Of a stretch of 64,000 nt of DNA, positions 1-64,000 are shown piece after piece. Location of the stretch: positions 2,334 through 66,333 of the forward strand of contig DATINP010000033.1 of the NCBI GenBank assembly GCA_035474135.1, in the 5' to 3' direction. Position 1 is the first letter of the stretch. The number at the start of each line of letters is the position of its first letter. This stretch comes from Chloroflexia bacterium. GTDB taxonomy: Bacteria > Chloroflexota > Chloroflexia > QHBQ01 > JADMIH01. The translations under genes and the position numbers were made by a program. The notes under the pieces were generated by a model, which had not been told where the DNA came from, did not search any database, and saw only the letters and a list, made by a program, of their open reading frames with translations.

Positions 1-4
1 GCAG

Positions 5-493
5 GTGCGCGATTGGCAACTTGCTCAGCTATCCCAGGCTGATAAAGACTTCATTGCCGCCTTCAAACCCACCGTCGAAGTAGCGCTCGAAGGCGGGGTC
101 AACCTCCTCTGCTTCCACGGTTCACCCACCTCGTTCGACGACATTATCCTACCGGAAACGCCCGAAGAAGAGTTCGTAGGCTTCCTGGGAGCATGGCGAG
201 GTCGCGTGATGACAGGAGGCCACACCCACCTCCAGCAGATACGGAGGCTGGGCGACTACTTCTTCTTCAACCCCGGCAGCGTTGGCGTGACCTATGATCG
301 CCATCAACCCGAAGAAAACGTTCAGTTGGACCACTGGGCCGAATATGCTGTGCTAACTTCCCACGAAGGACGCTTGAGCCTTGAGTTCCGTCGCGTGCCT
401 GTCGACGTGGATAAGCGCGTAGAAACGCTCATCGCAAGCGGCAGACCCTATGCAGACAGCTACGCAGCCCAGTACGGCGTGCGTGATAGCTAA
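5..493 (+). CDS. metallophosphoesterase (calcineurin-like) C-terminal portion; 5' end is outside the window
   Basis: ORF open to the window edge; GGHTH and NPGSVG motifs typical of the metallophosphatase fold. Confidence 0.5.
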   Translation: MRDWQLAQLSQADKDFIAAFKPTVEVALEGGVNLLCFHGSPTSFDDIILPETPEEEFVGFLGAWRGRVMTGGHTHLQQIRRLGDYFFFNPGSVGVTYDRHQPEENVQLDHWAEYAVLTSHEGRLSLEFRRVPVDVDKRVETLIASGRPYADSYAAQYGVRDS

Positions 494-581
494 TCCGTCA
501 TCTACTATCTTAATGACGTAGGCGTGACATAATGGGACAGGTTTTGCTTAGTTCCTTCGGGTACATTTCGCAGCGGGCGTT

Positions 582-785
582 CTACGACTCGTCCAAATAG
601 CCCTCTGCCGACAAGACTTCGATCAATTGAGATAAGCCTTCGTACTCCAGGATGACCGTATTGCCGGCCTCAATCACAGGCAAAATACCGTAGCCTTTTT
701 CGACATATTCCTGTCGGGCCTCTTTATCCAGGCTTACATTGCGGTCAATGAAGGCGATGTTCATGCGTGAAAGAAACTCCTTCAC
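582..785 (-). CDS. small glutaredoxin/NrdH-like fold protein lacking the CxxC motif (hypothetical)
   Basis: 67-aa ORF; spacing of its G.LPVI..G motif resembles the NrdH/glutaredoxin fold, but no cysteines are present. Confidence 0.3.
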   Translation of the reverse strand: MKEFLSRMNIAFIDRNVSLDKEARQEYVEKGYGILPVIEAGNTVILEYEGLSQLIEVLSAEGYLDES

Positions 786-990
786 ATCTTGACAAGGGCC
801 TCACATATTCCCACTATAAACCTGTACGGGTGGTTTACTGCTCATACTAATCCATGGAGTACCAGGCCGTTTGACTTACAACCTAGGACCCGTAATCTGC
901 GATCCGTTAGAACCATTTGACCATTAAAGTAGTATATATAACAGACAGGAATCTTTCGAGCGGTTCCTGCGCCGGAGCAGGAGGGAAACC

Positions 991-1329
991 ATGGCTGGAG
1001 ACACATGGCGCTCACGCGAGGCAGAACTCATAGCGAAATATGCCGAACGACTGGTGCCCATCGACGAGGGAGACGACCAGGGCGGCGAGAAGAAACCCGC
1101 GATCGCTTCGCCCAAGTCGTCATCCAAGAGCAAAGATGATGAATTGGAGCTGAGCTACATGAACGGCGCGCCGCCGAGAGATCTGCTCAACTACAAGAAC
1201 ATGGACCTGGAAATGTCGCTGTGGGCCAAGACAGGCACAGGCTGGATGTCTCTAGGCGTGATGATCCTGTTCGCATTTGCCTGTTTTATTCTGGCGATCG
1301 TGCTGTGGCTGCTGCGTGTCGGCGCGTGA
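991..1329 (+). CDS. hypothetical protein with C-terminal transmembrane anchor
   Basis: 112-aa ORF; hydrophilic Lys/Ser-rich N-terminal part and a single C-terminal hydrophobic helix (MSLGVMILFAFACFILAIVLWLL). Confidence 0.3.
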   Translation: MAGDTWRSREAELIAKYAERLVPIDEGDDQGGEKKPAIASPKSSSKSKDDELELSYMNGAPPRDLLNYKNMDLEMSLWAKTGTGWMSLGVMILFAFACFILAIVLWLLRVGA

Positions 1330-1336
1330 CGAGGGC

Positions 1337-3028
1337 TCAAGGGTTAGTAAGCGACCACCCCGCTATTGTGTCGAAACGGCTCGCCGGGGACAGCATATCC
1401 GCATCGGGCAAAGTCACTCCTTGGGCGGGCGCAATGGTGGCGTAATTGTACAGTGGAGTGGACAGCACCACGGCCGGCACGTCACTGATGAAGGCTTGTG
1501 CAAAATCGCAATAGAGCGGCGCGCGCGCTTCTATACTCGCGGTCGAACGAGCCGTTGCCAGCGCCTTGTCAGCCGCCGCGTTGTGCCACCCGGCAAAATT
1601 GAGACCTCCCGTAACCGCCTGCGACGAGTGCCAGTAGTCGTACAGGTCGAGGTCTGCTCCCGCGGCCTCCCAGCCTGCCAGCGCAACATGGAACGCACGC
1701 GGACCAAGATAGTCGCGCAGGAACGCGTCACGCCCAACCGCCGCAAGACGAGCGTCCACACCCACTGCCCGTAGCTCGTCCACGATCCCCTGGGCCAGCG
1801 TTACATTAGTGGACACGTCCGAGTTCGCCGCCAGCACCACCGTCATCGTTACTCCACCCCGAACTCGAATGCCGTCCGCACCCAACTTCCACCCGGCCTC
1901 ATCAAGCAATTGAGATGCTTCTGTGGGGTCATAGGGTTGGGCGGGAGCGCAGGAAGCGTTGTATGCCCATGAATGGGGAAGGATCGGGCCGTCCAGGGGC
2001 GCGCTCACATGGTCCTTTTCATCGGCAAGCACCGCCCGGTCAAGCGCGATCTCGAACGCCCTGCGGGTTTCCACCTTGTTAAAAAGAGGCGAGTCGACAT
2101 TGAGGATCAGCATGTTGTAACGTGCCAGGTTCTGCGTGTGGAGCGTAACGCCGGGCACCGCCTCTACCTCGGCCAGGTTCTCGGCGGGTATGTGGCCGAG
2201 GCCTTGTACCTCGCCCAGCTTTAGTCCCGTCAGCGCCGCGCCAAACGTCGGGTAGGGACGGAACCAGATACGCTCGATCTCGCCTGTCGTTGGGGGCAAA
2301 AACGAGTTGGGTACCAATAGCACCCCGCCCGCGGTGGGGGTCGCCACATTTGGCACGGTAGTCGTAACCGGGGTGGCACCCTCTACCTGAGAACCGGGCG
2401 CGCTTATGTGCGCGTAACGCCAGGGACCGGAACCCACGGGAGCCATGTTCAGGGCTGACTTCGCCAACTCGGAGGCTTTCACGCTCTCCCACAGGTGGCG
2501 GGGCAATATTCCCAGCGTCGTATACTGAGGGAATGCCGCGTTCGACTGGGGTAGCTTGAGTACCAGGCTGGCAGTAGGCACGATAGTTATGTCAACTCCA
2601 TGCCAAGGAAGGGCCAACGCAGGATCGCCGGGAAAGTCTGCTGACTGGAGCAGGTTGAGAGTAAAGGCGACATCGTCTACAGTCAGCGGGGTGCCGTCTT
2701 GCCAGTGCAGGTCGGGCTTGAGGGTGAAGGTAAAGATGGTGCTATCGGCATTTGCGGTCCAGCCTGACGCCAGGTCGGGCACGAGTTTGCCTTGAGTATC
2801 CACGCGTGAGAGGCCGCTGTAAATAAGGTGTGTCAGGTCGAGGTCGGTATCCGAGGTCGCCAGCAAAGGGTTGACCAGATGGGGTGCGCCGATCATAGCC
2901 TCGACGTAGGTTTGGCCCGCAACAGGACTAACCGTCGGGCGCGCCTGCGCCCCAATTACGAGGATTACCAACAGAAGGGCCACACCAAGCAGGCCTGCTA
3001 TGGCCTGGGGCTTAAAAGTAGATCGCAT
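1337..3028 (-). CDS. ABC transporter substrate-binding protein, family 5 (peptide/nickel type)
   Basis: 563 aa; N-terminal signal/anchor (LLGVALLLVILVIGAQA); conserved SBP_bac_5 block DLASGW...FTLKPDLHWQDGTPLTVDDVAFTL. Confidence 0.8.
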   Translation of the reverse strand: MRSTFKPQAIAGLLGVALLLVILVIGAQARPTVSPVAGQTYVEAMIGAPHLVNPLLATSDTDLDLTHLIYSGLSRVDTQGKLVPDLASGWTANADSTIFTFTLKPDLHWQDGTPLTVDDVAFTLNLLQSADFPGDPALALPWHGVDITIVPTASLVLKLPQSNAAFPQYTTLGILPRHLWESVKASELAKSALNMAPVGSGPWRYAHISAPGSQVEGATPVTTTVPNVATPTAGGVLLVPNSFLPPTTGEIERIWFRPYPTFGAALTGLKLGEVQGLGHIPAENLAEVEAVPGVTLHTQNLARYNMLILNVDSPLFNKVETRRAFEIALDRAVLADEKDHVSAPLDGPILPHSWAYNASCAPAQPYDPTEASQLLDEAGWKLGADGIRVRGGVTMTVVLAANSDVSTNVTLAQGIVDELRAVGVDARLAAVGRDAFLRDYLGPRAFHVALAGWEAAGADLDLYDYWHSSQAVTGGLNFAGWHNAAADKALATARSTASIEARAPLYCDFAQAFISDVPAVVLSTPLYNYATIAPAQGVTLPDADMLSPASRFDTIAGWSLTNP

Positions 3029-3084
3029 GAGAATAACGAAAAAGCCTGCCTGGTGGCAGGCCGAAAGCGGGTTATTTAGACCTG

Positions 3085-3318
3085 CTAGGGAGTGATCACG
3101 TAGCTACCGATCAGAGCCACTAAGAAGAAGACTACGGCAAGCGCGATCGTGAACTGGAAAAGGCGCTTCTCGAAACCGCGGCGTGTGCGGTATACGGACG
3201 AAGCTTCACCGCCGAAGATGCCACCCATGCTTGAACCTTTGGCCTGCATGACCAGCACAGCGATAAGTACAATGGCAAGTATGATCTGTATTATGCCGAG
3301 AGCGGTTCTTAAATCCAC
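3085..3318 (-). CDS. secG: preprotein translocase subunit SecG
   Basis: 77 aa with two TM helices and the SecG signature LVMQAKGSSMGGIFGG. Confidence 0.85.
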   Translation of the reverse strand: MDLRTALGIIQIILAIVLIAVLVMQAKGSSMGGIFGGEASSVYRTRRGFEKRLFQFTIALAVVFFLVALIGSYVITP

Positions 3319-3459
3319 TGTGAAACTACTCCTCTTAGATAGAACACGGGCATGGTCCTATTTGCGCCATGACTCGTCTATTATACAGGTTGAGGCGTAG
3401 CAGTGCAAGGAAGGGGCGACAGGCGACGATTGACGACGGACGATCCATGACGCATCTGC

Positions 3460-3488
3460 TTGCCCAGACCCGATTCTTATGATATAAT
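3460..3488 (+). promoter_or_regulatory. candidate sigma-70-type promoter for rpsO-pnp (TTGCCC, 17 nt spacer, extended -10 TGATATAAT)
   Basis: -35 at 3460-3465 and TGnTATAAT at 3480-3488, about 150 nt upstream of the rpsO start. Confidence 0.4.
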
Positions 3489-3639
3489 TACCGGGTATTG
3501 CCTAAAGAGGGTCAAGGGAAAAGAAAGAAGTTATAACAGACAAAGCAGGATTCCCCTCTCAGCAAAGAGGTTTTCGAGAACTGCCCTGACAAGCGGGGCT
3601 AAGTGGCACAAATAGAGGTGCCCGCAGGAGGTTTCATCT

Positions 3640-3930
3640 TTGGCATTGCTGCAAGAGCGCAAGAAGGAAATAGTCAGTAAGTACCAGGTTCATGGTACAG
3701 ACACAGGCTCACCTGAAGTACAGGTCGCCATCCTCACCACACGTATCAACGACCTTATTGCACATTTCAAGGCCCATACGCACGATCATCATTCGCGCCG
3801 CGGCCTCTTGAAAATGGTTGGTCGCCGCCGCCGTCTTCTCTCTTATCTGGCGAAGAACGACATTAACCGCTACCGCGAACTGATCTCCAGCCTCAATATC
3901 CGCGACATCCTCAATCGCCCCGGCGCATAA
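3640..3930 (+). CDS. rpsO: 30S ribosomal protein S15
   Basis: TTG start preceded by AGGAGG; sequence ...[49 protein letters not shown]... aligns with S15; conserved rpsO-pnp synteny. Confidence 0.9.
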
Positions 3931-4093
3931 TTGCCTGCCCGGGGCATATTTATTGGCTGTCGATAAGGTGTCGACGGCCATCCTCGCATGAGAAAAGAAA
4001 TGAGAACGGAGAAGCAAGAACCTCGTTTCTCCTGTGCCGATCCCGATCCCTCATTTCTGTAATCTCATTTCTCAATCCCACCAGGAGACATAA

Positions 4094-6502
4094 GTGAACA
4101 CAGAACCAAAACAATTCAGCATCAATCTTGCTGGCCGCGAATTGACCATAGAGGTCGGTCGCGTGGCCGAGCAGGCTTCGGGTGCTTGTACTGTGCGCTA
4201 CGGCGATACAGTAATCCTCGCGGCTGTAGTCGCTGCCAAGGAGCCACGCGAAGGCGCAGACTTCCTGCCCCTTACTGTTGATTACGAAGAGAAGATGTAC
4301 GCCGCAGGCAAAATCCCCGGCGGCTTCATCAAGCGCGAAGGCCGGCCCACAGAAAATGCCACACTGACATCGCGCCTCACCGACCGCCCTATCCGCCCCC
4401 TTCTGCCCAAGCAGTGGCGCGCGGAGATCCAGGTGACAATCACTACACTGTCCACCGACCAGGTAACTGAGCCTGAAATCCTCTCTATCATCGGCACCTC
4501 CGCCGCCATGCTCCTCTCTGACCTTCCCTTCGCGGGTCCGGTCGGCGCGGCCAAAGTCGGCTACATCAACGGTGAGTTCGTGCTCAATCCCACCGCCCAG
4601 CAGTTCCAGGAATCGGAGTTAGAACTGAGCCTCGCGGGAACCGAGGATGCCGTGTCAATGGTCGAAGCCAGCGCACACGAGCTTCCCGAAGATATCATGC
4701 TGGAAGCCGTCAAATTCGGTTTCGAGCAAGGGGTCAAGCCAGTCGCCGCTCTGCAAAGACAGATCGTCGAGGCTTATCAGCCCAAGAAGCGCGACTGGCA
4801 GCCTCCCGTCGCCGACACCTCCTTTACCGATGAGGTAACGGCATGGATCGGCACTCGTATGGCCGACGAAACTCACGACTCGGACAAAACGGTACGGGAA
4901 GACCGCACCAACGCCCTCCGCGCCGAAACGATTGCTCACTTCACTGAGTCTGCTGATCTTTCGGATGAGGACAAGGCGAAAATCACCGCCAATGTGAACA
5001 AGGCCTTCGACGTCCTTCTGAAAGAGGAAGTTCGCAACGCGATCCTCGTGCGCGGCGAGCGCCCCGATGGACGCGGTCCCAAGGACATCCGCCCTATCAG
5101 TATCGAAGTGGGCGTCCTCCCACGCACCCACGGCTCGGCCCTGTTTACACGCGGCCAGACCCAGGTGCTCTCGGTCGCCACTCTCGGTACAGGCGCTGAC
5201 GAGCAAATGCTCGATGGCCTCGGCATCGAGGACACCAAGCGCTACATTCATCACTACAACTTCCCGTCCTACTCGACCGGCGAAACCCGCCGAGGCCGAG
5301 GGCCATCACGCCGCGATATCGGCCACGGTGCGCTGGCCGAGCGTGCTCTTGAGCCTGTTCTGCCTTCCCAGGCTGATTTCCCCTACGTGATACGCGTTGT
5401 AAGCGAAGTGCTATCCTCCAACGGCTCCTCGTCTATGGCCTCTGTGTGCGGCAGCACCCTTTCGCTCATGGACGCAGGTGTCCCGATCAAGGCCCCGGTC
5501 GCAGGCATCGCGATGGGCCTCGTCGAGAGCAAGGATGGCACCCAGCACAAGGTCCTCACCGACATCCAGGGCATCGAAGACGCACTGGGCGACATGGACT
5601 TCAAAGTCGCGGGCACATCCGAGGGCGTTACCGGCCTCCAACTTGACCTCAAGACACAGGGGCTGGCATTCGCTATCATGGAAGAAGCCTTCGCACAGGC
5701 TCGTGAAGCTCGCCTCTTTATCCTCGACAAGATGCAGGAAGTGCTGGCCGAGCCTCGCCACCAGCTTTCCGCTTATGCACCGCGCATTCTCCGTATCAAG
5801 ATCAACCCCGAGAAGATCGGCGCGCTGATTGGTCCCGGCGGTAAGAACATAAGAGGCATCACCGAAAAGACAGGTACCAAGATCGACGTTGAGGAAGATG
5901 GCACAGTGCTGGTGGCCTCGACCGACGGCGAGAGTGCCAAGCAGGCAATCCGCATGATCGAGGGCCTCACTAAAGAAGCCGAGGTGGGCGAAATCTACCT
6001 GGGCAAGGTGGTTCGCATACTTCCCTACGGCGCATTCGTCGAAATCCTGCCCGGCAAAGACGGCCTCGTGCACATCTCCGAACTTGCAGATTACCGCGTC
6101 GAAAACGTGGAAGACGTGGTAAGCCTGGGTGACGAGATCAACGTGATGGTAATCGACGTTGACCGCCAGGGCAAAGTTAGCCTGTCGCGCAAGGCCGTAC
6201 TCACCGGCGAAATGCCCCCGCCCCGCGCCGAGCGCGAGCGCAGTGGCTTCGGCGGTGGCGGTCGAGATCGAGGTCCCCGCGAAGGCGGTGGCGGTGGCGG
6301 ATATAACCGCGGCGGCCCCGGTGGCGGCGGCGGCGGTGGCGGCTACAACCGTGGTGGTCCAGGCGGTGGCGGTGGCGGTGGATATAACCGCGGCGGCCCC
6401 GGTGGCGCTCCCGGCGGTGGTGGCTACAATCGCGGCGGTGGCGACCGGCCCCCCCGCGAAGGCGGCGACCAGGGTTCACAAGAGGGCGGCAACCGCTGGT
6501 AA
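4094..6502 (+). CDS. pnp: polyribonucleotide nucleotidyltransferase (PNPase) with Gly-rich GGYNRGG-repeat C-terminal tail
   Basis: GTG start with RBS; two RNase PH-like domains, KH (KIGALIGPGGKNIRGI) and S1 (GKVVRILPYGAFVEI) domains, then an ~95-aa low-complexity tail. Confidence 0.95.
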   Translation: MNTEPKQFSINLAGRELTIEVGRVAEQASGACTVRYGDTVILAAVVAAKEPREGADFLPLTVDYEEKMYAAGKIPGGFIKREGRPTENATLTSRLTDRPIRPLLPKQWRAEIQVTITTLSTDQVTEPEILSIIGTSAAMLLSDLPFAGPVGAAKVGYINGEFVLNPTAQQFQESELELSLAGTEDAVSMVEASAHELPEDIMLEAVKFGFEQGVKPVAALQRQIVEAYQPKKRDWQPPVADTSFTDEVTAWIGTRMADETHDSDKTVREDRTNALRAETIAHFTESADLSDEDKAKITANVNKAFDVLLKEEVRNAILVRGERPDGRGPKDIRPISIEVGVLPRTHGSALFTRGQTQVLSVATLGTGADEQMLDGLGIEDTKRYIHHYNFPSYSTGETRRGRGPSRRDIGHGALAERALEPVLPSQADFPYVIRVVSEVLSSNGSSSMASVCGSTLSLMDAGVPIKAPVAGIAMGLVESKDGTQHKVLTDIQGIEDALGDMDFKVAGTSEGVTGLQLDLKTQGLAFAIMEEAFAQAREARLFILDKMQEVLAEPRHQLSAYAPRILRIKINPEKIGALIGPGGKNIRGITEKTGTKIDVEEDGTVLVASTDGESAKQAIRMIEGLTKEAEVGEIYLGKVVRILPYGAFVEILPGKDGLVHISELADYRVENVEDVVSLGDEINVMVIDVDRQGKVSLSRKAVLTGEMPPPRAERERSGFGGGGRDRGPREGGGGGGYNRGGPGGGGGGGGYNRGGPGGGGGGGYNRGGPGGAPGGGGYNRGGGDRPPREGGDQGSQEGGNRW

Positions 6503-6538
6503 GTAACTGACAGTTATGCTGTTTACGCAAAATAAGCT

Positions 6539-6571
6539 AGAGGGGGATGGCACTACTGCCTGTCCCCCTCT
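6539..6571 (+). terminator. stem-loop terminator candidate downstream of pnp
   Basis: AGAGGGGGA...15-nt loop...TCCCCCTCT, followed by a T-containing stretch. Confidence 0.45.
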
Positions 6572-6598
6572 GTCTTTAACTCAGGAGGCAATCCTAAT

Positions 6599-7144
6599 AT
6601 GAACGTACTCGAAGCGATCCGGCGCAAGCGCACCGTTCGCAAATATACCGACCAGCCTATCCCGCAGGACACGGTCGAACAAATCCTGTATGCAGGTCGC
6701 CGCGCTCAATCCTCCAAGAACCTGCAACCCTGGCACTTCATCGCCATCCAGAGCCGCGACACATTGACCGCCCTCTCCAAACTGGGCGACTACGCGACCC
6801 ATCTCCCGACCGCCGCGCTGGCCATTGCCATAATCACGCCGGATCCTGCGTCCCAGTACGCGGTCATGTTCGACGCAGGGCAGGCCGCAGCCTACATGCA
6901 GCTTGCCGCGCTCGACCTGGGCATCGGCTCGGGCATTATTACACTGCATAGGGCCGAACCTTCGCGAGAGATTCTCGGCTATCCCTCCAACCTCCACCTC
7001 CTGTTTTTGCTGGCCTTCGGCTATCCACAGGATCCCACAGCCGCGTTCAGCCCCGCATCGAGGCCGGGGGGCCGCTTGCCCACCAGCGAGATAATCCACT
7101 ACGAGCACTGGCAATCCCAAAGCCCAGCACAACCGGCAGAGTAG
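6599..7144 (+). CDS. nitroreductase family protein
   Basis: 181 aa; N-terminal RRTVRKYTDQPIP...NLQPWHFIAIQS block typical of NADH-nitroreductase fold. Confidence 0.8.
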   Translation: MNVLEAIRRKRTVRKYTDQPIPQDTVEQILYAGRRAQSSKNLQPWHFIAIQSRDTLTALSKLGDYATHLPTAALAIAIITPDPASQYAVMFDAGQAAAYMQLAALDLGIGSGIITLHRAEPSREILGYPSNLHLLFLLAFGYPQDPTAAFSPASRPGGRLPTSEIIHYEHWQSQSPAQPAE

Positions 7145-7523
7145 CACGAGGGAGAATAGGGGACTTCTAGGACACGTACGACCGCGCCCCGTCAAGCCCT
7201 GATAGGGGAATAAGCAAGTTCTCGACTGTTTCCGGTCAGACATTCCGGAGCATCTTGTAAGTGGCGAAACATTGTTCGCTTTGAATTCGTAATCATGTAT
7301 AATAGTCGCGACTTACAAACATAAAACCCAAATACGAAACGACCAAGGGATACGACACATGGCTAGGCAATGTCCGACCCAACCGTTCTCTGTTCGTGGC
7401 GAGCCGACGCTTAGAGTAGCCCACTCTAGTCAGGCTCCCACTCAAACACGCCCCGCTCTCCAGTCCACTGAACCAACTCGGCGCAATAGCAGCTCACAAC
7501 TGCCCGGTCCGCGCCTGTCCCCA

Positions 7524-8927
7524 ATGCTGGGGTGGTGGCCCAATGTACTGCCCATGCTCCGCGATCCCGCGATCAGCATGTTGCACCTCTGGTATCGCTA
7601 CGGCGACGCGGTATCCCTCGGCAACTATCGCGATGCGCCCATCCTGATAGTATTTTCGCCCGAGTACAACCGCTACGTTCTGACCAATAACGATATCTTC
7701 TACAGCCTCGATGTCAACAGCGGCGACGCACTGTTCAAAGTTCCGCCCGACACCTCGGCGGCGCGCCTCCTCTCCGGCATCGCGTCCATGAACGGTGAAG
7801 AACATACCGCGCATCGCCGCCTCCTCATGCCCAGCTTCCATAAGAAGCGCGTGGATGCCCTGCGTGACTCGATGGTTGAGTGCGTCGAGAACCATATCGC
7901 CGGCTGGCGCGATGGCGACCCGCGCATCCTCGTCAACGAAATGCTCGATCTCACTCTCGCCGTAGCAATCGTGGGCCTTATCGGTTTAAACCCTGCCGAA
8001 GAAGGCAAGCGCGTACGCAACCTGATCGAGCAGTGGAGCCAGCGCGGACTCACCCCACAGGTGGCTCTCCTCCCATACGACCTCCCCGGCACGCCCTATC
8101 GCCGCTTCCGCGTGCTGTCAGAACAGGTCGAAGCCGAACTGATCGAGGTAATCAAGCGCAAGCGCACCCGCGTCGGCTCGGCAGACGACGGCAACGAGGG
8201 CGATGCTCTCGCCCTGCTTATCCACGCGCAGGACGAAGACGGCACACTTCTTTCCGACAGCGACCTGATAGGGCATCTCAGCACTCTGTTCACCGCAGGC
8301 CACGAAACCACGGCCTCGGCCCTCACCTGGACGCTTTTCCTGCTCACCCAGCATCCCCACATACTAGCTGACCTCGTGGACGAACTCGACGGCGTATTGC
8401 ACGGTGATGCCCCGTCCCTCGAACAGCTACACAACCTCCCCCTGCTCGATAACATAGTGAACGAGGGGCTGCGGATGTTCCCGCCCGGCATGTGGATCTT
8501 CCGCACTGCTGTCAAGCCGTTTGAGCTTGGCCCCTACTCGCAGCCCGCCTTTTCCCAGCTTATCTTCAGCCCCACTGTTACCCACTACCGCCCCGACCTC
8601 TATCCGAATCCTCATACGTTCGACCCGCATCGATGGGAGACTATAAACCCTACGCCCTACGAATACCTGCCGTTCGGCGGCGGTCCGCGCCGTTGCCTCG
8701 GGGCAACCTTTGCCCTGCTTGAGATCAAGTTGGCGCTCTCCATTATCCTCCAGCGCTGGCGCATCGAGGTTCCCCACCGCCACCGCGTTGACCGCAGCGG
8801 CACGATTCTGTCCCGACCGAAAGACGGCCCACCCATCACTATCCACAAACAGGACCGCCACTTCGTCCACAGCGCAGTTCGGGGCAATATCCATGATCTC
8901 GTAGACTTCGGCCCCACCTACAAATAA
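7524..8927 (+). CDS. cytochrome P450 monooxygenase
   Basis: heme-ligand loop FGGGPRRCLGATFA, EXXR motif (ETTAS...EGLRM), AGHETT I-helix motif; start placed at the internal ATG 7524 because the 55 upstream codons of the ORF-track ORF (from 7359) look non-coding. Confidence 0.85.
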   Translation: MLGWWPNVLPMLRDPAISMLHLWYRYGDAVSLGNYRDAPILIVFSPEYNRYVLTNNDIFYSLDVNSGDALFKVPPDTSAARLLSGIASMNGEEHTAHRRLLMPSFHKKRVDALRDSMVECVENHIAGWRDGDPRILVNEMLDLTLAVAIVGLIGLNPAEEGKRVRNLIEQWSQRGLTPQVALLPYDLPGTPYRRFRVLSEQVEAELIEVIKRKRTRVGSADDGNEGDALALLIHAQDEDGTLLSDSDLIGHLSTLFTAGHETTASALTWTLFLLTQHPHILADLVDELDGVLHGDAPSLEQLHNLPLLDNIVNEGLRMFPPGMWIFRTAVKPFELGPYSQPAFSQLIFSPTVTHYRPDLYPNPHTFDPHRWETINPTPYEYLPFGGGPRRCLGATFALLEIKLALSIILQRWRIEVPHRHRVDRSGTILSRPKDGPPITIHKQDRHFVHSAVRGNIHDLVDFGPTYK

Positions 8928-8945
8928 CTTTACTATCCAACAACT

Positions 8946-9116
8946 ATGAATAACTCCACAGCCTACTCGCTTACCAGCCTGTTCTTGATTGGTGCTCCGG
9001 TGTTGCCTGCCACAGGCGAAGCCGCCAACCCGACTATATTCATCGTTATTCTCGTGATCGCCACCCTCGCGATCATCGCCGGTATTTTTCTGCTCCGCCG
9101 CAAACCCCCCATCTAA
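8946..9116 (+). CDS. 56-aa peptide: hydrophobic N-terminus followed by LPATG, a hydrophobic segment and RRKPP tail (sortase-sorting-signal-like)
   Basis: ATG..TAA ORF directly after the P450 gene; below the ORF-track size cut-off; translated by hand. Confidence 0.25.
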   Translation: MNNSTAYSLTSLFLIGAPVLPATGEAANPTIFIVILVIATLAIIAGIFLLRRKPPI

Positions 9117-9179
9117 CTAGCAACTGCCTCGTGGTAATCAATGTTATAATTGAGGGGATTAGCAAAATAAAGGAGCGAC

Positions 9180-9551
9180 ATGCAAGACGAAATGACAGAT
9201 AAGAAGCGAGCCAGATGGGTGCCCGTAGCCAATGCCACCACCATACCCTCAGGCCAATTCACCTGCGTATCAATTGAGGGCCAGGATATAGACATTTTCA
9301 ACATCGATGGCCAATACTACGCTATGGGTGATGTTTGCACGCACGCAGCCACTCCCCTCTCAGAAGGCGAGTTCTACGAAGACATGCGCGGCTGGGTAAT
9401 AGAGTGCCCCCTGCACGGCTCTCAGTTCGACGTCACTACCGGAGAAGCGGTCTCACTCCCCGCCACAGGTAACGCAGGCAAATACGAAGTGTGCGTAGAA
9501 GACGGCCAAGTACTTGTCAACCCCGATCCGGTCACGCCTTTCGGAGCGTAG
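9180..9551 (+). CDS. Rieske [2Fe-2S] domain ferredoxin
   Basis: CTH...17 residues...CPLHG Rieske ligand boxes (CxH-X15-17-CxxH); 123 aa; sits between the P450 gene and the convergent wbaP-like gene. Confidence 0.8.
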   Translation: MQDEMTDKKRARWVPVANATTIPSGQFTCVSIEGQDIDIFNIDGQYYAMGDVCTHAATPLSEGEFYEDMRGWVIECPLHGSQFDVTTGEAVSLPATGNAGKYEVCVEDGQVLVNPDPVTPFGA

Positions 9552-9603
9552 AGCAAGCGTCAGACGCCAAAAATACAATCGTGTTGACGCGTGACATTCC
9601 GGC

Positions 9604-11181
9604 TCAGTAGGCCCCTTCACCTCGAACCCAGGTGGGAATCGTCTTTAGAATTATACGCACGTCCATGGCGGGCGACCAATTCTCAGCGTAGTAGAGATCG
9701 AGCTTCACCATATCCTCGAAGGATAGATCCGACCTGCCGCTCACCTGCCACAGTCCCGTAAGGCCAGGCGTCACGTCCAGCCGCTTAAGGTGCCAGTCGT
9801 CGTAGCGCTCTACCTCGTCGGGGGTAGGCGGGCGTGGCCCGACCAGGCTCATTTCGCCCTTCAGGATATTGAACAACTGGGGCAACTCGTCCAACGACGT
9901 GCGCCGGATAATCTTGCCAAAGGAAGTCCTGCGCGGATCGTCCCGTAACTTGAACACAGGCCCTTCACGCTCACTCTGATACATAAGTGCGGCTTTTCGC
10001 TCTTCGGCGTCCTCGTACATGGAGCGGAACTTGTAGCACACGAAGGGAGTACCGCCCTTGCCCACGCGCTTTTGCCTGAATAGCACCGGGCCGGGCGACG
10101 TTAGCCGCACAAATAGAGCAATCAACAGCATCGGTACGCACGCCACCACCAGCATCACCAAGGCCAGCGTCGTATCCATCATGCGCTTTACAAACAGGTT
10201 GAAGCCCCGCAAAGCTACATCTTTCACACCTATCAAGGGCACGCCGTTCAGTTCGTCGATGCGAACCTCGTTGAAACGCATCTCAAAGAGGTCAGGGACC
10301 AGCTTAAAGTCTACTCCGAACTCGCGACAGCTATCGATGATCTCCAGGATTTGCGTGTGATGCATTGCAGGGAGAGTCACTATCATTTCATGCAAGTCCT
10401 GGCTCTCCAGGATGCGTCGCACGTCATTGATACTACCTAGCTTGCGTAATTCTCCGTTTCGAGGTTTGATGGGCACTCGCCAGTCACGGCGAAGTGGGTC
10501 CGTCGGATCTGACACATAACCCGCCAACTGGTAACCCAACTCAGGCCGCTCTACTATATCCTTCATAATGCGCTGGCCCGCCAGTCCCGCGCCGACCACT
10601 ACGGTACGCCTGATATTGATCCCCCGCTGCCACAGCCACATACGCAGAGCGCGATAAGCCATGCGCTCCAGGATGAACACCACCAGGGTACAAGCGCCCA
10701 GGAAGATAAAGAGCATCCTGCTGGGCAGCACAGGGTTAAGCAGCAAAGCGCCCAACGTCAAAACAGCCACTCCTATAACAGACCCTATCGTGATAAGGCG
10801 CATATGGTCGAGCCACGACGCACCACGAGGCAGGGCATATAAGCCTCTAGCCTGGAAGGTCAGGAGAGTTATTCCCACAAAGGCCACGATGTACCAGGTA
10901 AATGCCGAAAGCGGGCGGAAAGATTCCGGCGCAACGTCACTTCCAAGCTCGGCGCCATATCGAAGCCAGTAAGCAAGCACAAATGCTGCCCCCAACAGGA
11001 GGCCATCGGCCAACAACCGTAGCGCGATAAGCGCATATCGTGTTCTTCGCGCTCTACGCATACGCTCCTCGCCGGTACCAACGAGCGTCAAGTGCCGCCC
11101 GCCTGCTAACGAAATTTTGTCTTCTGTCATTTTTGGGCCGGTATCCACGCCAGGAACCGGCTGGTATTCAGGAGCTTCCAA
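9604..11181 (-). CDS. polyprenyl-phosphate hexose-1-phosphate transferase (WbaP/PslA-like initiating sugar transferase)
   Basis: multi-TM N-terminus plus C-terminal bacterial sugar-transferase domain (MMDTTLALVMLVV...SPGPVLFRQKRVGKGG..F.CYKFRSM...LDELPQLFNILKGEMSLVGPRP). Confidence 0.85.
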   Translation of the reverse strand: MEAPEYQPVPGVDTGPKMTEDKISLAGGRHLTLVGTGEERMRRARRTRYALIALRLLADGLLLGAAFVLAYWLRYGAELGSDVAPESFRPLSAFTWYIVAFVGITLLTFQARGLYALPRGASWLDHMRLITIGSVIGVAVLTLGALLLNPVLPSRMLFIFLGACTLVVFILERMAYRALRMWLWQRGINIRRTVVVGAGLAGQRIMKDIVERPELGYQLAGYVSDPTDPLRRDWRVPIKPRNGELRKLGSINDVRRILESQDLHEMIVTLPAMHHTQILEIIDSCREFGVDFKLVPDLFEMRFNEVRIDELNGVPLIGVKDVALRGFNLFVKRMMDTTLALVMLVVACVPMLLIALFVRLTSPGPVLFRQKRVGKGGTPFVCYKFRSMYEDAEERKAALMYQSEREGPVFKLRDDPRRTSFGKIIRRTSLDELPQLFNILKGEMSLVGPRPPTPDEVERYDDWHLKRLDVTPGLTGLWQVSGRSDLSFEDMVKLDLYYAENWSPAMDVRIILKTIPTWVRGEGAY

Positions 11182-11314
11182 TCTTAAACCTGCATAGCCT
11201 TCGGCCTACGGCGTTACAACCGCATCTCCCCATAAACGTTAATAGTTTAGTGCCGCGTGCCGTCGAAATTTAGCTTCCAATAAGCCGATATATTATAGCA
11301 TACAAGCCTCACGT

Positions 11315-13594
11315 TTGCCCCATTTTAAATCTATGTGTATAATGTGGTTTAAGCAAAGATCGAGCCATCATAGGCGCCAAGCCCAATTCTTGCAAGGAAG
11401 CAAGTTTGGTGCCATTTTCTATGCTCCGCACTTTGCGTATGCCGGTATAGAGCCAGGAGGAACTAAATCGTTGTCAAAGCAGACCGCTTCCCGGAGCGGA
11501 TCGGGTAATCGTGGCGCGCGCCGCAAGGACACTCAGCCGGACGGAGTATCCCCAGCAGAACGCACCACAGAAGACATAAGTCAGGCAACCGGTGGTCACC
11601 CCACGGGCGGTGGCAAGCAGCACTCTACTTCTTCCTCATCCTCAACTCCTTTCCTGCAGAACTCCAACGGCTCAAATTCGAATCATGCCGCGATGTCGGC
11701 GGACGACCCGGCCCTATTGAGCGTGGGCGGTCTTCCTATTTCTCCCGTCTTACCTACCACAGCCGAATACATGCAGATGCGAACCTCGCGAAGGCGCAGG
11801 TGGTTGCGGTTCGGTATCTTTATAGTGTTGATCGCCCTGATCTCCGAGAGCATTTGGCTCTCACCCTTCAGCGACAGCGCGGCGAACGCGGTCCCTCGCC
11901 AGCCTGATCCTATCCCCCTCGCAGAAGTCCAACCGTATGGTGTGAACACTTTCCTCCACAAAGAGGTAGATAGCTGGAAGAAAGATAAAACCATGCAAAT
12001 GGCCAAGGACCTGGGCGTGGGGTGGATCAAGCAGCAGTTTCCCTGGGCCGAGATTCAATTCAGCCCAAGCTCTGATCCCAAGATTGGCTATTGGGATAAC
12101 AAGAACGGCCAGAGCGCCTGGACCAAGTACGACAATATCGTGAGCCTTGCCCAACAGTATGGCTTGCGAGTTGTAGCGCGTATTGATAGCGCGCCTCTCT
12201 GGTCACACCCCGGTAACCCCGACCCCAAGGCTCCGCCGGACGCCGCGCACATGGCCGATTTCGGCGACTTTGTCGGCACCTTCGTAAACCGCTACCGAGG
12301 CAGTATCGCCGCCATCCAGGTCTGGAACGAACCTAACCTCAAGGGCGAGTGGGCAACGGGCAATCCCGTCAATGCTGCTGAATACACAGACCTGCTCAAA
12401 GTAGCGTATACAGCCGCCAAAAACGTCAATCCCGATATCATAGTGCTGGCCGCACCCCTCGCCACAACCTTCGAGTCCCTTGGCTATGCCGGCAACTTGA
12501 ACGAACTGGACTACATGCAGGACATGTACGACGCAGGCGCAAAGCCCTACTTCGACGCTATGGCTGCCAATGCCTACGGCACCACATTCGCCCCCGAAGA
12601 CCCACCATCACCTGACAGACTGAACTTCCGCCGAGTCGAGCTTTTGCATGACATCATGGTCAAAAACGGTGACGCTAACAAAGCGGTCTGGTTCAACGAG
12701 TACGGCTGGAATAGCTCACCTGACGACATAACAAATGTGCCCTGGGGCCGCGTCACGACCGAACAACAGGGCGACTATACCGTGCGCGGCATCCAATACG
12801 CCCGCCAGAACTGGCCCTGGGCGGGAGTATTCACTATATGGTATCTGCGCCAGGTCGGAGATATTCCCCGCACCAACAGTGAATTCTATTTCGGCCTCGT
12901 TGATCCCGACTTCAGGACGAGCGTTGCTTACGACCGTATCCAGGCTGCAGCCACCGTCCTCGACAGCGTGGCCGGGCCAGGAGTGTGGGGTCCTCTCACG
13001 GCACCTGTCACATCTGACCCACGCTGGCGCATTCGACTGGGCGACGTCACAGGGGGCATGTATCTGGCGCCCTCGGCCCTCGATATTAGCCTGAGCGTAC
13101 CGTTCAAAGGGACAGACGTATCGGTGCAGCTGGTGCCCCTCCAGAGCGCGGGTGCGATCACCGCCACGCAAACCGTTGGTGCCCGCTATTATGTGACCAT
13201 AGACGGTTCGTCACGCTCCGTGATCTCTGACCTACCTCGCGACGCAAGCGGCAATGCTTATATAGACGTCCCCGCTGTGGGCGCACCTCTCAATCTCGTG
13301 GTTGCGAAAGGGATCAATGCTGAATTCCAGACCGGGCAGCACACCCTTGGGATAAGGGTCGCCGCCAACCCGGCCGGGGTACAGCCACCGCTTGGTGGCC
13401 GCACATATGCGCCCCTCGTGCAAAGCCCTAACCTGCCGGGCATTGGCCTAATCACGGTTGAAGCTCACCGCTCCTATATTCTATTCGCCCTCTTGACGCT
13501 GGCGCTTCTCCTGGCGGGTGCATATCTCGTCTGGCTATTACGTAAGCCGCCCCCACCCTTGCCTGGGCCTGATTCTGCGGCTCCCGGGCGCTGA
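11315..13594 (+). CDS. membrane-anchored clan GH-A (GH5/GH39-like, PslG-like) glycoside-hydrolase-domain protein; start uncertain (alternatives at 11693 and later)
   Basis: low-complexity N-terminus, one TM helix (FGIFIVLIALI), TIM-barrel hydrolase motifs IQVWNEPN (acid/base) and FNEYGW (nucleophile); second TM near the C-terminus; stop TGA overlaps the next ATG by 1 nt. Confidence 0.6.
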   Translation: MPHFKSMCIMWFKQRSSHHRRQAQFLQGSKFGAIFYAPHFAYAGIEPGGTKSLSKQTASRSGSGNRGARRKDTQPDGVSPAERTTEDISQATGGHPTGGGKQHSTSSSSSTPFLQNSNGSNSNHAAMSADDPALLSVGGLPISPVLPTTAEYMQMRTSRRRRWLRFGIFIVLIALISESIWLSPFSDSAANAVPRQPDPIPLAEVQPYGVNTFLHKEVDSWKKDKTMQMAKDLGVGWIKQQFPWAEIQFSPSSDPKIGYWDNKNGQSAWTKYDNIVSLAQQYGLRVVARIDSAPLWSHPGNPDPKAPPDAAHMADFGDFVGTFVNRYRGSIAAIQVWNEPNLKGEWATGNPVNAAEYTDLLKVAYTAAKNVNPDIIVLAAPLATTFESLGYAGNLNELDYMQDMYDAGAKPYFDAMAANAYGTTFAPEDPPSPDRLNFRRVELLHDIMVKNGDANKAVWFNEYGWNSSPDDITNVPWGRVTTEQQGDYTVRGIQYARQNWPWAGVFTIWYLRQVGDIPRTNSEFYFGLVDPDFRTSVAYDRIQAAATVLDSVAGPGVWGPLTAPVTSDPRWRIRLGDVTGGMYLAPSALDISLSVPFKGTDVSVQLVPLQSAGAITATQTVGARYYVTIDGSSRSVISDLPRDASGNAYIDVPAVGAPLNLVVAKGINAEFQTGQHTLGIRVAANPAGVQPPLGGRTYAPLVQSPNLPGIGLITVEAHRSYILFALLTLALLLAGAYLVWLLRKPPPPLPGPDSAAPGR

Positions 13595-16500
13595 TGCGTC
13601 TCGCTCGTCCTCTCGTCAATGATATTTCGGCCAACCCTATTGCCAGGGCCGTCCTTGCCTGCCTGCTGCTGGCCACCTGCGTGGGATCCCTCGTGGGTGT
13701 TTCGTACGTCGATAATTACGTAAACGCCGGGGTCGCCTGGGGCGGGCCTCCACCTGACATCCCCCTCGCTGACGTAGACCCCATGGGGGTGAATCTCTTC
13801 CTTGAGAAAGAGCCTGACCCCGCCAACGTGGTCAAATCGCTCGACATGGCGCAGGCGGGCGGCTTCAAATGGATCAGGCAAGACTTCGCCTGGAACGACA
13901 TCGAGATCAGCGCCAAGGGCAATTTCACTGACACCCGCAACCCCGGCAACCCCGTCAGTTCCTGGGCCAAGTACGACTTCATTGTGGACCAGGCAGTCGC
14001 CCACGGCATTACTATTATGGCCCGCCTCGATAGCCCGCCTGTGTGGGCGCGCAAGCCCGGCGACGACCTGGAGACCTACCACAAAGGCCCACCCGCCAAT
14101 AACAACGACTACGGAGACTTTGTGGCCGCCGTCGCTGCGCGCTACAAGGGCAAGATCAAGTACTACCAGATATGGAACGAGCCAAACCTGTTAGGCGAAT
14201 GGGGAGGCCACCCTGTCAACGCCGAACAATACGTGGCCCTGCTGAAGGTGGCACACGACCACATCAAGGCCGTTGACCCCGACGCCGTGATTGTGTCGGC
14301 GGCTCTCGCGCCCACCACCGAGGAGAGCGCGGCCAACCGCAGCGACATCCTGTTCCTCGAAGATATGTACCGCGAGGGAGCTAAGCCCTATTTTGACATT
14401 ATGTCAACTATGATCTATGGGCTGGGTCAGCCGCCGAGCGACCGCCGCACCGACTTCAAGCGGTTGTCTTTCTCGCGCCCTGTGCTCTTGCACGAGGTAA
14501 TGGAGCGTAACGGCGATGCTCTGAAGCCGATCTGGATCAGTGAGTACGCCTGGCTCAGCTACCCCGACGACCTGCAACAACGGCTCAATCTCTCGCCGGA
14601 CGAGTGGGCTGCGTTCCAGGCCAAGAACATCTGGGGCAAGAGCGTAGATGAGCAGACGCAAGGCCAGTATCTCGTAGAGGGCTACGAGCGCGCCCGCGAC
14701 GAATGGCCCTGGATGGGCGTGATGTTCGTGTGGCACCTGCGCAACCCCGACGGCGACCCTCTCGAACCGGCCACCTACTTCTCCATCCTCAACCAGGATT
14801 TCACCCCACGGCCCGCGTACCTCGCCCTCCAGGAATACAGCAAGGTGGTACCGTCAACGCCCACTCCTCAATCGAAGCCCCTGCTGAACGCGCTGGGCTT
14901 CCCCTTCCTGTACGCGCTGTTTGGCCTGTTGGCGCTGGCATCGTTCGCCTTCCTCGGCCTGTCGGTGGGCGAGTGGGCACGTGCAGCACTGAACCGACCG
15001 CGAGGCCGCTACAGCGAGCGCACGCGTGAGACCGCACGCAACGGCGCGGCAATCGTAGGCATGGGGGCATGCTACGCACTCTTCTACGTGGTGGGCAATC
15101 TGCCGGTGATAGTCGTCGCGCTGGCGGGCTACCTGGTAATAGCCTTCTTCAAGCCGCAGGCAGCGCTGGCCTTCGTCGCCTTCTCGATACCGTTCTTCTG
15201 GTATCCCAAAGTCTATGGAAGCCAGCACTTTCCCGTCGCCGAAACCCTCGTAGTGATGGCTTTCGCCGCGCTTATAGCCCGCCGCACAGTTGCGGCCTTA
15301 CTACCTCGCCTGTGGGCGCGCCTCGGGCAACCCGGCATGTCGCCAATAACATCACAAGCCGTCGTGGTCGACCTGCGCGCCACCAAGCCCATTCCCATCA
15401 ACGAACCAATTTCTGCGCCTGAGCAAGCTCCCGTCGCTGAGGCACCGGAAGCCGTCGACCTCAGCCCCGCCGAGTGGCCTGCACGTCCCAGGGAGTTGAT
15501 AGCCGAGCTTGCCAAACCGCTCCCTCTCAATGGGGAAAGAGAAGAGAGCAGGGCTGCCGCCCGACGCAGGAGGTCGGACGACGCGCTCCCACAGGCCAAT
15601 TACCTCGACCCACTCCTAGCACGCTTTCGAGCATGGAACAGGCAGGATGCGTTTGCCGCGCCTGCAGTTGCGCTTCTCCTGATCGGCGCGCTTTCCATGC
15701 TGACTCTCGCCAATCATGATTTCGCACCCGATAGCGCCCGTGCGTACCGTTGGATCGTAATCGAGCCGGTCCTCCTCTACTTCCTGCTGACCGACATAAT
15801 CCGTACGAAGCGCGGCCTGGTGCGCGTACTCGACTTCTTCGTGGGCGCAGGGGTGTTTGTGGCCTTTATCGGTTTGTGGCAGTTCGTAGGAGGCAGCAAC
15901 ACGCTGGCTGTAGAGGGCGTGAGCCGCGTCATGAGCGTCTACGAGCACCCCAACAATCTGGCTCTATACCTCGGTAGGGTGGCGCCATTCGCAGCCTGCA
16001 CAGCCCTTTTCCTACCCTGGGGGTGGCGCAAGCTGCTCTATGCGCTGGCCGCTCTCCCACTGTTCGCTACTTTCCTGCTCACTTACTCACGCGGCGCTTG
16101 GGTGGGCGCGGCAGTTGCTATCGTGCTGGCGGTGAGTATCGGCCTACGCTGGCCCCTCAGCAGAGAATCCGCAAAGCCCACTCGCGCCTTCCGCGCGTGG
16201 CTGACTGCGGTGGGCGTGGGCGCTGTGGCGGTCGCAATTGCGGTGGTCTTCTTATTCCCTAGCCTGCCCGACCGCTTCATCAACCCTGATAGCGGTGTGA
16301 AGCGGATCGACATCTGGGTCAGCGCCCTCAAGATGGGCCGGGACCACCCCTTCTTCGGCATCGGCCAGGACCAGTTCCTGAACCAGTACCAGCTAAAGAA
16401 CCTCGACGGCACCTACCACTACATCACGAAGGCCCAGGTCGCCGAGCTCTACACGTCTCACCCCCACAATATCGTGTTGGACTGGTGGCTCTCATTAGGT

Positions 16501-16788
16501 ATAATGGGTCTGCTCGTGCTTGTATGGCTCCTGTGGCGCTACTATCGGGAGGCCATAAACCTTGCGAGGTGGTGCGCGTCCAAGGCAGCCTCGGATGCGC
16601 TCCTGCGTGCGGTAGTAATTGGCCTGATCGCCGCCATGACCGACTTCCTGGTACACGGCCTGGTCGACAACTCGTACTTCCTGATGGACCTCGCACTGAT
16701 CTTCTGGCTGAGTTGCGGCGCTATACAGTTAGGTCGTATGCTTTATGTGGACGGGGGACGGCAGACGGCAGACGGCGGTAGGAATTGA
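13594..16788 (+). CDS. fusion protein: N-terminal clan GH-A hydrolase-like domain (paralog of the previous gene) plus C-terminal multi-TM O-antigen polymerase/ligase (Wzy_C-like) domain
   Basis: YQIWNEPN and WISEYAW catalytic-type motifs, then 10+ TM helices with LTYSRGAWVGAAVAIVL and RIDIWVSALKMGRDHPFFGIGQDQF (O-antigen-ligase family signatures); 1064 aa in one frame. Confidence 0.65.
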   Translation: MRLARPLVNDISANPIARAVLACLLLATCVGSLVGVSYVDNYVNAGVAWGGPPPDIPLADVDPMGVNLFLEKEPDPANVVKSLDMAQAGGFKWIRQDFAWNDIEISAKGNFTDTRNPGNPVSSWAKYDFIVDQAVAHGITIMARLDSPPVWARKPGDDLETYHKGPPANNNDYGDFVAAVAARYKGKIKYYQIWNEPNLLGEWGGHPVNAEQYVALLKVAHDHIKAVDPDAVIVSAALAPTTEESAANRSDILFLEDMYREGAKPYFDIMSTMIYGLGQPPSDRRTDFKRLSFSRPVLLHEVMERNGDALKPIWISEYAWLSYPDDLQQRLNLSPDEWAAFQAKNIWGKSVDEQTQGQYLVEGYERARDEWPWMGVMFVWHLRNPDGDPLEPATYFSILNQDFTPRPAYLALQEYSKVVPSTPTPQSKPLLNALGFPFLYALFGLLALASFAFLGLSVGEWARAALNRPRGRYSERTRETARNGAAIVGMGACYALFYVVGNLPVIVVALAGYLVIAFFKPQAALAFVAFSIPFFWYPKVYGSQHFPVAETLVVMAFAALIARRTVAALLPRLWARLGQPGMSPITSQAVVVDLRATKPIPINEPISAPEQAPVAEAPEAVDLSPAEWPARPRELIAELAKPLPLNGEREESRAAARRRRSDDALPQANYLDPLLARFRAWNRQDAFAAPAVALLLIGALSMLTLANHDFAPDSARAYRWIVIEPVLLYFLLTDIIRTKRGLVRVLDFFVGAGVFVAFIGLWQFVGGSNTLAVEGVSRVMSVYEHPNNLALYLGRVAPFAACTALFLPWGWRKLLYALAALPLFATFLLTYSRGAWVGAAVAIVLAVSIGLRWPLSRESAKPTRAFRAWLTAVGVGAVAVAIAVVFLFPSLPDRFINPDSGVKRIDIWVSALKMGRDHPFFGIGQDQFLNQYQLKNLDGTYHYITKAQVAELYTSHPHNIVLDWWLSLGIMGLLVLVWLLWRYYREAINLARWCASKAASDALLRAVVIGLIAAMTDFLVHGLVDNSYFLMDLALIFWLSCGAIQLGRMLYVDGGRQTADGGRN

Positions 16789-16940
16789 AACGCAAAGACG
16801 CAAAGGATTTAAGAGAGATCACGAAGATCACGAAGGGTAAGAGATCACGAAGAGTTAAGAGGGATTAAGGGTTTGACGCATGACGTATGACGCATAACGC
16901 GTTACCACAGTCGTCGGTCGTCAGTCGTCAGTCGTCAATC
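16757..16940. repeat. intercistronic tandem-oligomer element A: (GACGGCA)x3, (GATCACGAA)x3, (TGACGCA/TGACGTA)x3 with a TAACGCGTTA palindrome, (CAGTCGT/CGGTCGT)x4
   Basis: read directly; lies between the polymerase-fusion gene stop (16788) and the UXS gene start (16960); the first block encodes the protein tail DGGRQTADGGRN. Confidence 0.85.
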
Positions 16941-16959
16941 CGAAAAGGGGGCAGTTACT

Positions 16960-17922
16960 TTGCACATCGTAGTCACCGGCGGCGCGGGCTTCATCGGCTC
17001 TCATCTTTGCGAGGCCTTGCTTGCCCAGGGCCATTCCGTCACCGCTATTGACAACTTCCTGACAGGCAACCGCCGGAATATCGCCCATCTGCACGACAGT
17101 CCTCTCTTCCAACTGTTGGAGCACGACATAGTGCAGCCTCTCGACACGCCAGCGATCAATGCCCTGCCACCCGTGGACGCCGTGTTTCACCTCGCCAGCC
17201 CGGCATCACCCGCCGACTTCAGCCGCATCCCCCTCCAGATTGCCATCATCAATTCGCAGGGCACTCATAATGTGCTCGCTTTCGCGGTCAAGCACAGGGC
17301 ACGCTACCTGATCACATCCACATCAGAGGCATACGGTGAACCCGAAGTCCACCCACAGACCGAAGACTACAATGGCAACGTCAGCACTACCGGCCCGCGC
17401 GCCTGTTACGACGAGGGCAAGCGATTCGGCGAAGCTATAACCTCGGTCTACGTGCGCGAGCAGGAACTCGATGGGCGCATCGTGCGTATTTTCAACACCT
17501 ATGGTCCCCGCATGAACCCGCAGGATGGCCGCTCGGTCCCCAACTTCATAACCCAGGCTTTGCTCGGCAAACCGCTGACGATCTACGGCGACGGCAGTCA
17601 GACCCGCTCTTATTGCTACGTAAGCGACATGGTGGCCGGGTTGATCGCGGTAATGTTCGCCCCGCCCGAAACCAAAGGCATGATATTCAACGTGGGCAAC
17701 CCTGACGAGCGCACGATAAAGGACTTCGCCGAGACCATACGCGACCTCTGTGGTTCTGCCTCCACGATTGACTACCTTCCCGCCCTCCAGGACGACCCTT
17801 CCCGTCGCTGTCCCGACATCACACGCGTCACTAAGGCGCTCGGCTGGCAGCCCACTGTGCCCCTGGAGAAGGGTCTACCCGCCACGATTGAGTGGTTCCG
17901 CACACAGGTATGGCCCAACTAG
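16960..17922 (+). CDS. UDP-glucuronate decarboxylase (UDP-xylose synthase)-like NAD-dependent epimerase/dehydratase
   Basis: TTG start after AAAAGGGGG; GGAGFIGSHL Rossmann motif, YDEGKR catalytic YxxxK, high similarity to the UXS/ArnA-decarboxylase type along its length. Confidence 0.75.
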   Translation: MHIVVTGGAGFIGSHLCEALLAQGHSVTAIDNFLTGNRRNIAHLHDSPLFQLLEHDIVQPLDTPAINALPPVDAVFHLASPASPADFSRIPLQIAIINSQGTHNVLAFAVKHRARYLITSTSEAYGEPEVHPQTEDYNGNVSTTGPRACYDEGKRFGEAITSVYVREQELDGRIVRIFNTYGPRMNPQDGRSVPNFITQALLGKPLTIYGDGSQTRSYCYVSDMVAGLIAVMFAPPETKGMIFNVGNPDERTIKDFAETIRDLCGSASTIDYLPALQDDPSRRCPDITRVTKALGWQPTVPLEKGLPATIEWFRTQVWPN

Positions 17923-17945
17923 CGATCCGCAGGCCGCGCTTCTCC

Positions 17946-19415
17946 ATGCCGACCGCTACGGCCGGCCTGCCGCGTTGGGTATGGCCTCTGGGCATCGCGT
18001 TGGCGGCTCTAGCCGGCCTTGCACCTCCACTGGTGAGCCTGGGTGTACTGGTGGCCGGACTGGTTGTGTTCATCCTGCTCAAGAAGCCCTTGTGGGGAGC
18101 CTACGCCCTCGTGCTGAGCGTGCCCGTGCAGGATACTGTAAAACTGCCTGGCGGGATCAATGTCACGCAGGCGGCATTCGTGCTTGTGCTGGGCATCTGG
18201 TGGTTCTGGATGGCTCTGCGGAGCGACCGCCGCCTGCACATCACTCCCATCGGCGTGACTCTCCTGTTGTTCCTCACCTGCACCCTGCCCAGCCTGTGGG
18301 TGACCACCTCTCTACCTGACAGCCTCGCTGAGATCTCGCGCTGGATAGTGACGATCCTCTCCTACATCATCATCGTGAACTCGGTGCAGAGTCGACGCGA
18401 AGTAACGAGCCTTATTGTAGTAATGCTCACAGCGGGTATGTCCGAGGCTCTGCTAGGTCTTGTGCAGGCGTATGGCGGCCTCGGCCCGGCCAGTTTCAAC
18501 GTGGGCGGCCTGCTCACCCGAGCCTATGGAACGATCGGCGCGCCCAACTCGTTCGCGGGCTATATCAACATGAGCGTGCCTTTAGCATTCGCTCTCGCGG
18601 CCTACCACTGGGGCAAATGGGCCACCGCCCGCCGCGCCGCGCCATACCTTGACCGCCCCGACTTTATGTCATGGCAGCGTTTGCGCGTCCCGCTCCTCGT
18701 GTCCCTAGTGGCCTTTCTACTCTTCTGGACCGTGGTCACAAGCCTCTCGCGAGGAGCCTGGATCGGGCTGGCGTTTGGAGTGCTGGTGATGGTGTTGTCG
18801 CTCGGCCAGCGGGCCAAGGGCGCGATCACCGGACTGCTCGCTGCCCTGATCATACTCGCGGGCCTGACGGGGCTGAACGCGGTGCCACCCGTGATAGCGG
18901 ACCGCTTCACCCAGCTAACCAGCCAGTTGCAGATATTCGACCCGCGCGGCATCACCCCCAACCCCGACAACTACGCGCTAGTCGAGCGCATGGTGCACTG
19001 GATGGTGGCGGGCAACATGTTCCTCTCAAGCCCCATCGTGGGCGTAGGCATAGGCAACTTCAACACGCTGTTCAACAAGTTCGGCGTGCAGGGCTGGCCC
19101 TATTCTCGGGGCCATGCCCACAACTACTACCTAAATCTGCTTGCTGAAGTGGGCATCGTGGGCCTCACGGGCTACCTGATCATGATAATTACGACATTCG
19201 CGGTGGCCTACCGCGCCCTGCGCCGCGTGCGCGCACGCAAGGACCTGTATGGCGAAATGATAGTGATCGGTGCGCTGGGCGTGCTGGCCACCTTCGTCAC
19301 GCACAACTTCTTCGAGAACCTGCACGCCCTCAACATGGGCATCCAGTGGGGCGCGGCGCTTGCGCTATTCACTCTGGTGTGGCTCAGACCCGAACAGCCC
19401 GGGAAAGGAGCCTGA
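17946..19415 (+). CDS. O-antigen ligase/polymerase family membrane protein (second Wzy-like protein)
   Basis: about 12 TM helices; LSRGAWIGLAFGVLV and HWMVAGNMFLSSPIVGVGIGNF family motifs; ORF-track start 17892 would overlap UXS, internal ATG 17946 preferred. Confidence 0.65.
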   Translation: MPTATAGLPRWVWPLGIALAALAGLAPPLVSLGVLVAGLVVFILLKKPLWGAYALVLSVPVQDTVKLPGGINVTQAAFVLVLGIWWFWMALRSDRRLHITPIGVTLLLFLTCTLPSLWVTTSLPDSLAEISRWIVTILSYIIIVNSVQSRREVTSLIVVMLTAGMSEALLGLVQAYGGLGPASFNVGGLLTRAYGTIGAPNSFAGYINMSVPLAFALAAYHWGKWATARRAAPYLDRPDFMSWQRLRVPLLVSLVAFLLFWTVVTSLSRGAWIGLAFGVLVMVLSLGQRAKGAITGLLAALIILAGLTGLNAVPPVIADRFTQLTSQLQIFDPRGITPNPDNYALVERMVHWMVAGNMFLSSPIVGVGIGNFNTLFNKFGVQGWPYSRGHAHNYYLNLLAEVGIVGLTGYLIMIITTFAVAYRALRRVRARKDLYGEMIVIGALGVLATFVTHNFFENLHALNMGIQWGAALALFTLVWLRPEQPGKGA

Positions 19416-19416
19416 C

Positions 19417-20352
19417 TTGCGCTCACTCGTAACCGGCGCTGCCGGCTTTATCGGCTCCCATCTTTGCGAAACTCTGCTGGCGGCGGGACATGAGGTGGTG
19501 GGCCTCGACGCCTTCATCCCGTACTACCCGCGCGCGATCAAGGAAGCCAACCTGTCGGGCCCACGTGCCAATCCGCATTTCACTTTCTACGAACTTGACT
19601 TGCGAACCGGCGACCTGGCCCCTGCTCTTGAGGGTGTGGACGCCGTGTTCCACCTGGCGGCAATGGGTGGCCTGGTGCTTAGCTGGACGCACTTTGACCT
19701 CTACATGACCTGCAATATTCAGGCAACCGAGCGTCTGCTGGCGGCCATCCGGCAGACCGGGAAGGTGGACAAATTCATCTACGCCAGCACCTCCAGCATC
19801 TACGGCAGCGACGTGACAGGCCCCGAAACCGCCACACCCCACCCGGTGTCGCCTTATGGCATCACGAAGCTAGCGGGCGAGCATCTTGTGCAGGCTTACG
19901 ACCGCCAGTTCGGCGTCCCATCCACCATCCTGCGCTACTTCTCGGTGTACGGCCCGCGCCAGCGTCCCGACATGGGCTACTACATTTTCACGGACGCGAT
20001 CCTGCACGGCAAGCCGATTACAGTGTTCGGCGACGGCAACCAACTGCGCGGCAACACTTACGCCACCGACATAGCCCGCGCCACCCTCCTGGCCCACGAC
20101 AGGTTCGAGCGCGGCGCGATATACAACCTGGGCGGCTCGGAAGAAGTGAGCGCGAACCAGGTGATCGCCCTCCTGCAAGAGATCATCGGCAAGCGCACAG
20201 AGGTGCAATACGCCCCCGCCCGCCCCGGCGAGCAAAGCCGCACGCTGGCCGACACCACACTCGCCCAGCAACGCCTCGGCTTTGTGCCCCAGATGTCCCT
20301 GCGCTCGGGGTTGGAAGAGCAGGTGCGCTGGCAGACGGGTCTTAGCTCTTAG
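19417..20352 (+). CDS. NAD-dependent nucleotide-sugar epimerase/dehydratase
   Basis: TTG start 2 nt after the preceding stop; TGAAGFIGSHL Rossmann motif, YGITKLAGE (YxxxK); upstream part of the ORF-track ORF is the overlap with the previous gene. Confidence 0.8.
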   Translation: MRSLVTGAAGFIGSHLCETLLAAGHEVVGLDAFIPYYPRAIKEANLSGPRANPHFTFYELDLRTGDLAPALEGVDAVFHLAAMGGLVLSWTHFDLYMTCNIQATERLLAAIRQTGKVDKFIYASTSSIYGSDVTGPETATPHPVSPYGITKLAGEHLVQAYDRQFGVPSTILRYFSVYGPRQRPDMGYYIFTDAILHGKPITVFGDGNQLRGNTYATDIARATLLAHDRFERGAIYNLGGSEEVSANQVIALLQEIIGKRTEVQYAPARPGEQSRTLADTTLAQQRLGFVPQMSLRSGLEEQVRWQTGLSS

Positions 20353-21871
20353 ATCTACGACTCAGAATCGACCGGAAGGATGCAAGTTCCCCTGACGTGA
20401 ACGGACGCAGGAGGAGCAGCACCAGGCCGTATGCCAGTGCGAAGCCAATGCCTGCCCCCACGTAGAGCGCGAAGGCGGTGGTGTCTGACTTCCATTGCAC
20501 AAACAGCGACCAGCCCAGCCACATCAACGCGCCCGCAACCAGGCCCGCCACCAACGGCTTCCAGGCCAGCGCCACGACGGGCACAGGCCCGATAAAGCGT
20601 CCCACCCACACCAGGAACGGGCCGAGCAGCACCAGTTCGCTCAGCACCGTGGTCAGCGCGGCGCCGTTGATACCAATCAGCGGGATCAGCACCAGGTTCG
20701 CGATCACGTTGAAGGCGACCGTCAGCGCGAAAGCCCCCGTGATCAATCTCTGCTTGTCGAGCGCGATCAGCACGTACTGCGTGACCCCGTTCACAAAGCT
20801 AAAGGGTAGGAAGAAGATCAATATTTGCAGGGCGACAGGCGAGTCGGGCAGATAGATCTGCTTGCCCCCTGTCACTATCGTGATCAGCAGGGGCGCGAAC
20901 CACACGGTCATCACCACGATCAGCCCGGCAAGCACCAACAGCACCTTCAAAGCAAACCCGTACTCGTAGTTCAGGCGGGAGATATCGTCACGCGCGTGGC
21001 GGGCCATCCGTGGGAAGAGCGCCAGCGTCACTACGGGCGTGATCAGGAGCACAAAGTTGAGGTAGCTGTACGCCGCCTGGTACTTCTCCACGCCCAGGTC
21101 GCCCAGCACAGGCTGGATGATAAACTGGTCCACCCGAAAGAAAAGCCCCACCAACAGAGCGTTCAGCATCAGCGGCCAGCCCGTTTTCAGCAGGGCCACA
21201 GCCGCATCGCGACTTAGCCGCAGGCCTGCGACCGGCGCGCCCACCTCCGGGAAATCGCGCCGCAGGATACGTGCGAAATAGAGCGCGGTCGCAAGCGTGG
21301 ACAGCAACGAGGCCAGCGCCAACCCGATAATGCCCCACCCCAGCGCAAGCGCGCCCAGCCCCAACGCTACGTTCAGTACCGACGTGCCGATGCCCACCAG
21401 CGCGGGCACTGTCATGCGCTCGTAGGCGTTCAGCAAGGACGTAACCGTGCCGGAGAACGCGCCCGGCAGAAGGGACAGCGTGAGCACCACGACAGTCCAC
21501 GCTCCCGCCGTGCCCAGGTCGAACAGGCTAGTGTAAATCAGGATAAACAGACCCACAGGCACGAACAGCAAGAGGCTGATGAACAGACGCAAAGCCAGCG
21601 TCTGCCGGAAATCGTCCCGCACCGCCTCAGCCGACCCGCGCTCCTTGGCTACTTCGCGTGTTAGGAGTGTGCCAAGTCCCCACTCGGAGATCGTGCTTGT
21701 GTAAAGCAGAACGTAACCCGCCAGGAAGTAGGCCCCCAGTTCGCCGCCGCCGAGCGCGCGGTACAGCACCACCGCATACCCCAGCAGCAGCACCTTTGTG
21801 ACGATTTGTGCCATGAACGGGTTGAACGCATTTGACGCTACCCGCCGAGCCACTCCTACTTCGCTCTCCAT
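20342..21871 (-). CDS. polysaccharide biosynthesis protein / Wzx-type flippase (MOP superfamily)
   Basis: about 14 TM helices, length and hydropathy typical of Wzx/MurJ-like exporters; start ATG 21871 (TTG 21874 alternative). Confidence 0.7.
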   Translation of the reverse strand: MESEVGVARRVASNAFNPFMAQIVTKVLLLGYAVVLYRALGGGELGAYFLAGYVLLYTSTISEWGLGTLLTREVAKERGSAEAVRDDFRQTLALRLFISLLLFVPVGLFILIYTSLFDLGTAGAWTVVVLTLSLLPGAFSGTVTSLLNAYERMTVPALVGIGTSVLNVALGLGALALGWGIIGLALASLLSTLATALYFARILRRDFPEVGAPVAGLRLSRDAAVALLKTGWPLMLNALLVGLFFRVDQFIIQPVLGDLGVEKYQAAYSYLNFVLLITPVVTLALFPRMARHARDDISRLNYEYGFALKVLLVLAGLIVVMTVWFAPLLITIVTGGKQIYLPDSPVALQILIFFLPFSFVNGVTQYVLIALDKQRLITGAFALTVAFNVIANLVLIPLIGINGAALTTVLSELVLLGPFLVWVGRFIGPVPVVALAWKPLVAGLVAGALMWLGWSLFVQWKSDTTAFALYVGAGIGFALAYGLVLLLLRPFTSGELASFRSILSRRSKS

Positions 21872-21887
21872 CAAAACCTCTTTGTTT

Positions 21888-22009
21888 GGACCAGTGACCG
21901 GTGACCAGTGACCAGTGGCAGGTGACCGGTGACCAGTGCGTCATGCGTCATGCGTCATACGTCATACGTCATGCGTGACTTACGATCTAAGATCTACGAT
22001 CTAAGACTC
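21888..22009. repeat. intercistronic tandem-oligomer element B: (GTGACCA/GTGACCG)x7, (CGTCATG/CGTCATA)x5, (GATCTAA/GATCTAC)x4
   Basis: read directly; lies between the hypothetical-gene stop (22021) and the flippase start (21871). Confidence 0.85.
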
Positions 22010-22020
22010 TCGCCTTCGTC

Positions 22021-22536
22021 TTACCTGCCCAGCATTTGCAGCCCGATAATTAGCAGCACTGTCAGCATCATCAGCAGAATCGCGCCCATACCAGCGCAGC
22101 CCATAATAATTATGCTGTGCTGGGCTTTCTTTGCCCGCTGCGCACGCTCTTCGTCGAACACCACCTGCCCGGTCACTATGCCGTTATAGCGGTCGCCCAG
22201 CCCCCGCGCCTCCATGAGAGTCCGCATCGTGCCGAGATGCGCTTGCTCGTACTCGGCAAGGTCCTTCTTGGTACGCACGGGCGCGTTCCTGTTCGGCGTG
22301 TAGTTGGGCATCTCCTTCCACAGGTCGTACGCATCGGCGCCCAGGCTCTCTCCCTTGCCCGACAGCACGTCTTTGTACCGCTCCTGCCGGGCGGGGTCGC
22401 GACTGGTCAGCAGGAACATCACCGTTGCATCCCACTGCTCGCGCGAAGGCGGCCCCGCGCGCTTGTCGAGCGCAAAGGCGGCCCACTTGCTGTACAGTTT
22501 ATCGAATGGATCGCTGGTTTGTTCGTTGTCTGCCAT
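22021..22536 (-). CDS. hypothetical protein with C-terminal transmembrane anchor
   Basis: 171 aa, soluble N-terminal part and one C-terminal TM helix (IIIMGCAGMGAILLMMLTVLLIIGL); embedded in the glycan locus. Confidence 0.4.
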   Translation of the reverse strand: MADNEQTSDPFDKLYSKWAAFALDKRAGPPSREQWDATVMFLLTSRDPARQERYKDVLSGKGESLGADAYDLWKEMPNYTPNRNAPVRTKKDLAEYEQAHLGTMRTLMEARGLGDRYNGIVTGQVVFDEERAQRAKKAQHSIIIMGCAGMGAILLMMLTVLLIIGLQMLGR

Positions 22537-22612
22537 AGTGTCCTATTAACTTAATGACCTGAGTACGCCGAAAATGGACAGCTTTTCCATAGCCCATTCG
22601 GGCACATTTTCC

Positions 22613-22665
22613 GGACGACGCTTGACTTACGATCTAAGATCTACGACTCGTTTTACGACCGACGA
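22613..22665. repeat. intercistronic tandem-oligomer element C: GACGACG, (GATCTAA/GATCTAC)x3, CGACTCG/CGACCGA
   Basis: same 7-mer families as element B; overlaps the last codons of the GT4 gene (tail RKTSRRS). Confidence 0.7.
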
Positions 22666-23851
22666 ATCTCTCGTACACTTGCAGCACCTGTTCCGCAGCT
22701 GTCTCCCATGTAAACCGAGCGGCTCTTGCCCGACCCGCATCGCTCAGGGCGCGCCGCAGGTCTGCATCACCAAGCAAGCGTGAAATGCCGCCCGCGATAC
22801 TCTCTACCGAGCGCGCATCCACCACGAGAGCCGCTTCCCCCACTACCTCAGCCAGCGCATCATCCTCGGACACGAGTACGGGCGTGCCGCACGACATCGC
22901 CTCGGCGACCGGCAGGCCGAAGCCTTCGTAGAGGCTGGGGTAAGCGAACACCTCGGCCATCCTGTAAAGCAACGGCAGGTCGCGTTCGTCCACGTAGTCC
23001 ACGAACACCACGCGCGCTCCTGTGCTCGCACTCTCGCTGTTCACCCGCGTACCCGCCGCCAGTATAGGCTCGTACAACCAGCCCTTGCGTCCTGCCAGCA
23101 CCAGCGCGACTTTCTCATCGCCCGTCATGGCGCTGACAGCCTGCGCGTAGCCCTCAATCAGCCGAACCAGGTTCTTGCGCGGCTCAAGAGTACCGACATG
23201 CAGCACAAACCTCTCAGGCAGACCGAGTTCCTGCCGCAAGCGAGCACTTTGCGCTTGCTCGTCCACAATCTCTCCGCGCCCCGCTGCCCTGAACCGCTCG
23301 TCTACTCCATTATGCACTACGGTTACTTTCTCCGGGGCGACGCCCATCAAGCGCACAAGGTCACGCTTCGTCTGCTCTGACACGGCGATGATCCCGTCTG
23401 CCCGGCGTACTGCCCCGGGCACAGTCTTGCTCAGGAACCCTGCAAGGCCCGGCTCGGCGCACTCCGGTACGACCAGAAACGACAGGTCATGCACAGTAAT
23501 TATATCGGCACCGGTACGGTGAGGCGGCGACACGAAATCAGGCGAATGGAGCAGATCGCAGCGACCGGTGAACAGGTCTACAGGGATAGGCAGCCGCAGC
23601 CGTTGCCACACCGCAAACATCTGGCGTACCGAAAGCGGCACAGCCACTCCCCTGAAGTTGGGGTGCGCCTTCATAAGTGCCCGCGCTTGCTGCTCCTCAG
23701 GCGTGCCGCGCGGCAGACCTCTGTTCGCGTAAAAGAGAGAGTAGCGATTGTCAGCGTCGAGCCGCGCCAGCGCCGCCACCAGTGACCGCGTATAGCGGGC
23801 CACCCCCGCGCCGGGATATATGCCGGTTGTATAGTCCAGAGCAATATGCAT
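22634..23851 (-). CDS. glycosyltransferase family 4 (GT-B fold, group 1)
   Basis: EGFGLPVAEAMSCGTPVLVSE EX7E motif and GT4 architecture; 405 aa. Confidence 0.85.
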   Translation of the reverse strand: MHIALDYTTGIYPGAGVARYTRSLVAALARLDADNRYSLFYANRGLPRGTPEEQQARALMKAHPNFRGVAVPLSVRQMFAVWQRLRLPIPVDLFTGRCDLLHSPDFVSPPHRTGADIITVHDLSFLVVPECAEPGLAGFLSKTVPGAVRRADGIIAVSEQTKRDLVRLMGVAPEKVTVVHNGVDERFRAAGRGEIVDEQAQSARLRQELGLPERFVLHVGTLEPRKNLVRLIEGYAQAVSAMTGDEKVALVLAGRKGWLYEPILAAGTRVNSESASTGARVVFVDYVDERDLPLLYRMAEVFAYPSLYEGFGLPVAEAMSCGTPVLVSEDDALAEVVGEAALVVDARSVESIAGGISRLLGDADLRRALSDAGRARAARFTWETAAEQVLQVYERFVGRKTSRRS

Positions 23852-23854
23852 GGT

Positions 23855-23923
23855 GAACGACGACGGACGGCGGACGGCGGACGACGTACCACTCAGTCGT
23901 CTGTCGTCTGTCGTCCGTCGTCC
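23855..23923. repeat. intercistronic tandem-oligomer element D: (GACGACG/GACGGCG)x4 then (CAGTCGT/CTGTCGT/CCGTCGT)x5, an imperfect hairpin
   Basis: read directly; lies between the UPF0104-gene stop (23931) and the GT4 start (23851). Confidence 0.8.
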
Positions 23924-23930
23924 TTTCTCA

Positions 23931-25256
23931 CTACTTCCGTCTGCTTAACAGATACAGGATGATGCCGCCCGCGATCAGACTCCAATAGTTGATCAGCCTG
24001 TCGAGCAGAGCTATGGACACGGCCAGATTGTGGTTGTCAACGAACAGGGTCATCGCCAACACCACCGCACCTTCGACCAACCCCGCGCCACCCGGAGTGA
24101 GGGGCAGGGTCGTGAGCAAAGAACTTAGCAGGGCGATGAAGATCACAGCTGAGATGGTCACCTCGTGCGCGTCAAGCGAACGCGTCACGAAAAAGAGCCT
24201 GCCCGCCTCGCACAGCCAGATCAGAATAGTATATCCCAGCAACACGGGCAGGCTGCGGCGCTTGAAAGAGCGCAAAATGCCCTGCTGGAACGACGCGAAC
24301 TTGCTCTTGAACCGACTGGGTACAAACCTGAGCATCAGGTCACCGAAGAAACGCAGGCCCACCAATCCCACTATGAGGGCAATCACCATGAGCGCGCCCA
24401 CTATCATCACCAGCCCCAGGTTGAAATCGCTGCTATTGGCGTCGCTCGCCAGGCGGTTACTCACCAGTGTGAATGAAGCGGCCAGCAGGCCAAACAACAC
24501 CAACAGGTCGATCACCCTCTCGGCGAGGATCGTTCCTATAGTGCTGGAGAAAGACACACCCGAGTTGCGCTTGAGCAGGTAGCTTCGGTATGCATCGCCC
24601 AGTTTGGCGGGTACGATGCAGTTGACGAACCACGACAGATAGATGATCTCCACTAACCCGTTCACATTGGGTAGATGGACGTCGGGCTCTTTGTCCAGGC
24701 CCACATTCTGTATCAACTGCTTCCAGCGCAGGCCGCGCAACCAGAAAGCCGAGTAGTAAATTACGAAGCCCAGCAGAAGCATGAGCGGGTTCGCGGTGAG
24801 CATGGTCGCCCACGTATCGGCGGGGTTGATATCGAGGCGAGTGAAAATGAAGATCAGTATGCCGAGAGCAAGCACAAAGGAGATAATAGTGCGGAAGTTG
24901 AGCAGCTTGTGGCTCAACCAGTTGCGGTCTTCGGCTATATCTTCTACGGGCCTCGACAGGACAGGCGCCTCGGCCTCCATGGCAGCCTTTTCAGCTTCGG
25001 AAATAGGCGTTTCGCCGGTGTCAACATCGATCTCGGGCAGATCGATCAGGTCGTGCAGGCGGGGGGATGTGGTCGTGTAAGCTTTATCACCATCTTGGGG
25101 TTCCGACGAGCGAAACCTGGCATTTTGCAGCGACTCTTCAGCACCTGGCTCACCCTCTACATCCTGCTGGGTGCTGTCTGACTTTTGGTATCCATCACCG
25201 GTTGTGTGTGTACCGGCGCGCAACCTGGGATCCTCTATGACGGGCCTCCACTCCAA
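23931..25256 (-). CDS. flippase-like (lysyl-phosphatidylglycerol-synthase TM-region / UPF0104 family) membrane protein with disordered N-terminus
   Basis: about 100-aa acidic low-complexity N-terminus then 8 TM helices with the conserved K...GD...R block (AKLGDAYRSYLLKRN) of this family. Confidence 0.5.
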   Translation of the reverse strand: MEWRPVIEDPRLRAGTHTTGDGYQKSDSTQQDVEGEPGAEESLQNARFRSSEPQDGDKAYTTTSPRLHDLIDLPEIDVDTGETPISEAEKAAMEAEAPVLSRPVEDIAEDRNWLSHKLLNFRTIISFVLALGILIFIFTRLDINPADTWATMLTANPLMLLLGFVIYYSAFWLRGLRWKQLIQNVGLDKEPDVHLPNVNGLVEIIYLSWFVNCIVPAKLGDAYRSYLLKRNSGVSFSSTIGTILAERVIDLLVLFGLLAASFTLVSNRLASDANSSDFNLGLVMIVGALMVIALIVGLVGLRFFGDLMLRFVPSRFKSKFASFQQGILRSFKRRSLPVLLGYTILIWLCEAGRLFFVTRSLDAHEVTISAVIFIALLSSLLTTLPLTPGGAGLVEGAVVLAMTLFVDNHNLAVSIALLDRLINYWSLIAGGIILYLLSRRK

Positions 25257-25370
25257 AAAAAGCGCGGCACACGTTGGGCCGCTCGCTCATTCTCACTATT
25301 TTAGCATAAACAGTCGCATTCTGCCCCTATGCTCGATAAGTGATGCATAACTTTTCCACAAGATGTATAA

Positions 25371-27011
<1,641 letters not shown>

Positions 27012-27058
27012 CGACTAAGGGGAGTGGATCTGCACGATAGCATAACCACTCCCTTCTT

Positions 27059-27301
27059 TCAGCGCCTGCGGACCACACGCGTGCCCTTCGCGCTCTCGTC
27101 GCTGTCAATCACGGCGCGGCTTCTGTCGTGAATAGTGTCGGTCGAATCACGTACTTCTTCGCCCGTGCGCTCTCGCCAACGCTCTGTTTCATCGCTCGCG
27201 TTCTGCATATCACCGCTCATGTCTCTCTGTCTGCGGTTTCGAGCACGACCTACATCTTTGCTGTCTTTTGTGTTACCTTCGTTCTGAACTTGTTCGCTCA
27301 T
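27059..27301 (-). CDS. small highly charged hypothetical protein
   Basis: 80-aa ORF rich in R/D/E/S with no hydrophobic segment; coding status uncertain. Confidence 0.3.
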   Translation of the reverse strand: MSEQVQNEGNTKDSKDVGRARNRRQRDMSGDMQNASDETERWRERTGEEVRDSTDTIHDRSRAVIDSDESAKGTRVVRRR

Positions 27302-27472
27302 GGGGCGTACCTCTCTTATGTAAACTGGTATTTGGCGTGGGTTGTGTGATCAACGAACCGCCTGCTGTATACTGAAAAAGCACGTTACATGCCAGTAGCC
27401 GGGCTGTCCTACTACACATCGCCGCTGGCACAGGACTTGCACATATCCAACCTGCAGGCGCTCCTCTAATAT

Positions 27473-28552
27473 TTGCCCTCTCAGCACACTATGTCTATCA
27501 ACGAGCCCGACCTACAACCAACAGATAACGATCCTTCGTCCGCACCCGCATCTGACCTGGAACCTGATGTGGATAGCGATAACGAGATCGCGCTTACCGC
27601 CGACCTTCATTCCACGCCTGTAGTTGAAGAAGATACCCACTCAGCACCTATAGATTATCCCGCAACCCCCGTCCCGCTTACAGCAGAAGAAGTTCTGCTC
27701 GCTGAAGAGAAAGCAGCGCAGGCTGAACAACCGGCCACACCGGCTCCCCCGGTGGCACAGGCAGCACAGGCTGCGCAAACGGTCGTGGGCAGCGCAAAAC
27801 AGGCTGCCCAGCAGGTTACCGCTGCCGTTCAGCAAAGCGCTCAAAAGATCACCGTACCCCCTCGACAGGCGATCTATCGAGGTAAACGGTTCCTGGCGAT
27901 TTACGGGGGATTGTCCGGCGCCGCGGCTATTGTGGCCCTGCTGGCACGTAAGCACCGTTACTTCGTGGGCGATATAGGCATCGCCCACATCATCCAGAAC
28001 CCCAAATCACGCCTGTACAATGCCCTCATGCACGCCGTAAGCGAGCTCGGCTGGCGATGGATAAGCGTGGGCACGAGGGCATCAGTCACCACGCTTATGT
28101 GGGCGGCGGGATTTCGCATGGAGAGCGCGTTCACCCTCTCGACCTGGTCGGGCGATGTACTTACGGGCCTGATCAAGTCGCGCGTACTACGCCCACGGCC
28201 CACCAGGGACCTTGTGCGCGTGGTGAGCCAGTTGGGCGAGGCCAGTTTCCCCTCGGGGCATGTCGTACACTACGTGACCTTCTACGGCTTCCTGTTCTAC
28301 CTGGTCTTTACCCACCTGAAGAAGCGATGGTTCCGCACGGCTCTGCTCACACTTATGGCGGGCTTGATTCTGCTGGTAGGGCCTTCGCGTGTTTATATGG
28401 GGCACCACTGGCCCTCAGATGTGGGCGGGGCCTATCTGGTGGGCACACTCTGGCTTGGCCTTATCATAATCGCCTACATCGAGACCAAGGCCAACTACAC
28501 GCTCAATTCCCAGCCGCCATTCTTCATTAAGCGAAACGCTCAGCTTTCGTAA
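27473..28552 (+). CDS. PAP2-superfamily membrane phosphatase with long disordered N-terminus
   Basis: PAP2 motifs KSRVLRPRP, PSGH, SRVYMGHHWPSD; about 150-aa Ala/Gln/Pro-rich N-terminal region. Confidence 0.75.
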   Translation: MPSQHTMSINEPDLQPTDNDPSSAPASDLEPDVDSDNEIALTADLHSTPVVEEDTHSAPIDYPATPVPLTAEEVLLAEEKAAQAEQPATPAPPVAQAAQAAQTVVGSAKQAAQQVTAAVQQSAQKITVPPRQAIYRGKRFLAIYGGLSGAAAIVALLARKHRYFVGDIGIAHIIQNPKSRLYNALMHAVSELGWRWISVGTRASVTTLMWAAGFRMESAFTLSTWSGDVLTGLIKSRVLRPRPTRDLVRVVSQLGEASFPSGHVVHYVTFYGFLFYLVFTHLKKRWFRTALLTLMAGLILLVGPSRVYMGHHWPSDVGGAYLVGTLWLGLIIIAYIETKANYTLNSQPPFFIKRNAQLS

Positions 28553-28588
28553 ATACCGGCTATTCGATTCCCAGCCGGCAACGAAAAG

Positions 28589-28621
28589 GATCGCCCGTCG
28601 GTTTTTGACCCTCGGGCGATC
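28589..28621. terminator. bidirectional stem-loop between convergent genes
   Basis: GATCGCCCG / CGGGCGATC 9-bp stem with a T5-containing loop. Confidence 0.5.
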
Positions 28622-28656
28622 CCTCTAAAATCCCTGGTGTGCCTTGCGGCCAGAAA

Positions 28657-29217
28657 CTACAGGTCGGCAGAACCTATTGCATCGTCAGCATCGTCCGCGA
28701 GATCATCAGCTGCGTTCGCCAGGTTACCGGCCGCGTCGTCTGCGGCGCCCGCCAGATCGTCCACAGCGCCACTGGCTCTGTTCGACAGATCATCTAAGGC
28801 ACCTCCCACGTTATCGGCTGCATCATCTGCTGCGCCACGTGCTCTATCGAGAGTGTCGTCGGCCGCCCGGCCCAGATCGCCTGCCGCGCCTCCGATGTTG
28901 TCGGCAGCGTCATCGACGGCACCGCGCGCATTATCAAGGGCGTCGTTGGCCGTCCTGTCGAGATTGTCGGCGGCATCGCTTGCCATACCCCCCACGTTGT
29001 CTGCGGCATCCTGAGCAGCATTCGCAACGTTATCGGCAGCGTCGGTGGCGGTATCTTGCGCGCCCCCGAAGGCACCGCTAATACCTTCGCCTATCTTGTG
29101 GAAGAAATCCCCGATCTTGTCACCGAGGCTCTCGCCCGCATCCGAAACTGTATTCGCTGCGTCGTCGACTGCCTGTCCGGCGTTGTCCAAAGCGTCATCA
29201 TAGTTATTATCGTCCAT
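28657..29217 (-). CDS. acidic Asp/Ala-rich repeat protein with 11-residue periodicity (function unknown)
   Basis: start at ATG 29217 with AGGGGAA RBS; about 13 consecutive 11-mers of the type DAADNVxxxAx; 33-nt periodicity visible in the DNA. Confidence 0.5.
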   Translation of the reverse strand: MDDNNYDDALDNAGQAVDDAANTVSDAGESLGDKIGDFFHKIGEGISGAFGGAQDTATDAADNVANAAQDAADNVGGMASDAADNLDRTANDALDNARGAVDDAADNIGGAAGDLGRAADDTLDRARGAADDAADNVGGALDDLSNRASGAVDDLAGAADDAAGNLANAADDLADDADDAIGSADL

Positions 29218-29420
29218 GAGTGTTCCCCTTTTCACGATTTGTGTGAGGTCAAATGGCCATTGCGCGTGGCACTGAAAATTCACTAAGGCAAGCCGCTATC
29301 ATCAGGCTCATTGTACCTATTTCCCTATTGGGCGACAACTCACCCTTACCAAAGTACCGCACGCTTCCGCATGCTTATCCCTTATACTAGTGTCAGCAAA
29401 CCTCGGGAGATATATCGTAA

Positions 29421-30737
29421 ATGCAAGATCCGAACGGTCAACCTGGTGCGCCGCAGCAAGGCGGTCCGACTCCACAGCCCAATAACTGGTACGGGCAACC
29501 CGTGCCACCACAACCACCCAATCAACCAAACCCGCCCTATAGCATCAACAAGGAGCCGCGCGCCCCTATGAGCAGCAAGGCACGCATCGCGCTGGCGATA
29601 GTGGCGTTGGTGGTGCTGGCGGGCCTCGTATTGCTGGCTGTCGCAGGACAGCTATTCATGTTCCTCGAAATCGGCATAGTGTTCGTGCCGCTGGCCGGGC
29701 TGGCGGCTCTTGCCTACGTCGGGGCACGCACCCCTGCGGCCTCGATAGGAGCCTATCTACTCCTGGTGTTCACAGGCATCGGAGTCCTTTTTAACTCCCT
29801 CACCTATATACTGTTCGGCGTGGTCAAGGATTGGGACAAGTTCAACGACCTGTTATCCAATCCCACAGGCGTCGACCGCGCCACCATCCTTGACATATTC
29901 TCTCCGGATGCGGGGCCGCGCCTTCTCCTGGGGGTACTGCTTCTCTTTATCGCGGCTATTTTATCGGCGGCAATGCTCGTCAAGCCCGTGCGCAAAGCGG
30001 TAGCGCGCATTATGCCCATTGACCCCGACAACTTCGTCCACAAGATAGCCCTGTCCATCCTCACGCTGATCCTGCTCACTTCGTTTATCCCGCTGATTGT
30101 GCTGGGCGGCATTCCGCCTTTACTCACACTCGTAACAGGAGCGGGCAACGGTGCACTAAACAACGCTCTCAGTATCGGCCCGGAAAGTCTTGTATACCAG
30201 TTCATCTGGACCATACCCGCGGCCCTCGTTGCGGCGGGTTGGCCCATCGTGCGCACCCTCCGCGCCGCCTTCGTCCGGTTGGGGTTTGTGCGCCCCAGTC
30301 TCACCCAAGTCGGCTTCGGTGTCGGCTTCGGACTGGCGCTGGCCGCCATCGCGGCTTTCGTTATCGATCCCGGCATCAATGCCATATGGCAGTCACTCGG
30401 GTGGCCCACAACTGACGCTAATGCATTCAACCAACTGCTCAGCGACGTGGTCACACCGCTTGGCGCTGTGCTTATAGGGGTAACAGCAGGCGTGGGCGAA
30501 GAGATGGCTGTGCGCGGCCTGCTCCAGCCACGTATCGGCCTTATCGCCTCCAACCTGGTGTTTACCAGCCTCCACGCCTTCCAGTACGGCCCCGACGCGC
30601 TTCTGAGCGTATTTGTAATTGGCCTGATCCTCGGCATCGTCCGCGCTCGCTCCAATACCACCACCTCGGCTATAGTTCATGGAGTGTATGACTTCGCGCT
30701 CGTGATATCAAGCATCATCTTCGTTGTAAACCCATAA
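29421..30737 (+). CDS. CPBP-family (CAAX protease / Abi) intramembrane metalloprotease with Pro/Gln-rich N-terminus
   Basis: multi-TM; motifs GVGEEMAVRGLL (EExxxR) and FTSLHAFQYG, HGVYDF; N-terminal 50 aa are PQ-rich. Confidence 0.7.
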   Translation: MQDPNGQPGAPQQGGPTPQPNNWYGQPVPPQPPNQPNPPYSINKEPRAPMSSKARIALAIVALVVLAGLVLLAVAGQLFMFLEIGIVFVPLAGLAALAYVGARTPAASIGAYLLLVFTGIGVLFNSLTYILFGVVKDWDKFNDLLSNPTGVDRATILDIFSPDAGPRLLLGVLLLFIAAILSAAMLVKPVRKAVARIMPIDPDNFVHKIALSILTLILLTSFIPLIVLGGIPPLLTLVTGAGNGALNNALSIGPESLVYQFIWTIPAALVAAGWPIVRTLRAAFVRLGFVRPSLTQVGFGVGFGLALAAIAAFVIDPGINAIWQSLGWPTTDANAFNQLLSDVVTPLGAVLIGVTAGVGEEMAVRGLLQPRIGLIASNLVFTSLHAFQYGPDALLSVFVIGLILGIVRARSNTTTSAIVHGVYDFALVISSIIFVVNP

Positions 30738-31908
30738 CGCCCACCACCAGCCCGCGCTCCTCGCTCTTGCGCACCATCAGGCCGCCTACCAACACGCACA
30801 GCCCAAATGTCACGCCCATCACGAACAGGGGTAAGCGAAAATCAGCCTCGTAGAGCAGGCTGAACCCGTTGGCGCCCACAAACGCCCCGGCAAGCCCTAT
30901 GGACGAGTAGACACCCTGCACCCGCCCTCGTATCTCGTTCACTGTGGAAGCCGCGACATGCGAGTCGACCGAGGGCTGCATCAAAGCGTAGATGCCTGCG
31001 TGCGCAAACCCCAGAAGCAACATGGGCCAGGCCACGCTTAGCAGGCCATACATCAGGTAGATCGGGATCTGCGCCACTCCAAAGATGAGTATAGTGGTCG
31101 ACCTGCGCACACGGTCTGCAATCCTGCCTCCTACGGGCGACAGCAACGTGGTGGGCAGTCCCCACACTATGTATGTCAGCCCGATCAAACCCACGGAAGC
31201 GCCCAGGTTGTCGTGCATCCAGATGGGGAAAAGCGTCTGGTCAAACCCCAGCCACAGATAATCACCAAACACCAGTACATAAGCGCCCAATAGCGGCAAA
31301 GACAACAGTTCTCGCGCAGTGACACGCCGGCGTGTCTCGGCAGTCTGCGAGTGGCTCTGCGGAGCCTCGCTAATCAGCAACATGACCACTAATACCGCCA
31401 GGATACGAGCCACAAATGCCCCGATAAATACATACTGGTATCCAAACACGGCCAGCCCGCTGCCAATACCCGGCCCCAGCAGCCAGGTCGCATTGAAGAA
31501 GGCGTTGAACAGCCCGTAGGCCTCGCCCCTCTTTTCCGGCGCTGTCCTGTCTGCTATCAAGGCTCTTGCCGGGGGCAGCATCGTGGCGCTGGCAATGCCC
31601 TCAACAAAGCGCAAGAGCACGAACAGCAGCGGGTCGGCTATCACCAGGTAGAGAAGCGACACGACTGCCTGCCATAACAGACCGGCTACCATGAGCCTCT
31701 TGCGCCCCCAGCGGTCGGCCAGCCACCCCATTGGGTACTGGAAAATGAAGTTCGACAACAGAAACGCGCTCGCCATAGCCCCGATCACGGCCAACGACGC
31801 GCCTTCTTGCTCGACGAAGAGCACCCGTACGGGCACCACCATGCTCGAACCAATATACGCTGCGAAAACCCCGATAGATATCGCCAGCACAGTTTTATCG
31901 CGCCACAT
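30715..31908 (-). CDS. MFS transporter
   Basis: 12 TM helices, MFS-type loop motif GWLADRWGRKRLM between TM2 and TM3. Confidence 0.8.
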   Translation of the reverse strand: MWRDKTVLAISIGVFAAYIGSSMVVPVRVLFVEQEGASLAVIGAMASAFLLSNFIFQYPMGWLADRWGRKRLMVAGLLWQAVVSLLYLVIADPLLFVLLRFVEGIASATMLPPARALIADRTAPEKRGEAYGLFNAFFNATWLLGPGIGSGLAVFGYQYVFIGAFVARILAVLVVMLLISEAPQSHSQTAETRRRVTARELLSLPLLGAYVLVFGDYLWLGFDQTLFPIWMHDNLGASVGLIGLTYIVWGLPTTLLSPVGGRIADRVRRSTTILIFGVAQIPIYLMYGLLSVAWPMLLLGFAHAGIYALMQPSVDSHVAASTVNEIRGRVQGVYSSIGLAGAFVGANGFSLLYEADFRLPLFVMGVTFGLCVLVGGLMVRKSEERGLVVGVMGLQRR

Positions 31909-32092
31909 AAGCTGTTCGCCCCAACCTATCTCGTGCCGTAGATCTGTGACCTACGCTCATAAGCCATTGGCCATCGCGTATGACGTGCGAAGCATGACTC
32001 CGCGCTACATCAGCCAAAGCAGTATAAGGCCTTTAGGGTAAGATGCAACAGGCATCACACCCAATCAAAACGCTAGAATTAGCCTCAGGAGA

Positions 32093-32122
32093 CTTGACAG
32101 TACTACACTCAATCCTTATAAT
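32093..32122 (+). promoter_or_regulatory. dnaJ-hspR promoter (TTGACA, 16 nt spacer, TATAAT) overlapped by a HAIR-like inverted repeat CTTGACA-N7-ACTCAAT
   Basis: exact -35 and -10 hexamers at 32095-32100 and 32117-32122; inverted repeat at 32093-32113 matches the HspR operator consensus CTTGAGT-N7-ACTCAAG at 11 of 14 positions. Confidence 0.45.
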
Positions 32123-32208
32123 AAGAATGTACTCACATGTCTGCTGACGCAGGCACGAAATGATGCAAAGTACTCACTTATAGATTCACTAATTTCCGGT
32201 TCATAAAT

Positions 32209-33267
32209 ATGCAATATAAAGACTATTACAATACGCTGGGCATCAAGAAAGGCGCTTCCGAAAAAGAGATCAAGTCGGCATATCGTAAGCTGGCTCGCAA
32301 GTTCCACCCTGACCTGAACCCCAACGACCGCGAGGCCGAGGCCAAGTTCAAGGAGGTAAACGAGGCCTACGAGGTGCTGGTTGATCCCGAAAAGCGCAAG
32401 AAGTACGACGAGTTCGGCTCCGAATGGGAGAGCTACCAGCATACCCAGGGTACGCCGGGCGGGTTCGACTTCTCGCAGTATTCCCAGTCCTACGGCAACG
32501 GAGGGGCGGGTGGCGTTCGTTACACCACTACGGGAGGCGAAGGCGCCGAGGACTTCTCCGACTTCTTCGAGATGCTCTTTGGCCGAGGCTCACGCGCAGC
32601 AGGCGCTAGTCCCTACTATTCGGGCGGGCGCGCTCGTACAATACCCCGCGTGGGCGAAGACTATGAGCATCGCCTGGACGTCACCCTTGAAGAAGCCTTC
32701 ACGGGCACACAGCGTGTGCTACAGATGGACGTGCCGGAAGGATGCCCCACCTGTAACGGCACGGGCGTGGTTGGCAACAAAGTGTGTCCTACCTGTAACG
32801 GCACGGGCACTGTATCGCGAACCAAGCGCCTGGAGGTCAAGATTCCGGCGGGTGTACACACAGGGTCACGAGTGCGAGTCAGCGGCGAAGGCGGCTCAGG
32901 GTCGGGCGGGGGCGGACGTGGCGATCTCTATTTGAAGGTCAGCGTTCTGCCCAATGCGCGCTTCGAGCGCAAAGGCGACGACCTGTACACGAATGTCCAG
33001 ACCCCCGCCTACACAGCCATACTTGGAGGCGAGGTAGAAGTACCCACTCCTAAAGGCACGAGACTTGCTCTGAAAATACCGTCAGGCACGCAGAACGGAC
33101 GCACCTTCAAGCTTACCGGCCAGGGGATGCCCAACCTGAAGCAGCAAGGCAAAAGAGGCGACCTTTACGCTCGCATCGAAGTACAGCTTCCTACCCAGTT
33201 GGACGAGCGTGAAAAGCAACTTTATGAGGAGCTGCAACGTATATATAATGAGCGAGTGGGAGGTTAA
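32209..33267 (+). CDS. dnaJ: DnaJ-family chaperone (J-domain, G/F region, a single CxxCxGxG pair, C-terminal substrate domain)
   Basis: J-domain with HPD (KFHPDLNP), Gly-rich region, CPTCNGTG and CPTCNGTG only (two of the usual four zinc motifs). Confidence 0.85.
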
Positions 33268-33269
33268 GT

Positions 33270-33713
33270 ATGAGTACTGAAACCAACCATGGACTCGAAA
33301 AGAGGGTAGGGCCAAAGCAGGAGGAAACACGCAAGGACCGCTCCCACGCCACATCTGAAGCGCGAAAACGGCAGAATGCCACTGTCAATGCCGAAGGGCA
33401 TCCCCGCTACGTGATCAGTATAGCGGCCCAAATCCTGGGAGTACATCCACAAACGCTCAGGCTGTACGAGCGCGAAGGGCTTGTCGAACCGCAACGAAGC
33501 GGTGGCAAAATCCGCCTTTACTCCGAGCGCGACATCGAGCGGGTACGTTCGATAATGCGGCTCACCAACGATCTAGGGGTCAACCTTGCGGGCGCAGACG
33601 CCATCCTTTATATGAGAGAGCGAATGCTCAGGCTCTATGAGGAAATGGATCGCATGCGCGAAGACCTTCTGTCCGAGTTGGAAGAGTTACGCCGCGAACT
33701 CGATGTTGAATAG
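33270..33713 (+). CDS. hspR: MerR-family heat-shock transcriptional repressor HspR
   Basis: MerR-type HTH (YVISIAAQILGVHPQTLRLYEREGLVEPQRSGGKIRLYSERDIERV); 2 nt after the dnaJ stop with GGAGG RBS; clpB downstream, as in actinobacterial HspR regulons. Confidence 0.65.
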   Translation: MSTETNHGLEKRVGPKQEETRKDRSHATSEARKRQNATVNAEGHPRYVISIAAQILGVHPQTLRLYEREGLVEPQRSGGKIRLYSERDIERVRSIMRLTNDLGVNLAGADAILYMRERMLRLYEEMDRMREDLLSELEELRRELDVE

Positions 33714-34025
33714 TGGTATAGTAGATGATAGGCGATTGCCGTCGCGGACGTTCGTGGTATGATTGCCCACCAGTCGATACCGCGCCCACCTCGTGCAAAT
33801 CAATAATCCCCCCGGTCGTTCAGGTTATACTACCCCTATTCCCATTACCCCTACACGCACAGCATCCGGCCACCCGCAAAGGTCATACCACCTACGGCAT
33901 AGCATAAGATACACAATAAGAGGTACACAACACTTAACCCAGGTAAGCATAGCATGGATGTAGAAAAGACGAATATAATAGAGACTACTTCTCGGAATAT
34001 GAGAGAGAAAAGAGAGAGCTGAACC

Positions 34026-36479
<2,454 letters not shown>

Positions 36480-36480
36480 C

Positions 36481-36554
36481 ATAGCGCAACTCGGCTAAGA
36501 AGTAAGGTGTAGTCAGTTGCGACTACACCTTACTTCTTAGCCGAGTTGCGCTAT
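36481..36554. repeat. perfect palindrome: two 34-bp arms separated by a 6-nt loop (AGTTGC), immediately after the clpB stop
   Basis: ATAGCGCAACTCGGCTAAGAAGTAAGGTGTAGTC ... GACTACACCTTACTTCTTAGCCGAGTTGCGCTAT; reverse-complement checked by hand. Confidence 0.9.
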
Positions 36555-36715
36555 AGGGGTTGACAAATAGGGCATAAGCTGGTAAATAATAACTTAAAAC
36601 AAGTCTGCCGAATCTAACGATGGCTTTCGGTTGTCGATCATTAGCTTCATGCATTCTCTATGAGCAGATTGTTTGGAACTTAGAGAGGATCAGTTTGCTG
36701 GGAAGGAGCTTCGTG

Positions 36716-38046
36716 ATGGGAAAACTAATGCAAACAGGCGGGCTGCTAGCCATGATGGTAATTATGCTCAGTATCAATATCTCCTCTGTGCGGGCTTCTC
36801 AAGCTATCAATAAGCACGAAGTGCCATTGTCACTATGTTCAGGCTTCAGTGATGTGCAGGATACCGACTTTTTCTGCCATTTTCTGACAGTTATGGTAAA
36901 CAATGGAGATATCACCGGTTATCCAGATGGAACGTTTCGCCCTATAACGGGGTCACTAGAGGTGAGTTCTCCAAAATACTGATTGAGGGATTCGATCTCT
37001 GTTGCAACACCAGTGGAGGGCCACATTTCGCTGATGTTCCAGTGGGATCCACTTTCTATAATTGGATAGAGACAGCCTACAACAGGGGAGTCATCACCGG
37101 TTACAGTGACATGGGACATTGTGGTACACAGATACCATGTTTTTTGCCAGGTGCCAACCTTACACGCCAGCAAATGGCTAAGATGATCGCTATAACTGCT
37201 GGCTTTGGTGAATCCACAACGGGTAGGCCAGCCAGTTACTATGATATGACTAGCGGAAACACCTTCTTTTCTTATGTTGAGAACCTGGTAATGCACGCTG
37301 TGGCAAATCCGTTTGCTGCTTCCAATCCTCCCTACTGCCCATCATCCACCCAACCCTGTTTCTATCCTGGTGAAAATGCAACTCGCGCCGATATAGTAGC
37401 AAATGTTATGAACGCTCACCTGTCTAACGGCTACGGTCAGGTATTCGCAGCGAAAAGTGGAACATACACTGGTGTATCGGTTTATATTACAACTCCTGAT
37501 AATCCGGTCTCTGGTGTGCAGTTTATTGATGCACCTGTTGGTATGACCACCAAGACTAACGGGAAATTTATAGAATCAGGTCCAACAAAGGACTGCATTC
37601 CAAACTGCGGGAGTGGTTACTTATACCTGCATCCTTATGGGAGTTGGGGCAATTGGTATAGCGGTGGTCAGGATATCCTTAGAACTGTCTATCTCGCTTC
37701 AGGGGGTAGGTACGGATACAAGACAATCTATTTTGGCGGATCGGGTGGGCAGTGGCAGTCACAATATTGTGATGCGACTGGCTGCCGGGGAATTGTTTCA
37801 TCAGGCGACCTTGGAACAACCCTTCCGTATGTAGCAACAGGCGTCGAAGCCAACGCTAGAAACGTAAGCGTTGGACCGGTAACCTCATCCTATGCACAGT
37901 ACTTTTTGAACGGATCATGGTTCTACTGGTGCTATGACCCAACATTGCCACCCTGGAAGACAGCGTACCCTCCTAGCGGAATCAAGGGTAGTATTGGTTC
38001 ATGTAGCACTTATGACTATAGTTGGACAATTACCAACACTCCTTAG
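36716..38046 (+). pseudogene. secreted SLH-domain (three SLH-like repeats) protein, reading frame broken by a +1 shift at a G4 run (36949-36952)
   Basis: signal peptide MGKLMQTGGLLAMMVIMLSINISSVRASQA; SLH repeat 1 ...GDITGYPDGTFRP in frame 2 ends at 36982, and its expected continuation VTRGEFSKIL is read in frame 1 and merges into ORF 37042-38046 (SLH repeats 2-3 plus a Cys/Gly/Tyr-rich C-terminal domain). Confidence 0.55.
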
Positions 38047-38055
38047 GAGAAAACC

Positions 38056-38787
38056 ATGAGAACACACGGGAATTCCCATCAGTGGCGTAAATGGACCGCA
38101 ATTTTGATTGTTGGTGGCCTAACAATTAGCATGGCTCTCATCTATCTGTCCCTTACCTCGACTAAAGGCGGCAATCTTTCCGCTATTATGCCTGACACAC
38201 AAGGAGCCAATTTCCATTATGGTACCGAGAGTCTAGTTGGAGCTTCTCCAGATGAGGTAGGGCAGTATGCTTTAGAGTATGTACAACACCACCTTGAAGT
38301 AAGCGGTGAGCCTCAGGTTGTGCTTGCACGGTTTATCACGCAAGCAGAACGACCTTCGCTTGGGCTCGGCTGCCCACAAGCGAAGTTGACAATAGAAGAT
38401 CCACCAGAGATTCTAGTCATTCTTAGTGGCGACTTCGATGTAAGCAAAGCGATCAGCGGGTTGGCAACCAAACCACCTTGGCACTTCAAGTACGTAGCGT
38501 ACATCTTTGATCTGTGGTCTGCAAGTCATACAACATTTATTTACTCCCGGAATGGCGCCCAATTCAGGACTGCTCTAAACGATCCGACTATCCCATCAGA
38601 TGGCCCTAATGCAGAAGCTTCTCCTATCTGCCCCACGCCACTGCCAGATCAGGTTCTACTGCATTATGGGGATATTGCTCCCACAATTCAGATTCCTGAA
38701 GGACCGGCTGTGGGAAGTCCGACACCAGTATCTCCAATACCATCAGAGATCGTTCCCCCTCCATTACCTACATACGGATCAAAATAA
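38056..38787 (+). CDS. hypothetical membrane-anchored protein (islet gene)
   Basis: 243 aa; N-terminal TM (WTAILIVGGLTISMALIYLSL), Pro-rich C-terminus; lower GC than surroundings. Confidence 0.4.
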   Translation: MRTHGNSHQWRKWTAILIVGGLTISMALIYLSLTSTKGGNLSAIMPDTQGANFHYGTESLVGASPDEVGQYALEYVQHHLEVSGEPQVVLARFITQAERPSLGLGCPQAKLTIEDPPEILVILSGDFDVSKAISGLATKPPWHFKYVAYIFDLWSASHTTFIYSRNGAQFRTALNDPTIPSDGPNAEASPICPTPLPDQVLLHYGDIAPTIQIPEGPAVGSPTPVSPIPSEIVPPPLPTYGSK

Positions 38788-38951
38788 ATCCTAAAACGAC
38801 AGGACACAGTATAGCGCGCCCATCGTTGAATAATGAGCAATGTGACCAAGCCTTAGCAGGGCTACTGTGGCTATATTCTTCGAACTCTTGCCTGCTGCAC
38901 CCACTACAACGTATCAAGCGTGGGGCCGTTCACCACGATGCACTCAGATTT

Positions 38952-39046
38952 AGCAAGCGTCTGCTGAAAGGCAACGTGAAGACGGGCGACACGATCACCG
39001 CAGGCTATACTCCCGAAGAAGGCACAACCTTCGCCGTAGAGAAGAC
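38952..39046 (+). repeat. 95-bp duplicate of the clpB 3' coding end (direct repeat of 36360-36454, 94/95 identical)
   Basis: hand alignment of the two sequences; creates the chimeric ORF 38826-39077 ending ...KRLLKGNVKTGDTITAGYTPEEGTTFAVEKT. Confidence 0.9.
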
Positions 39047-39322
39047 CGAGACGGAAGAAGTCAGCATCAAAGCCTAAACTCTAACAATCACAAATACGAA
39101 AGAAGCCCTCGCCAAATAGCGGGGGCTTTCTTCATGCCATTTTAGGGGCGAAGTCATTCCACCTTCAGGTCACGGCACATTACGGCTCAGCCAATGATGC
39201 TAGCTCCATAATAGACCAGTACACGATCAACACTACGAAGATAAGCGCGAGCAGGCAACCAAGAATGGGTTGGACTTTATTCTTCATTCTACATACTTCC
39301 ACAACGGGCGGCGGTTAGCGGT

Positions 39323-40804
39323 TCATAGGTCCACGCCGTTGACTGCTTTGTACAACTCGTGCTGCCTCTCAAGGCCACGCCTGTAGACCTCATACCGCGC
39401 CATGTCGGGCCGGAACGTTTCGCCGAACGTCGTGGGTACCTCCGAATACTCAGCGATATGACCAAGACCCCGCAAAGCCAGTATCGCCGCACCCTTCGAA
39501 CTTGCCTGTTCCTCGCCTGACATGGTCACAGGGCGGCCCAGCACATCCGCCAGCATCTGCACCCAACCTGGAGTACCAAGCAGAGCGCCGCCACTCGCCA
39601 CGATGTGCTCAGGCTCAGGCAGCGCACGGCGCATCAGGTCGTACACGGACGCGAGCCTGTAGGCAATTGCCTCCTGTGCGGCCCGCAAGATCTCGACCGG
39701 GCGGGTAGCAGACGAAATGCCCGCGATGGTCATGCGCGCCGATGGGTTCCAACCCGGACTGCGCTCGCCGGCGATAAAGGGTAGCATCGTCAGGCCATGG
39801 GCATCGGGCGGCAGGCTGGCAGCGGCAACCTCCAATGCCTCGAAGTCCGTCACCCTGAGCGTATCGCGCAGCCACGCGAACACATTTCCGCCCTCCGACA
39901 ACGCCCCTCCCACAAGGGCAGTCGCGCTATCCTGCCTGTAGCACCAAAGGCCCGGCGGCACGCTACTTATCTCCGTAGGCACGAGCGCACGTATCGCCGC
40001 GCTGGTGCCGACCTGCACTGCCCACTCTCCCGGCGAATAACAACCACTGCCCAGATTGCTCGTCAGGCCGTCGCCCACACACGGAAACCAAATCGCGTCC
40101 TTCAATGCAGGCCACCGCGCCGCGAACTGCGGGCGAAGTCGGGCGAAGCCGCTGCCAGCATCCACGAGCGGGGGAAGGTGTAGACGGTCAACCCCAATAA
40201 GCGCAAGCAGCCAATCATCCCAGTCAGCGGTGTGCCGGTTGAGCAGCCCCGACCATGATGCGACCGAGGTGCTTTGCGCGTACCTGCCGAACAAGCGGGC
40301 GTAAATGAAGTCGCCCAGTGTAACCCACAGCGCCGTACGCTCCCATACCGCGGGCATCGTTTCGCGCACCCATACGAGGCGCGCAGGCAGATACGCAGTA
40401 TGCAGGGAACAGCCGGTGCGCTCGTAAATCTCACCCGCGCCCGGCACACGTTTGAGCGCCTCCGCCTGGGCGGCACAGCGTGTATCGGCCCAGGTATAGA
40501 CAGGAGTAGTGGCGCGCCCCAACGCGTCCACACCGAGCACGTTCGACACCAGGGAGCAAAAGCCTACGCCCGCAATGGAGACGGACTTCGCTCCAGCACT
40601 GGCAAGGGTGCGGTCTATCGCGGAAAAGAGGGCATCACAAAGAGCATCCGGGTCGAGATCGGCCCCGCCGTCCGGTGTCGAGCGCATTTCGTACTTCGCC
40701 TGTGTTTCATACTCGGCAAGCCGCCGCGCCCCACCGGCAAACAAGTTCACGCGCAGGGAAGACGACCCGATGTCAATTGTCAGCAGGGGTGAATCGTAGA
40801 CCAT
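39323..40804 (-). CDS. FGGY-family carbohydrate kinase (gluconokinase/xylulokinase-like)
   Basis: N-terminal LTIDIGSSSLRV phosphate-1 motif and C-terminal ASGGALLGTPGWVQMLADVLGRPV block typical of FGGY kinases. Confidence 0.8.
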   Translation of the reverse strand: MVYDSPLLTIDIGSSSLRVNLFAGGARRLAEYETQAKYEMRSTPDGGADLDPDALCDALFSAIDRTLASAGAKSVSIAGVGFCSLVSNVLGVDALGRATTPVYTWADTRCAAQAEALKRVPGAGEIYERTGCSLHTAYLPARLVWVRETMPAVWERTALWVTLGDFIYARLFGRYAQSTSVASWSGLLNRHTADWDDWLLALIGVDRLHLPPLVDAGSGFARLRPQFAARWPALKDAIWFPCVGDGLTSNLGSGCYSPGEWAVQVGTSAAIRALVPTEISSVPPGLWCYRQDSATALVGGALSEGGNVFAWLRDTLRVTDFEALEVAAASLPPDAHGLTMLPFIAGERSPGWNPSARMTIAGISSATRPVEILRAAQEAIAYRLASVYDLMRRALPEPEHIVASGGALLGTPGWVQMLADVLGRPVTMSGEEQASSKGAAILALRGLGHIAEYSEVPTTFGETFRPDMARYEVYRRGLERQHELYKAVNGVDL

Positions 40805-40883
40805 AGATCATGGATCCTGAGCCAACTTCGGATGACCGACAACCGGCGCGGTATGTTATCTGCGAGCCTTCAACCGTCAGCTA

Positions 40884-41921
40884 CTATAGCCCGTTCAGTA
40901 TGTCCGCGATAGCACGTGCAGCTTTCACGTTCTCTTCCGGCGAGTCGGGCGCAATTGAGCAAGCCGGGCCAAACATGAACCTGCGACCGCCTGTCTGCTC
41001 TCGCGCCATACGCGCCTCGGCTTTCACCATGGCAGGAGTGCCGTCCCGTAAGGTTTCATTCCTCCAGCCGCCGATCACCGTCTTCGACGTATTCAACTGT
41101 ACCTCACGCAACCCGGGGTTACCCGGCGAGCCTACGGCCCAGTTGATAGCGTGCACAGGGTAGTCGGCCAGCGCGAAGAGCAGATTGTTGTTCTTGCAAA
41201 CGTGCAACACGTTTAACGGCGCACCCTGCACAGCCGCCAGCACGCGCTGGTCATACGGCCTGCCCCACTCGGCGTACTGCTTTTCGTCCAGCAGGTCGCG
41301 GCTGGCCCAGTCGGTGGTGGCGAAGAAGATGCCGCATGCGCCCGCCTTGATACATGCGCCCGCGAAGTCTGTGAAAGTAGCTGTTATTATGTCAAGTGCA
41401 CCCTTTAGCACATCCGGGTGATTCTGCATCAGGTCTGGAAGCGCAGTTGCGGGATCATCAACAAGGTCGGCAGCGATTGAAAGTGGGCTGAATATGGTTT
41501 CGATGAAATAGGTTTCGCCACCCAGACTTTCGCCGATGCGCTCCAACGCCTCTAACTGCTCGCCGAGCGCACCTTCTCCCACCGGAAGAATCTTGAGCTT
41601 GCCCCAGTCCTCCAGCGACTCAATAGGGAATTTCGTTACGGCGGGCTTGTCGAGCGGCCCGCCTGCGCCGTAGTCGGTTGTTACGCCCCAGTCCTCCACA
41701 TGATAGGAGGCTCGCGGGTTCACCTTCATCCAGTCCCAGTCGTACTTTTTGTGGAAGGCCAGCATCGCGCCCGCGAGATCCTCCGCCGAGCGCTCGCAGT
41801 CGAAGAAGTGCCGCCAGAGCGTCACAGGAGGGCGGTCTATAGGTGCATTGGTCAGAGCAGCCTCAATACGTGCCTTTTTGCTCATTTTACCCGCTACCGT
41901 CGCGTCCATAGGTGTAGGCAT
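40884..41921 (-). CDS. uroporphyrinogen-decarboxylase (URO-D) family protein
   Basis: N-terminal IDRPPVTLWRHF block resembles the URO-D/MtaA family signature; 345 aa. Confidence 0.55.
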   Translation of the reverse strand: MPTPMDATVAGKMSKKARIEAALTNAPIDRPPVTLWRHFFDCERSAEDLAGAMLAFHKKYDWDWMKVNPRASYHVEDWGVTTDYGAGGPLDKPAVTKFPIESLEDWGKLKILPVGEGALGEQLEALERIGESLGGETYFIETIFSPLSIAADLVDDPATALPDLMQNHPDVLKGALDIITATFTDFAGACIKAGACGIFFATTDWASRDLLDEKQYAEWGRPYDQRVLAAVQGAPLNVLHVCKNNNLLFALADYPVHAINWAVGSPGNPGLREVQLNTSKTVIGGWRNETLRDGTPAMVKAEARMAREQTGGRRFMFGPACSIAPDSPEENVKAARAIADILNGL

Positions 41922-42314
41922 CTATTGTCCCCTTTAATTGCTATAATCGGCGGCCCTAGTTCACCCTCAGGCCGCGTACCCAACACCGAATTATGCACGT
42001 TCACCGCCTATCTGGCAAGATGGACGACTGCGTTATTCCTCATGCCGGGTTTGCCTGTTGTCGGTAGGTTTTGTGATGCGAGGTATTCGGGTAGCAAGAT
42101 TACGTGTCAGCCAAAGGAGTAGCCAAGATTACGTAGCAGTGCGTGGGAGAGGTACGTAACTCTGCGTAATCTATGTAGTAAAGGCACGAAAAACGAACAA
42201 AAATGCTAGCAATCGTGCTTTTGTTCTGGTTATAATCGCAAAGTTGTCCGTGCCCTATGGCCAACGATATGTACAACGTGCAATAACTCACCTATAAAAG
42301 GAGCCTTTATAACC

Positions 42315-42950
42315 ATGCATTCGTTCCCTGCGTCTTCTCGGAAGCATAGATCAATCATTGCTATCTTTGCCGCACTTCTCGCGGTATCCCTTTTCGCATT
42401 CACGTTCACCGCCCCCACGACCAATCAGGCCAGCGCTACCACAGTACGCACGCCCTTCCTCACTCTCCCCTTCGAATCTACATCCAATATGGAAATCCTT
42501 TCCGGCTGGTACTATAACCGGGGAGGCTACCACGGTGGCATCGACTTCATCAACGGCAACTACAACCACGTTAGCGGCTGGCGCACATTCCCCATCATCG
42601 CGGCTGCCGACGGCGAGGCTTGTGGCAACTGTTCTTCGCGACAGGGCAACGCTGTCTTCATCAAGCACAAAATCGACGGCGTGACCTACTACACATATTA
42701 CGGCCACATGGCCTCGATCTCGAAAGATATTCCCCTGGGTTCGCAATCGCGCACGGTTGAAGTCAAGCGAGGCCAGTACCTGGGCATGGCAGGCGACACA
42801 GGCGCAAGCGGCCTGCTTCACCTTCACTTCGCGCTGATGAACGCATACAGCACCCCTCTCGACCCCTACAACATCCATAGGCTGCGCGGCTCCTATCCCG
42901 CCCCCAACGACGGCCAGTTCCCCGGCATAGGGTGGTTCCTGGGCAACTAG
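42315..42950 (+). CDS. secreted M23-family (LytM-like) metallopeptidase
   Basis: signal peptide; HxxxD (HGGIDF) and GDTGASGLLHLHF (HxH) zinc-ligand motifs. Confidence 0.8.
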   Translation: MHSFPASSRKHRSIIAIFAALLAVSLFAFTFTAPTTNQASATTVRTPFLTLPFESTSNMEILSGWYYNRGGYHGGIDFINGNYNHVSGWRTFPIIAAADGEACGNCSSRQGNAVFIKHKIDGVTYYTYYGHMASISKDIPLGSQSRTVEVKRGQYLGMAGDTGASGLLHLHFALMNAYSTPLDPYNIHRLRGSYPAPNDGQFPGIGWFLGN

Positions 42951-43291
42951 CCCGCTCACCGATACAACCGGTAACTCAATACGAATCAGAAACCCCCGCC
43001 GGTGCGGGGGTTCTGCCATTAAGGAGGAAGGAGTGGAAGATTTTCTAACATTCACCTGTCGTTAAAGTATACGCACAGGGTTACAAATCGGATTTCAACG
43101 CAATTTGGTCCGGTTTGCCCGATCATGTAATTGTCTCGTAAGCCTTCCGTAAGGCGATTTACGACCGTGTAACTGCCACCTGCGATGATTAGCCCAGCCG
43201 GTAAATATGGTTCTCACAATTGGGTGAGGCCTGTACCGAAGCCAATCAGAAGGGAGCTAACAAAGACCTCCCTATGCCATGGAGGAATGAA

Positions 43292-44509
43292 ATGGACAAA
43301 ATCGCAGGAAAGCTGTTCTCGAAGTACGCCCGGTTATTCGTAGTGGCTGCCCTATTGCTGGCATCCTTTGTAGTCGTGGGCGGCAGCGCTTCAGCCGAAG
43401 GACGGCCCGCCTCGGGCACGGTCTACACCCTCGCCAATGCCGCCGCGGGCAACGCTGTCGCAGTCTATGACAGGGCGCCGGACGGCACACTTGCCCTGGC
43501 GTATACTGTCCCCACGGGCGGCCTCGGCACGGGAGCCAGCCTGTCTTCTCAGGGCGCGCTCGCCATCAGCGATAACGGACGCTGGCTCTTCGCGGTCAAC
43601 GCGGGCAGCAACGATATTTCCGTGTTCGACACGAACGGTGCCGGCAGGAAAGCCGATGCCACGACCCCCACAGCGAACAGTGCCGATCACCATAATCAGC
43701 AGTTGCGCTTGGTTGACCGTATAGCGTCAGGTGGCACCGATCCGGTGAGCCTCACCTCGCACGACGACATCCTCTACGTGCTGAACGCGGGCGTGCCCAA
43801 CAATATAACCGGCTTCCAGGTTGGGCACGGCGGCACGATCAGCCGCATCAACGGGTCTACTCAACCGCTGAGTGGTGCAAACACCGGCCCTGCCGAAATT
43901 CAGTTCAGTAACAATGGCCGCGTACTGGTCGTTACCGAAAAGGCAACCAACAAACTGGATACGTACACCGTCAACTCTCACGGCCGCGCAGATGGCCCCA
44001 ACGTCCAGAACTCGGCCGGCACGACCCCTTATGGCTTCGCGTTCGACAGCCGCAACCACCCCATCGTATCCGAGGCATTCGGAGGCGCCGCTAACGGCTC
44101 AGCCGCGTCATCCTACGCCCTCAACAATGCCGGCACTCTCACCACAGTCAGCGCGTCTGTACCGACCAACCAGACCGCCGCGTGCTGGGTAGCCATAAGC
44201 AAGAACGGCAGATTCGCCTACACCGCTAACGCGGGTAGCGGCAGCATAACGGGCTACAGCATAACGGGCTACAGCATAGCGCACGACGGCAGCCTCACGC
44301 TGCTCGACCCCAGCGGCATTACAGGAGTAACGGGCAACGGCAGTACGCCCACAGACCTGGCGGTAAGCAGCGACGGCAAGTTCCTCTACTCGCTGGACGC
44401 AGGCAGCCATGCCTTCTCCGGCTTCCAGATCGGCCACGACGGCAGCCTGACGCCGGTCAGCACCACGACGGGTCTGCTTCCGGGCACTGTGGGCCTGGTT
44501 GCGCGCTAA
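43292..44509 (+). CDS. secreted beta-propeller protein, lactonase-like family (tentative)
   Basis: start ATG 43292 with GGAGGA RBS; signal peptide; repeated NxGS.xIS/V.F blade-like units; contains an in-frame 15-bp tandem duplication (SITGYSITGY). Confidence 0.45.
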   Translation: MDKIAGKLFSKYARLFVVAALLLASFVVVGGSASAEGRPASGTVYTLANAAAGNAVAVYDRAPDGTLALAYTVPTGGLGTGASLSSQGALAISDNGRWLFAVNAGSNDISVFDTNGAGRKADATTPTANSADHHNQQLRLVDRIASGGTDPVSLTSHDDILYVLNAGVPNNITGFQVGHGGTISRINGSTQPLSGANTGPAEIQFSNNGRVLVVTEKATNKLDTYTVNSHGRADGPNVQNSAGTTPYGFAFDSRNHPIVSEAFGGAANGSAASSYALNNAGTLTTVSASVPTNQTAACWVAISKNGRFAYTANAGSGSITGYSITGYSIAHDGSLTLLDPSGITGVTGNGSTPTDLAVSSDGKFLYSLDAGSHAFSGFQIGHDGSLTPVSTTTGLLPGTVGLVAR

Positions 44510-44579
44510 CGTACAGGTACCTGGGACAAAGGGGGATTGCAACACCGCAATCCCCCTTTGCTTATTGTAAAATAGGCCT

Positions 44580-46586
44580 GTGAATATCACGCCGTCCGAC
44601 GAAGATCACCGACCCGTCGCTGAACCGAAAACACTCTTTGCACCGGTGCCCATCCTATTAGGTTGGGCGCTCGGCCTGGCAGGTGTGCTGCTGTTGCTGC
44701 CGCGCTTGCTCCAGTTCGTGCAGATAACGTCGGCTTTCATCGCGTGGCCCTGGCAGTTCGACTTTTCGGAGGGGGTGAACCTGAACGCGGCCATGCAACT
44801 CGCCGCGGGCCACAATATCTACCACCCCGGCGATCCGAGCAGTTTCATCTCGGCGCCCTATCCACCCTTCTTCTATCTGCTCACAGCGCCCCTCTCCTGG
44901 CTCACAGGGCCTTCCCTCGCCGGGGGGCGGGTGTTATCCCTCCTCGCCACGCTTGCCGTTAGCGTGCTTCTAGCGGTCGCCGTGGGCAAAGCCACGCGCT
45001 ACTGGGGCGCGGGCGTAGTGGCGGGCGCGCTCTGGCTCACCTTCTCGCCGGTGATGATCTGGGCCGCGCTTTATACCCAGCACATTTTCGCGCTCGCACT
45101 GGCCCTGGGGGGTCTCGTGTGGGTCATGCTCAAACCCGATGCCCAACGACTGGCTTTCGTGATCGGCCCCCTATTGTTCGCGCTGGCCTTTTTCACGAAG
45201 CAGTCCGCCGTGGATATGGCCGCCGCCGCCACGCTCTGGCTACTCTTGCGAGATCCCAAAAGGGGATTGCGATTCGGCTTTCTGCTGGCCGGGTTGGTGC
45301 TGGTGCCTTTCTTCGCGGCCAACCTGCTGTTGAAAGGCGGCCTCTGGGAACACGTCATTACGAACCAGGGTCTGCCCTCTAGCGACCGGCGTTTCACCCG
45401 CCTGCTTGGCCGCCTGTGGGGCGAACACTGGCCCGTGTTGAGCCTGAGCCTTGCCGGAGTACCTGCTGTTATTGCGGCGCTGGCCCTCTCGTGGCGCAAA
45501 CGAGCAACAGTGCTGGGTAGCCCGTTCACGCTGGCCCTGTTCTATTTCGTGATAGCTTTCGCATCGGTGCTGGTGCGGCTAGGGCGGACGGGTGTCAACT
45601 ACAACCATTTCATTGATTGCCTGCTGCCGGCGTGTCTGCTGTTCGGTCTGGCTCTCGGCTGGCTGTTGCGCACAATCGAAACGCGCCGCGATATGTCTCG
45701 GCTGTTTGCGAGTGTGGGTGTAGGATGCCTGGCAGTAGTGCTGGTCGTGCAGGTCCTTGCATTTACCGACCCGCACAACTGGTACAGCGGCATCTGGCCC
45801 AGTCCTGCCGCCGACAAGCAGATGCAGGCGTGGTCGGACCGGGTGGCAGCCACTCCGGGCGATATGTTTTCGGAGGACGAATACCTGGTGCTGAGGAACG
45901 GCAAGAGCGTGCTATACGATGACGACTTCATGTTCATGACGCTGGCGGGCCTCGGCAAATGGGATCAATCCGTGTTCGTGCAATCGTTGCGCGACCGCAG
46001 GTTCGGCCTGGTAATCCTTCAGAGCGGTAGCACGCGCTTCACGCCCGAGGCATCACAGGCGCTGGATTCAAGCTATACGATGAAGGTGCAAAGCAACCTG
46101 GTGATCTACGAGCCAAAGCCTGTTCCATTGGCCCCACAGGTCGCGCTCAGTTGCACGCTGGAAGGGTTTGGCGATTCAGTGTCATTACTCGGGTATGCAC
46201 TCCCTCCTGGTGTGGCATGGGATGGTGTGCGACAGGGCGAGATATTGCACGTCACCCTCTACTGGCAAGCCTCAAGCAAGATAGCAGGCGACTATGCAAC
46301 CGATGTGCAGTTAATTAGCGAATCGGGAGAAAAAGTAGCTAGCCAGGACAATCCGCACACCGCCGCAGACAAGCCCACCACGGACTGGCAGCCAGGCAAG
46401 ACAGTGCTCGACTCCGCGGGCCTCACCCTCCCCCCCACGCTGGCCCCCGGCCGCTACAAACTAATCGCAGGCATGTATCGCAACCAGAACGGCACCCTGA
46501 CCGACCTGAACCCCACCTGCCAACCCCCAACGCAGGACGGCAACGCGGTCACGCTGGGCTGGGTGAATGTAGTAGGCAATAAGTGA
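44580..46586 (+). CDS. large polytopic membrane protein with C-terminal extracytoplasmic domain, GT-C-like (ArnT/PMT-type) glycosyltransferase candidate
   Basis: about 11 TM helices in the first 400 aa then a 250-aa soluble domain; architecture only, no diagnostic motif recognised. Confidence 0.4.
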   Translation: MNITPSDEDHRPVAEPKTLFAPVPILLGWALGLAGVLLLLPRLLQFVQITSAFIAWPWQFDFSEGVNLNAAMQLAAGHNIYHPGDPSSFISAPYPPFFYLLTAPLSWLTGPSLAGGRVLSLLATLAVSVLLAVAVGKATRYWGAGVVAGALWLTFSPVMIWAALYTQHIFALALALGGLVWVMLKPDAQRLAFVIGPLLFALAFFTKQSAVDMAAAATLWLLLRDPKRGLRFGFLLAGLVLVPFFAANLLLKGGLWEHVITNQGLPSSDRRFTRLLGRLWGEHWPVLSLSLAGVPAVIAALALSWRKRATVLGSPFTLALFYFVIAFASVLVRLGRTGVNYNHFIDCLLPACLLFGLALGWLLRTIETRRDMSRLFASVGVGCLAVVLVVQVLAFTDPHNWYSGIWPSPAADKQMQAWSDRVAATPGDMFSEDEYLVLRNGKSVLYDDDFMFMTLAGLGKWDQSVFVQSLRDRRFGLVILQSGSTRFTPEASQALDSSYTMKVQSNLVIYEPKPVPLAPQVALSCTLEGFGDSVSLLGYALPPGVAWDGVRQGEILHVTLYWQASSKIAGDYATDVQLISESGEKVASQDNPHTAADKPTTDWQPGKTVLDSAGLTLPPTLAPGRYKLIAGMYRNQNGTLTDLNPTCQPPTQDGNAVTLGWVNVVGNK

Positions 46587-46641
46587 CAAGCGACTGCGCA
46601 GGAGTATTGAGGGGGTTTCGTGGGTCGTCTCCCGCCCCGAT

Positions 46642-47592
46642 CTAGCCGTGCGGCGGGTCGGGTCGATTCGCGACCGCCAGAATTTCCCTCGTGCGGGCTG
46701 TGTCCGCGTCCATCTGCTTGATGAGAGGCTCTATGCCCTCATAGCGCACCTGCGGGCGCAGATGCTCCACAAAGTAGGCGGTTAGTGTTTCGCCGTACAG
46801 GTCGGCGTCGTAGTCCACAATGAACACTTCCACCAGGCGAGCGTCGTCATCGAACGTGGGCCGGGTGCCGATGCTGGTCAGGGAAGGCAGCATCTCGCCC
46901 GTAGCAGGGCGGCTACACCAGGTTGCGTATACGCCATCGGCCGGCAAAGCCTGGTTAGGCAGCAATGCGAGATTGGCAGTGGGATAACCCAACTCACGCC
47001 CACGTCGTGACCCCGGTACAACAGTGCCTGGCACAGTCTGATAATGTCCCAGGAGACGAGCCGCCAGCGCCACATCGCCCGACATAACTGCCCCGCGCAC
47101 GCGAGTACTGCTCACAGGCTCACCGTCCACTTCCACCAGGGGCGCGATGTGGAGAGTATAGCCAAGCTGTTCGCCCAGCGCGGCCAGCACGTCAGTGTTG
47201 CCGGTGCGGCCATGCCCCAGAGCGAACCCGTCCCCCTCCCACAATTCATTGAAGGGAAGATAGCGCCGCACCCAAGCGATAAAATCGGGTGCCTCTACCT
47301 GGGACAACTCCCTGGTGAAGGTCACCACGATCAGTTCGTCCAGCCCTGTCTCCGCGAGGAGACGGGTCTTCTCGGGCAAGCGCGTCAGATAGGCCACAGG
47401 CTGGCCGGGCCTCAGCACCTCCCGTGGCGCAGGCTCGAAGGTCAGCGCAACGGCAGGTATGCCCTTCGCGCGCGCACTCGCCACAGCACCGTCTATAAGA
47501 GAGCGATGCCCCAAGTGTACGCCATCAAACGAGCCGATGGTCAATATTCCAGGCCCCGGCTCTCTAGCGGTCAGATCGGTTAGTACTCTCAT
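46642..47592 (-). CDS. ribF: bifunctional riboflavin kinase / FMN adenylyltransferase
   Basis: LTIGSFDGVHLGHRSLI nucleotidyltransferase motif and C-terminal riboflavin-kinase domain (PTANL, GxY..W). Confidence 0.9.
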   Translation of the reverse strand: MRVLTDLTAREPGPGILTIGSFDGVHLGHRSLIDGAVASARAKGIPAVALTFEPAPREVLRPGQPVAYLTRLPEKTRLLAETGLDELIVVTFTRELSQVEAPDFIAWVRRYLPFNELWEGDGFALGHGRTGNTDVLAALGEQLGYTLHIAPLVEVDGEPVSSTRVRGAVMSGDVALAARLLGHYQTVPGTVVPGSRRGRELGYPTANLALLPNQALPADGVYATWCSRPATGEMLPSLTSIGTRPTFDDDARLVEVFIVDYDADLYGETLTAYFVEHLRPQVRYEGIEPLIKQMDADTARTREILAVANRPDPPHG

Positions 47593-47602
47593 AATTCAGA
47601 CT

Positions 47603-48217
47603 TCAAGCTCCATCTTCCCGAACTTCTTTTTCAGCAGTCTGCATGGCGTTCGCAGCTTCGGACATCTCGCGCAGGTGTGTAATCGCTTCTTCGAGCGACC
47701 CATCTTCGCTACCGGTGCGAGTCTGCCCTAGCGACAACCTTACCTGTTTGGCCGTTTCGCGCATCTTTCGTATCTGGGCAAGCTCCGGCTGCAGCTCGTT
47801 CTCTACAGCATTGTATTGTACCTTTTGAACGCCCAATGCCGCCACTCGCCCGGACACGTGCCACATCTGATCCAGCGCCCTCAGTGTGTTCTGCTTGAAC
47901 TCGACCGCCTGGGTGGTCAGCACGCCCGACCTTGTTGCATCGTCGATCCCCGCCCGCAAGGTTTGTAGCTCTTTCACGGCGCGCATGATCTCGGTCGAGA
48001 TCGGCCAGTTGGGGAGTTGCGACCCCAACAGTTTGAGCACCGAGTCATCCATGCGGCTCGTGTTCAACAACCTTAAAGCCTCAAGCATATTCTCAGGCTC
48101 GATAGTACCCTGCGAACGCCTCTGCAACACAAATACTGCGATAAGGCCTAATACAACCAGCAGCGCCACGCAAATCAGCGCGAACCACCATGGGTTGGAG
48201 CCTATCCAATCAAACAT
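47603..48217 (-). CDS. hypothetical membrane-anchored coiled-coil protein
   Basis: 204 aa, N-terminal TM helix then helical/charged region; sits between truB and ribF in the nusA operon. Confidence 0.4.
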   Translation of the reverse strand: MFDWIGSNPWWFALICVALLVVLGLIAVFVLQRRSQGTIEPENMLEALRLLNTSRMDDSVLKLLGSQLPNWPISTEIMRAVKELQTLRAGIDDATRSGVLTTQAVEFKQNTLRALDQMWHVSGRVAALGVQKVQYNAVENELQPELAQIRKMRETAKQVRLSLGQTRTGSEDGSLEEAITHLREMSEAANAMQTAEKEVREDGA

Positions 48218-48259
48218 GTAACATCAACCTCGTTTCTACTTCATCCCCATGCAAGCGGG

Positions 48260-49171
48260 CTATCTGCCTGCTGCAAACACCTTCTTTGGGTGCCACATCT
48301 CGCTTGCTTCGTCCCATTCAGCTATTGCGAGCAAACTGCCATTGGTGCCTCTGAGGGCCGCCAACCTGTTGTTATCCGCTTTACCGGCAGGTAAAGGCAG
48401 TGCCTTGCCATGCAAGACATCCTGCTCGCCTGCTTCGTCTACATTATACACAGGCCAACCCGCCAGAATACTCTCAGGCGGGCGCAGGCTCTCGTGCCAG
48501 GTACCTGCACCGAACGCAGATTCCATCCCCTCAAGAGTTATGGCATCATCCAGAGTAAACGCTCCCACCCGAGTGCGCACAAGCCCACCAAGATAGGCTC
48601 CCGTGCCAAGGGCCACGCCAAGATCGTATGCCAACGACCGTATGTACGTGCCTTTACTGCACTCTACGAAAAGTTGGAGTGTCGGAGGCGTGTAAGCCTC
48701 AATGTCCAATTTGCTGATTGTCACTCGGCGCGCTTTGCGCTCGACTTCGATGCCTTGGCGCGCCAGATCATACAGCTTCTTGCCTCCCACCTTCAACGCG
48801 GAGTGCATAGGTGGAACCTGCTCAATAGTACCCCGAAACTCTGACAGGGCCTTCTCTATGGTCGAGAGATCGGGCATGACAGCATCGGGCGTGGGCGTGA
48901 TCGTGCCTTCGGCATCATACGTGTCGCTCGTGGCCCCCAGGATTACGACCGCACGGTATGCTTTATCGGCCTCGGCCAGATATTCCACGAGCCGGGTGGC
49001 CGCGCCCACCACTACAGGCAGCACGCCCGTAGCCATAGGATCAAGCGTGCCGGCGTGCCCTACCCGGTCACGCGTTGCAGATTCGGGGTTACGAATTATG
49101 CGCCGTACGCGTGCCACTACGTCATGCGAAGTCATGCCCTGTGGCTTATCAATAACAAAAATGCCGTCCAT
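48260..49171 (-). CDS. truB: tRNA pseudouridine(55) synthase
   Basis: FVIDKPQGMTSHDVVARVRRI catalytic-Asp motif, C-terminal PUA-like region; start at the internal ATG (MDGIF) because the upstream ORF extension is the repeat element. Confidence 0.9.
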   Translation of the reverse strand: MDGIFVIDKPQGMTSHDVVARVRRIIRNPESATRDRVGHAGTLDPMATGVLPVVVGAATRLVEYLAEADKAYRAVVILGATSDTYDAEGTITPTPDAVMPDLSTIEKALSEFRGTIEQVPPMHSALKVGGKKLYDLARQGIEVERKARRVTISKLDIEAYTPPTLQLFVECSKGTYIRSLAYDLGVALGTGAYLGGLVRTRVGAFTLDDAITLEGMESAFGAGTWHESLRPPESILAGWPVYNVDEAGEQDVLHGKALPLPAGKADNNRLAALRGTNGSLLAIAEWDEASEMWHPKKVFAAGR

Positions 49172-49192
49172 TAGTGGGTCCACCTGGCGATT

Positions 49193-49253
49193 AGACGACA
49201 GACGACGGTTAGTGGGTACTGTCGTCCGTCGTCGGTCGTCCGTCGTCCGTCGC
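49193..49253. repeat. intercistronic tandem-oligomer element E: AGACGACAGACGACGG, 12-nt loop, then (GTCGTCC/GTCGTCG/GTCGGTC) repeats
   Basis: read directly; lies between the nrnA stop and the truB start; encodes the nrnA tail DDGRPTTDD. Confidence 0.8.
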
Positions 49254-50309
49254 ATCGAGCACAGCTTTGCAAGCCTCTATGAACAGCCTGTCGGCTTCAG
49301 CCCCGATGGCGGGTATGGTAGCGCCAGCGGCCTGGGTATGGCCTCCACCACCGAACTTGCGTGCAATGCTTGCGACGTCTACCCCGGGATTACTGCGTAT
49401 CGAGGCGCGAGTAGTGCCGTCGTCACGCTCCTTCAGCACCGCCGCCACCTTCACGGCTCCGCGCACGGTCGCCAGGTAGCTCGACAGCCCCTCAAGCTCT
49501 TCTTCTTTCGCCCCGGCCGAGTTCAACATCTGCGGCGTTACGTGTATATAAATCACACGCCCGTCTGCACCCAGTGACACGCTCCCAAGAGCCTTGCTCC
49601 ACAGCATGATGGTGGATAGCGGCCTGGTATTGAATACCTCGTCAATGATGTTGTAGAGGTCGCCACCGCGCTCCATCATATAGGCGGCTATCTTGAGCGA
49701 ACGCGAGGTGGTAGAGGGCGTCCTGAATCCGAGAGTGTCGGTAACAACGCCCAGCAAGATGTACCGGGCTATATCAGCGTCCACCGCCCATCCCAGTTCG
49801 TTGAGGGCCGCCGCAACCTGCTCTGCGCAAGCGGCAGCGTTCACATCCAGAAGTTGCAAGTCGCCAAAGCGCACATTGGTAGCGTGATGGTCCATGTTGA
49901 GGACTTTCACCCCGCCCTCGCCCCGCAGCATGGCCTCGTTAGCGGTGAAGAACCCGCCGGTACGTGCCGGGTCGCTTATGTCAAGGCAGGCTATGTGCGT
50001 GGGCGGCGGGCCAGGCGGCACGTCACCTATGAAGACGTCGGCGGGATTGTAGAATGGCGCATACACGTCGGGGATGGGGTCGGTCGACACCACGACACAA
50101 TCATACCCGCGCATTTTCAGCGCAGTCCCAAACGCCAGCGTAGACCCGAGCGAATCGCCATCAGGGCTGACGTGAAGGGGTATCCAGATGCGCCCTGCAC
50201 CTTGCAGCCACTCGGCGATCTTCGTGTACTGAGGCATGGTCCATGCAGGTACGCGCTCGTCGGGCACGCTGCTCGATTCAGGTTCAGATTGGGTGTTATT
50301 GTTACTCAT
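49209..50309 (-). CDS. nrnA: DHH-family bifunctional oligoribonuclease / pAp phosphatase NrnA
   Basis: DHH motif region (HVSPDGDSLGS...DHH) and DHHA1 domain; start chosen at MSNNNTQ so as not to overlap rbfA. Confidence 0.75.
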   Translation of the reverse strand: MSNNNTQSEPESSSVPDERVPAWTMPQYTKIAEWLQGAGRIWIPLHVSPDGDSLGSTLAFGTALKMRGYDCVVVSTDPIPDVYAPFYNPADVFIGDVPPGPPPTHIACLDISDPARTGGFFTANEAMLRGEGGVKVLNMDHHATNVRFGDLQLLDVNAAACAEQVAAALNELGWAVDADIARYILLGVVTDTLGFRTPSTTSRSLKIAAYMMERGGDLYNIIDEVFNTRPLSTIMLWSKALGSVSLGADGRVIYIHVTPQMLNSAGAKEEELEGLSSYLATVRGAVKVAAVLKERDDGTTRASIRSNPGVDVASIARKFGGGGHTQAAGATIPAIGAEADRLFIEACKAVLDATDDGRPTTDDSTH

Positions 50310-50352
50310 CGGGGAATCACAACTTGCGGGCTGGAGCTCATTGCCGCGATCT

Positions 50353-50727
50353 TTACGTGGTAGGCTCCGGCTTTTCCGACGTTGTTTCAGCATCGTGCAA
50401 CTCGGTGAGCAGGCGATTGATGCGATCGCTATATTCCAGGCTCCTATCGAGCTTGAACTGCACCTCTGGCACACTGCGTGTGGTCAGGCGGGTGGCTACT
50501 TCGTGGCGCACGAATCCACGCGCACTTTCCAGCGCGACCATGCTTGCCTTCTGGTCTTCGGGCGTTCCCATCACGCTTACAAAGACGCGCGCGTACTTGA
50601 GGTCTCGACTGACCTCCACCCGCGTCACCGTCACAAACCCCAGCCGTGGGTCCTTCAACTCGCGCTGGATCAGATACGAGACGATGTGTTGTATTTCTTC
50701 CGCAACTTGTATATGCCTTGTGTTCAT
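50353..50727 (-). CDS. rbfA: ribosome-binding factor A
   Basis: RIAEEIQHIVSYLIQRELKDPRLGFVTVTRVEVSRDLKYARVFVSV matches RbfA along its length. Confidence 0.9.
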   Translation of the reverse strand: MNTRHIQVAEEIQHIVSYLIQRELKDPRLGFVTVTRVEVSRDLKYARVFVSVMGTPEDQKASMVALESARGFVRHEVATRLTTRSVPEVQFKLDRSLEYSDRINRLLTELHDAETTSEKPEPTT

Positions 50728-50732
50728 GCTTC

Positions 50733-50850
50733 TCTCAATTCTCAATTCTCAATTTTGAATTCTTAATTAAGCCGTGCCATCCGGTTTGCGTAACCTGGTC
50801 GGACTGCCACATCTTCATTAATTAAGAATTCAAAATTGAGAATTGAGAAT
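50733..50850. repeat. AT-rich pair of 33-bp inverted repeats flanking a 47-bp GC-rich core (MITE-like or large RNA hairpin) in the infB-rbfA spacer
   Basis: ATTCTCAATTCTCAATTTTGAATTCTTAATTAA ... TTAATTAAGAATTCAAAATTGAGAATTGAGAAT; the left arm contains (AATTCTC)x3. Confidence 0.85.
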
Positions 50851-53004
50851 TTATTTTACGGCTATTTGCTCTTTCCTGTAGAACTCCAGGGTATCGCCTT
50901 CCTCGAAGTCGTTGAAGTTGGTCAGCGAGATGCCGCACTCGTAGCCCTGAGCCACGTCGCGTACATCGTCCTTGAACCTCTTGAGGGCCGAGACCGTGCC
51001 ATCATAGATGACAGCGCCGTTCCTCAGTAAGCGTACCTGTGCGTTGCGCGTGGCCTTGCCTTCAGTTACGATCAAGCCAGCGGCCTGCTCGTTCTTCGGG
51101 AGGCGGAAGACCGCACGCACTTCGGCGTAGCCGTCGGTTACGTCGTGGAATGTCGGCTCAAGCAGACCCTTCATTGCCAGCTCGATGTCCTCCGACAACT
51201 TATAGATGATATCGTAGAACCTGATTTCGATGCGGTTCTTGTCGGCTGCCCGCTTCGCGGCGGCATCAGGCCGTACGTTGAACCCAACGATAATCGCGCT
51301 TGAAGCGACGGCCAGCGCCACGTCCGACTCGGTGATCCCGCCCGTTCCACGGTGCAGGATTGACACCTTCACGTCCTCGTTGGTCAGCTTCTGTAAGGTC
51401 TGCGTAATCGCTTCCAGCGAACCTTGCACGTCGGCTTTGAGGATAAGGCGTAATTCTTTTACCTTGCCGGCCTGTATCTGGGCGAACAGGTCGTCCAGGT
51501 TCACGGACTTGATGCTCTGGGCTGCTTCCTCGAACCGGCGAATACGCGCCCTCTGATCAGCGATCTCTTTCGCTGTAGTTTCGTCGGGCGCTACTACTAG
51601 CGTATCACCCGCCTGGGGCACACCCGATAGGCCAAGTATTTCTGCCGGGGTCGATGGTTCTGCTTTACGCAGCTTGCGACCCTTGTCGTCTTGCATAGCC
51701 CTTACACGGCCCCAGGTCGCCCCTGCCACGACATAATCGCGCAGATTGAGCGTGCCGTTGCCGATAAGCACGGTAGCAATTGGACCACGGTTTCTGTCCA
51801 TCTCGGCTTCGACTATAGTGCCTGTGGCGCGCCTCTGTGGGCTGGACTGCAGGTCGCCCAGTTCTGCCACCAGCAGGATCGTCTCCAACAGGTCCTGTAT
51901 GCCGGTGCCTGCGCGGGCCGATACCTTGATATACTCGGTATCGCCTCCCCACTGGGTCGGCACAAGGCCCTGATCCGAAAGCTGGGTCATTACACGGTCA
52001 GGGTTGGCTTCCTCGCGATCCATCTTGTTGATAGCAACCACGATAGGCACGTTGGCAGCCTGTGCATGGGCCAATGCCTCCAGTGTCTGGGGCATAACTC
52101 CGTCGTCTGCCGCCACCACCAGCACAACGATGTCCGTGATCTGGGCGCCGCGGGCGCGCATGGCTGTAAAGGCTTCGTGGCCCGGTGTGTCCAGGAACGT
52201 GATCTTCTTGCCCTGCAACTCGACCTGGTATGCACCGATGTGCTGGGTGATGCCACCTGCCTCGGTGGCGATCACGTTAGCTGAGCGGATGGTATCGAGC
52301 AGTTTGGTCTTGCCGTGGTCTACATGGCCCATGATAGTAACCACGGGCGGACGCAATGATTGCCTGCTTGTATCTGCCGCTTCCTGTTCGGCGGTCAGCA
52401 ATTCTCCCAGGTCTTCTTCTACTTCCAGTTTGGCTTCGGTTACTTCGTAACCCATGCCGATAGCAGCTATTGCAGCCGTTTCATAGTCAATTTGCTGGTT
52501 GATCGTGGCGAGTACCCCGTGCTTGATCATTTCGGCGATCACTTTTGTGGGGTTCACGTTCATCAGTTCGCCAAGCTCTTTGACGGTTAAATAGGGCGGA
52601 ATAGCTACTTTGGGCGTAGGGCGTTCCACACCCAGGCCAAGCCCGCGTGCGGCCCCGAAGCCACGAGTAGAGGCTGCCGCGCCGCCACCGCCACCTCGGA
52701 AGCCGCCTCTGCCGCCCCCGAAGCGATTGCTGCCGCCGTTTTGCCCACCGAATCCGGGTCGAGCCCCACCGCCGCCTGGGCCGGTCCTGTTAAAGCCGCC
52801 TGGGCGGGCTGCACCGCCCCTCGCCGGGGGTCGTCCCCCGCTAGGGCGTCCGGGTGCTCCCGGGCCACCGCCCGGCCTGCCACGTCCCGGTGTGCGCGGT
52901 GTGCGCCCAGGACCACTCGCTTCTTCTTCCGGCGTATCATCGCCTGCACCTGCATCACGTCCGCTAGTGGGCGCAACAACTACGTAATCTATTTTCTTTG
53001 GCAT
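50851..53004 (-). CDS. infB: translation initiation factor IF-2 with Gly/Arg/Pro-rich N-terminal region
   Basis: G-domain motifs [19 protein letters not shown](R/K); C-terminal beta-barrel domains; 717 aa. Confidence 0.95.
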
Positions 53005-53128
53005 TTAATACCTCCTTGATCGCAGATCAGGGATCCAGGACCGTAAGTCGAAGTTTGTAATTAACTGAATAGTAGATATTGTTATTTACCTCCGGCACAT
53101 AAGCTACGATCTTCGATTCGCGGCCTTA

Positions 53129-53428
53129 TCACTCGTCCGCAATCCCCTCTCCATATGCTTGCAATGCGGCTTTATCTTCTGCCGTAATTGCCGTTTTTAG
53201 TGCGTATTCCAGCACTTTACCTTTTAATGCTTTATCCCAACATTCTCTTGACTTATGCAGGTAGGCTCCCCTGCCTGCCTTCTTGCCTGTTTCATCCACT
53301 TCAACTGTACCGGTTGCGGTTCGTACCACCCGCACCAGACCCCGTTTAGCCTCAGTGCTGCGGCAGGCCACGCAGGTGCGCTGCGGCACGTGTTTGGGTC
53401 GTGGTTGCTTTGCTGTTTTTGCGCTCAT
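53129..53428 (-). CDS. ylxR: YlxR-family (DUF448) RNA-binding protein of the nusA-infB operon
   Basis: RTCVACRSTEAKRGLVRVV...GRGAYLH signature; position between nusA and infB. Confidence 0.8.
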   Translation of the reverse strand: MSAKTAKQPRPKHVPQRTCVACRSTEAKRGLVRVVRTATGTVEVDETGKKAGRGAYLHKSRECWDKALKGKVLEYALKTAITAEDKAALQAYGEGIADE

Positions 53429-53456
53429 CCTCTACTTCTTTTCACCTGAACTTGCA

Positions 53457-54674
53457 CTAGGCTTCCGCTTCGACCTCTGCGGCTACATGTTCGACCTGCA
53501 ACTCCTGGTCGTCTTCAACAGGTTCGCCTGTTACGTAGCCGTTCTCATCTATGGCGTGACCATTATTAGCCGCTTCGGCCCTCAGCATATCGACCGCGCG
53601 GCGCGCCAGTTCTTCGTCGTCCATCTCTTCCGAATCTTCGTCCGAAAGGGCGCTCTTGATGTCAATTCTCCAACCTGTTAGCTTGGCAGCGAGACGAGCG
53701 TTCTGCCCTTCTTTGCCTATCGCTAGTGACAGCATTCTTTCTGGGACGAGCACAGACGCTGTCTTGTGTTCCTCGTTGAGTTCGACCGACAGCACCTGAG
53801 CCGGCGATAGGGCGTTCGCGATGTACACGGACATATCCGGGTCCCAGAGCACCACGTCTATTTTCTCGCCGCCCAGTTCGTCCACAATCTTCTGGATGCG
53901 CTGGCCTTTCATGCCCACGCACGACCCTACAGGGTCAACGTTGGCCTGGCGTGCGGCCACCGCTACTTTCGAGCGCATACCCGACTCGCGGGCGATGCTC
54001 TTGATCTCGACAGCGCCACTGTGTATCTCCGGCACTTCAAGTTCGAACAAACGCCGCAAGAAAGCGCGGTCGGCGCGCGATACGATTAGCTGCGGTCCCT
54101 TCTGGTTCTTCTGCAACACTTCCAGCAAAAGCACTCGCATACGAGTGCCTGATCGGTATCGCTCGCTCTTTACCTGGTCCTTGGGCTGGAGAATAGCTTC
54201 TGCCCTCCCCACTTCCAAAATCCAGTTGCCGTTCTGGTCCTGGCGTTGCAGGTTTGCAAGCACAATATCGCCTTCGCGGTCACTGAACTCGCCTACCACG
54301 CGGTCGCGCTCGGCCTCGCGTATCCTCTGCATAACCACCTGCTTGGCGGTCTGCGCGGCAATTCTGCCAAAGTCGGCAGGCGTGGTCTCTTTTTCAAGCA
54401 TGTCGCCGACCTGGGCTTCCGGGTTGGTAGAACGTGCCTCGTCAAGCGACACCTCTGTGGATGGATCTTCTACTTCGAGGGCCACGGTGCGCCGCTCAAA
54501 CACGCGAGCATCTCCTGATTGCAGGTCCAATTTCACGGCCACGTTCTGGTCGGTACCGGCGATACGCCTGTATGCGGTTATTATTGCGTCCTCGATACCC
54601 CGCAAAATAGCTTCGCGGGAAATATTGCGTTCTGATGCTATCTGGTTTATAGCGGCATAAAGATCACTCTTCAT
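53457..54674 (-). CDS. nusA: transcription termination/antitermination factor NusA
   Basis: N-terminal RNAP-binding domain, S1 and two KH domains (GxxG boxes); 405 aa. Confidence 0.95.
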
Positions 54675-54786
54675 CGAAGCCCTCCATACGACAAAAAAAG
54701 TGGGGGTGGCCCACTTTTAGAGCGTTACACAAATTGTTTCGGCCCTCACCCAATCCTAAGAAGGGGCGCTACCTATATATATTATA

Positions 54787-57081
54787 CTACTTTTGGCCCT
54801 CTTCTACAATATTTACCGCCCTGAAACCCACGGTCAACACGCGCTGATCAGGCGAGCCTGGATCGAGAGAAGCGGGCGTTTGGCCTGCCTCCGGCGTTGT
54901 TATGTCAACTTGCGTTATCCCGGCCTGCCAGGTGCGCGTTGGGGTCTCTATAGACACATAATCGCCCACAGGCACCACCCCAATATACAGCGTTTCTGCT
55001 CCCACTGCCAGCAGCGCATGTCTCGACGTGCCAAGCGCCGTGCCCTCCAGATGAAGACTGCCCGTGATCGTGTGCGGAGCGAACACGCACAGGGCGGCGT
55101 GTCCCTCCTGTACCCACCGGAAGGGCTGCCCACCCGACTGCTCAATGGGGTACCACCCTGCGCCTATGTGGAACGACGCACCGGCACTAGTCAGGTCTTC
55201 GGACTTCACGGTGTGAATATCCAGATAGTCCCCCGCGAAGATAAGCTTATCGGGCTGCTCTACCTGGCTTAATATCTGTTGGTAGGCCACTAGCTCGTTC
55301 TCAGGCACCGAATCGTCGGCGCGCCCGCTCAGGCTGGTATAAAGGGATATGTAGCGTATCCCGTAGAAGTTCAGCACATCAAGCGGCTTGTTCACTACCA
55401 GGGGCGAGGCAATGTCCACGCGAGGCACATCGAGGGGCGAGATGAAGCCCCAGAAAGCGCTGCACGAGTCGATGATAGGGCTGTCGTAATTCCTGGATAG
55501 ATAGCCCGCCATGATCGGCTTGTCGTGTACTGTTTGCAGGAGCATCCGCCGTCCTGTCGTCTCTGACTGCTGAGTAGCAAAAGGCAATTCCATCAGCCCG
55601 CCGTCAGGTGAATGCGTCAGGGTCGTATATGCCCGGTAGAAAGGTAGGCGGTCCACTGTCTCCATAAAGCGCGGGTGTATGGGCAGTTCCACCAGCAGAC
55701 CAATCACCACAAGCCCTAGCACAATGCCCGTGCGTCCGCCCGGCTTTGCGACCCGTCGCAAGAGCCACACCAGTCCCCACCCCGCGAGCACGCCCATGCA
55801 CAGCCGAGCCAGCACAACAAATCGCTCCGGCTTGGCGATAGCGTCCATGCCGGGCAAGCCCTCGAACATTGCAAAGGGCAGGGGGATGCCCGTATTGTTG
55901 CGCGCCACTTGCAGCACAGGGCCAAGCGCGAGCAGAAGCGCCAGCACCATCAACCCGGTCCAGAAGCGCGCCGATGGCCTGCGCCACATTACAATCGCGC
56001 CCAGCAGCGCCAGCGCGAGCGCTATATAGCCTAATCCCACATAGTCATGCAAAGGAGGCTCATTTAACCCCGGATTGTCCTGCCATGTCCCAAATACCAG
56101 GTGGTCGTGCGGAGGGGCAACAAAGCTGAGAAGGTCGGCAGAGTGGGTTAGCCTGTGCTCGGGGTCGGCGGCGACCGCGAGGCGGGGGTCGTTATGATCA
56201 CGCGCCAGCCCTACTGCGAGGGGCAACAGCAATACAAGTGCCGTAACTACCGCCAACGAGGCAGGTGCGACCATGTCCTTCAGCACCAACCAGGGCGACC
56301 TGTATCGAAGCCCGATCACTAGCCTGTAGAGCACGAGCGCCACGCTGAATAGCACCAGGTATACGGCATAATAGAGACTGCTGTAAGCAGCCAGCGCAAG
56401 GAAAACCCCTGCCAACAAGCCGAACTTCCAGCGCCCCCTGTCACGTACATCGGGCGTCCAGCGTCCGTCGCCCACCGTCGCGCGCATCCACATCTCGGCG
56501 TACAGAGGCATCCACTGTAAGGAGAGGACCTCGGGCTGGCCCTTCAGCGCGTCCAGTGTGTAAGGGGTAAAGGCGAACACCAACCCACCAAGAAACGCCG
56601 CTACGTAGCGCGGGTCGAATCGCAACGAATGCGAAGCTACCGGCGCATCCTGCTCGCCTCCGCCCGAACCCAACACGTACAGTACCAGCCGAAACGCACC
56701 GTACCCCGAAAGCGTAAAGCCGAGGAGCAACACGGTGTTGTACGCGGCAGGTAGGCCGAGCAACAGTTGCGGTATCAGCCCCAGCAGACAGAGTGGCAAT
56801 GCCAGAGTGTGGTAGTAAAGGTCTGTACCGTACGGATAATAGAGAAGGTCTGTGTGGAACGGGTTAGTAAAATGCAGAAGGCTCTCTTTTGTCCACCACA
56901 GGTTCCACAGGTTCTGGTCGCGATCGGCGGTAAGGTCGCCAGGCACACCCGTTGTAAAGTGCAGAATAACCGGATAGGTGACCACAAGAGCCAGCAGAAA
57001 ATATCCCAGCAAGCCGAGCCAATGCGCCCGCGCCCCGGCCCACGCTCGCTTGGTCTGGCCGCCCTCGAAGTCACTAGTCAT
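54787..57081 (-). CDS. large polytopic membrane protein of unknown function (GT-C/YfhO-like architecture, tentative)
   Basis: 764 aa with more than 12 TM helices and a C-terminal soluble domain; no diagnostic motif recognised. Confidence 0.35.
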   Translation of the reverse strand: MTSDFEGGQTKRAWAGARAHWLGLLGYFLLALVVTYPVILHFTTGVPGDLTADRDQNLWNLWWTKESLLHFTNPFHTDLLYYPYGTDLYYHTLALPLCLLGLIPQLLLGLPAAYNTVLLLGFTLSGYGAFRLVLYVLGSGGGEQDAPVASHSLRFDPRYVAAFLGGLVFAFTPYTLDALKGQPEVLSLQWMPLYAEMWMRATVGDGRWTPDVRDRGRWKFGLLAGVFLALAAYSSLYYAVYLVLFSVALVLYRLVIGLRYRSPWLVLKDMVAPASLAVVTALVLLLPLAVGLARDHNDPRLAVAADPEHRLTHSADLLSFVAPPHDHLVFGTWQDNPGLNEPPLHDYVGLGYIALALALLGAIVMWRRPSARFWTGLMVLALLLALGPVLQVARNNTGIPLPFAMFEGLPGMDAIAKPERFVVLARLCMGVLAGWGLVWLLRRVAKPGGRTGIVLGLVVIGLLVELPIHPRFMETVDRLPFYRAYTTLTHSPDGGLMELPFATQQSETTGRRMLLQTVHDKPIMAGYLSRNYDSPIIDSCSAFWGFISPLDVPRVDIASPLVVNKPLDVLNFYGIRYISLYTSLSGRADDSVPENELVAYQQILSQVEQPDKLIFAGDYLDIHTVKSEDLTSAGASFHIGAGWYPIEQSGGQPFRWVQEGHAALCVFAPHTITGSLHLEGTALGTSRHALLAVGAETLYIGVVPVGDYVSIETPTRTWQAGITQVDITTPEAGQTPASLDPGSPDQRVLTVGFRAVNIVEEGQK

Positions 57082-57321
57082 AGCCCGCTCATATTAGCAA
57101 ATGTACCGCCGGGGCACAAGACGCTCGGCGAGCATCGCAACTGAGCGAGGCATGTAAATTTGTTCATCAAATTGTAAGAATTGAACTGTATGCTTATTAT
57201 TGCAATATAGTTGCAGTTATTAGTGGACTTCAAAAACCGAGTCGCTCTGGAGCTAATCCTCTAATGGCAATGGACCTATATGACATGCATAGGGTCTGCT
57301 TGACCATAAGGCACTGTCGTA

Positions 57322-60300
57322 TTGCCACCTATACCAGGTGCCCGAGGACAGACAAGAGAACAGGGGTTGAATATGGGTACAACACTTCAGCAGCCACCTA
57401 CCTCGGAGCGGCACGAAAATAGTGCCGACGGCCCGCTGATGCCCAGCGATGTTGGCACGACCAAACCTATCCCCATCCCTATTGCAAAGGTAAGAAGCCG
57501 AAGCAAGCGCATCTGGTTTGATGTGCCCTTCATGCTTGTCATGCTCATATTGGGCGCATCGGTATTATCGGGAGACAACAACGTTGAAGGCGGGTTATTA
57601 GGTTGGCGTGCCGCTTTACTCCTCTTCTATACTTTCGCCATAGTCCTGAACATTATCCACGGAATCACGCAAGTCAACGCTCTTGATGCTCCTTTTTGGA
57701 AGGGCAGAACCCTGCTCGGCATCACCAATGTCGCGTTCGATCTACTCTTTGCGCTTGGCTTAGTTCTGCTACATGCGCAAGATGAGACTATCATGCTCGC
57801 AATGGTGCTGGCGCTTGCAAGCACCAGATTGCTCGAACAGATCGCCATGCGACCGGCATCTTTTGTGGTCCTATCTGCAGCACTGGCCGGCGCTCTTTTT
57901 GACATTTATCGCTCTCTCGATACATCTGTGCCCGCGCTGCCGGCAATGCAACATATAGAGATCCTGATCACCATTGCAATCTTCTTGATCCTGGGCTACG
58001 TGGTGCGCCAGCGCGCGCTAGTTCACGACGGCAAACTCAGCAGGATATTAGACCGGGCCCGTATGCATGCTGATTTCAATGCTGAAGCCATGCCCAGGCA
58101 GATATTGCGCAATACCCTGCTCCAGGGCAGCATCAAAGCCATCAACTCAGCAGTTGAGCTAGACGACGTATTGATGATGATAGTCAACAACGCAGTACGT
58201 GTGCTGAAGGGTGAGCAAAGCACCATCGGACTTATAGACGAAGAGAGTGGCGACCTCGTTGTCCGGTGTGCAACCGGAATAAACAGCACGCAATTGACAG
58301 GAAGGCATTTCCTCCCAGGGGTCGGAGTAGCGGGTTGGGTAATAAAGAATGGTCAACCGGCCTTGATCAATGATGTCTCTATCGATCCTCGATATATCAG
58401 GCCAGTTGGTGACAAGGCAATCGGGCGAAACACACGTAGTCTTGTGTGCGTGCCTCTAATTATTGAGCAGAAGGTTATAGGGGCACTCAGCGTCACGCAC
58501 TCACTTCCGAACGTCCTCACAGAAGATGACCAGGATCTTATAGCCAGCTTTGCCGAAGAAGCAGCCCTGGCCGTGTACAAGAGCCAATTGCTCAGCAAGC
58601 TCACTCACCAACGCAACGAGCTTGCCAGGCGCGAAGAATTGATCGTGGGCCTCAGTCAAATCACCCAGAGTGTGCTCAGCAGCCTGGACCTGCCCCTGGT
58701 GCTCAATACCATTATTTCACGCATGGGCGAACTGGCCCGATTTGACCACGCACTTATCTACTTGCGCAGCGAACGCACAGGTGAACTTCAATTGGCTGCA
58801 GTAGGTGGCGATGGACCATATGCCGCAAGTATGGAACTCCGGGAAGGGACACCCGTGCTGGAGTGGTGGAATGAAACGTCAAGCTCGCGTGTGTTTAAGT
58901 GGCAAGCAGATAATTTGTCTTTGCTCTGCCTGCGGCTGGTAAACGACGGCGAATCAGTCGGTTGCATCCTGCTTGCCCACAAGACAGACATCCCATTCAG
59001 CAAAGAAGAGTTTGACGCAGTTGCAAAGATGGCGGATGCCGCCACAATTGCCATAATCAAAGCAAGACTGTTCAGTCAGGTCACCGCCCAACAGCAACAA
59101 ACGTCAGCCCTGTATCGCTTGATGCTGGGAGTGAACGGGGCACGCAACCGTCGAGAGTTGGCCCAGATAGTGACCACAAGGTTACACAAGTTCACAGGAG
59201 CGAAATCCACGGCGCTGCTCATGGAAGATTACGAACAATCACGTATTACGATCTGGGCATCAGAGGGAGAGTGGGCACGCAAAGATGCCTCTCATGTATC
59301 GCTTTCGACGCAGGGTGACCCTTTCATTGGCAGTACAATATCGGCCCTCTTTGAAGCCGATCCCTTCGATTTGCTCGTAATTGAAGACGCACCTGTACAG
59401 GTGAAGGTCGCTTATGGCTGCAATAACTGCATGACCATCCCTTTCTCCAATAGCAACCGCATCTATGGCTTGCTTGTAATCGAGTTGCAGGATTACACCT
59501 TAATGACTGAAGAAGCCAAGGAAATGGTGCGCCTTGCGGTTTCCCATAGCACAGTTGCCCTGGAAAGAGCAGAATTATTCGAAGCGACAGTGCTGTCTAT
59601 GCGCCAGTCCAGTATGTTATATACAATTGCTACCCAGGTGCGCGCTTCCACTGATATTGCATCAGTGGTAGAGATGACGGTACAGGGCGCGTTGAATGCG
59701 CTCCCTCTTCAATCATGCGAACTATATCTTCTGGAGGGCAATGGCGAGCAACTAAAATTGCACAACCGGGTGATTGCACATAACACTAATGAAGATAATT
59801 TGGCTCTTGGACCCGAGACAGTATCTCTGCTTACTGATCCTCTGCTGGTTGATGTGCTTCGCTCTCCAGGATTGATCCAGGCGGATTTTGGCGGCTCGTT
59901 CCTTCCTGTTCGCCGCAGCACAGGCCAGAATATGTGGCATGACACACCTAGCCAGAACTCGCCAGGGCTGCCGGAGCGGCCTCAGGTGCTACTAGCACGC
60001 TTGATGGGAACAGAAGAGGCCCTTGGCGTGGTACGTTTTACAGCAAGGATACCTCCCGAAGAATTCGTACATAACTACTCTACCTTCTGTCAAACACTGC
60101 TGACGCATACGGGGGCCGCGCTCGAACGTAGCTTCCTGTACGAACAACTGCTGGACAGGAAACAGGAAATCGAAGCGGTAGTCCTTTCTATCAGCGACGG
60201 CGTAGTTGTTATAGATGCCGACCTCAATGTGCTAATCAATAACGACCTGGCCTCCAAGTTGCTTGGCTTGTCTGATGTCCAGGAGAACTCAAAGGCGCTT

Positions 60301-61257
60301 GTAGACATCCTTCATGAAGTCGATCTGCTCACCATGCTACGGGGTTGCATCGCTGACTACAAACCAAGTAGCAAAGAAGTGGAGTTGGCGCTGGACGGTA
60401 GTTTACGTGCTTACGCGGCCACAGCGCAACCGATTCTGAGTACCCATGAGGGGGCTATTCTGGGAGCGGTGCTCACGCTACGAGACGTCACGGAAGAACG
60501 AGAAAATGAGAAAGCCAAGTCTGACTTCCTCTCAATGGTCTCGCACGAGTTGCGCACACCTCTTAATTCAATCTACGGCTTCCTCGCCATCATACTATCC
60601 GGCAAGGCCGGTCCGCTCAGCGATCTACAGACAGACTTCCTGAGCACCGCCAAACAGGAGGCATCGGTCCTCAAGCGACTCATCAACGACCTGATAGACT
60701 ACTCAAGATTGGAGAAGCGCTTACTTCGCATGGAGATGGCGCCGGTTGACTTCTCTTCGCTGGCGACCCGTGTGATACGCAGCGCTTCCGCCAGGATGGA
60801 GCAGGATGAGCTAACCCTTGCCAGCCATATACCTAATGGGATGATGGTGCTAGGGGACGAGGTGCGCTTGCAACAGGTTTTTGATAACCTCCTGGAAAAT
60901 GCCGCCAAGTTCACCGATCCCGGAGGCGAGGTCTCCTTCCACTGCGACGCTGAAGAAGGGCGCATCAAGATACGGGTCATTGACAGCGGTTGTGGCATTC
61001 CGCAATCGCAGATCGACTCTATATTCGAGCGTTTCTTCCAGGCCGACAATCATTCCAGCCGTCGCAGGCAGGGCCAGGGTCTCGGACTTGCTATATGCAA
61101 ACATATAGTCGAGGCCCACGGGGGATTGATCTGGGCCGAAAGTACAACGGGCGTGGGCACCACGATGTATGTGGAGCTGCCTGTTCTCTCGAAAGATGGA
61201 GAAATGGCTACTCAGTTCTCCGGAGACCTAACATTCGCCGCTCAAAAGCAACAATAG
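57322..61257 (+). CDS. multidomain sensor histidine kinase (N-terminal TM region, several GAF/PAS-like modules, HisKA, HATPase_c)
   Basis: H-box MVSHELRTPLNSIYGF; N, G1 and G2 boxes (NLLENAAKF, DSGCGIP, GQGLGLAICK); 1311 aa; no adjacent response regulator. Confidence 0.85.
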   Translation: MPPIPGARGQTREQGLNMGTTLQQPPTSERHENSADGPLMPSDVGTTKPIPIPIAKVRSRSKRIWFDVPFMLVMLILGASVLSGDNNVEGGLLGWRAALLLFYTFAIVLNIIHGITQVNALDAPFWKGRTLLGITNVAFDLLFALGLVLLHAQDETIMLAMVLALASTRLLEQIAMRPASFVVLSAALAGALFDIYRSLDTSVPALPAMQHIEILITIAIFLILGYVVRQRALVHDGKLSRILDRARMHADFNAEAMPRQILRNTLLQGSIKAINSAVELDDVLMMIVNNAVRVLKGEQSTIGLIDEESGDLVVRCATGINSTQLTGRHFLPGVGVAGWVIKNGQPALINDVSIDPRYIRPVGDKAIGRNTRSLVCVPLIIEQKVIGALSVTHSLPNVLTEDDQDLIASFAEEAALAVYKSQLLSKLTHQRNELARREELIVGLSQITQSVLSSLDLPLVLNTIISRMGELARFDHALIYLRSERTGELQLAAVGGDGPYAASMELREGTPVLEWWNETSSSRVFKWQADNLSLLCLRLVNDGESVGCILLAHKTDIPFSKEEFDAVAKMADAATIAIIKARLFSQVTAQQQQTSALYRLMLGVNGARNRRELAQIVTTRLHKFTGAKSTALLMEDYEQSRITIWASEGEWARKDASHVSLSTQGDPFIGSTISALFEADPFDLLVIEDAPVQVKVAYGCNNCMTIPFSNSNRIYGLLVIELQDYTLMTEEAKEMVRLAVSHSTVALERAELFEATVLSMRQSSMLYTIATQVRASTDIASVVEMTVQGALNALPLQSCELYLLEGNGEQLKLHNRVIAHNTNEDNLALGPETVSLLTDPLLVDVLRSPGLIQADFGGSFLPVRRSTGQNMWHDTPSQNSPGLPERPQVLLARLMGTEEALGVVRFTARIPPEEFVHNYSTFCQTLLTHTGAALERSFLYEQLLDRKQEIEAVVLSISDGVVVIDADLNVLINNDLASKLLGLSDVQENSKALVDILHEVDLLTMLRGCIADYKPSSKEVELALDGSLRAYAATAQPILSTHEGAILGAVLTLRDVTEERENEKAKSDFLSMVSHELRTPLNSIYGFLAIILSGKAGPLSDLQTDFLSTAKQEASVLKRLINDLIDYSRLEKRLLRMEMAPVDFSSLATRVIRSASARMEQDELTLASHIPNGMMVLGDEVRLQQVFDNLLENAAKFTDPGGEVSFHCDAEEGRIKIRVIDSGCGIPQSQIDSIFERFFQADNHSSRRRQGQGLGLAICKHIVEAHGGLIWAESTTGVGTTMYVELPVLSKDGEMATQFSGDLTFAAQKQQ

Positions 61258-61385
61258 TCAGGGCTTGATAGCGCCGTCGCTGGGCCTCCAGTCGGCACAC
61301 GAAAAGGTACCCGCTTAAAAGAAGAGCAGCAGTGGTTGCATACCACTGCTGCTCTTCTTTCTGGTTATTGGATCGTCAGGTTACA

Positions 61386-63482
61386 CTAGTTGTGGGAAGC
61401 AAACTGCATATCGTCCACGAAGTAAGCAGGCTGAGCGCTGCCTTTACTATCCTGCAGGACGATCGCGCTGATTACCCGGTTGGTTCCATTCAGGTCGGCA
61501 AGAGGTATGGATACCTGTCGCCAGGTATTTCGAGCGATACTGCCTCCACTGATGTACTGGTTCAGCGGAAGCGAAACTAGATACGTGCCATCGGCAGCAG
61601 CCAGATTTACATCAACGCGCTGGCCTGAACTGGTTCCACCATTGATCCAGAAGGTCAGGCGGTCATAGGGTGTCGTGTTGAAGCCATTGTGCGCCAGTTG
61701 GAAACCTCCCCAGGCTGACGTGTATTTTATGCGGACCGATTTGGTGCCACTATGCACGTACGCCGTACTTGCGAGGTCGATCGTCGAACGCCACGACCAG
61801 TCCTGCCAACCAGGCTGTAGGGCATCAATGTATACAGGCGACACTACGCTACTGGTCGCGGTGGCTCTTGGCGTATTTGTAGCCCTTGGTGTATTTGTAG
61901 CCGGCACGGACGTATTAGTAGCTGCGCGAGTTGGCGTGCGCGTGGCCGTACGTGTTGGAGTGTTCGTAGCTACAGGAGTTGTACTTGTCCTGGCTGTGGC
62001 CGTGCGTGTGGCTGTTCTGGTAGCCGTCGGTACTGATGTATTGGTAGCTACAGACGTCGCGCTTGATCTAGGTGTGGCTGTACGGGTCGCCGTACGCGTA
62101 GCCGTGGCAATTGCTGTCCTCGTGGCTGTAGCTGTACGTGTGGCTGTTGCTATCGCTGTCCTTGTGGCCGTGGGAACGCCAACGGTGCTAGTAGGAATCG
62201 GTGTGGGAGTACCCTGAGTTCCACCGGGCAAAGGCAAGGTGCCTCCGCTATAATAAGCGCCCGTATTGACGCGTATATAACCGCCATCGTCATCAGCAAC
62301 AGTCGCAACCATGTTATTTCCGTTGATGGGTGCGGGGTTGGTAACGCCGTCCCCCTTCGAATCGAAGTAGTGCGACTGTCCGCCGGCTCCGGCCCCAAAC
62401 ATGAGACCGATTACCCCGTAATTAGCCCAGAGGCTCATGTGAGCGCGTCCGTTGCTTGAATTCAGGAAGTACTCCGGGCGATTGTCCTGGTAGTGCCCAT
62501 CGGTGTTGTTCTCGCTCCTGTATACTTCATTGCCGTTCGGCACCTGCCACATCAATGAGCGTTTGTTGGTAGCAGAGTCAATGCGACCGAGCCAGGCAGC
62601 TATCGTATCGAAGCTAGGCTCCTGAGAGCTATCATGCCACCAGCGATCCGAGCCGTAAGTAATCTGGTAGAAAGCGGCATCACGATCAAGCGGCGAGAAG
62701 AAGTTGAGACCATAGCCTGGTCCGAAGCTGTTGTGGTAAGTAGCTGTGCGGTCGGCATGCCCCTGCCAGTCGTAGTTGGGGTCGTTGCGCAGAGCGATCG
62801 TTAGGTCATAGTCCGCACCCCACAGCGAAAGGTCCTGGCCCAGCACTACATGGGGCGCATAGAGGTCTCGCAACTTAACGAGAGCCTGCCAGTAGTTGCG
62901 GAAGTTATCTGGCATACCTGCCAGTTCGGGCATACCTGAGCCGCCTACCTTGGTCGGTTGTAGGGCTGCATCATCGTTGGTATTGGACGAATTTTGCATC
63001 ATGACCCCATCGAGGTCCGGCTCAACGTTGACAAATGCAGCTCCACCGTCATTCATCTGTTGCATCAGCGTCTTAAAGTCGGTGTAGTACGATCTCATTG
63101 TGGTGGCATTGTTGAGGTTACTGTACTCGTCGTAGCTGGGCGCCGACTGCAATATCATGTAGTAGACGAAGCCGGGGATATACCCTCTCTGACGAGACTG
63201 CGATACGTAGTTACCCGCGTAATTGGTCCCCCAGGACTGCCAGCCCTCCCCCGTGTTTGCGCCGCCTGCCAGATACTGGTAGCGGTAGTCATAGGGGACT
63301 TCGGAGTGCATTTGCGAAAGGTCGCCGTTGAAAAGTCCGTAGCCGAAATGGTTAGGAAGGCCAGGGGGAATAGGTGGAAGAGCGGCTGCGTTGGTGTTCT
63401 GAGGTCTCTGGCCGCCTACCTCGAATCCTAAGACGGCAAACAGAATCGTCAGTGCCATTGAAATACGAATAATCTTTTTCAT
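61386..63482 (-). CDS. secreted carbohydrate-active protein: N-terminal putative glycoside-hydrolase-like domain, Thr/Ala/Arg-repeat linker, C-terminal CBM-like beta-sandwich domain
   Basis: start ATG 63482 with GGAGG RBS and signal peptide MKKIIRISMALTILFAVLG; about 100-aa (TATR)n linker; C-terminal domain with a CBM-like aromatic/Gly pattern (GWQDW, WGGFQL, FWINGG). Confidence 0.5.
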   Translation of the reverse strand: MKKIIRISMALTILFAVLGFEVGGQRPQNTNAAALPPIPPGLPNHFGYGLFNGDLSQMHSEVPYDYRYQYLAGGANTGEGWQSWGTNYAGNYVSQSRQRGYIPGFVYYMILQSAPSYDEYSNLNNATTMRSYYTDFKTLMQQMNDGGAAFVNVEPDLDGVMMQNSSNTNDDAALQPTKVGGSGMPELAGMPDNFRNYWQALVKLRDLYAPHVVLGQDLSLWGADYDLTIALRNDPNYDWQGHADRTATYHNSFGPGYGLNFFSPLDRDAAFYQITYGSDRWWHDSSQEPSFDTIAAWLGRIDSATNKRSLMWQVPNGNEVYRSENNTDGHYQDNRPEYFLNSSNGRAHMSLWANYGVIGLMFGAGAGGQSHYFDSKGDGVTNPAPINGNNMVATVADDDGGYIRVNTGAYYSGGTLPLPGGTQGTPTPIPTSTVGVPTATRTAIATATRTATATRTAIATATRTATRTATPRSSATSVATNTSVPTATRTATRTATARTSTTPVATNTPTRTATRTPTRAATNTSVPATNTPRATNTPRATATSSVVSPVYIDALQPGWQDWSWRSTIDLASTAYVHSGTKSVRIKYTSAWGGFQLAHNGFNTTPYDRLTFWINGGTSSGQRVDVNLAAADGTYLVSLPLNQYISGGSIARNTWRQVSIPLADLNGTNRVISAIVLQDSKGSAQPAYFVDDMQFASHN

Positions 63483-64000
63483 TTTAGACTCCTCTTGCTG
63501 GGCGAGGTGAAGTAGATGATAACAAGTGGGAGTGATTGGAAAGAACTGTGAGACTCTCCGGAGTGTGCTTGCCCGGGCAGCAATGGTTGCTAGTGCAGCG
63601 GGTGTGCAAATTGGTGTAACCCCTGCGCTACATGAATGGTGGCTCAACGAGCCTATTCAGTTTGATGAAGGAAATAAAAGTCGCCGATTAGGCGTCAATA
63701 GGAAGAAGAGTTGAAGGTCGACCACCGGTCGGTGGTTAGCATCCACATAGCAAATTGTATGCCATGTGCTTCCTACAGCCTGGTGAGCCACCTACCGCAG
63801 CGGACCAGGCGCCTGCTGTGGAGAGTAATATTTCCCATCAACTACTCGACTACTATGTCGGGACGACTGTACGTCCATTACTAAACTGTACCAAAATCGC
63901 GAACGCACTTGCAAGCCGTATAGTAGTACAGATTACGTAAACTTTGCGTAGCCTTATACGTAACCTACAAATACTGTTATCTACGTATTAATGCTTACGC

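Follow-up and report, generated by a model that had tools for sequence, protein, structure and literature searches.

A recurrent solution for coating or protecting surfaces is the long 11-mer amphipathic helix, as in group 3 LEA (LEA-3) proteins, synucleins, apolipoproteins, and perilipins. The LEA-3 11-mer consensus is Lys rich and roughly charge balanced (TAQAAKEKAGE type). To our knowledge, the well-studied cases among LEA-3 proteins, synucleins, apolipoproteins, and perilipins all have basic or charge-balanced polar faces. Bacterial examples of group 3 LEA proteins include Deinococcus DosH and an Acinetobacter LEA protein (PMC10295645, PMC8096337). In Plin4, 33-mer repeats (i.e., 3 × 11 residues) form a giant amphipathic helix (PMC5889406, PMC8064757), and a change in charge from +1 to −1 per 33-mer abolishes lipid-droplet targeting unless hydrophobicity is raised (PMC5889406).

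Here we describe a strongly acidic 11-mer repeat protein encoded in a 64,000-nucleotide stretch of a Chloroflexia contig (DATINP010000033.1), referred to below as the window.

Gene structure and control signals

The repeat protein had been picked out in an initial annotation of the window. The interval 28657 to 29217 is exactly one ORF of 186 codons for amino acids, and the protein sequence quoted in that annotation, which gave no strand, was confirmed on the minus strand. The features of the gene are as follows.

28657..29217, minus strand: coding sequence of the 186-aa acidic repeat protein (ATG, 29217-29215; TAG stop, 28659-28657)
29128..29217, minus strand: residues 1 to 30, acidic N-terminal helix, MDDNNYDDALDNAGQAVDDAANTVSDAGES (alignment and motif positions)
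29056..29127, minus strand: residues 31 to 54, Phe/Ile/Gly-rich amphipathic segment, LGDKIGDFFHKIGEGISGAFGGAQ (alignment)
28660..29055, minus strand: residues 55 to 186, Ala/Asp/Gly/Asn hendecad repeats (autocorrelation and Fourier analysis)
29223..29232, minus strand: Shine-Dalgarno sequence, AAAAGGGGAA, 5 nt upstream of the ATG
29310..29338, minus strand: predicted sigma-70-type promoter, TTGTCG-17 nt-TACAAT (consensus scan)
28580..28622, minus strand: intrinsic-terminator-like hairpin of 10 G+C-rich pairs, GGGAUCGCCCG...CGGGCGAUCC, followed by UUUUCGUU

Among the six reading frames, the sense frame had the best codon-usage score (0.349 bits per codon) and contained no stops. The Shine-Dalgarno sequence is of the GAAAGGGGA type and has the same spacing to the start codon in the window as in four orthologous loci (L003, L004, L006, and L014; see below); it is also present in contig L002. 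The predicted promoter implies a 5′ UTR of ~85 nt, and the TTG...-17-TA(C/A)AAT block was kept in all six aligned upstream regions. It looks like a housekeeping sigma-70 promoter, with no obvious stress promoter. A search of positions 27000 to 29500 against Rfam (E ≤ 1) gave no match; therefore, the leader carries no known RNA element.

The terminator-like hairpin is placed between the repeat-protein gene and the convergent PAP2 gene. The RNA fold of positions 28560 to 28660 had a minimum free energy of −45.1 kcal/mol (z = −4.3 versus shuffled sequences); the hairpin was passed over by the scan tool because its loop exceeds 8 nt. With its own predicted promoter and terminator, the gene is thus likely an independent unit.

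Conservation and distribution

The first genome and metagenome scans, with patterns derived from two sequences, yielded no relatives. Orthologues were reached via the neighboring CPBP gene and then by a more degenerate pattern. Seven syntenic orthologues were obtained from MAGs of uncultured Chloroflexia and from contigs of soil metagenomes (named loci: L003, L004, L006, L014, L015, and L016), the source organisms being soil and rhizosphere Chloroflexia. In word-indexed protein searches, the whole protein and an N-terminal profile retrieved a partial homologue (P0001) alone, and a 45-aa motif profile retrieved nothing at E ≤ 1. Of the protein's parts, P0001 retains the segment of residues 31 to 54 alone; given that its contig (L002) is chimeric after approximately nt 370, P0001 supports residues 1 to 66 only. 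Another contig, L001 from Logan, was 100% identical to the window and therefore uninformative.

Between L003 and L015, dN/dS was 0.13 in the sense frame and 1.7 in the antisense frame. Close relatives differ by indels of 7 and 11 residues. These sequence comparisons show the ORF to be a genuine gene that is subject to purifying selection, which answers the reservation, voiced in the initial annotation, that it might be an unconserved shadow ORF. The family appears to be lineage restricted (i.e., to uncultured soil Chloroflexia).

Composition and repeat architecture

The 18-kDa protein is dominated by four residues, namely, Ala (49; 26%), Asp (43; 23%), Gly (23; 12%), and Asn (15; 8%). It contains 45 Asp and Glu versus 8 Lys and Arg residues, including only 2 Lys in 186 (1%), for a net charge of −37. 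We report its pI only as ≤ about 4 because the value from Biopython (4.05) is the lowest that its algorithm can return. The net charge was −30 to −37 in all orthologues, with basic residues nearly excluded, and Pro, Cys, and Trp were absent from all seven. Gly content was 12.4% in the window protein and 14 to 18% in the orthologues; GRAVY was −0.43 in the window protein, within a range of −0.32 to −0.54. Regarding the hydrophilin criteria, Gly exceeded 6%, and the mean hydrophilicity index failed to exceed 1 because approximately 26% of the residues are Ala.

The identity autocorrelation peaked at lags of 7, 11, 18, 22, 29, 33, and 40 residues (z, 4 to 7 over 2,000 shuffles; 7.3 at lag 11). 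The Kyte-Doolittle spectrum contained one dominant peak at 3.64 to 3.65 residues, with a power of 440 versus a shuffled maximum of 42 ± 11. All orthologues were likewise periodic (3.63 to 3.66 residues; 6 to 14 times the shuffled maximum). The 11-mer amphipathic-helix periodicity proposed initially is thus far above chance, with a period of 3.64 residues. The proposal of about 13 consecutive repeats over residues 45 to 186 held for the rhythm only, as the units listed number 11 and span residues 59 to 179. Residues 55 to 186 are built of DAADNVxxAAx units with 7-residue register shifts. A loosened unit, D-[AVLIMTG]-[AVLIMGT]-[DNG]-[DNT]-[AVLIM], occurs 10 times in the protein (starts at residues 8, 19, 59, 70, 81, 92, 103, 132, 161, and 172), and every one of the spacings (11, 29, and 40 residues) is in helical phase. 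Therefore, the rhythm spans the whole protein, with 7-residue register shifts. Tandem Repeats Finder detected no DNA-level tandem repeat at the locus, and different codons stand behind 64% of the identical residues in the units of residues 59 to 113.

At a period of 11/3, the sliding hydrophobic-moment phase drifted only from 95 to 21 degrees across ~140 residues. The apolar face is Ala rich (32 of ~60 apolar-sector residues) and ~160 degrees wide, with a V/L/I ridge along its center. The polar face consists of Asp, Asn, and Gly, nearly without basic residues. Its sector holds 36 Asp and is 53% acidic, in agreement with the strongly acidic polar face noted in the initial annotation. K and R are rare in the interface sectors, which are otherwise made up of A, N, G, D, S, and T. 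Overall, the charge amounts to −6.6 per 33 residues. The same face chemistry was found in all seven orthologues.

The initial account overlooked the most conserved part of the protein, i.e., the Phe-rich residues 31 to 54. This segment is the only bulky-hydrophobic cluster in the protein and carries the family motif K-[VI]-G-x-F-[FL]-x-x-[ILV]-G-x-G-I-x-x-[AV]-[FL], with invariant alignment columns at K34, G36, F38, G43, and I46. N-terminal identity equaled or exceeded repeat-region identity in each comparison. Preceding the segment, the acidic helix of residues 1 to 30 holds two D-x-x-D-N-type units (residues 8 and 19), and the phase of its hydrophobic moment matches that of the rest of the protein; it is 12 residues shorter in L006 and L014.

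Predicted fold and location

A single-sequence AlphaFold2 model consisted of one helix (residues 4 to 185; ~27 nm; mean pLDDT, 90), which was continuous across the repeat region at a pLDDT of 92 to 97, although such high single-sequence values may reflect the idealized pattern alone. Comparing the model with PDB entries in Foldseek produced no match, an outcome to be expected of a lone rod. On a charge-hydropathy plot, all five orthologues examined fell on the disordered side, so folding is probably conditional. No signal peptide was predicted in any of the seven orthologues, and all seven N-termini are acidic, which makes a secreted or mineral-binding role unlikely; in particular, the absent signal peptides argue against an extracellular mineral-surface role. 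Mineral binding was one of the possibilities raised in the initial annotation, along with cation binding and a desiccation or chaperone function.

Family searches

No curated family matched the repeat protein at threshold. LEA_4 (PF02987) matched neither the window protein at E ≤ 1 nor five orthologues at E ≤ 0.1. The families with the strongest sub-threshold matches (Apolipoprotein, YtxH, phasin, ApoLp-III, and CsbD) are without exception surface-active or stress helices. Apolipoprotein (PF01442) scored 28.7 bits versus a cut-off of 90 (best orthologue, E = 3.7e-7, sub-threshold). YtxH-like (PF12732) scored 19.9 bits versus 37.5, over profile positions 33 to 70 only, and was also matched below threshold by four of five orthologues (best E = 7e-7). 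The phasin families PF05597 and PF09361 scored 15.6 bits (cut-off, 28.8) and 14 bits (cut-off, 24.9), and there were further sub-threshold matches to Phasin_2 and the Senescence (spartin lipid-droplet) domain. The window protein did not match the Perilipin Pfam family or any known Ca-binding motif or family.

When 1.84 billion proteins were searched exhaustively, periodicity look-alikes alone were returned, including insect perilipin-4-like giants. The strongest phmmer matches were insect giant repeat proteins, one of which, from a thrips, is named Perilipin-4 by NCBI. Identity between the insect giants and the repeat protein was 19 to 26%, a periodicity-level value at which homology is not demonstrable. 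Among solved structures, the best profile match was the ZorA tail, a pentameric coiled coil (8vvn_C; E = 1.7e-7); apolipophorin-III (1eq1; E = 3e-6), yeast Hsp12, and SHERP were also matched. From the ZorA and tape-measure profiles, the helical tail parts alone matched (15 to 27 bits). We rejected a defense-system or phage origin given these weak helix matches, the lack of a MotA/ExbB domain, and the lack of a fitting context. A DNA-mimic or anti-restriction role was also rejected, as nothing supported it.

With every profile match below threshold, the repeat protein fits no described family, as had been suggested at the outset.

Comparison with known 11-mer helices

The protein shares with LEA-3 proteins a tandem 11-residue rhythm, a long amphipathic helix, a Gly-rich composition, and the lack of Cys and Trp. 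As with them, disorder is predicted for the hydrated state and a helix for the folded one, and the hosts of the protein come from a habitat that dries out. However, it contains 1% Lys and has a charge of −37, whereas LEA-3 proteins are Lys rich and roughly balanced. It also differs in its Ala-dominated apolar face, its GRAVY of only −0.43, the lack of an LEA_4 match, and the lack of basic interfacial residues.

With the exchangeable apolipoproteins (apoA-I/A-IV/E and insect apolipophorin-III), the repeat protein has in common 11/22-residue amphipathic helices and weak profile matches. Unlike them, it lacks Pro punctuation and class-A basic interface residues and is predicted to be a single rod rather than a helix bundle. 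The LEA-like or apolipoprotein-like periodicity noted initially therefore does not extend to family membership, given the LEA_4 result, the low Apolipoprotein score, and the missing basic interface residues.

Like Plin4, the protein combines 3-11 periodicity with a weakly hydrophobic face of small residues, length offsetting the weak hydrophobicity. In contrast to Plin4, it is bacterial, is 186 aa long (versus about 1,000), has no PAT domain or four-helix bundle, and carries about −6.6 charges per 33 residues versus +1 (PMC5889406). Three features set it apart from LEA-3 proteins, apolipoproteins, and perilipins alike: the interface without basic residues, the Asp/Asn/Gly polar face, and the Ala-dominated apolar face. 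It further carries the conserved Phe-rich N-terminal segment, which is extra relative to LEA-3 proteins.

YtxH, CsbD, and phasin-like stress helices are similarly small, charged, and helical. Compared with YtxH, the repeat protein is much more acidic; its N-terminus (MDDNNYDD...) contains no hydrophobic stretch, and the N-terminal transmembrane anchor of the YtxH type is absent. With hendecad coiled coils, including the ZorA tail and tape-measure helices, the repeat protein shares apolar positions compatible with a-d-e-h, a stripe that runs straight, and an extended helix without breaks; it differs from them in being very rich in Gly and Asp and in having an Ala-only core.

On the basis of these profile and composition comparisons, we conclude that the protein is a variant of the known 11-mer amphipathic-helix design that lies outside LEA-3 and related families.

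Possible functions

The reading that we favor, although tentatively, is that of a cytoplasmic, lineage-restricted polyanion that folds conditionally and acts as a surface shield or hydration protein. As long as the cytoplasm is dilute, charge repulsion (−30 to −37) and a Gly content of 12 to 18% would keep the protein largely unfolded, strongly hydrated, and loaded with counter-ions. Lower water activity, higher ionic strength or Mg2+/Ca2+, or an available apolar surface would then induce folding to a 3-11 helix, nearly straight and ~27 nm long. The Phe-rich stretch of residues 31 to 54 and the Ala/Val stripe would settle on a membrane or an exposed hydrophobic protein surface, with the carboxylate face outward as a hydrated, cation-binding brush that holds surfaces apart. 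By analogy, the resulting role would be that of an LEA-type molecular shield or hydration buffer. The 11/3 helix, the face chemistry, the signs of conditional folding, and the matches to surface-active or stress helices count for a shield of this kind. Against it stand the LEA_4 non-match, the hydrophilicity index below the hydrophilin criterion, and the housekeeping-like promoter; furthermore, repulsion from anionic phospholipids is to be expected at −6.6 charges per 33 residues.

The apolar stripe can also be read as the core of a self-associating hendecad coiled coil or bundle, in which the Ala/Ala/Ala/Val positions would form the a-d-e-h layer of a straight, non-supercoiled homo-oligomer. 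Such a rod could serve as a cytoplasmic scaffold or spacer, its charge neutralized by Mg2+/Ca2+, polyamines, or a basic partner. The apolar unit positions (2, 3, 6, 9, and 10) include the hendecad a-d-e-h set, and the unit D-A-A-D-N-V-x-x-A-A-x spaces A, A, V, and A by 1, 3, and 4 residues, so self-association accounts for the stripe equally well. The nearly constant phase over 27 nm, the indels quantized at 7 and 11 residues, the unbroken AlphaFold2 helix, and the ZorA-tail and tape-measure matches are consistent with this. However, 12 to 18% Gly with 23% Asp and 8% Asn is unusual in stable coiled coils, the core consists almost entirely of Ala, a larger residue appearing once in every 11, and an in-register oligomer would bring together chains of approximately −37 each, without basic positions to complement them. 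Together with the disorder predicted from charge-hydropathy, this makes a coiled coil rather unlikely.

A phasin- or perilipin-like coat of neutral-lipid or polyester inclusions (wax ester, triacylglycerol, or PHA) seems unlikely to a greater degree. The long, weakly hydrophobic helix would adsorb directly to the droplets, the Phe-rich segment would act as the anchor beneath a repulsive negative surface, and the adjacent PAP2 lipid phosphatase could supply diacylglycerol. This idea draws on the sub-threshold Phasin, Phasin_2, Apolipoprotein, ApoLp-III, and Senescence matches, on the insect giants at the top of the phmmer results (one named Perilipin-4), and on an Ala/Val-type apolar face that is free of bulky residues, similar to the Plin4 design (PMC5889406, PMC8064757). 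None of those matches reached a family threshold, however, and a scan of 13 neighboring proteins detected neither a PHA-synthase nor a wax-ester-synthase (WS/DGAT) domain. Moreover, Plin4 requires balanced or positive charge or more hydrophobicity, and the PAP2-CPBP pair is kept without the repeat gene in six related loci (see below).

We also doubt that the protein is primarily a cytoplasmic Ca2+/Mg2+ buffer or store of low affinity and high capacity, with Asp pairs (i/i+3) and Asn (i+4) on one stripe and helix formation a mere by-product. The concentration of Asp and Asn (43 and 15 residues, respectively; 36 Asp lie in the polar sector) along a single face, the 10 repeats of the D-x-x-D-N unit, and the strongly negative charge kept in all orthologues, with basic residues nearly excluded, would suit such a role. 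On the other hand, no Ca-binding motif or family matched, and ion buffering has no need of the conserved amphipathic phase, apolar stripe, or Phe-rich segment.

The sequence G-x-F-F-x-K-[IL]-G-x-x-I-x-x-A-F-G-G recurs in insect giant 11-mer-repeat proteins (i.e., from firefly and pollen beetle and the Perilipin-4-like protein of thrips) and also in planctomycete "apolipoprotein-like" proteins. It is conceivable, at a low probability, that the family represents a hitherto unrecognized class of polyanionic 3-11 helices that are switched by cations or dehydration and whose motif segment is a genuine shared surface-anchor module.

Genomic neighborhood

The repeat-protein gene is flanked by genes for a PAP2 lipid phosphatase (67 bits) and a CPBP/Rce1-like intramembrane protease (41.7 bits), as the initial annotation had stated. 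Nearby are envelope-glycan, DnaJ, and ClpC-like genes, as well as MFS and IMPDH genes. The gene adjoins a second small, charged, hydrophilic gene. We counted this position beside it and between two membrane enzymes, near envelope-glycan, DnaJ, and ClpC-like genes, in favor of a surface shield, together with the soil and rhizosphere origin of the source organisms. For the small hydrophilic neighbor, kinship with that protein family was rejected (hhalign probability, 5.6%), despite weak HMM matches.

It is highly improbable that the protein is a dedicated partner or substrate of its neighbors (i.e., a precursor cut by the CPBP protease or a PAP2 regulator). The PAP2-gene-CPBP order, with the gene divergent from CPBP, is kept in all five loci that cover the CPBP side (two short metagenome contigs cover the PAP2 side only). 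However, PAP2 directly abuts CPBP, without the repeat gene, in six related loci (L005, L007, L009, L010, L012, and L013); therefore, the gene is dispensable for that pair. A block like the conserved CPBP-side promoter block is also present in the gene-less loci L005 and L007, and no leader-peptide or CAAX-like feature was detected in the protein.

Finally, a shadow ORF (i.e., a non-functional by-product of a repeat-rich stretch) has a negligible probability: the antisense frame is largely open too, in the window and all orthologues, but this openness follows from the Asp/Ala/Gly/Asn codon composition, and the idea is refuted by the dN/dS contrast, the conserved Shine-Dalgarno sequence, ATG, and promoter, the codon score of the sense frame, and the conserved non-repetitive N-terminal module.

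Implications

If the protein is merely another lineage-specific hydrophilic stress protein, the finding is a modest one. The family nevertheless retains the 11-mer geometry under purifying selection, with the polar face swapped to nearly pure Asp/Asn/Gly and with a Phe-rich anchor. If the protein folds and binds surfaces, the design would work with opposite electrostatics, presumably via counter-ions, and the protein would offer a compact 18-kDa model of cation- or dehydration-induced helix formation. Should the anchor module prove to be shared, bacterial and animal amphipathic-helix coat proteins would be linked by descent or strict convergence. For the abundant uncultured soil Chloroflexia, the protein would add a candidate drought-survival factor.

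A conserved gene encodes the acidic repeat protein

The minus-strand ORF translates into the sequence quoted for it in the initial annotation, and its neighbors are, as stated there, a PAP2 lipid phosphatase and a CPBP/Rce1-like intramembrane protease.

Features of the acidic repeat locus (window coordinates)
27059-27301, minus strand: small hydrophilic protein gene, between IMPDH and PAP2
27473-28552, plus strand: PAP2
28637-29014 and 28644-29081, plus strand: antisense ORFs, Ser/Ala/Pro/Arg-rich, with equivalents in L003, L004, L006, and L014
28657-29217, minus strand: acidic repeat protein ORF (ATG at 29217; TAG stop at 28659-28657; 186 aa)
Residues 31-54 of this protein: most conserved segment, LGDKIGDFFHKIGEGISGAFGGAQ (invariant K34, G36, F38, G43, and I46)
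~29345-29395, plus sense: CPBP-side block, AAAGTACC...TTTATACTG, upstream of CPBP
29421-30737, plus strand: CPBP

A GTG-started alternative (208 aa from 29283) is mechanically possible; the ATG is favored, since AAAAGGGGAA precedes it and every orthologue keeps the pair. A Shine-Dalgarno sequence (GAAAGGGGA) before the ATG and a promoter (TTGxxx-17-TA(C/A)AAT) ~85 nt upstream are common to all loci, and the stop codon is followed by a strong hairpin and then UUUUCGUU.

Using the CPBP neighbor as a query, we obtained 12 loci, each of them in an uncultured Chloroflexia/Chloroflexota MAG. Four of these (L003, L004, L006, and L014) carry an orthologue at the same position and in the same orientation, transcribed toward PAP2 and away from CPBP. 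Two metagenome contigs (L015 and the short L016) encode close relatives of the L003 form in an identical gene order. For the L003-L015 pair (87% identical; dS, 0.52), dN/dS was 0.13 for the sense frame, compared with 1.7 for the same-register antisense frame; codon usage was also better in the sense frame. The gene is under selection and probably well translated. A repeat-driven shadow ORF, the main route by which the initial annotation might have failed, is refuted by conserved synteny, the Shine-Dalgarno sequence, the promoter, dN/dS, and codon usage.

Long antisense ORFs overlap the gene in every orthologue, since Asp, Ala, Gly, and Asn codons lack stop-complementary triplets. These ORFs show a dN/dS of ~1.7, and a gene caller could thus mis-annotate them. 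The only database homologue, P0001, matches residues 1 to 66 only and lies on a chimeric 647-bp scaffold (L002; ENA BAND20-1_SAMN13481370_METAG-scaffold_338866). The first ~370 nt of this scaffold resemble the acidic-gene locus, and the high-GC sequence from there on encodes an unrelated TPR-like peptide in a different frame; the annotated 131-aa P0001 is therefore artefactual past residue 66.

The protein is patterned as a single straight amphipathic helix

The protein contains 49 Ala, 43 Asp, 23 Gly, and 15 Asn residues. Acidic residues outnumber basic ones by 45 to 8, and Pro, Cys, and Trp are absent. Its periodicity is far above chance: identity autocorrelation peaked at lags of 7, 11, 18, 22, 29, 33, and 40 residues (z, 4 to 7; 2000 shuffles), and the hydropathy spectrum had one dominant peak at 3.64 to 3.65 residues (power, 440; shuffled maximum, 42 ± 11). 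The lag of 11 and this peak bear out the 11/3 amphipathic helix proposed initially. The proposed 11-residue rhythm also holds, but there are 11 units at residues 59 to 179 rather than ~13 at residues 45 to 186. A loosened D-A-A-D-N-V-type unit matched 10 times (residues 8, 19, 59, 70, 81, 92, 103, 132, 161, and 172), with spacings of 11, 29, and 40 residues that keep the helical phase throughout; the rhythm thus runs through the entire protein, and the register occasionally shifts by 7 residues. No DNA-level tandem repeat was found at the locus, and the five cleanest units use different codons for 64% of their identical residues, indicating that the repeats are ancient and are preserved at the protein level. 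Indels that separate close relatives measure 11 and 7 residues, so that length changes in steps that preserve helical phase.

The orthologues (144 to 251 aa; net charge, -30 to -37; Gly, 12 to 18%; Pro, Cys, and Trp in none) share a hydropathy period of 3.63 to 3.66 in a single coherent phase. On a 3.64-residue wheel, the window protein has an apolar face of ~160 degrees, mostly Ala with Val/Leu/Ile at its center. The polar face, correctly described at the outset as strongly acidic, consists of Asp, Asn, and Gly, with basic residues nearly missing at the interface. This partition recurs in all seven orthologues. With the period set to exactly 11/3, phase drift across ~140 residues is limited (95 to 21 degrees), and the apolar stripe is therefore essentially straight. 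Conservation is highest not in the repeats but at residues 31 to 54, which contain the sole cluster of bulky hydrophobic residues, themselves in helical-phase spacing. From end to end, the protein thus follows the pattern of a single straight amphipathic helix, and its aromatic segment is conserved.

AlphaFold2 (single sequence) predicted an unbroken helix over residues 4 to 185 (mean pLDDT, 90; ~27 nm). All five orthologues tested fell on the disordered side in charge-hydropathy analysis, and helix-disfavoring residues (Asp, Gly, and Asn) make up ~43% of the protein, which suggests that folding is probably conditional. All orthologues lack a signal peptide and any hydrophobic span and have acidic N-termini, so a cytoplasmic location is most likely.

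Orphan by homology, known class by design

None of the curated family models (Pfam, NCBIfam, PADLOC, and PHROGs) reached threshold, in agreement with the earlier statement that no described family has this repeat.

Matches of the acidic repeat protein to known families (PDB query: profile of five orthologues)
Pfam: Apolipoprotein, 28.7 (cut-off, 90); YtxH, 19.9 (37.5); Phasin, 15.6 (28.8); weaker, ApoLp-III, CsbD, and TMP_3
NCBIfam: Ag473, 29.4 (cut-off, 100); ZorA, 16.7 (190)
PADLOC and PHROGs: ZorA and tape-measure proteins, helical tails only, 15 to 27 bits
PDB: ZorA tail 8vvn_C, E = 1.7e-7; apolipophorin-III 1eq1, E = 3e-6; further, tape measure 6v8i, yeast Hsp12 2l9q, and SHERP 2x43

LEA_4 and Perilipin were absent from the Pfam matches. 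"LEA-like" and "apolipoprotein-like" are accordingly apt as design analogies but not as family membership. An exhaustive phmmer search of 1.84 billion representatives gave 181 matches at E ≤ 1e-3. Apart from P0001, these were long repeat proteins with 17 to 38% identity, including firefly (7875 aa) and thrips (7162 aa; NCBI "Perilipin-4, partial") proteins, one from a beetle, and, from Thermoguttaceae, an "apolipoprotein A1/A4/E family protein." Metagenomic proteins that carry AQNVGNWAGQT-type 11-mers and match DUF7211 below threshold were also among them. Matches this heterogeneous reflect a common 11-residue amphipathic design, and descent is not demonstrable from them. The family is an orphan by homology and by design belongs to the known 11-mer (3-11) amphipathic-helix class, from which it differs in its almost purely acidic polar face, Ala-dominated apolar face, and conserved Phe-rich N-terminal segment. 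With a GRAVY of -0.43, it falls outside the hydrophilicity criterion of hydrophilins.

A motif of the conserved segment, G-x-F-[FL]-x-x-[ILV]-G-x-x-[ILV], occurred in 14 of 153 retrieved proteins, which had been preselected by similarity to the query and of which most are phmmer matches (0.2 expected from shuffling). The firefly protein has 30 copies of GKFFSGLGDKISGK, and GGFFSKLGSSIKSAFGG of the beetle protein is identical to GDFFHKIGEGISGAFGG at 11 of 17 positions; pairwise BLASTP gave the latter likeness only 27.7 bits (E = 1e-4 for that one comparison). A motif-profile search of a large protein database returned zero matches. The recurrence may stem from a module common to these proteins or from convergence toward an interfacial-helix solution.

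Carriers of the form G-x-F-F-x-(K)-[IL]-G-x-x-I (P0002, P0004, P0021, P0082, P0012, P0014, P0023, P0083, P0125, and P0144) comprise giant 11-mer-repeat proteins of insects (firefly and pollen beetle), metagenomic repeat proteins whose N-terminus is weakly DUF7211-like, and an "apolipoprotein-like" protein of a planctomycete. P0008, P0010, P0012, and P0014 form a family of 800 to 1050 aa on ENA metagenome contigs of 10 to 16 kb, with a sub-threshold DUF7211 match at the N-terminus (MGKYYVAGIPFDSENSLKHYG), dozens of near-neutral 11-mers (AAQNVGNAVGG/NWAGQTAQNVG), and a conserved C-terminus (...GVSDAFWAKFTADGGTREEYERDWR); this family is possibly phage tape-measure-like.

Genomic neighborhood

The gene order is IMPDH (+), small charged hydrophilic protein (-), PAP2 (+), acidic gene (-), CPBP (+), and MFS (-). 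The flanking regions (19270-25256 and 32209-36479) hold envelope-glycan genes upstream (NAD-dependent epimerase, Polysacc_synt flippase, GT4 glycosyltransferase, and LPG_synthase_TM-like) and a proteostasis pair downstream (DnaJ-type co-chaperone and ClpC-like double-AAA ATPase with a Clp_N domain). PAP2 abuts CPBP without the acidic gene in six loci (L005, L007, L009, L010, L012, and L013). The CPBP-side block has the form CCAAAGTACC-N(about 25)-ATCC(C/T)TTATACT in the window, L003, L004, L006, and L014, and is probably the CPBP promoter with an upstream binding site. Similar blocks occur in L005 and L007, both without the acidic gene; together with the PAP2-CPBP adjacency, this indicates that the acidic gene is an independent, patchily distributed transcription unit. 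It sits inserted between two conserved membrane-enzyme genes and is an obligatory partner of neither. It is present in the three loci whose CPBP is most similar and also in the most distant one, L014, which implies that it was either gained early and lost repeatedly or transferred between members of the clade.

Both membrane enzymes have long low-complexity N-terminal extensions before the catalytic domain (PAP2, ~190 residues, Ala/Gln/Pro/Asp-rich; CPBP, ~50 residues, Pro/Gln/Gly-rich), and similar Pro/Gln-rich leaders occur in orthologous loci.

The small hydrophilic protein (80 to 132 aa; highly charged) is conserved in nearly all related loci.

Small hydrophilic protein gene in other loci
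L004, 2455-2979; L006, 7319-7660; L007, 8191-8592; L009, 5897-6223
L012, 1754-2050; L013, 2553-2831; L014, 7615-7938; L015, 2145-2504

Most forms start MTSWNRGKENEE...GEVEQGIDNLGDTLSGKQ; those of the window and L015 have a different, shorter N-terminus and share the central ...DMSGDMQNA.DE..RWRERTGEEVRDSTD. No curated family matched, with weak CsbD, MT0933, and YtxH matches only, and no relationship to the acidic repeat protein was detectable.

Possible role

We tentatively favor a LEA-like molecular-shield or hydration-buffer role through conditional folding, in soil bacteria facing drying, as possible rather than probable. In dilute cytoplasm, the protein would be unfolded, hydrated, and loaded with counter-ions. 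Lower water activity, higher ionic strength or divalent cations, or an available apolar surface may trigger folding. The Phe-rich segment and Ala/Val stripe would then adsorb on a membrane or on the exposed hydrophobic surface of a protein, with the carboxylate face turned outward as a hydrated, repulsive brush.

A self-associating hendecad coiled coil, whose a-d-e-h positions the apolar residues fit, seems unlikely given the Gly and Asp content and like-charge repulsion. We consider it improbable that the protein coats storage-lipid inclusions as phasins or perilipins do: the look-alike matches and the PAP2 neighbor hint at this, but the charge regime does not fit, and storage-lipid genes were not found among the neighbors scanned. 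Plin4 carries +1 charge per 33 residues, whereas the acidic repeat protein carries -6.6. Droplet targeting by Plin4 was lost when its charge was reversed to only -1, unless hydrophobicity was increased (PMC5889406). A plain cation buffer is slightly more doubtful again, and there is very little to recommend a partner or substrate of CPBP or PAP2.

Beyond the tentative shield or hydration-buffer role, the acidic repeat gene is a clean, well-supported, and lineage-restricted gene whose product has unusual electrostatics.

Follow-up and report, generated by a model that had tools for sequence, protein, structure and literature searches.

A perfect palindrome with 34-bp arms behind a Chloroflexia clp gene lies in an apparently recent insertion and may act as a tail-less 3' hairpin

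Post-coding stem-loops such as the REP/BIME elements of enterobacteria and the 3' inverted repeats of chloroplasts stabilise the upstream mRNA, and they can block 3'-5' exonucleases without terminating transcription efficiently. In phage lambda, the RNase III retroregulator sib, downstream of int, is a 3' hairpin whose linkage to the gene changes on integration. Foreign DNA can be anchored by short homology, as happens in homology-facilitated illegitimate recombination and in Campbell-type insertion. Among terminators proper, the I-shaped or tail-less ones form a large catalogued class that rises with genomic GC, and WebGeSTer DB recognises them as stable hairpins that lie no more than 50 nt from the stop codon and have 3 or fewer U among the 10 nt of the trail (PMC3013805). 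The stems of catalogued terminators are typically 7-14 bp long and fold with about -15 to -25 kcal/mol, the median lying near -18 (PMC3013805). Typical stems measure 7-9 bp, a stem of 15 bp is already extraordinary, and longer stems make terminators harder to override (PMC10325885). TerR, from the Bacillus plasmid pLS20, is such a case: its unusually long stem ends a transcription unit, is hard to override and insulates the genes downstream (PMC10325885).

Here, we describe a much longer stem in a 64-kb stretch of DNA from an uncultured soil Chloroflexia bacterium, referred to below as the window. It stands directly behind a gene for an Hsp100 chaperone and is made up as follows.

34026-36479, + strand: gene for a ClpB/ClpC-type Hsp100 AAA+ ATPase of 817 aa, assigned by Pfam, NCBIfam and protein identity
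36481-36514, + strand: first arm of the palindrome, located by pairing and pattern search
36515-36520, + strand: loop AGTTGC, not self-complementary, from the sequence and the fold
36521-36554, + strand: second arm of the palindrome, with the U-rich run UUACUUCUU immediately behind the top 9 bp

The two arms of 34 nt are complementary at 34 of 34 positions (100%), with Watson-Crick pairs throughout and not a single G-U, and the whole structure takes up 74 bases. The hairpin of 34 paired bases and a 6-nt loop given in a preliminary description of this DNA is thus confirmed by the arm coordinates and the pairing. The clp stop codon, TAA, occupies 36477-36479, and C36480 is the sole base between it and the stem. 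Since the flanking bases C36480 and A36555 remain unpaired, the stem has a length of exactly 34 bp. Its ends read GCGCAAC and GTTGCGC. From the loop outward, a 9-bp top stem is followed by the U-rich run paired with an A-rich run and then by 15 further bp. The predicted folding energy is -65 kcal/mol as RNA (z = -15.2) and -41.9 kcal/mol as DNA (z = -14.8). A search of the 64 kb for the arm with up to 3 mismatches finds the two arms and nothing else, and the expectation from 100 shuffles is 0. A chance origin of the palindrome is excluded.

Compared with canonical, L-shaped terminators, the palindrome shares the position near the stop codon and has a loop whose 6 nt fit, but the short GC-rich stem and the U-tract are absent. 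The stem is 47% GC, whereas canonical terminators of the clade have a GC-rich core followed by a U-tract, and a terminator scan did not flag it. The preliminary description had called it far longer than an ordinary terminator, and rightly so, given 34 bp against the typical 7-14 bp. It had also reported no trailing U-tract; this is correct for the region after the full stem, where the 10-nt trail AGGGGUUGAC contains 2 U, but has to be qualified by the U-rich run inside the 3' arm. With no more than 3 U in the trail, the structure resembles the I-shaped terminators of WebGeSTer as a stable hairpin near the stop; it differs from them in its 34 bp, its predicted -65 kcal/mol and its 47% GC. In TerR, which has been challenged with a defined antitermination system, a U-tract follows a stem of 15 bp; the stem of the palindrome is more than twice as long. 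REP elements are multi-copy with imperfect stems, whereas the palindrome is perfect, far longer and single-copy (in the 64 kb).

A search of the palindrome against Rfam returned nothing at the gathering threshold, and a permissive local Rfam search gave generic miRNA-precursor hairpins below threshold, the best with 45 bits against a gathering score of 59. We also looked for an HspR operator of the HAIR type (CTTGAGT-N7-ACTCAAG); none lies at the palindrome, and two weak matches elsewhere are at chance level.

The clp product carries the Pfam domains Clp_N, two AAA modules, AAA_lid_9 and ClpB_D2-small, and it is 100% identical to a protein from a Chloroflexia MAG (P0125, NCBI HST03462.1). The gene had initially been called clpB. 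Its Hsp100 nature stands, and the ClpB equivalog is its best NCBIfam match, but the score of 1095 bits falls under the cutoff of 1232 and JGI names the relatives ClpC, and we therefore call it ClpB/ClpC-type. Upstream lie a dnaJ-like gene (32209-33267) and a merR/hspR-like gene (33270-33713). The nearest species-representative genomes are those of uncultured soil Chloroflexia, one with 94% amino acid identity (L001) and the others with 79-87%. The gene order is shared with these relatives from dnaJ and merR to clp and again from a URO-D-family gene onward; the interval from clp to URO-D is different in every lineage and lower in GC.

Comparing the locus by tblastx showed that the window contains the 3' end of clp twice. 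The features that this comparison and the translations bring out are listed here.

36360-36454, + strand: copy 1 of a 95-nt direct repeat, which is the final conserved stretch of clp coding sequence, from the alignment
36455-36479, + strand: replacement clp tail A, AEVGVGA plus TAA, the first inserted bases, recognised by abrupt divergence from the copy at 39047
36560-36590, + strand: putative promoter-like site read from the sequence, with a perfect TTGACA at 36560-36565 and the AT-rich -10-like TAAATAAT from 36583
36713-38046, + strand: gene for a secreted SLH-domain protein, frameshifted, from the translations and Pfam SLH
38056-38787, + strand: gene for a 243-aa membrane-anchored protein, partner of the SLH gene, from the translation
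38788-38951, + strand: non-coding right end of the insert ('X'), from the alignment
38952-39046, + strand: copy 2 of the direct repeat, a displaced fragment of the native clp 3' end, with one G>A difference at 38973
39047-39077, + strand: remnant of the native clp tail B, ETEEVSIKA plus TAA, matching the tail ETEEVSVKA of P0121
39098-39133, + strand: displaced native clp terminator, stem GAAAGAAGCCCUCGC...GCGGGGGCUUUCUUC, fold -26.8 kcal/mol
39323-40804, - strand: gene for an FGGY carbohydrate kinase, next to clp on the right in the native arrangement, from Pfam

The two copies of the direct repeat are identical at 94 of 95 positions and have sharp edges, and among 17 related sequences the duplication occurs in the window only. 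The low-GC islet behind clp is a unit of 2,592 bp flanked by this repeat, and the inserted DNA runs from 36455 to 38951 (about 2.5 kb). It consists, in order, of a 25-nt donor clp end, the palindrome, the promoter-like site, the SLH gene and the 243-aa gene, and the seven codons of tail A restore the clp ORF. The palindrome had been taken to mark the left edge of the islet. It does stand at the left end, but the insert begins inside the clp ORF, 26 nt ahead of the palindrome. A frameshift at a run of four G (36949-36952) disrupts the SLH gene, the 243-aa protein has no match in Pfam or NCBIfam, and a consensus scan with spacing and hexamer rules did not flag the promoter-like site. A scan of the ORFs between clp and FGGY against Pfam and NCBIfam found no family of recombinases, transposases or protelomerases. 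At its right end the insert contains no copy of the palindrome arm, even partial, and the 8-mers that this end shares with the left one are at chance level (75 of 300 shuffles gave as many). As judged from the alignment, 38951/38952 is the one junction that is clearly illegitimate.

What the site looked like before the insertion can be read from a ClpB sequence from a separate JGI metagenome (P0121, from a 90%-identity cluster). It differs from residues 1-810 of the window protein by one substitution and ends in tail B, which also resembles the clp tails of the window's own species group (P0122). According to its gene map, the 4,629-nt contig, from JGI metagenome 3300048101, carries merR, clp, a 35-aa ORF and the FGGY kinase, with no cassette. 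In this contig the gap from the clp stop to the FGGY stop is 245 nt, and the gap from the tail-B stop in the window is the same. Because it has the native tail B and the same 245-nt gap to FGGY, we take the P0121 arrangement to be the empty site. The native terminator begins 20 nt past tail B in the window, and its position and AAGAAGCC...GGCUUCUU architecture are those of the clp terminators of relatives. By this comparison, the window is the P0121 arrangement plus the 2,592-bp unit, and the native tail and terminator are displaced, not lost.

Natural clp ends that resemble tail A occur in other Chloroflexia lineages, namely AEVGVKA, AEVGVQA (P0009, P0004) and PVGVGA, and the DNA string GCCGAGGTAGG of tail A is common to two of the related loci (L087 and L088). 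We therefore take tail A for a genuine clp tail from another lineage and not for random read-through, and the hairpin would accordingly have followed the clp stop in the donor too. In the two loci that share the string, a spacer of 25-35 nt and an ordinary canonical terminator follow the tail-A-like clp, and the neighbours are others. The SLH/243-aa gene pair is also found in two metagenome contigs (L081 and L082) at about 58-60% identity, intact and at low GC; in L081 the SLH homologue of 442 aa is intact in one frame. Both cassettes adjoin a nuoK-like gene (putative, from the downstream ORF in L081) and are without the palindrome. A search for the SLH cassette beside a clp gene, as the donor context, found none, and these two contigs hold the only related cassettes.

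These comparisons suggest that a foreign segment of 2.5 kb (36455-38951), from another Chloroflexia lineage, recombined into the last clp codons. The palindrome would not have been built at this locus but brought in with the donor clp tail AEVGVGA*, while the insertion would have duplicated 95 nt of clp and moved the native tail and the canonical terminator 2.6 kb downstream. Short shared clp sequence may have guided the left side, with the illegitimate joint 38951/38952 on the right, and recombination through such short clp homology appears to be the simplest origin of the insert. The likeness to homology-facilitated insertions lies in the homology within a conserved gene, the one illegitimate joint, the duplicated stretch and the lack of a recombinase, although the mechanism here is read back from its end-product. 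Campbell-type insertion of a circularised fragment would also give the same product with its 95-nt duplication, and an integrase acting in trans on a cis-mobilisable element would leave the same scar. By all appearances of the sequence, the insertion is recent.

The palindrome is also not alone in its lineage. We took a census of perfect stems with loops of 3-12 nt over 240 kb, comprising the window and the clade loci, and counted 13 stems of at least 17 bp; shuffled sequence gave none. In 16 clade loci the density of such stems is 6.25 per 100 kb, about 7 times the 0.86 per 100 kb found in 64 loci of other taxa. Five clade loci have stems of 22-27 bp. The 34-bp stem is the longest seen in the census, and since clade stems extend up to 27 bp, it fits the tail of the distribution. 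The long inverted repeats whose flanks were mapped, in the window and the clade loci, adjoin a stop codon in 15 of 15 cases, from overlapping it to about 130 nt beyond. Many of the long clade hairpins are ordinary terminators, frequently located between convergent genes, whose U-tract pairs perfectly with an A-tract on the upstream side. Several others are tail-less and lie between co-directional genes, such as a 26-bp stem at 1150-1204 of L004, and at 1361-1401 of L040 a tail-less stem of 19 bp starts 1 nt past the stop. Different hairpins follow one orthologous gene across lineages, which implies a quick turnover of such structures. Elsewhere in the window, a second inverted repeat with 34-nt arms of unrelated sequence occupies 50737-50851.

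The abundance of such stems also bears on the earlier statement that perfect palindromes of this length are unstable in bacteria unless maintained. This was overstated for 74 bp with a 6-nt spacer: perfect stems of 17-27 bp are common in the clade, the work on instability in E. coli used palindromes of hundreds of bp (PMC4245961), and shortening the arms or adding a spacer lowers the risk (PMC7999016). We conclude that the palindrome is an extreme but not exceptional member of the long post-gene hairpins of its lineage, and no new kind of structure.

What such a hairpin would do at this position follows from the anatomy of the insert. Since the insertion displaced the native terminator, the palindrome is now the only strong structure between clp and the cassette; with the orthologous terminator stranded behind a clp remnant, the spot occupied by the palindrome is the very one at which another 3' structure is required. 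Our preferred reading, to which we give a probability of about 0.5, is that the palindrome is an unusually long tail-less terminator, insulator or 3'-end-protecting hairpin of the clp transcript. Once RNA polymerase has passed the stop codon, the top 9-bp stem would form and be followed by the U-rich UUACUUCUU, which together would make a terminator-like core. Where the polymerase reads on, the stem would zip up to 34 bp with its predicted -65 kcal/mol, and the full stem could block 3'-5' exonucleases and separate the expression of clp from that of the cassette. The structure and position of the palindrome, the anatomy of the insertion, the empty site and the tendency of the lineage towards long perfect 3' hairpins are observed, and from them we infer termination and stabilisation as well as the promoter activity of the site downstream.

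Copies of the palindrome were sought widely. No arm copy was found in 82 related loci (14-15-mers), in plasmids and phages (blastn) or, even in part, elsewhere in the 64 kb (word-7 blastn), and exact 20-22-mers of the arm are absent from the species-representative genomes (596 Gb), the JGI metagenomes and the viral contigs. No homologue of the hairpin turned up in any collection searched.

Several classes of elements with characteristic hairpins were compared with the locus and rejected. An integron attC site does not fit the perfect 34/34 pairing, which leaves no extrahelical bases, nor the ends GCGCAAC and GTTGCGC, which depart from RYYYAAC and GTTRRRY; the islet has no intI-like ORF either. 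A protelomerase (hairpin-telomere) site is contradicted by the centre AGTTGC, which is not self-complementary, and by the lack of such a gene in or near the islet. For the hairpin ends of IS200/IS605 or IS91-type elements, and likewise for retron or CRISPR repeats, the anatomy does not match and the cognate genes are absent.

Among the alternatives to a terminating, insulating or protecting hairpin, one is that metagenome assembly produced the palindrome or the duplication of the clp end, or each of them, as when strains are merged into a chimera or a hairpin is joined wrongly. The DNA does come from a MAG built of short reads, as the label 'MAG TPA' on P0125 and k141-style contig names among relatives indicate, and the species exists in several strains: L083 and L084 depart from the window at a few sites, and P0121 is the tail-B allele. 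Against this, the Logan contig L086, made by a different assembler from SRR9656163, equals window positions 36525-39003 with zero mismatches, the run being possibly the MAG's own source and the agreement that of a reassembly rather than of independent sampling. The contig covers arm 2, the junction of X with the repeat, the A at 38973 that is specific to the second repeat copy, and the SLH frameshift. It ends 30 nt past the only base that separates the two repeat copies, and L085 stops 30 nt into the repeat from the opposite side. If the Logan contigs (L083-L086) are k=31 unitigs, as we assumed, these breaks fall where a true inverted repeat and a true 95-nt repeat predict them, and the start of L086 is the branch base demanded by a perfect inverted repeat of at least 31 nt, which makes an assembler-specific artefact unlikely. 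The arms moreover end cleanly at 34 nt with flanks that are not inverted copies, unlike fold-back contigs, and we consider an artefact extremely improbable. Scarcely more credible is a lone copy, here by chance, of a dispersed palindromic repeat family of the MITE, REP or ERIC-like kind. The compact palindromic form, the intergenic position and the further inverted repeat at 50737-50851 would suit it, but such families have many genomic copies, whereas the arm is single-copy in the 64 kb and absent from the genomes, JGI metagenomes and viral contigs searched. Because no other arm copy was found, a repeat family is not supported, although one of low copy number would be compatible with the searches; the palindrome also lacks a target-site duplication around it. 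The preliminary description had named copies at many unrelated loci as the mark of a generic repeat, and on that count the collections were negative. A DNA recombination site belonging to whatever mobilised the unit, read by an integrase in trans, by an HUH- or Xer-type hairpin reader or by a hairpin-end resolvase, strikes us as quite unlikely. The unit does look like an element integrated at the 3' end of a gene, with flanking direct repeats, a restored clp ORF and the native 3' end at the far side, and the palindrome is only 26 nt from the left repeat. These att-like traits belong to the islet and not to the palindrome, and neither a recombinase gene nor recombinase-binding repeats at both ends accompany them: no ORF of the unit belongs to an integrase, transposase or protelomerase family, the arm does not recur at the right end, where 8-mers are shared at chance level, and no second copy exists in the 64 kb, the 82 loci, the genomes, metagenomes, viral contigs, plasmids or phages. 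The centre is not self-complementary, attC extrahelical bases and cores are missing, and the 95-nt repeat consists of clp sequence peculiar to the species, as one would expect of homology-guided or illegitimate recombination more than of a site-specific core. The proposal that the palindrome is the footprint or recognition site of the mechanism that inserted the islet hence lacks support, as the clp repeat and not the palindrome delimits the insert, and the non-palindromic centre argues against the hairpin-end resolution site suggested with it.

Two further alternatives leave the hairpin where it is but give it another history or another fate. It could be a functionless by-product of fold-back synthesis or template switching, in which about 34 nt of donor 3'-UTR or promoter-upstream sequence were copied inverted around a 6-nt turn at or after the insertion. 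The 34/34 match of the arms in an insertion as recent as the 94/95 identity of the repeat implies speaks for this origin, as does the short, non-palindromic central spacer that snap-back priming predicts; perfect Watson-Crick pairing is not needed for an RNA made in one direction and could instead reflect a recent origin at the DNA level. The relatives with tail-A-like clp ends have a spacer and a canonical terminator instead, which indicates that the donor 3' region was rearranged at some point and lends the fold-back some support. Template switching is documented as a route by which inverted repeats are extended or perfected (PMC7202029, PMC3820800). Still, neither arm can be traced as the 'original', with no homologue of either in the 82 loci or the public collections, and the site 1 nt past a stop codon, with the promoter-like site next to it, matches that of the functional 3' hairpins of the clade. 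A fold-back origin would be compatible with a present role as terminator, and as an account of a functionless structure we think it unlikely. The other alternative concerns RNase III, which cuts double-stranded RNA of about two helical turns or more. The palindrome may be a processing or retroregulation site at which clp is cut away from cassette read-through RNA, or at which the clp mRNA is destabilised and expression falls below that of the empty-site allele. The predicted duplex, 34 bp of uninterrupted Watson-Crick pairs, surpasses the roughly 20 bp of unbroken double-stranded RNA found in substrates of this enzyme, and being an ideal substrate it could destabilise the message rather than protect it, contrary to our preferred reading of a protected RNA end. 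As with lambda sib, a long double-stranded stem and potential RNase III target stands at a 3' end, and its linkage to the gene depends on integration; the palindrome differs in having no phage or int gene and in that the insertion created the linkage instead of breaking it. The sequence does not separate processing from simple termination or protection, however, and the other long hairpins of the clade resemble ordinary terminators whose A and U tracts are paired. Of the earlier suggestion of an RNA structure at the clp 3' end, the general form is now the best-supported option, while a processing site for RNase III in particular seems improbable. We would also regard as a long shot a linked pair of ideas. 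One is a recombinase-independent capture of foreign fragments at gene 3' ends, by short homology and fold-back synthesis, that leaves a one-sided perfect hairpin, of which the palindrome would be an instance, and a target duplication of about 100 nt. The other is a lineage that ends and insulates its transcripts with Watson-Crick hairpins of 17-34 bp, kept perfect by correction at the DNA level and distinct from the hairpin-plus-U-tract design.

Returning to the reading as a tail-less 3' hairpin of clp, the anatomy around the palindrome is more informative than the palindrome itself: an apparently recent insertion, in which no recombinase was found, into the last codons of a conserved chaperone gene, at a site whose empty form is known. 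The insertion would have swapped the C-terminal tail of the protein together with the terminator, and shows 3' regulatory structures travelling with horizontally acquired DNA. Should the mapping of transcript ends confirm that the tail-less giants of this clade act as terminators, models trained on the terminators of E. coli and Bacillus would have to be adapted to the phylum.

The 2,592-bp low-GC unit, which carries an SLH-domain gene and a gene for a 243-aa protein, is bounded by a 95-nt direct repeat of the clp 3' coding end, with 94 of 95 positions identical between the two copies. The native clp tail and terminator are found, displaced, after copy 2:

Window 36360-36454, direct repeat copy 1
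Window 38952-39046, direct repeat copy 2
Window 39047-39077, displaced native clp tail
Window 39098-39133, displaced native clp terminator

The uninterrupted state is represented by P0121, a near-identical ClpB protein of another metagenome. Among close relatives, the C-terminal tails of ClpB/ClpC are hypervariable in both sequence and length.

Within the unit, the SLH-domain gene (window 36713-38046) is disrupted where a run of four G residues (36949-36952) carries a frameshift. Its homologue on the metagenome contig L081 (2495-3823, 442 aa) occupies a single frame. Because the contigs of a second assembler (Logan, run SRR9656163) show the same frameshift, the gene is probably a genuine pseudogene and not an assembler artefact.

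Long hairpins like the one behind the clp stop codon also occur in related genomes. Perfect hairpins of at least 17 bp, reaching 27 bp, are enriched approximately 7-fold in the Chloroflexia clade (loci L001-L014, L036 and L040) compared with 64 loci from other taxa. All those with mapped flanks adjoin a stop codon; several lack a U-tail. Examples include:

L004 1150-1204, clade hairpin
L006 8765-8818, clade hairpin
L008 3698-3754, clade hairpin
L007 4819-4868, clade hairpin

Two further inverted repeats lie in the window itself:

Window 50737-50770 / 50818-50851, perfect inverted repeat with 34-nt arms
Window 23856-23925, GC-rich imperfect inverted repeat with 30-nt arms, 83% complementary

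The perfect repeat has very AT-rich arms (AATTCTCAATTCTCAATTTTGAATTCTTAATTAA) around a GC-rich 47-nt spacer, and its sequence is unrelated to that of the clp palindrome. Its right arm shares 1 nt with the stop codon of a minus-strand ORF (50851-53004), and the repeat sits a short distance upstream of the following gene on that strand. The imperfect repeat is composed of short GACG/GTCG-type repeats. Additionally, the HspR operator consensus CTTGAGT-N7-ACTCAAG has a weak match, with three mismatches, at 32093-32113, shortly upstream of the dnaJ-like gene. The match is statistically at chance level, but an operator would be expected at this position if HspR regulates the dnaJ-hspR-clp cluster.

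The interval that separates clp from the URO-D-family gene was delimited in the window and in five related loci:

Window 36480-40883, clp/URO-D-family interval
L001 8451-10532, same interval
L014 8449-10353, same interval
L003 8448-12379, same interval
L013 1759-3035, same interval
L036 8436-12672, same interval

Across lineages this interval is a hypervariable, lower-GC zone of 1.3 to 4.4 kb, with a different gene content in each.

Follow-up and report, generated by a model that had tools for sequence, protein, structure and literature searches.

Does the long inverted repeat between infB and rbfA belong to a mobile element that has settled in an operon, or to the operon itself? The question is raised by a stretch of 64,000 nucleotides, called the window throughout, from an uncultured lineage whose nearest named RbfA relatives are Chloroflexota MAGs. 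A sequence-only reading of the locus had taken the repeat for a transposable element of the miniature inverted-repeat kind (MITE). All genes of the operon lie on the minus strand in the order nusA-ylxR-infB-rbfA-nrnA-truB, followed by ribF, as assigned from Pfam and the list of open reading frames. The genes and the parts of the repeat, in the order in which they are transcribed, are as follows.

53457-54674, minus strand: nusA.
53129-53428, minus strand: ylxR.
50851-53004, minus strand: infB, encoding IF2 of 717 aa (Pfam IF-2, GTP_EFTU, EF-G_D2 and IF2_N; ORF list).
50818-50851, minus strand: arm on the 5' side of the hairpin as transcribed, AATTCTC AATTCTC AATTTTG AATTCTT AATTAA.
50771-50817, minus strand: core, the apical 47 nt (fold; alignment of the three long forms).
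50737-50770, minus strand: arm on the 3' side of the hairpin as transcribed, TTAATTAAGAATTCAAAATTGAGAATTGAGAATT (perfect inverted repeat and TRF).
50728-50736, minus strand: linker of 9 nt, GAGAGAAGC, from the stem base to the rbfA ATG (sequence).
50353-50727, minus strand: rbfA, encoding 124 aa (Pfam RBFA, 2.2e-35; translation), with its ATG at 50727-50725.
After rbfA, minus strand: a DHH/DHHA1 nrnA-like gene, truB and ribF (Pfam, ORFs).

The spacer between these minus-strand genes measures 123 nt (50728-50850), and not the 118 bp first reported. The infB stop codon TAA occupies 50853-50851, and its final A doubles as base 1 of the hairpin. At the other end, the RbfA start at ATG 50727 is supported by an identical protein called from the same ATG on metagenome contigs; a longer rbfA frame with a TTG start, extending to 50745, reaches into the hairpin arm and is unlikely to be real. 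A small open reading frame of 27 codons in the core (ATGAAGATGTGG...) was also rejected, its ATG being missing in two related loci, L005 and L133. The possibility of an assembly artefact was set aside, as the long form of the hairpin (L005, L133) and shorter forms occur in independent assemblies from different samples. A promoter scan returned a sole promoter-like match, inside the end of infB and at chance level. Rfam gave no matches at gathering thresholds over the whole window, and no tRNA was found there either; at E values up to 10 only plant microRNA precursor models appeared, with 17-40 bits against thresholds of 79-230, which we rejected as a generic resemblance between long hairpins.

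The repeat itself is real. Its two arms are 100% complementary and 47 nt apart, and the exact reverse complementarity of AT-rich arms recognised earlier was reconfirmed, although each arm measures 34 nt rather than 33. The stated core length of 47 bp also stands, but the description of the core as GC-rich does not, its GC content of 59.6% being that of the genome average. The arms have 17.6% GC (82% AT), the window 57.6% and the locus 58.0%, the last figure falling short of the value above 60% that had been assumed; since the core matches the genome average, only the arms are compositionally odd. None of the shuffles of the window produced a match to the arm. Read in transcript sense, the stem opens as TAA-ATTCTCAATTCTCAATTTTGAATTCTTAATTAA and ends 9 nt ahead of the rbfA ATG, and the linker in between carries the sole Shine-Dalgarno-like purines (GAGAG). 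The sense-strand RNA is predicted to fold at -54.7 kcal/mol (z = -8.7 against dinucleotide shuffles), with an uninterrupted helix of 33-34 bp that the core prolongs imperfectly and that ends in a small stem-loop, GGUU-ACGCA-AACC. The core is homologous in L005 and L133, and in the alifold consensus of these three sequences only, two apical pairs have changed on both sides.

Both arms are tandem arrays of seven-nucleotide units. The periodicity noted at the outset was recovered by TRF in each of them, as TCTCAAT x5.1 at 50733-50768 and AATTGAG x4.6 at 50820-50851, and the array of the 3' arm runs on to 50733 as an unpaired partial unit. The window contains 11 period-7 arrays in total, the two arms and nine others, every one of which lies in spacers or gene ends according to TRF, with an independent scan in agreement, and seven is the dominant period in the window among those that are not multiples of three. 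All five array-bearing spacers separate co-directional genes. The arrays occur in direct as well as inverted arrangement, and the heptad content varies from spacer to spacer.

Is the hairpin a peculiarity of this sequence or a property of the junction? We compared the infB-rbfA spacers of L001, L002, L005-L009, L133-L138, L213-L218 and L222-L223, along with that of L139, and left out relatives with 57% RbfA identity or less, in which the spacers reach about 300 nt or more. Among the distinct relatives with at least 60% RbfA identity, all but L139 and L216 carry an uninterrupted helix of 15-35 bp, starting 0-14 nt past the infB stop and ending 7-25 nt ahead of the rbfA ATG. The metagenome contigs L001 and L002, which encode an identical RbfA, have a spacer of 63 nt with a perfect 25-bp hairpin at the same position, AATTCTTAGATCTCAGTGTTGAATC-CGAAA-..., which begins within the stop codon and leaves 10 nt up to the ATG; the L001 arm aligns to the window arm heptad by heptad. 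An identical RbfA is recorded on short soil-metagenome contigs only, and for the exact InfB protein there is no record. L005 and L133 (RbfA 95% and 93% identical) bear the long form, with AT-rich heptad arms and the homologous core, and L006/L007 and L008/L009 (92%) bear short forms with other stem sequences. At 60-78% RbfA identity, uninterrupted helices of 15-31 bp are found in the same place in L134/L223, L135, L136, L137, L138, L213/L214, L215, L217/L218 and L222. The exceptions are L139 (60%), which has no stem in a spacer of 16 nt, and L216 (69%), which has a weak stem only. In the related loci no inverted repeat exceeds that of this junction in length, and usually there is no second long one; no conserved hairpin was found at the ylxR-infB, rbfA-nrnA and nrnA-truB junctions. 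As far out as about 60% RbfA identity a long stem is kept at infB-rbfA, but in sequence and length it turns over fast.

The heptads take part in this turnover. Units of the type AATTCTN are present at the junction in the window, L005, L133 and L215, and L005 has a second, unpaired AATTCTN array 2.1 kb away. Elsewhere the junction carries GCGGAAT x4 (L137), GTAAAAC x3-4 (L138), GACTACC x3 (L213), CCTAATT (L217), or GTTGTCA x2 facing (ACTGACA/ACTAACA) x8, a TGACAAC heptad (L222); other relatives lack heptads altogether. Since the heptads differ or are absent among relatives, the conserved thing is the stem, and the heptads are probably its mode of growth. The persistence of the stem at this junction, the turnover of its sequence and the hairpin-free state of the neighbouring junctions together argue for a function resting on the stem alone. 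We are confident, with some room for error, that the element is a conserved structural hairpin and not a mobile element.

What process could rewrite a stem so rapidly and leave its arms perfectly paired? Between the window and L001, only 10% of third codon positions have changed, yet an alignment of the arms shows 5 substitutions and 1 indel in 25 nt, all of them mirrored, beside an apex indel of 60 nt; counted over both arms, the stems carry 10-12 substitutions in 50 nt. The change in the stem exceeds what is expected from independent neutral substitution, and it is far too tidy for stepwise compensatory mutation. A second comparison concerns L006 and L007, with 53 differences in 3698 nt; a cluster of six among them amounts to one exact inversion of the apex, GCCGGATCCGAAGATTCGGC in one and GCCGAATCTTCGGATCCGGC in the other. 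The apex inversion and the mirrored differences point to copying from arm to arm at the DNA level. Template switching during replication is known to homogenise the arms of inverted repeats and to invert their spacers (PMC8604942), and it can create and maintain RNA hairpins (PMC8794818). Those studies dealt with rRNA, other RNAs and eukaryotic genomes, whereas here we are dealing with a bacterial operon spacer; the mirrored multi-nucleotide changes and the loop inversion are the same. The pattern suggests that the infB-rbfA hairpin, too, is probably maintained by template switching. The arms would lengthen through slippage of 7-nt units, a type of repeat common in the spacers of this genome, and template switching would copy one arm onto the other, so that complementarity stays perfect, and would occasionally flip the apex.

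Pairing between the arms was quantified over the basal 22 bp in nine distinct relatives with 72-100% RbfA identity. Standard pairs form in 99% of the cells, and both sides have changed in 15 of the 22 pairs. None of 500 column shuffles reached the observed values, and sliding the partner by 1-3 columns left 32-49% pairing. The basal 6 bp ((A/G)ATTCT / AGAATT) are invariant across the nine sequences and the TGAG that follows is kept in most. Most close relatives retain the motif AGAAT-TGAG at the stem's 3' foot, L133 having AGAATTAAG (TAAG) instead. Covariation alone, even of this extent, is no proof of selection on RNA, because frequent template switching would also mirror changes in a DNA palindrome that has no role.

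On the sense strand, the covariation set counts 11 G.U cells and 2 unpaired ones, and the sense fold beats the antisense fold by 4-14 kcal/mol in L002, L005, L006, L008, L009, L133 and L138. The sense fold is also the more stable one in L215, where three G.U pairs become A.C on the other strand. In several more distant relatives, namely L007, L134, L136, L137, L213 and L222, the antisense fold is better. The G.U bias weakly suggests that it is the sense-strand RNA that matters in the close clade; the strand evidence is weak because 3 of the 11 G.U cells trace to one shared TAG stop codon, because several distant relatives favour the antisense fold, and because a second heptad-armed hairpin in the window (23856-23925) folds clearly better on the antisense strand.

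Arms resembling those of the window occur far outside this lineage. Among 185,579 species representatives, exact matches to a 24-mer of the arm were found in two unrelated MAGs only, with no further copy in any related genome. In one of them, an unclassified bacterium (L003), the match is flanked by genes for an HlyD-family protein and a MacB-type permease; in the other, a Candidatus Sulfomarinibacteraceae MAG named as Acidobacteriota (L004), it follows a histidine kinase gene. The sequence that these two share, ATTCTCAATTCTCAATTTTGAATTCTT, begins at the upstream stop or at most 2 nt from it; after it come a GC-rich core of unrelated sequence and then another AT-rich heptad array, which is imperfect. 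Arrays of GAGAATT/GAAAATT are numerous in records of Parabacteroides distasonis and Bacteroides finegoldii, either as inverted pairs around unrelated cores or singly, and one array of this type is present in the cyanobacterium Kovacikia. The exact 24-mer is absent from viral contigs, in which matches to a degenerate heptad pattern were saturated by AT-rich giant-virus contigs. Since their cores are unrelated, the look-alikes are not one mobile family. Heptads of the AATTCTN type might be a favoured product of slippage, or else something reads them.

How much of this could a mobile element explain? A MITE-like insertion in the spacer would account for terminal inverted repeats and for AT-rich arms within a locus of 58% GC, although terminal inverted repeats do not discriminate, as any palindromic hairpin has them. 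It might also account for the recurrence of the arm 24-mer in two unrelated MAGs and for the many similar arms in Bacteroidales records; the cross-phylum look-alikes, however, share the heptad arms only, around unrelated cores of 16-50 nt. In a variant of this explanation, a small element bounded by TTAATTAA would sit in the apex of an older hairpin, as the inner 60 nt are absent from the close relatives L001 and L002 and TTAATTAA borders the extra segment on both sides. Yet the relatives offer no clean empty sites and display graded, mirrored changes instead, and the long form with its homologous core is common to the window, L005 and L133, which are separated by 29-32% third-position divergence; the long form is therefore old and orthologous and no recent insertion. 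The arm, the core and the heptad motif are single-copy in the window, where the recommended search for other copies of arm or core, run with up to 3 mismatches, returned the element itself and nothing else. The flanks read ...CTTCTCTC before one arm and TATTTTAC after the other, with no direct repeat at the ends that would indicate a target-site duplication, and no transposase partner is known. The spacers of relatives, which the sequence-only reading had proposed to inspect, contain orthologous or analogous hairpins with compensatory changes, the very outcome it had set against a MITE and in favour of a structured RNA. Bacterial MITEs such as the Correia elements (CREE) of Neisseria, ERIC, RUP and BOX do resemble the present element in their length of about 100-150 bp, intergenic location and terminal inverted repeats, and such MITEs can be co-transcribed, Correia elements being cut by RNase III. 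They differ from it in being dispersed as a unit, and their ends are transposase-binding sites, whereas the arms here are simple-sequence heptad arrays. Altogether we consider a mobile origin, in either variant, very improbable.

What, then, could a conserved hairpin be doing between infB and rbfA? It probably acts on the shared mRNA, most likely by way of RNase III or transcript stability. A perfect long RNA duplex of about two turns, at least 20 bp, is a textbook substrate of RNase III, and the predicted uninterrupted helices measure 33-34 bp in the window and, for the most part, 17-35 bp among the relatives. In the polycistronic transcript, such a duplex, perfect over 25-34 bp or longer, would be a candidate substrate; cleavage, or otherwise a barrier to 3' exonucleases, would part the fates of the infB and rbfA messages, and separate fates would set the infB:rbfA ratio, as the partial terminator t3 does in E. 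coli. RNase III processing hairpins are familiar from other polycistronic mRNAs, including rpsO-pnp and the early intercistronic sites of phage T7, and in E. coli the enzyme processes the extended nusA-infB-rbfA-rpsO-pnp cluster. The stem described here has in common with them its length (at least about 20 bp), its intercistronic position and the same extended ribosome-biogenesis cluster. The E. coli sites usually have internal loops and conserved sequence, whereas the stems at this junction are perfect and fast-evolving, and their cleavage is a prediction. The leader of the E. coli metY-nusA-infB operon is likewise processed by RNase III (PMC6511841). Taken as a whole and with its mechanism included, the reading of the element as a position-specific intercistronic hairpin, maintained by template switching and acting on mRNA through RNase III or stability, has in our estimate roughly even chances of being correct.

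The same hairpin might instead act during transcription or translation. As a partial terminator or attenuator, it would halt a fraction of RNA polymerases after infB and so lower the expression of rbfA and the later genes. The position speaks for this: in the metY-nusA-infB operon of E. coli, terminator t3 lies just upstream of rbfA, and rbfA mRNA amounts to about half of infB mRNA (PMC6511841). So does the distribution of helices of at least 14 bp in the window, which are confined to spacers at gene 3' ends and never found in divergent spacers. However, an intrinsic terminator scan made no call, the tail after the stem is UGAGAGAAGC rather than a U tract, and in the relatives compared, too, the stem is never followed by one; the combination of a short GC-rich stem with a U tract is lacking. 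The genome does possess ordinary U-tailed terminators, three of which lie in the window (28553-28656, 44510-44579 and 61318-61360) with stems of 12-19 bp, and the junction stems, at 17-35 bp and of any base composition, are unlike intrinsic terminators. The element differs from t3, described as a terminator of transcription, in that it lacks a U tail, is 2-3x longer and has an unrelated sequence. It occupies the same junction of a conserved operon and, if it works through RNase III or stability as we prefer, would likewise limit the passage of infB-level message into rbfA. Attenuation we hold to be unlikely. Translational coupling or gating, in which translation of rbfA would wait mainly on a ribosome that terminates on infB and melts the stem base, draws on the geometry of the junction. 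The stem would bring the infB stop beside the rbfA ribosome-binding site and bury the 34 nt upstream of it, and in nearly all relatives it starts in or after the stop and ends shortly before the ATG, with the invariant basal pairs and the mostly kept TGAG at its foot and everything above them turning over. Coupling has also been among the roles proposed for the heptamer hairpins of cyanobacteria (PMC2670836). Against it, the Shine-Dalgarno-like purines lie outside the stem, so that occlusion would be partial at most, and among more distant relatives the gap from the stop to the stem grows to as much as 14 nt; on balance coupling seems rather unlikely.

A more sceptical explanation dispenses with function altogether and sees a DNA palindrome produced by slippage and template switching, which would make inverted repeats wherever a spacer tolerates them. 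It is in keeping with the abundance of heptad arrays in this genome, direct and inverted and varying in content by spacer, with the apex inversion, which reveals DNA-level processes at work, and with the hairpins that fold better on the antisense strand. The window's own nrnA-truB heptad hairpin, moreover, is not conserved in relatives. What such a palindrome leaves unaccounted for is the position: the junction hairpin persists in almost all relatives across RbfA identities of 60-100% despite complete turnover of its sequence, and the neighbouring junctions of the operon are hairpin-free. As this persistence is otherwise hard to explain, it argues for selection for a stem at infB-rbfA, and we think it quite improbable that the hairpin is without function.

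The nearest described objects are the hairpins formed by the short tandemly repeated repetitive (STRR) sequences of cyanobacteria. In Nostoc and Anabaena, STRR heptamer hairpins sit between hupS and hupL, where a role in stability, termination or coupling has been proposed (PMC2670836). In both cases tandem 7-nt units populate the spacers, several different heptads are dispersed over the genome, and inverted arrays form a hairpin between genes of one operon. STRR sequences belong to cyanobacteria (heterocystous ones), whereas the present element is Chloroflexota-related; and here it is the hairpin rather than the heptad that is conserved at an orthologous junction, with perfectly complementary arms. 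The STRR consensus heptamers described by Mazel and co-workers in 1990 are reportedly CCCCAGT, TTGGTCA and CAACAGT, in place of the AATTCTN found here. Given the different phylum and the different heptads, the element is STRR-like but outside the named STRR families. A further parallel is provided by the TAACTGA direct repeats found near start codons in Beggiatoaceae, Cyanobacteria and Bacteroidetes (MacGregor 2015, PMC4679880), which are also 7-nt tandem arrays beside start or stop codons within operons, with one heptad occurring in distant phyla by no visible vehicle. Those arrays are mostly direct and upstream of start codons, whereas the arrays here are inverted pairs that yield a long stem; the CAACTGA units of L222 are one base from TAACTGA. 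As cited in the same study, heptamers are the most abundant class of long bacterial simple-sequence repeats (Mrazek 2007, in PMC4679880).

These parallels invite a wider hypothesis, in which heptad-armed hairpins are a general, self-renewing punctuation of operons read by a common trans-acting factor. RNase III is one candidate for this factor, a protein with affinity for 7-nt units, on the model of cold-shock proteins, another; the upkeep of the hairpins would fall to dedicated slippage and template switching, not to ordinary point mutation and selection. Such a system would explain why the junction stem is kept despite being rewritten and why new heptads arise repeatedly at one site. It would also explain the presence of AATTCTC, AATTTTG and AATTCTT after stop codons in the source lineage, L004 and L003, and of related arrays in Bacteroidales and a cyanobacterium. 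We regard this generalisation as speculative and doubtful.

The results remove a false transposon call and put in its place a clean natural case of a long mRNA hairpin whose structure is kept at one junction although a few percent of genomic divergence suffice for its sequence to be rewritten, with the traces of heptad slippage, arm-to-arm copying and apex flipping still visible. They extend the phenomenon of STRR-like heptamer repeats from cyanobacteria to another phylum and tie it to a site in the universal ribosome-biogenesis operon; what is new beside the STRR sequences is that the hairpin is orthologous and can be followed through a lineage. Should the stem prove to be a site of RNase III processing or transcript stability, it would represent this lineage's way of setting the ratio of IF2 to RbfA, the task that falls to t3 in E. 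coli.

Two contigs of relatives that share the infB-rbfA junction and are 98.6% identical to each other (L006 and L007) carry the apex of the hairpin in exactly inverted form relative to one another, at 2953-2972 in both, with the inverted segment comprising the loop and the neighbouring wobble pair. The inversion testifies directly to a flip between the hairpin arms. The arrays are highly unequal at the junction of another relative (L222, 1068-1149; RbfA 76% identical), where the 5' side holds GTTGTCA ×2 and the opposite array, (ACTGACA/ACTAACA) ×8, reaches the rbfA ATG. The unit CAACTGA of this locus differs by one base from the TAACTGA repeats of Beggiatoaceae.

In the genome of a further relative, L005, AATTCTN arrays are not confined to the infB-rbfA junction, since a second heptad array (5090-5125), AAGAATT-type and unpaired, occurs downstream of rbfA at a distance of 2.1 kb, where it directly follows the stop codon that ends a convergent gene. 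In the same contig, 3' of the nrnA-like gene (4465-4560), a unit of about 33 nt that holds a small hairpin, GCGGACT-ACGTTTACAA-AGTCCGC, is repeated in tandem about three times; this repeat is REP-like and has no relation to the heptad arrays.

Matching heptad strings occur in other phyla as well. An identical 27-nt stretch, ATTCTCAATTCTCAATTTTGAATTCTT, is common to the unrelated MAGs L003 (unclassified; 4641-4752) and L004 (Ca. Sulfomarinibacteraceae; 815-906), in both of which it stands directly after a stop codon; next come an unrelated GC-rich core and a second, imperfect AT-rich heptad array. Arrays of the GAGAATT/GAAAATT type are multi-copy in records of Parabacteroides distasonis and Bacteroides finegoldii (the query matched 54 places in 23 records), and the cyanobacterium Kovacikia has one. 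Array loci in records of these three taxa are:

L130, 1500-1617
L131, 1506-1577
L132, 1498-1570
L219, 414-478
L220, 399-440
L221, about 400-440

Some of these arrays form inverted pairs that flank unrelated cores in spacers past stop codons, and others are single and direct, the array of L220 counting six units.

The window contains repeats of other kinds. A ClpC/ClpB-like AAA+ gene (34026-36479) has its stop codon 2 nt before the start of a second perfect inverted repeat, of 34 bp with a 6-nt loop (36481-36554), which shows neither heptad periodicity nor a U tail. The genes beyond this repeat (36620-38787) may be an acquired island, suspected because their GC3 is unusually low (0.40-0.47). 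Within coding regions, the 5' part of infB (52600-52950) reaches 70-83% GC and contains 21-nt tandem repeats (GCCGCCACCGCCACCCCCGAA), which probably encode an N-terminal linker of low complexity in IF2; in the relatives L005 and L006, infB is divided into two ORFs at this 5' repeat region by some gene callers. GGC-rich tandem repeats of 42/81 nt (6283-6438) likewise lie within the 3' end of an 802-aa ORF (4094-6502), giving its product a repetitive, Gly-rich C-terminus.

Heptads recur in the window both as hairpin arms and as arrays crowded into spacers:

23856-23925, heptad-armed hairpin, arms GACGGCG ×3.6 and GTCGTCT ×3.9
49190-49253, heptad-armed hairpin of 13 bp at the nrnA-truB junction, GACGACN and GTCGTCC ×4.6
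16749-16941, co-directional spacer with several distinct arrays, GACGGCA, TGACGCA and CAGTCGT
21889-22006, co-directional spacer with several distinct arrays, GACCAGT ×7, TGCGTCA ×5.7 and GATCTAA

Two minus-strand genes, one LPG-synthase-like and the other for a GT4 glycosyltransferase, are separated by a 79-nt spacer that the hairpin at 23856-23925 takes up. The stability of this hairpin is far greater when the plus (antisense) strand is folded (-59 to -61 versus -41 to -44 kcal/mol on the sense strand), because its wobble pairs turn into A.C on the sense strand. At nrnA-truB, the nrnA reading frame crosses one array and its stop codon lies in the loop; comparison of this junction across relatives found the hairpin not kept.

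Identical heptads reappear in inverted orientation kilobases away within the window: TGACGCA stands at 16874 and its complement at 21937, and GTCGTCN is present at 16908, 23896 and 49221. The heptad arrays are thus a dispersed repeat system resembling the cyanobacterial short tandemly repeated repetitive (STRR) heptanucleotides.
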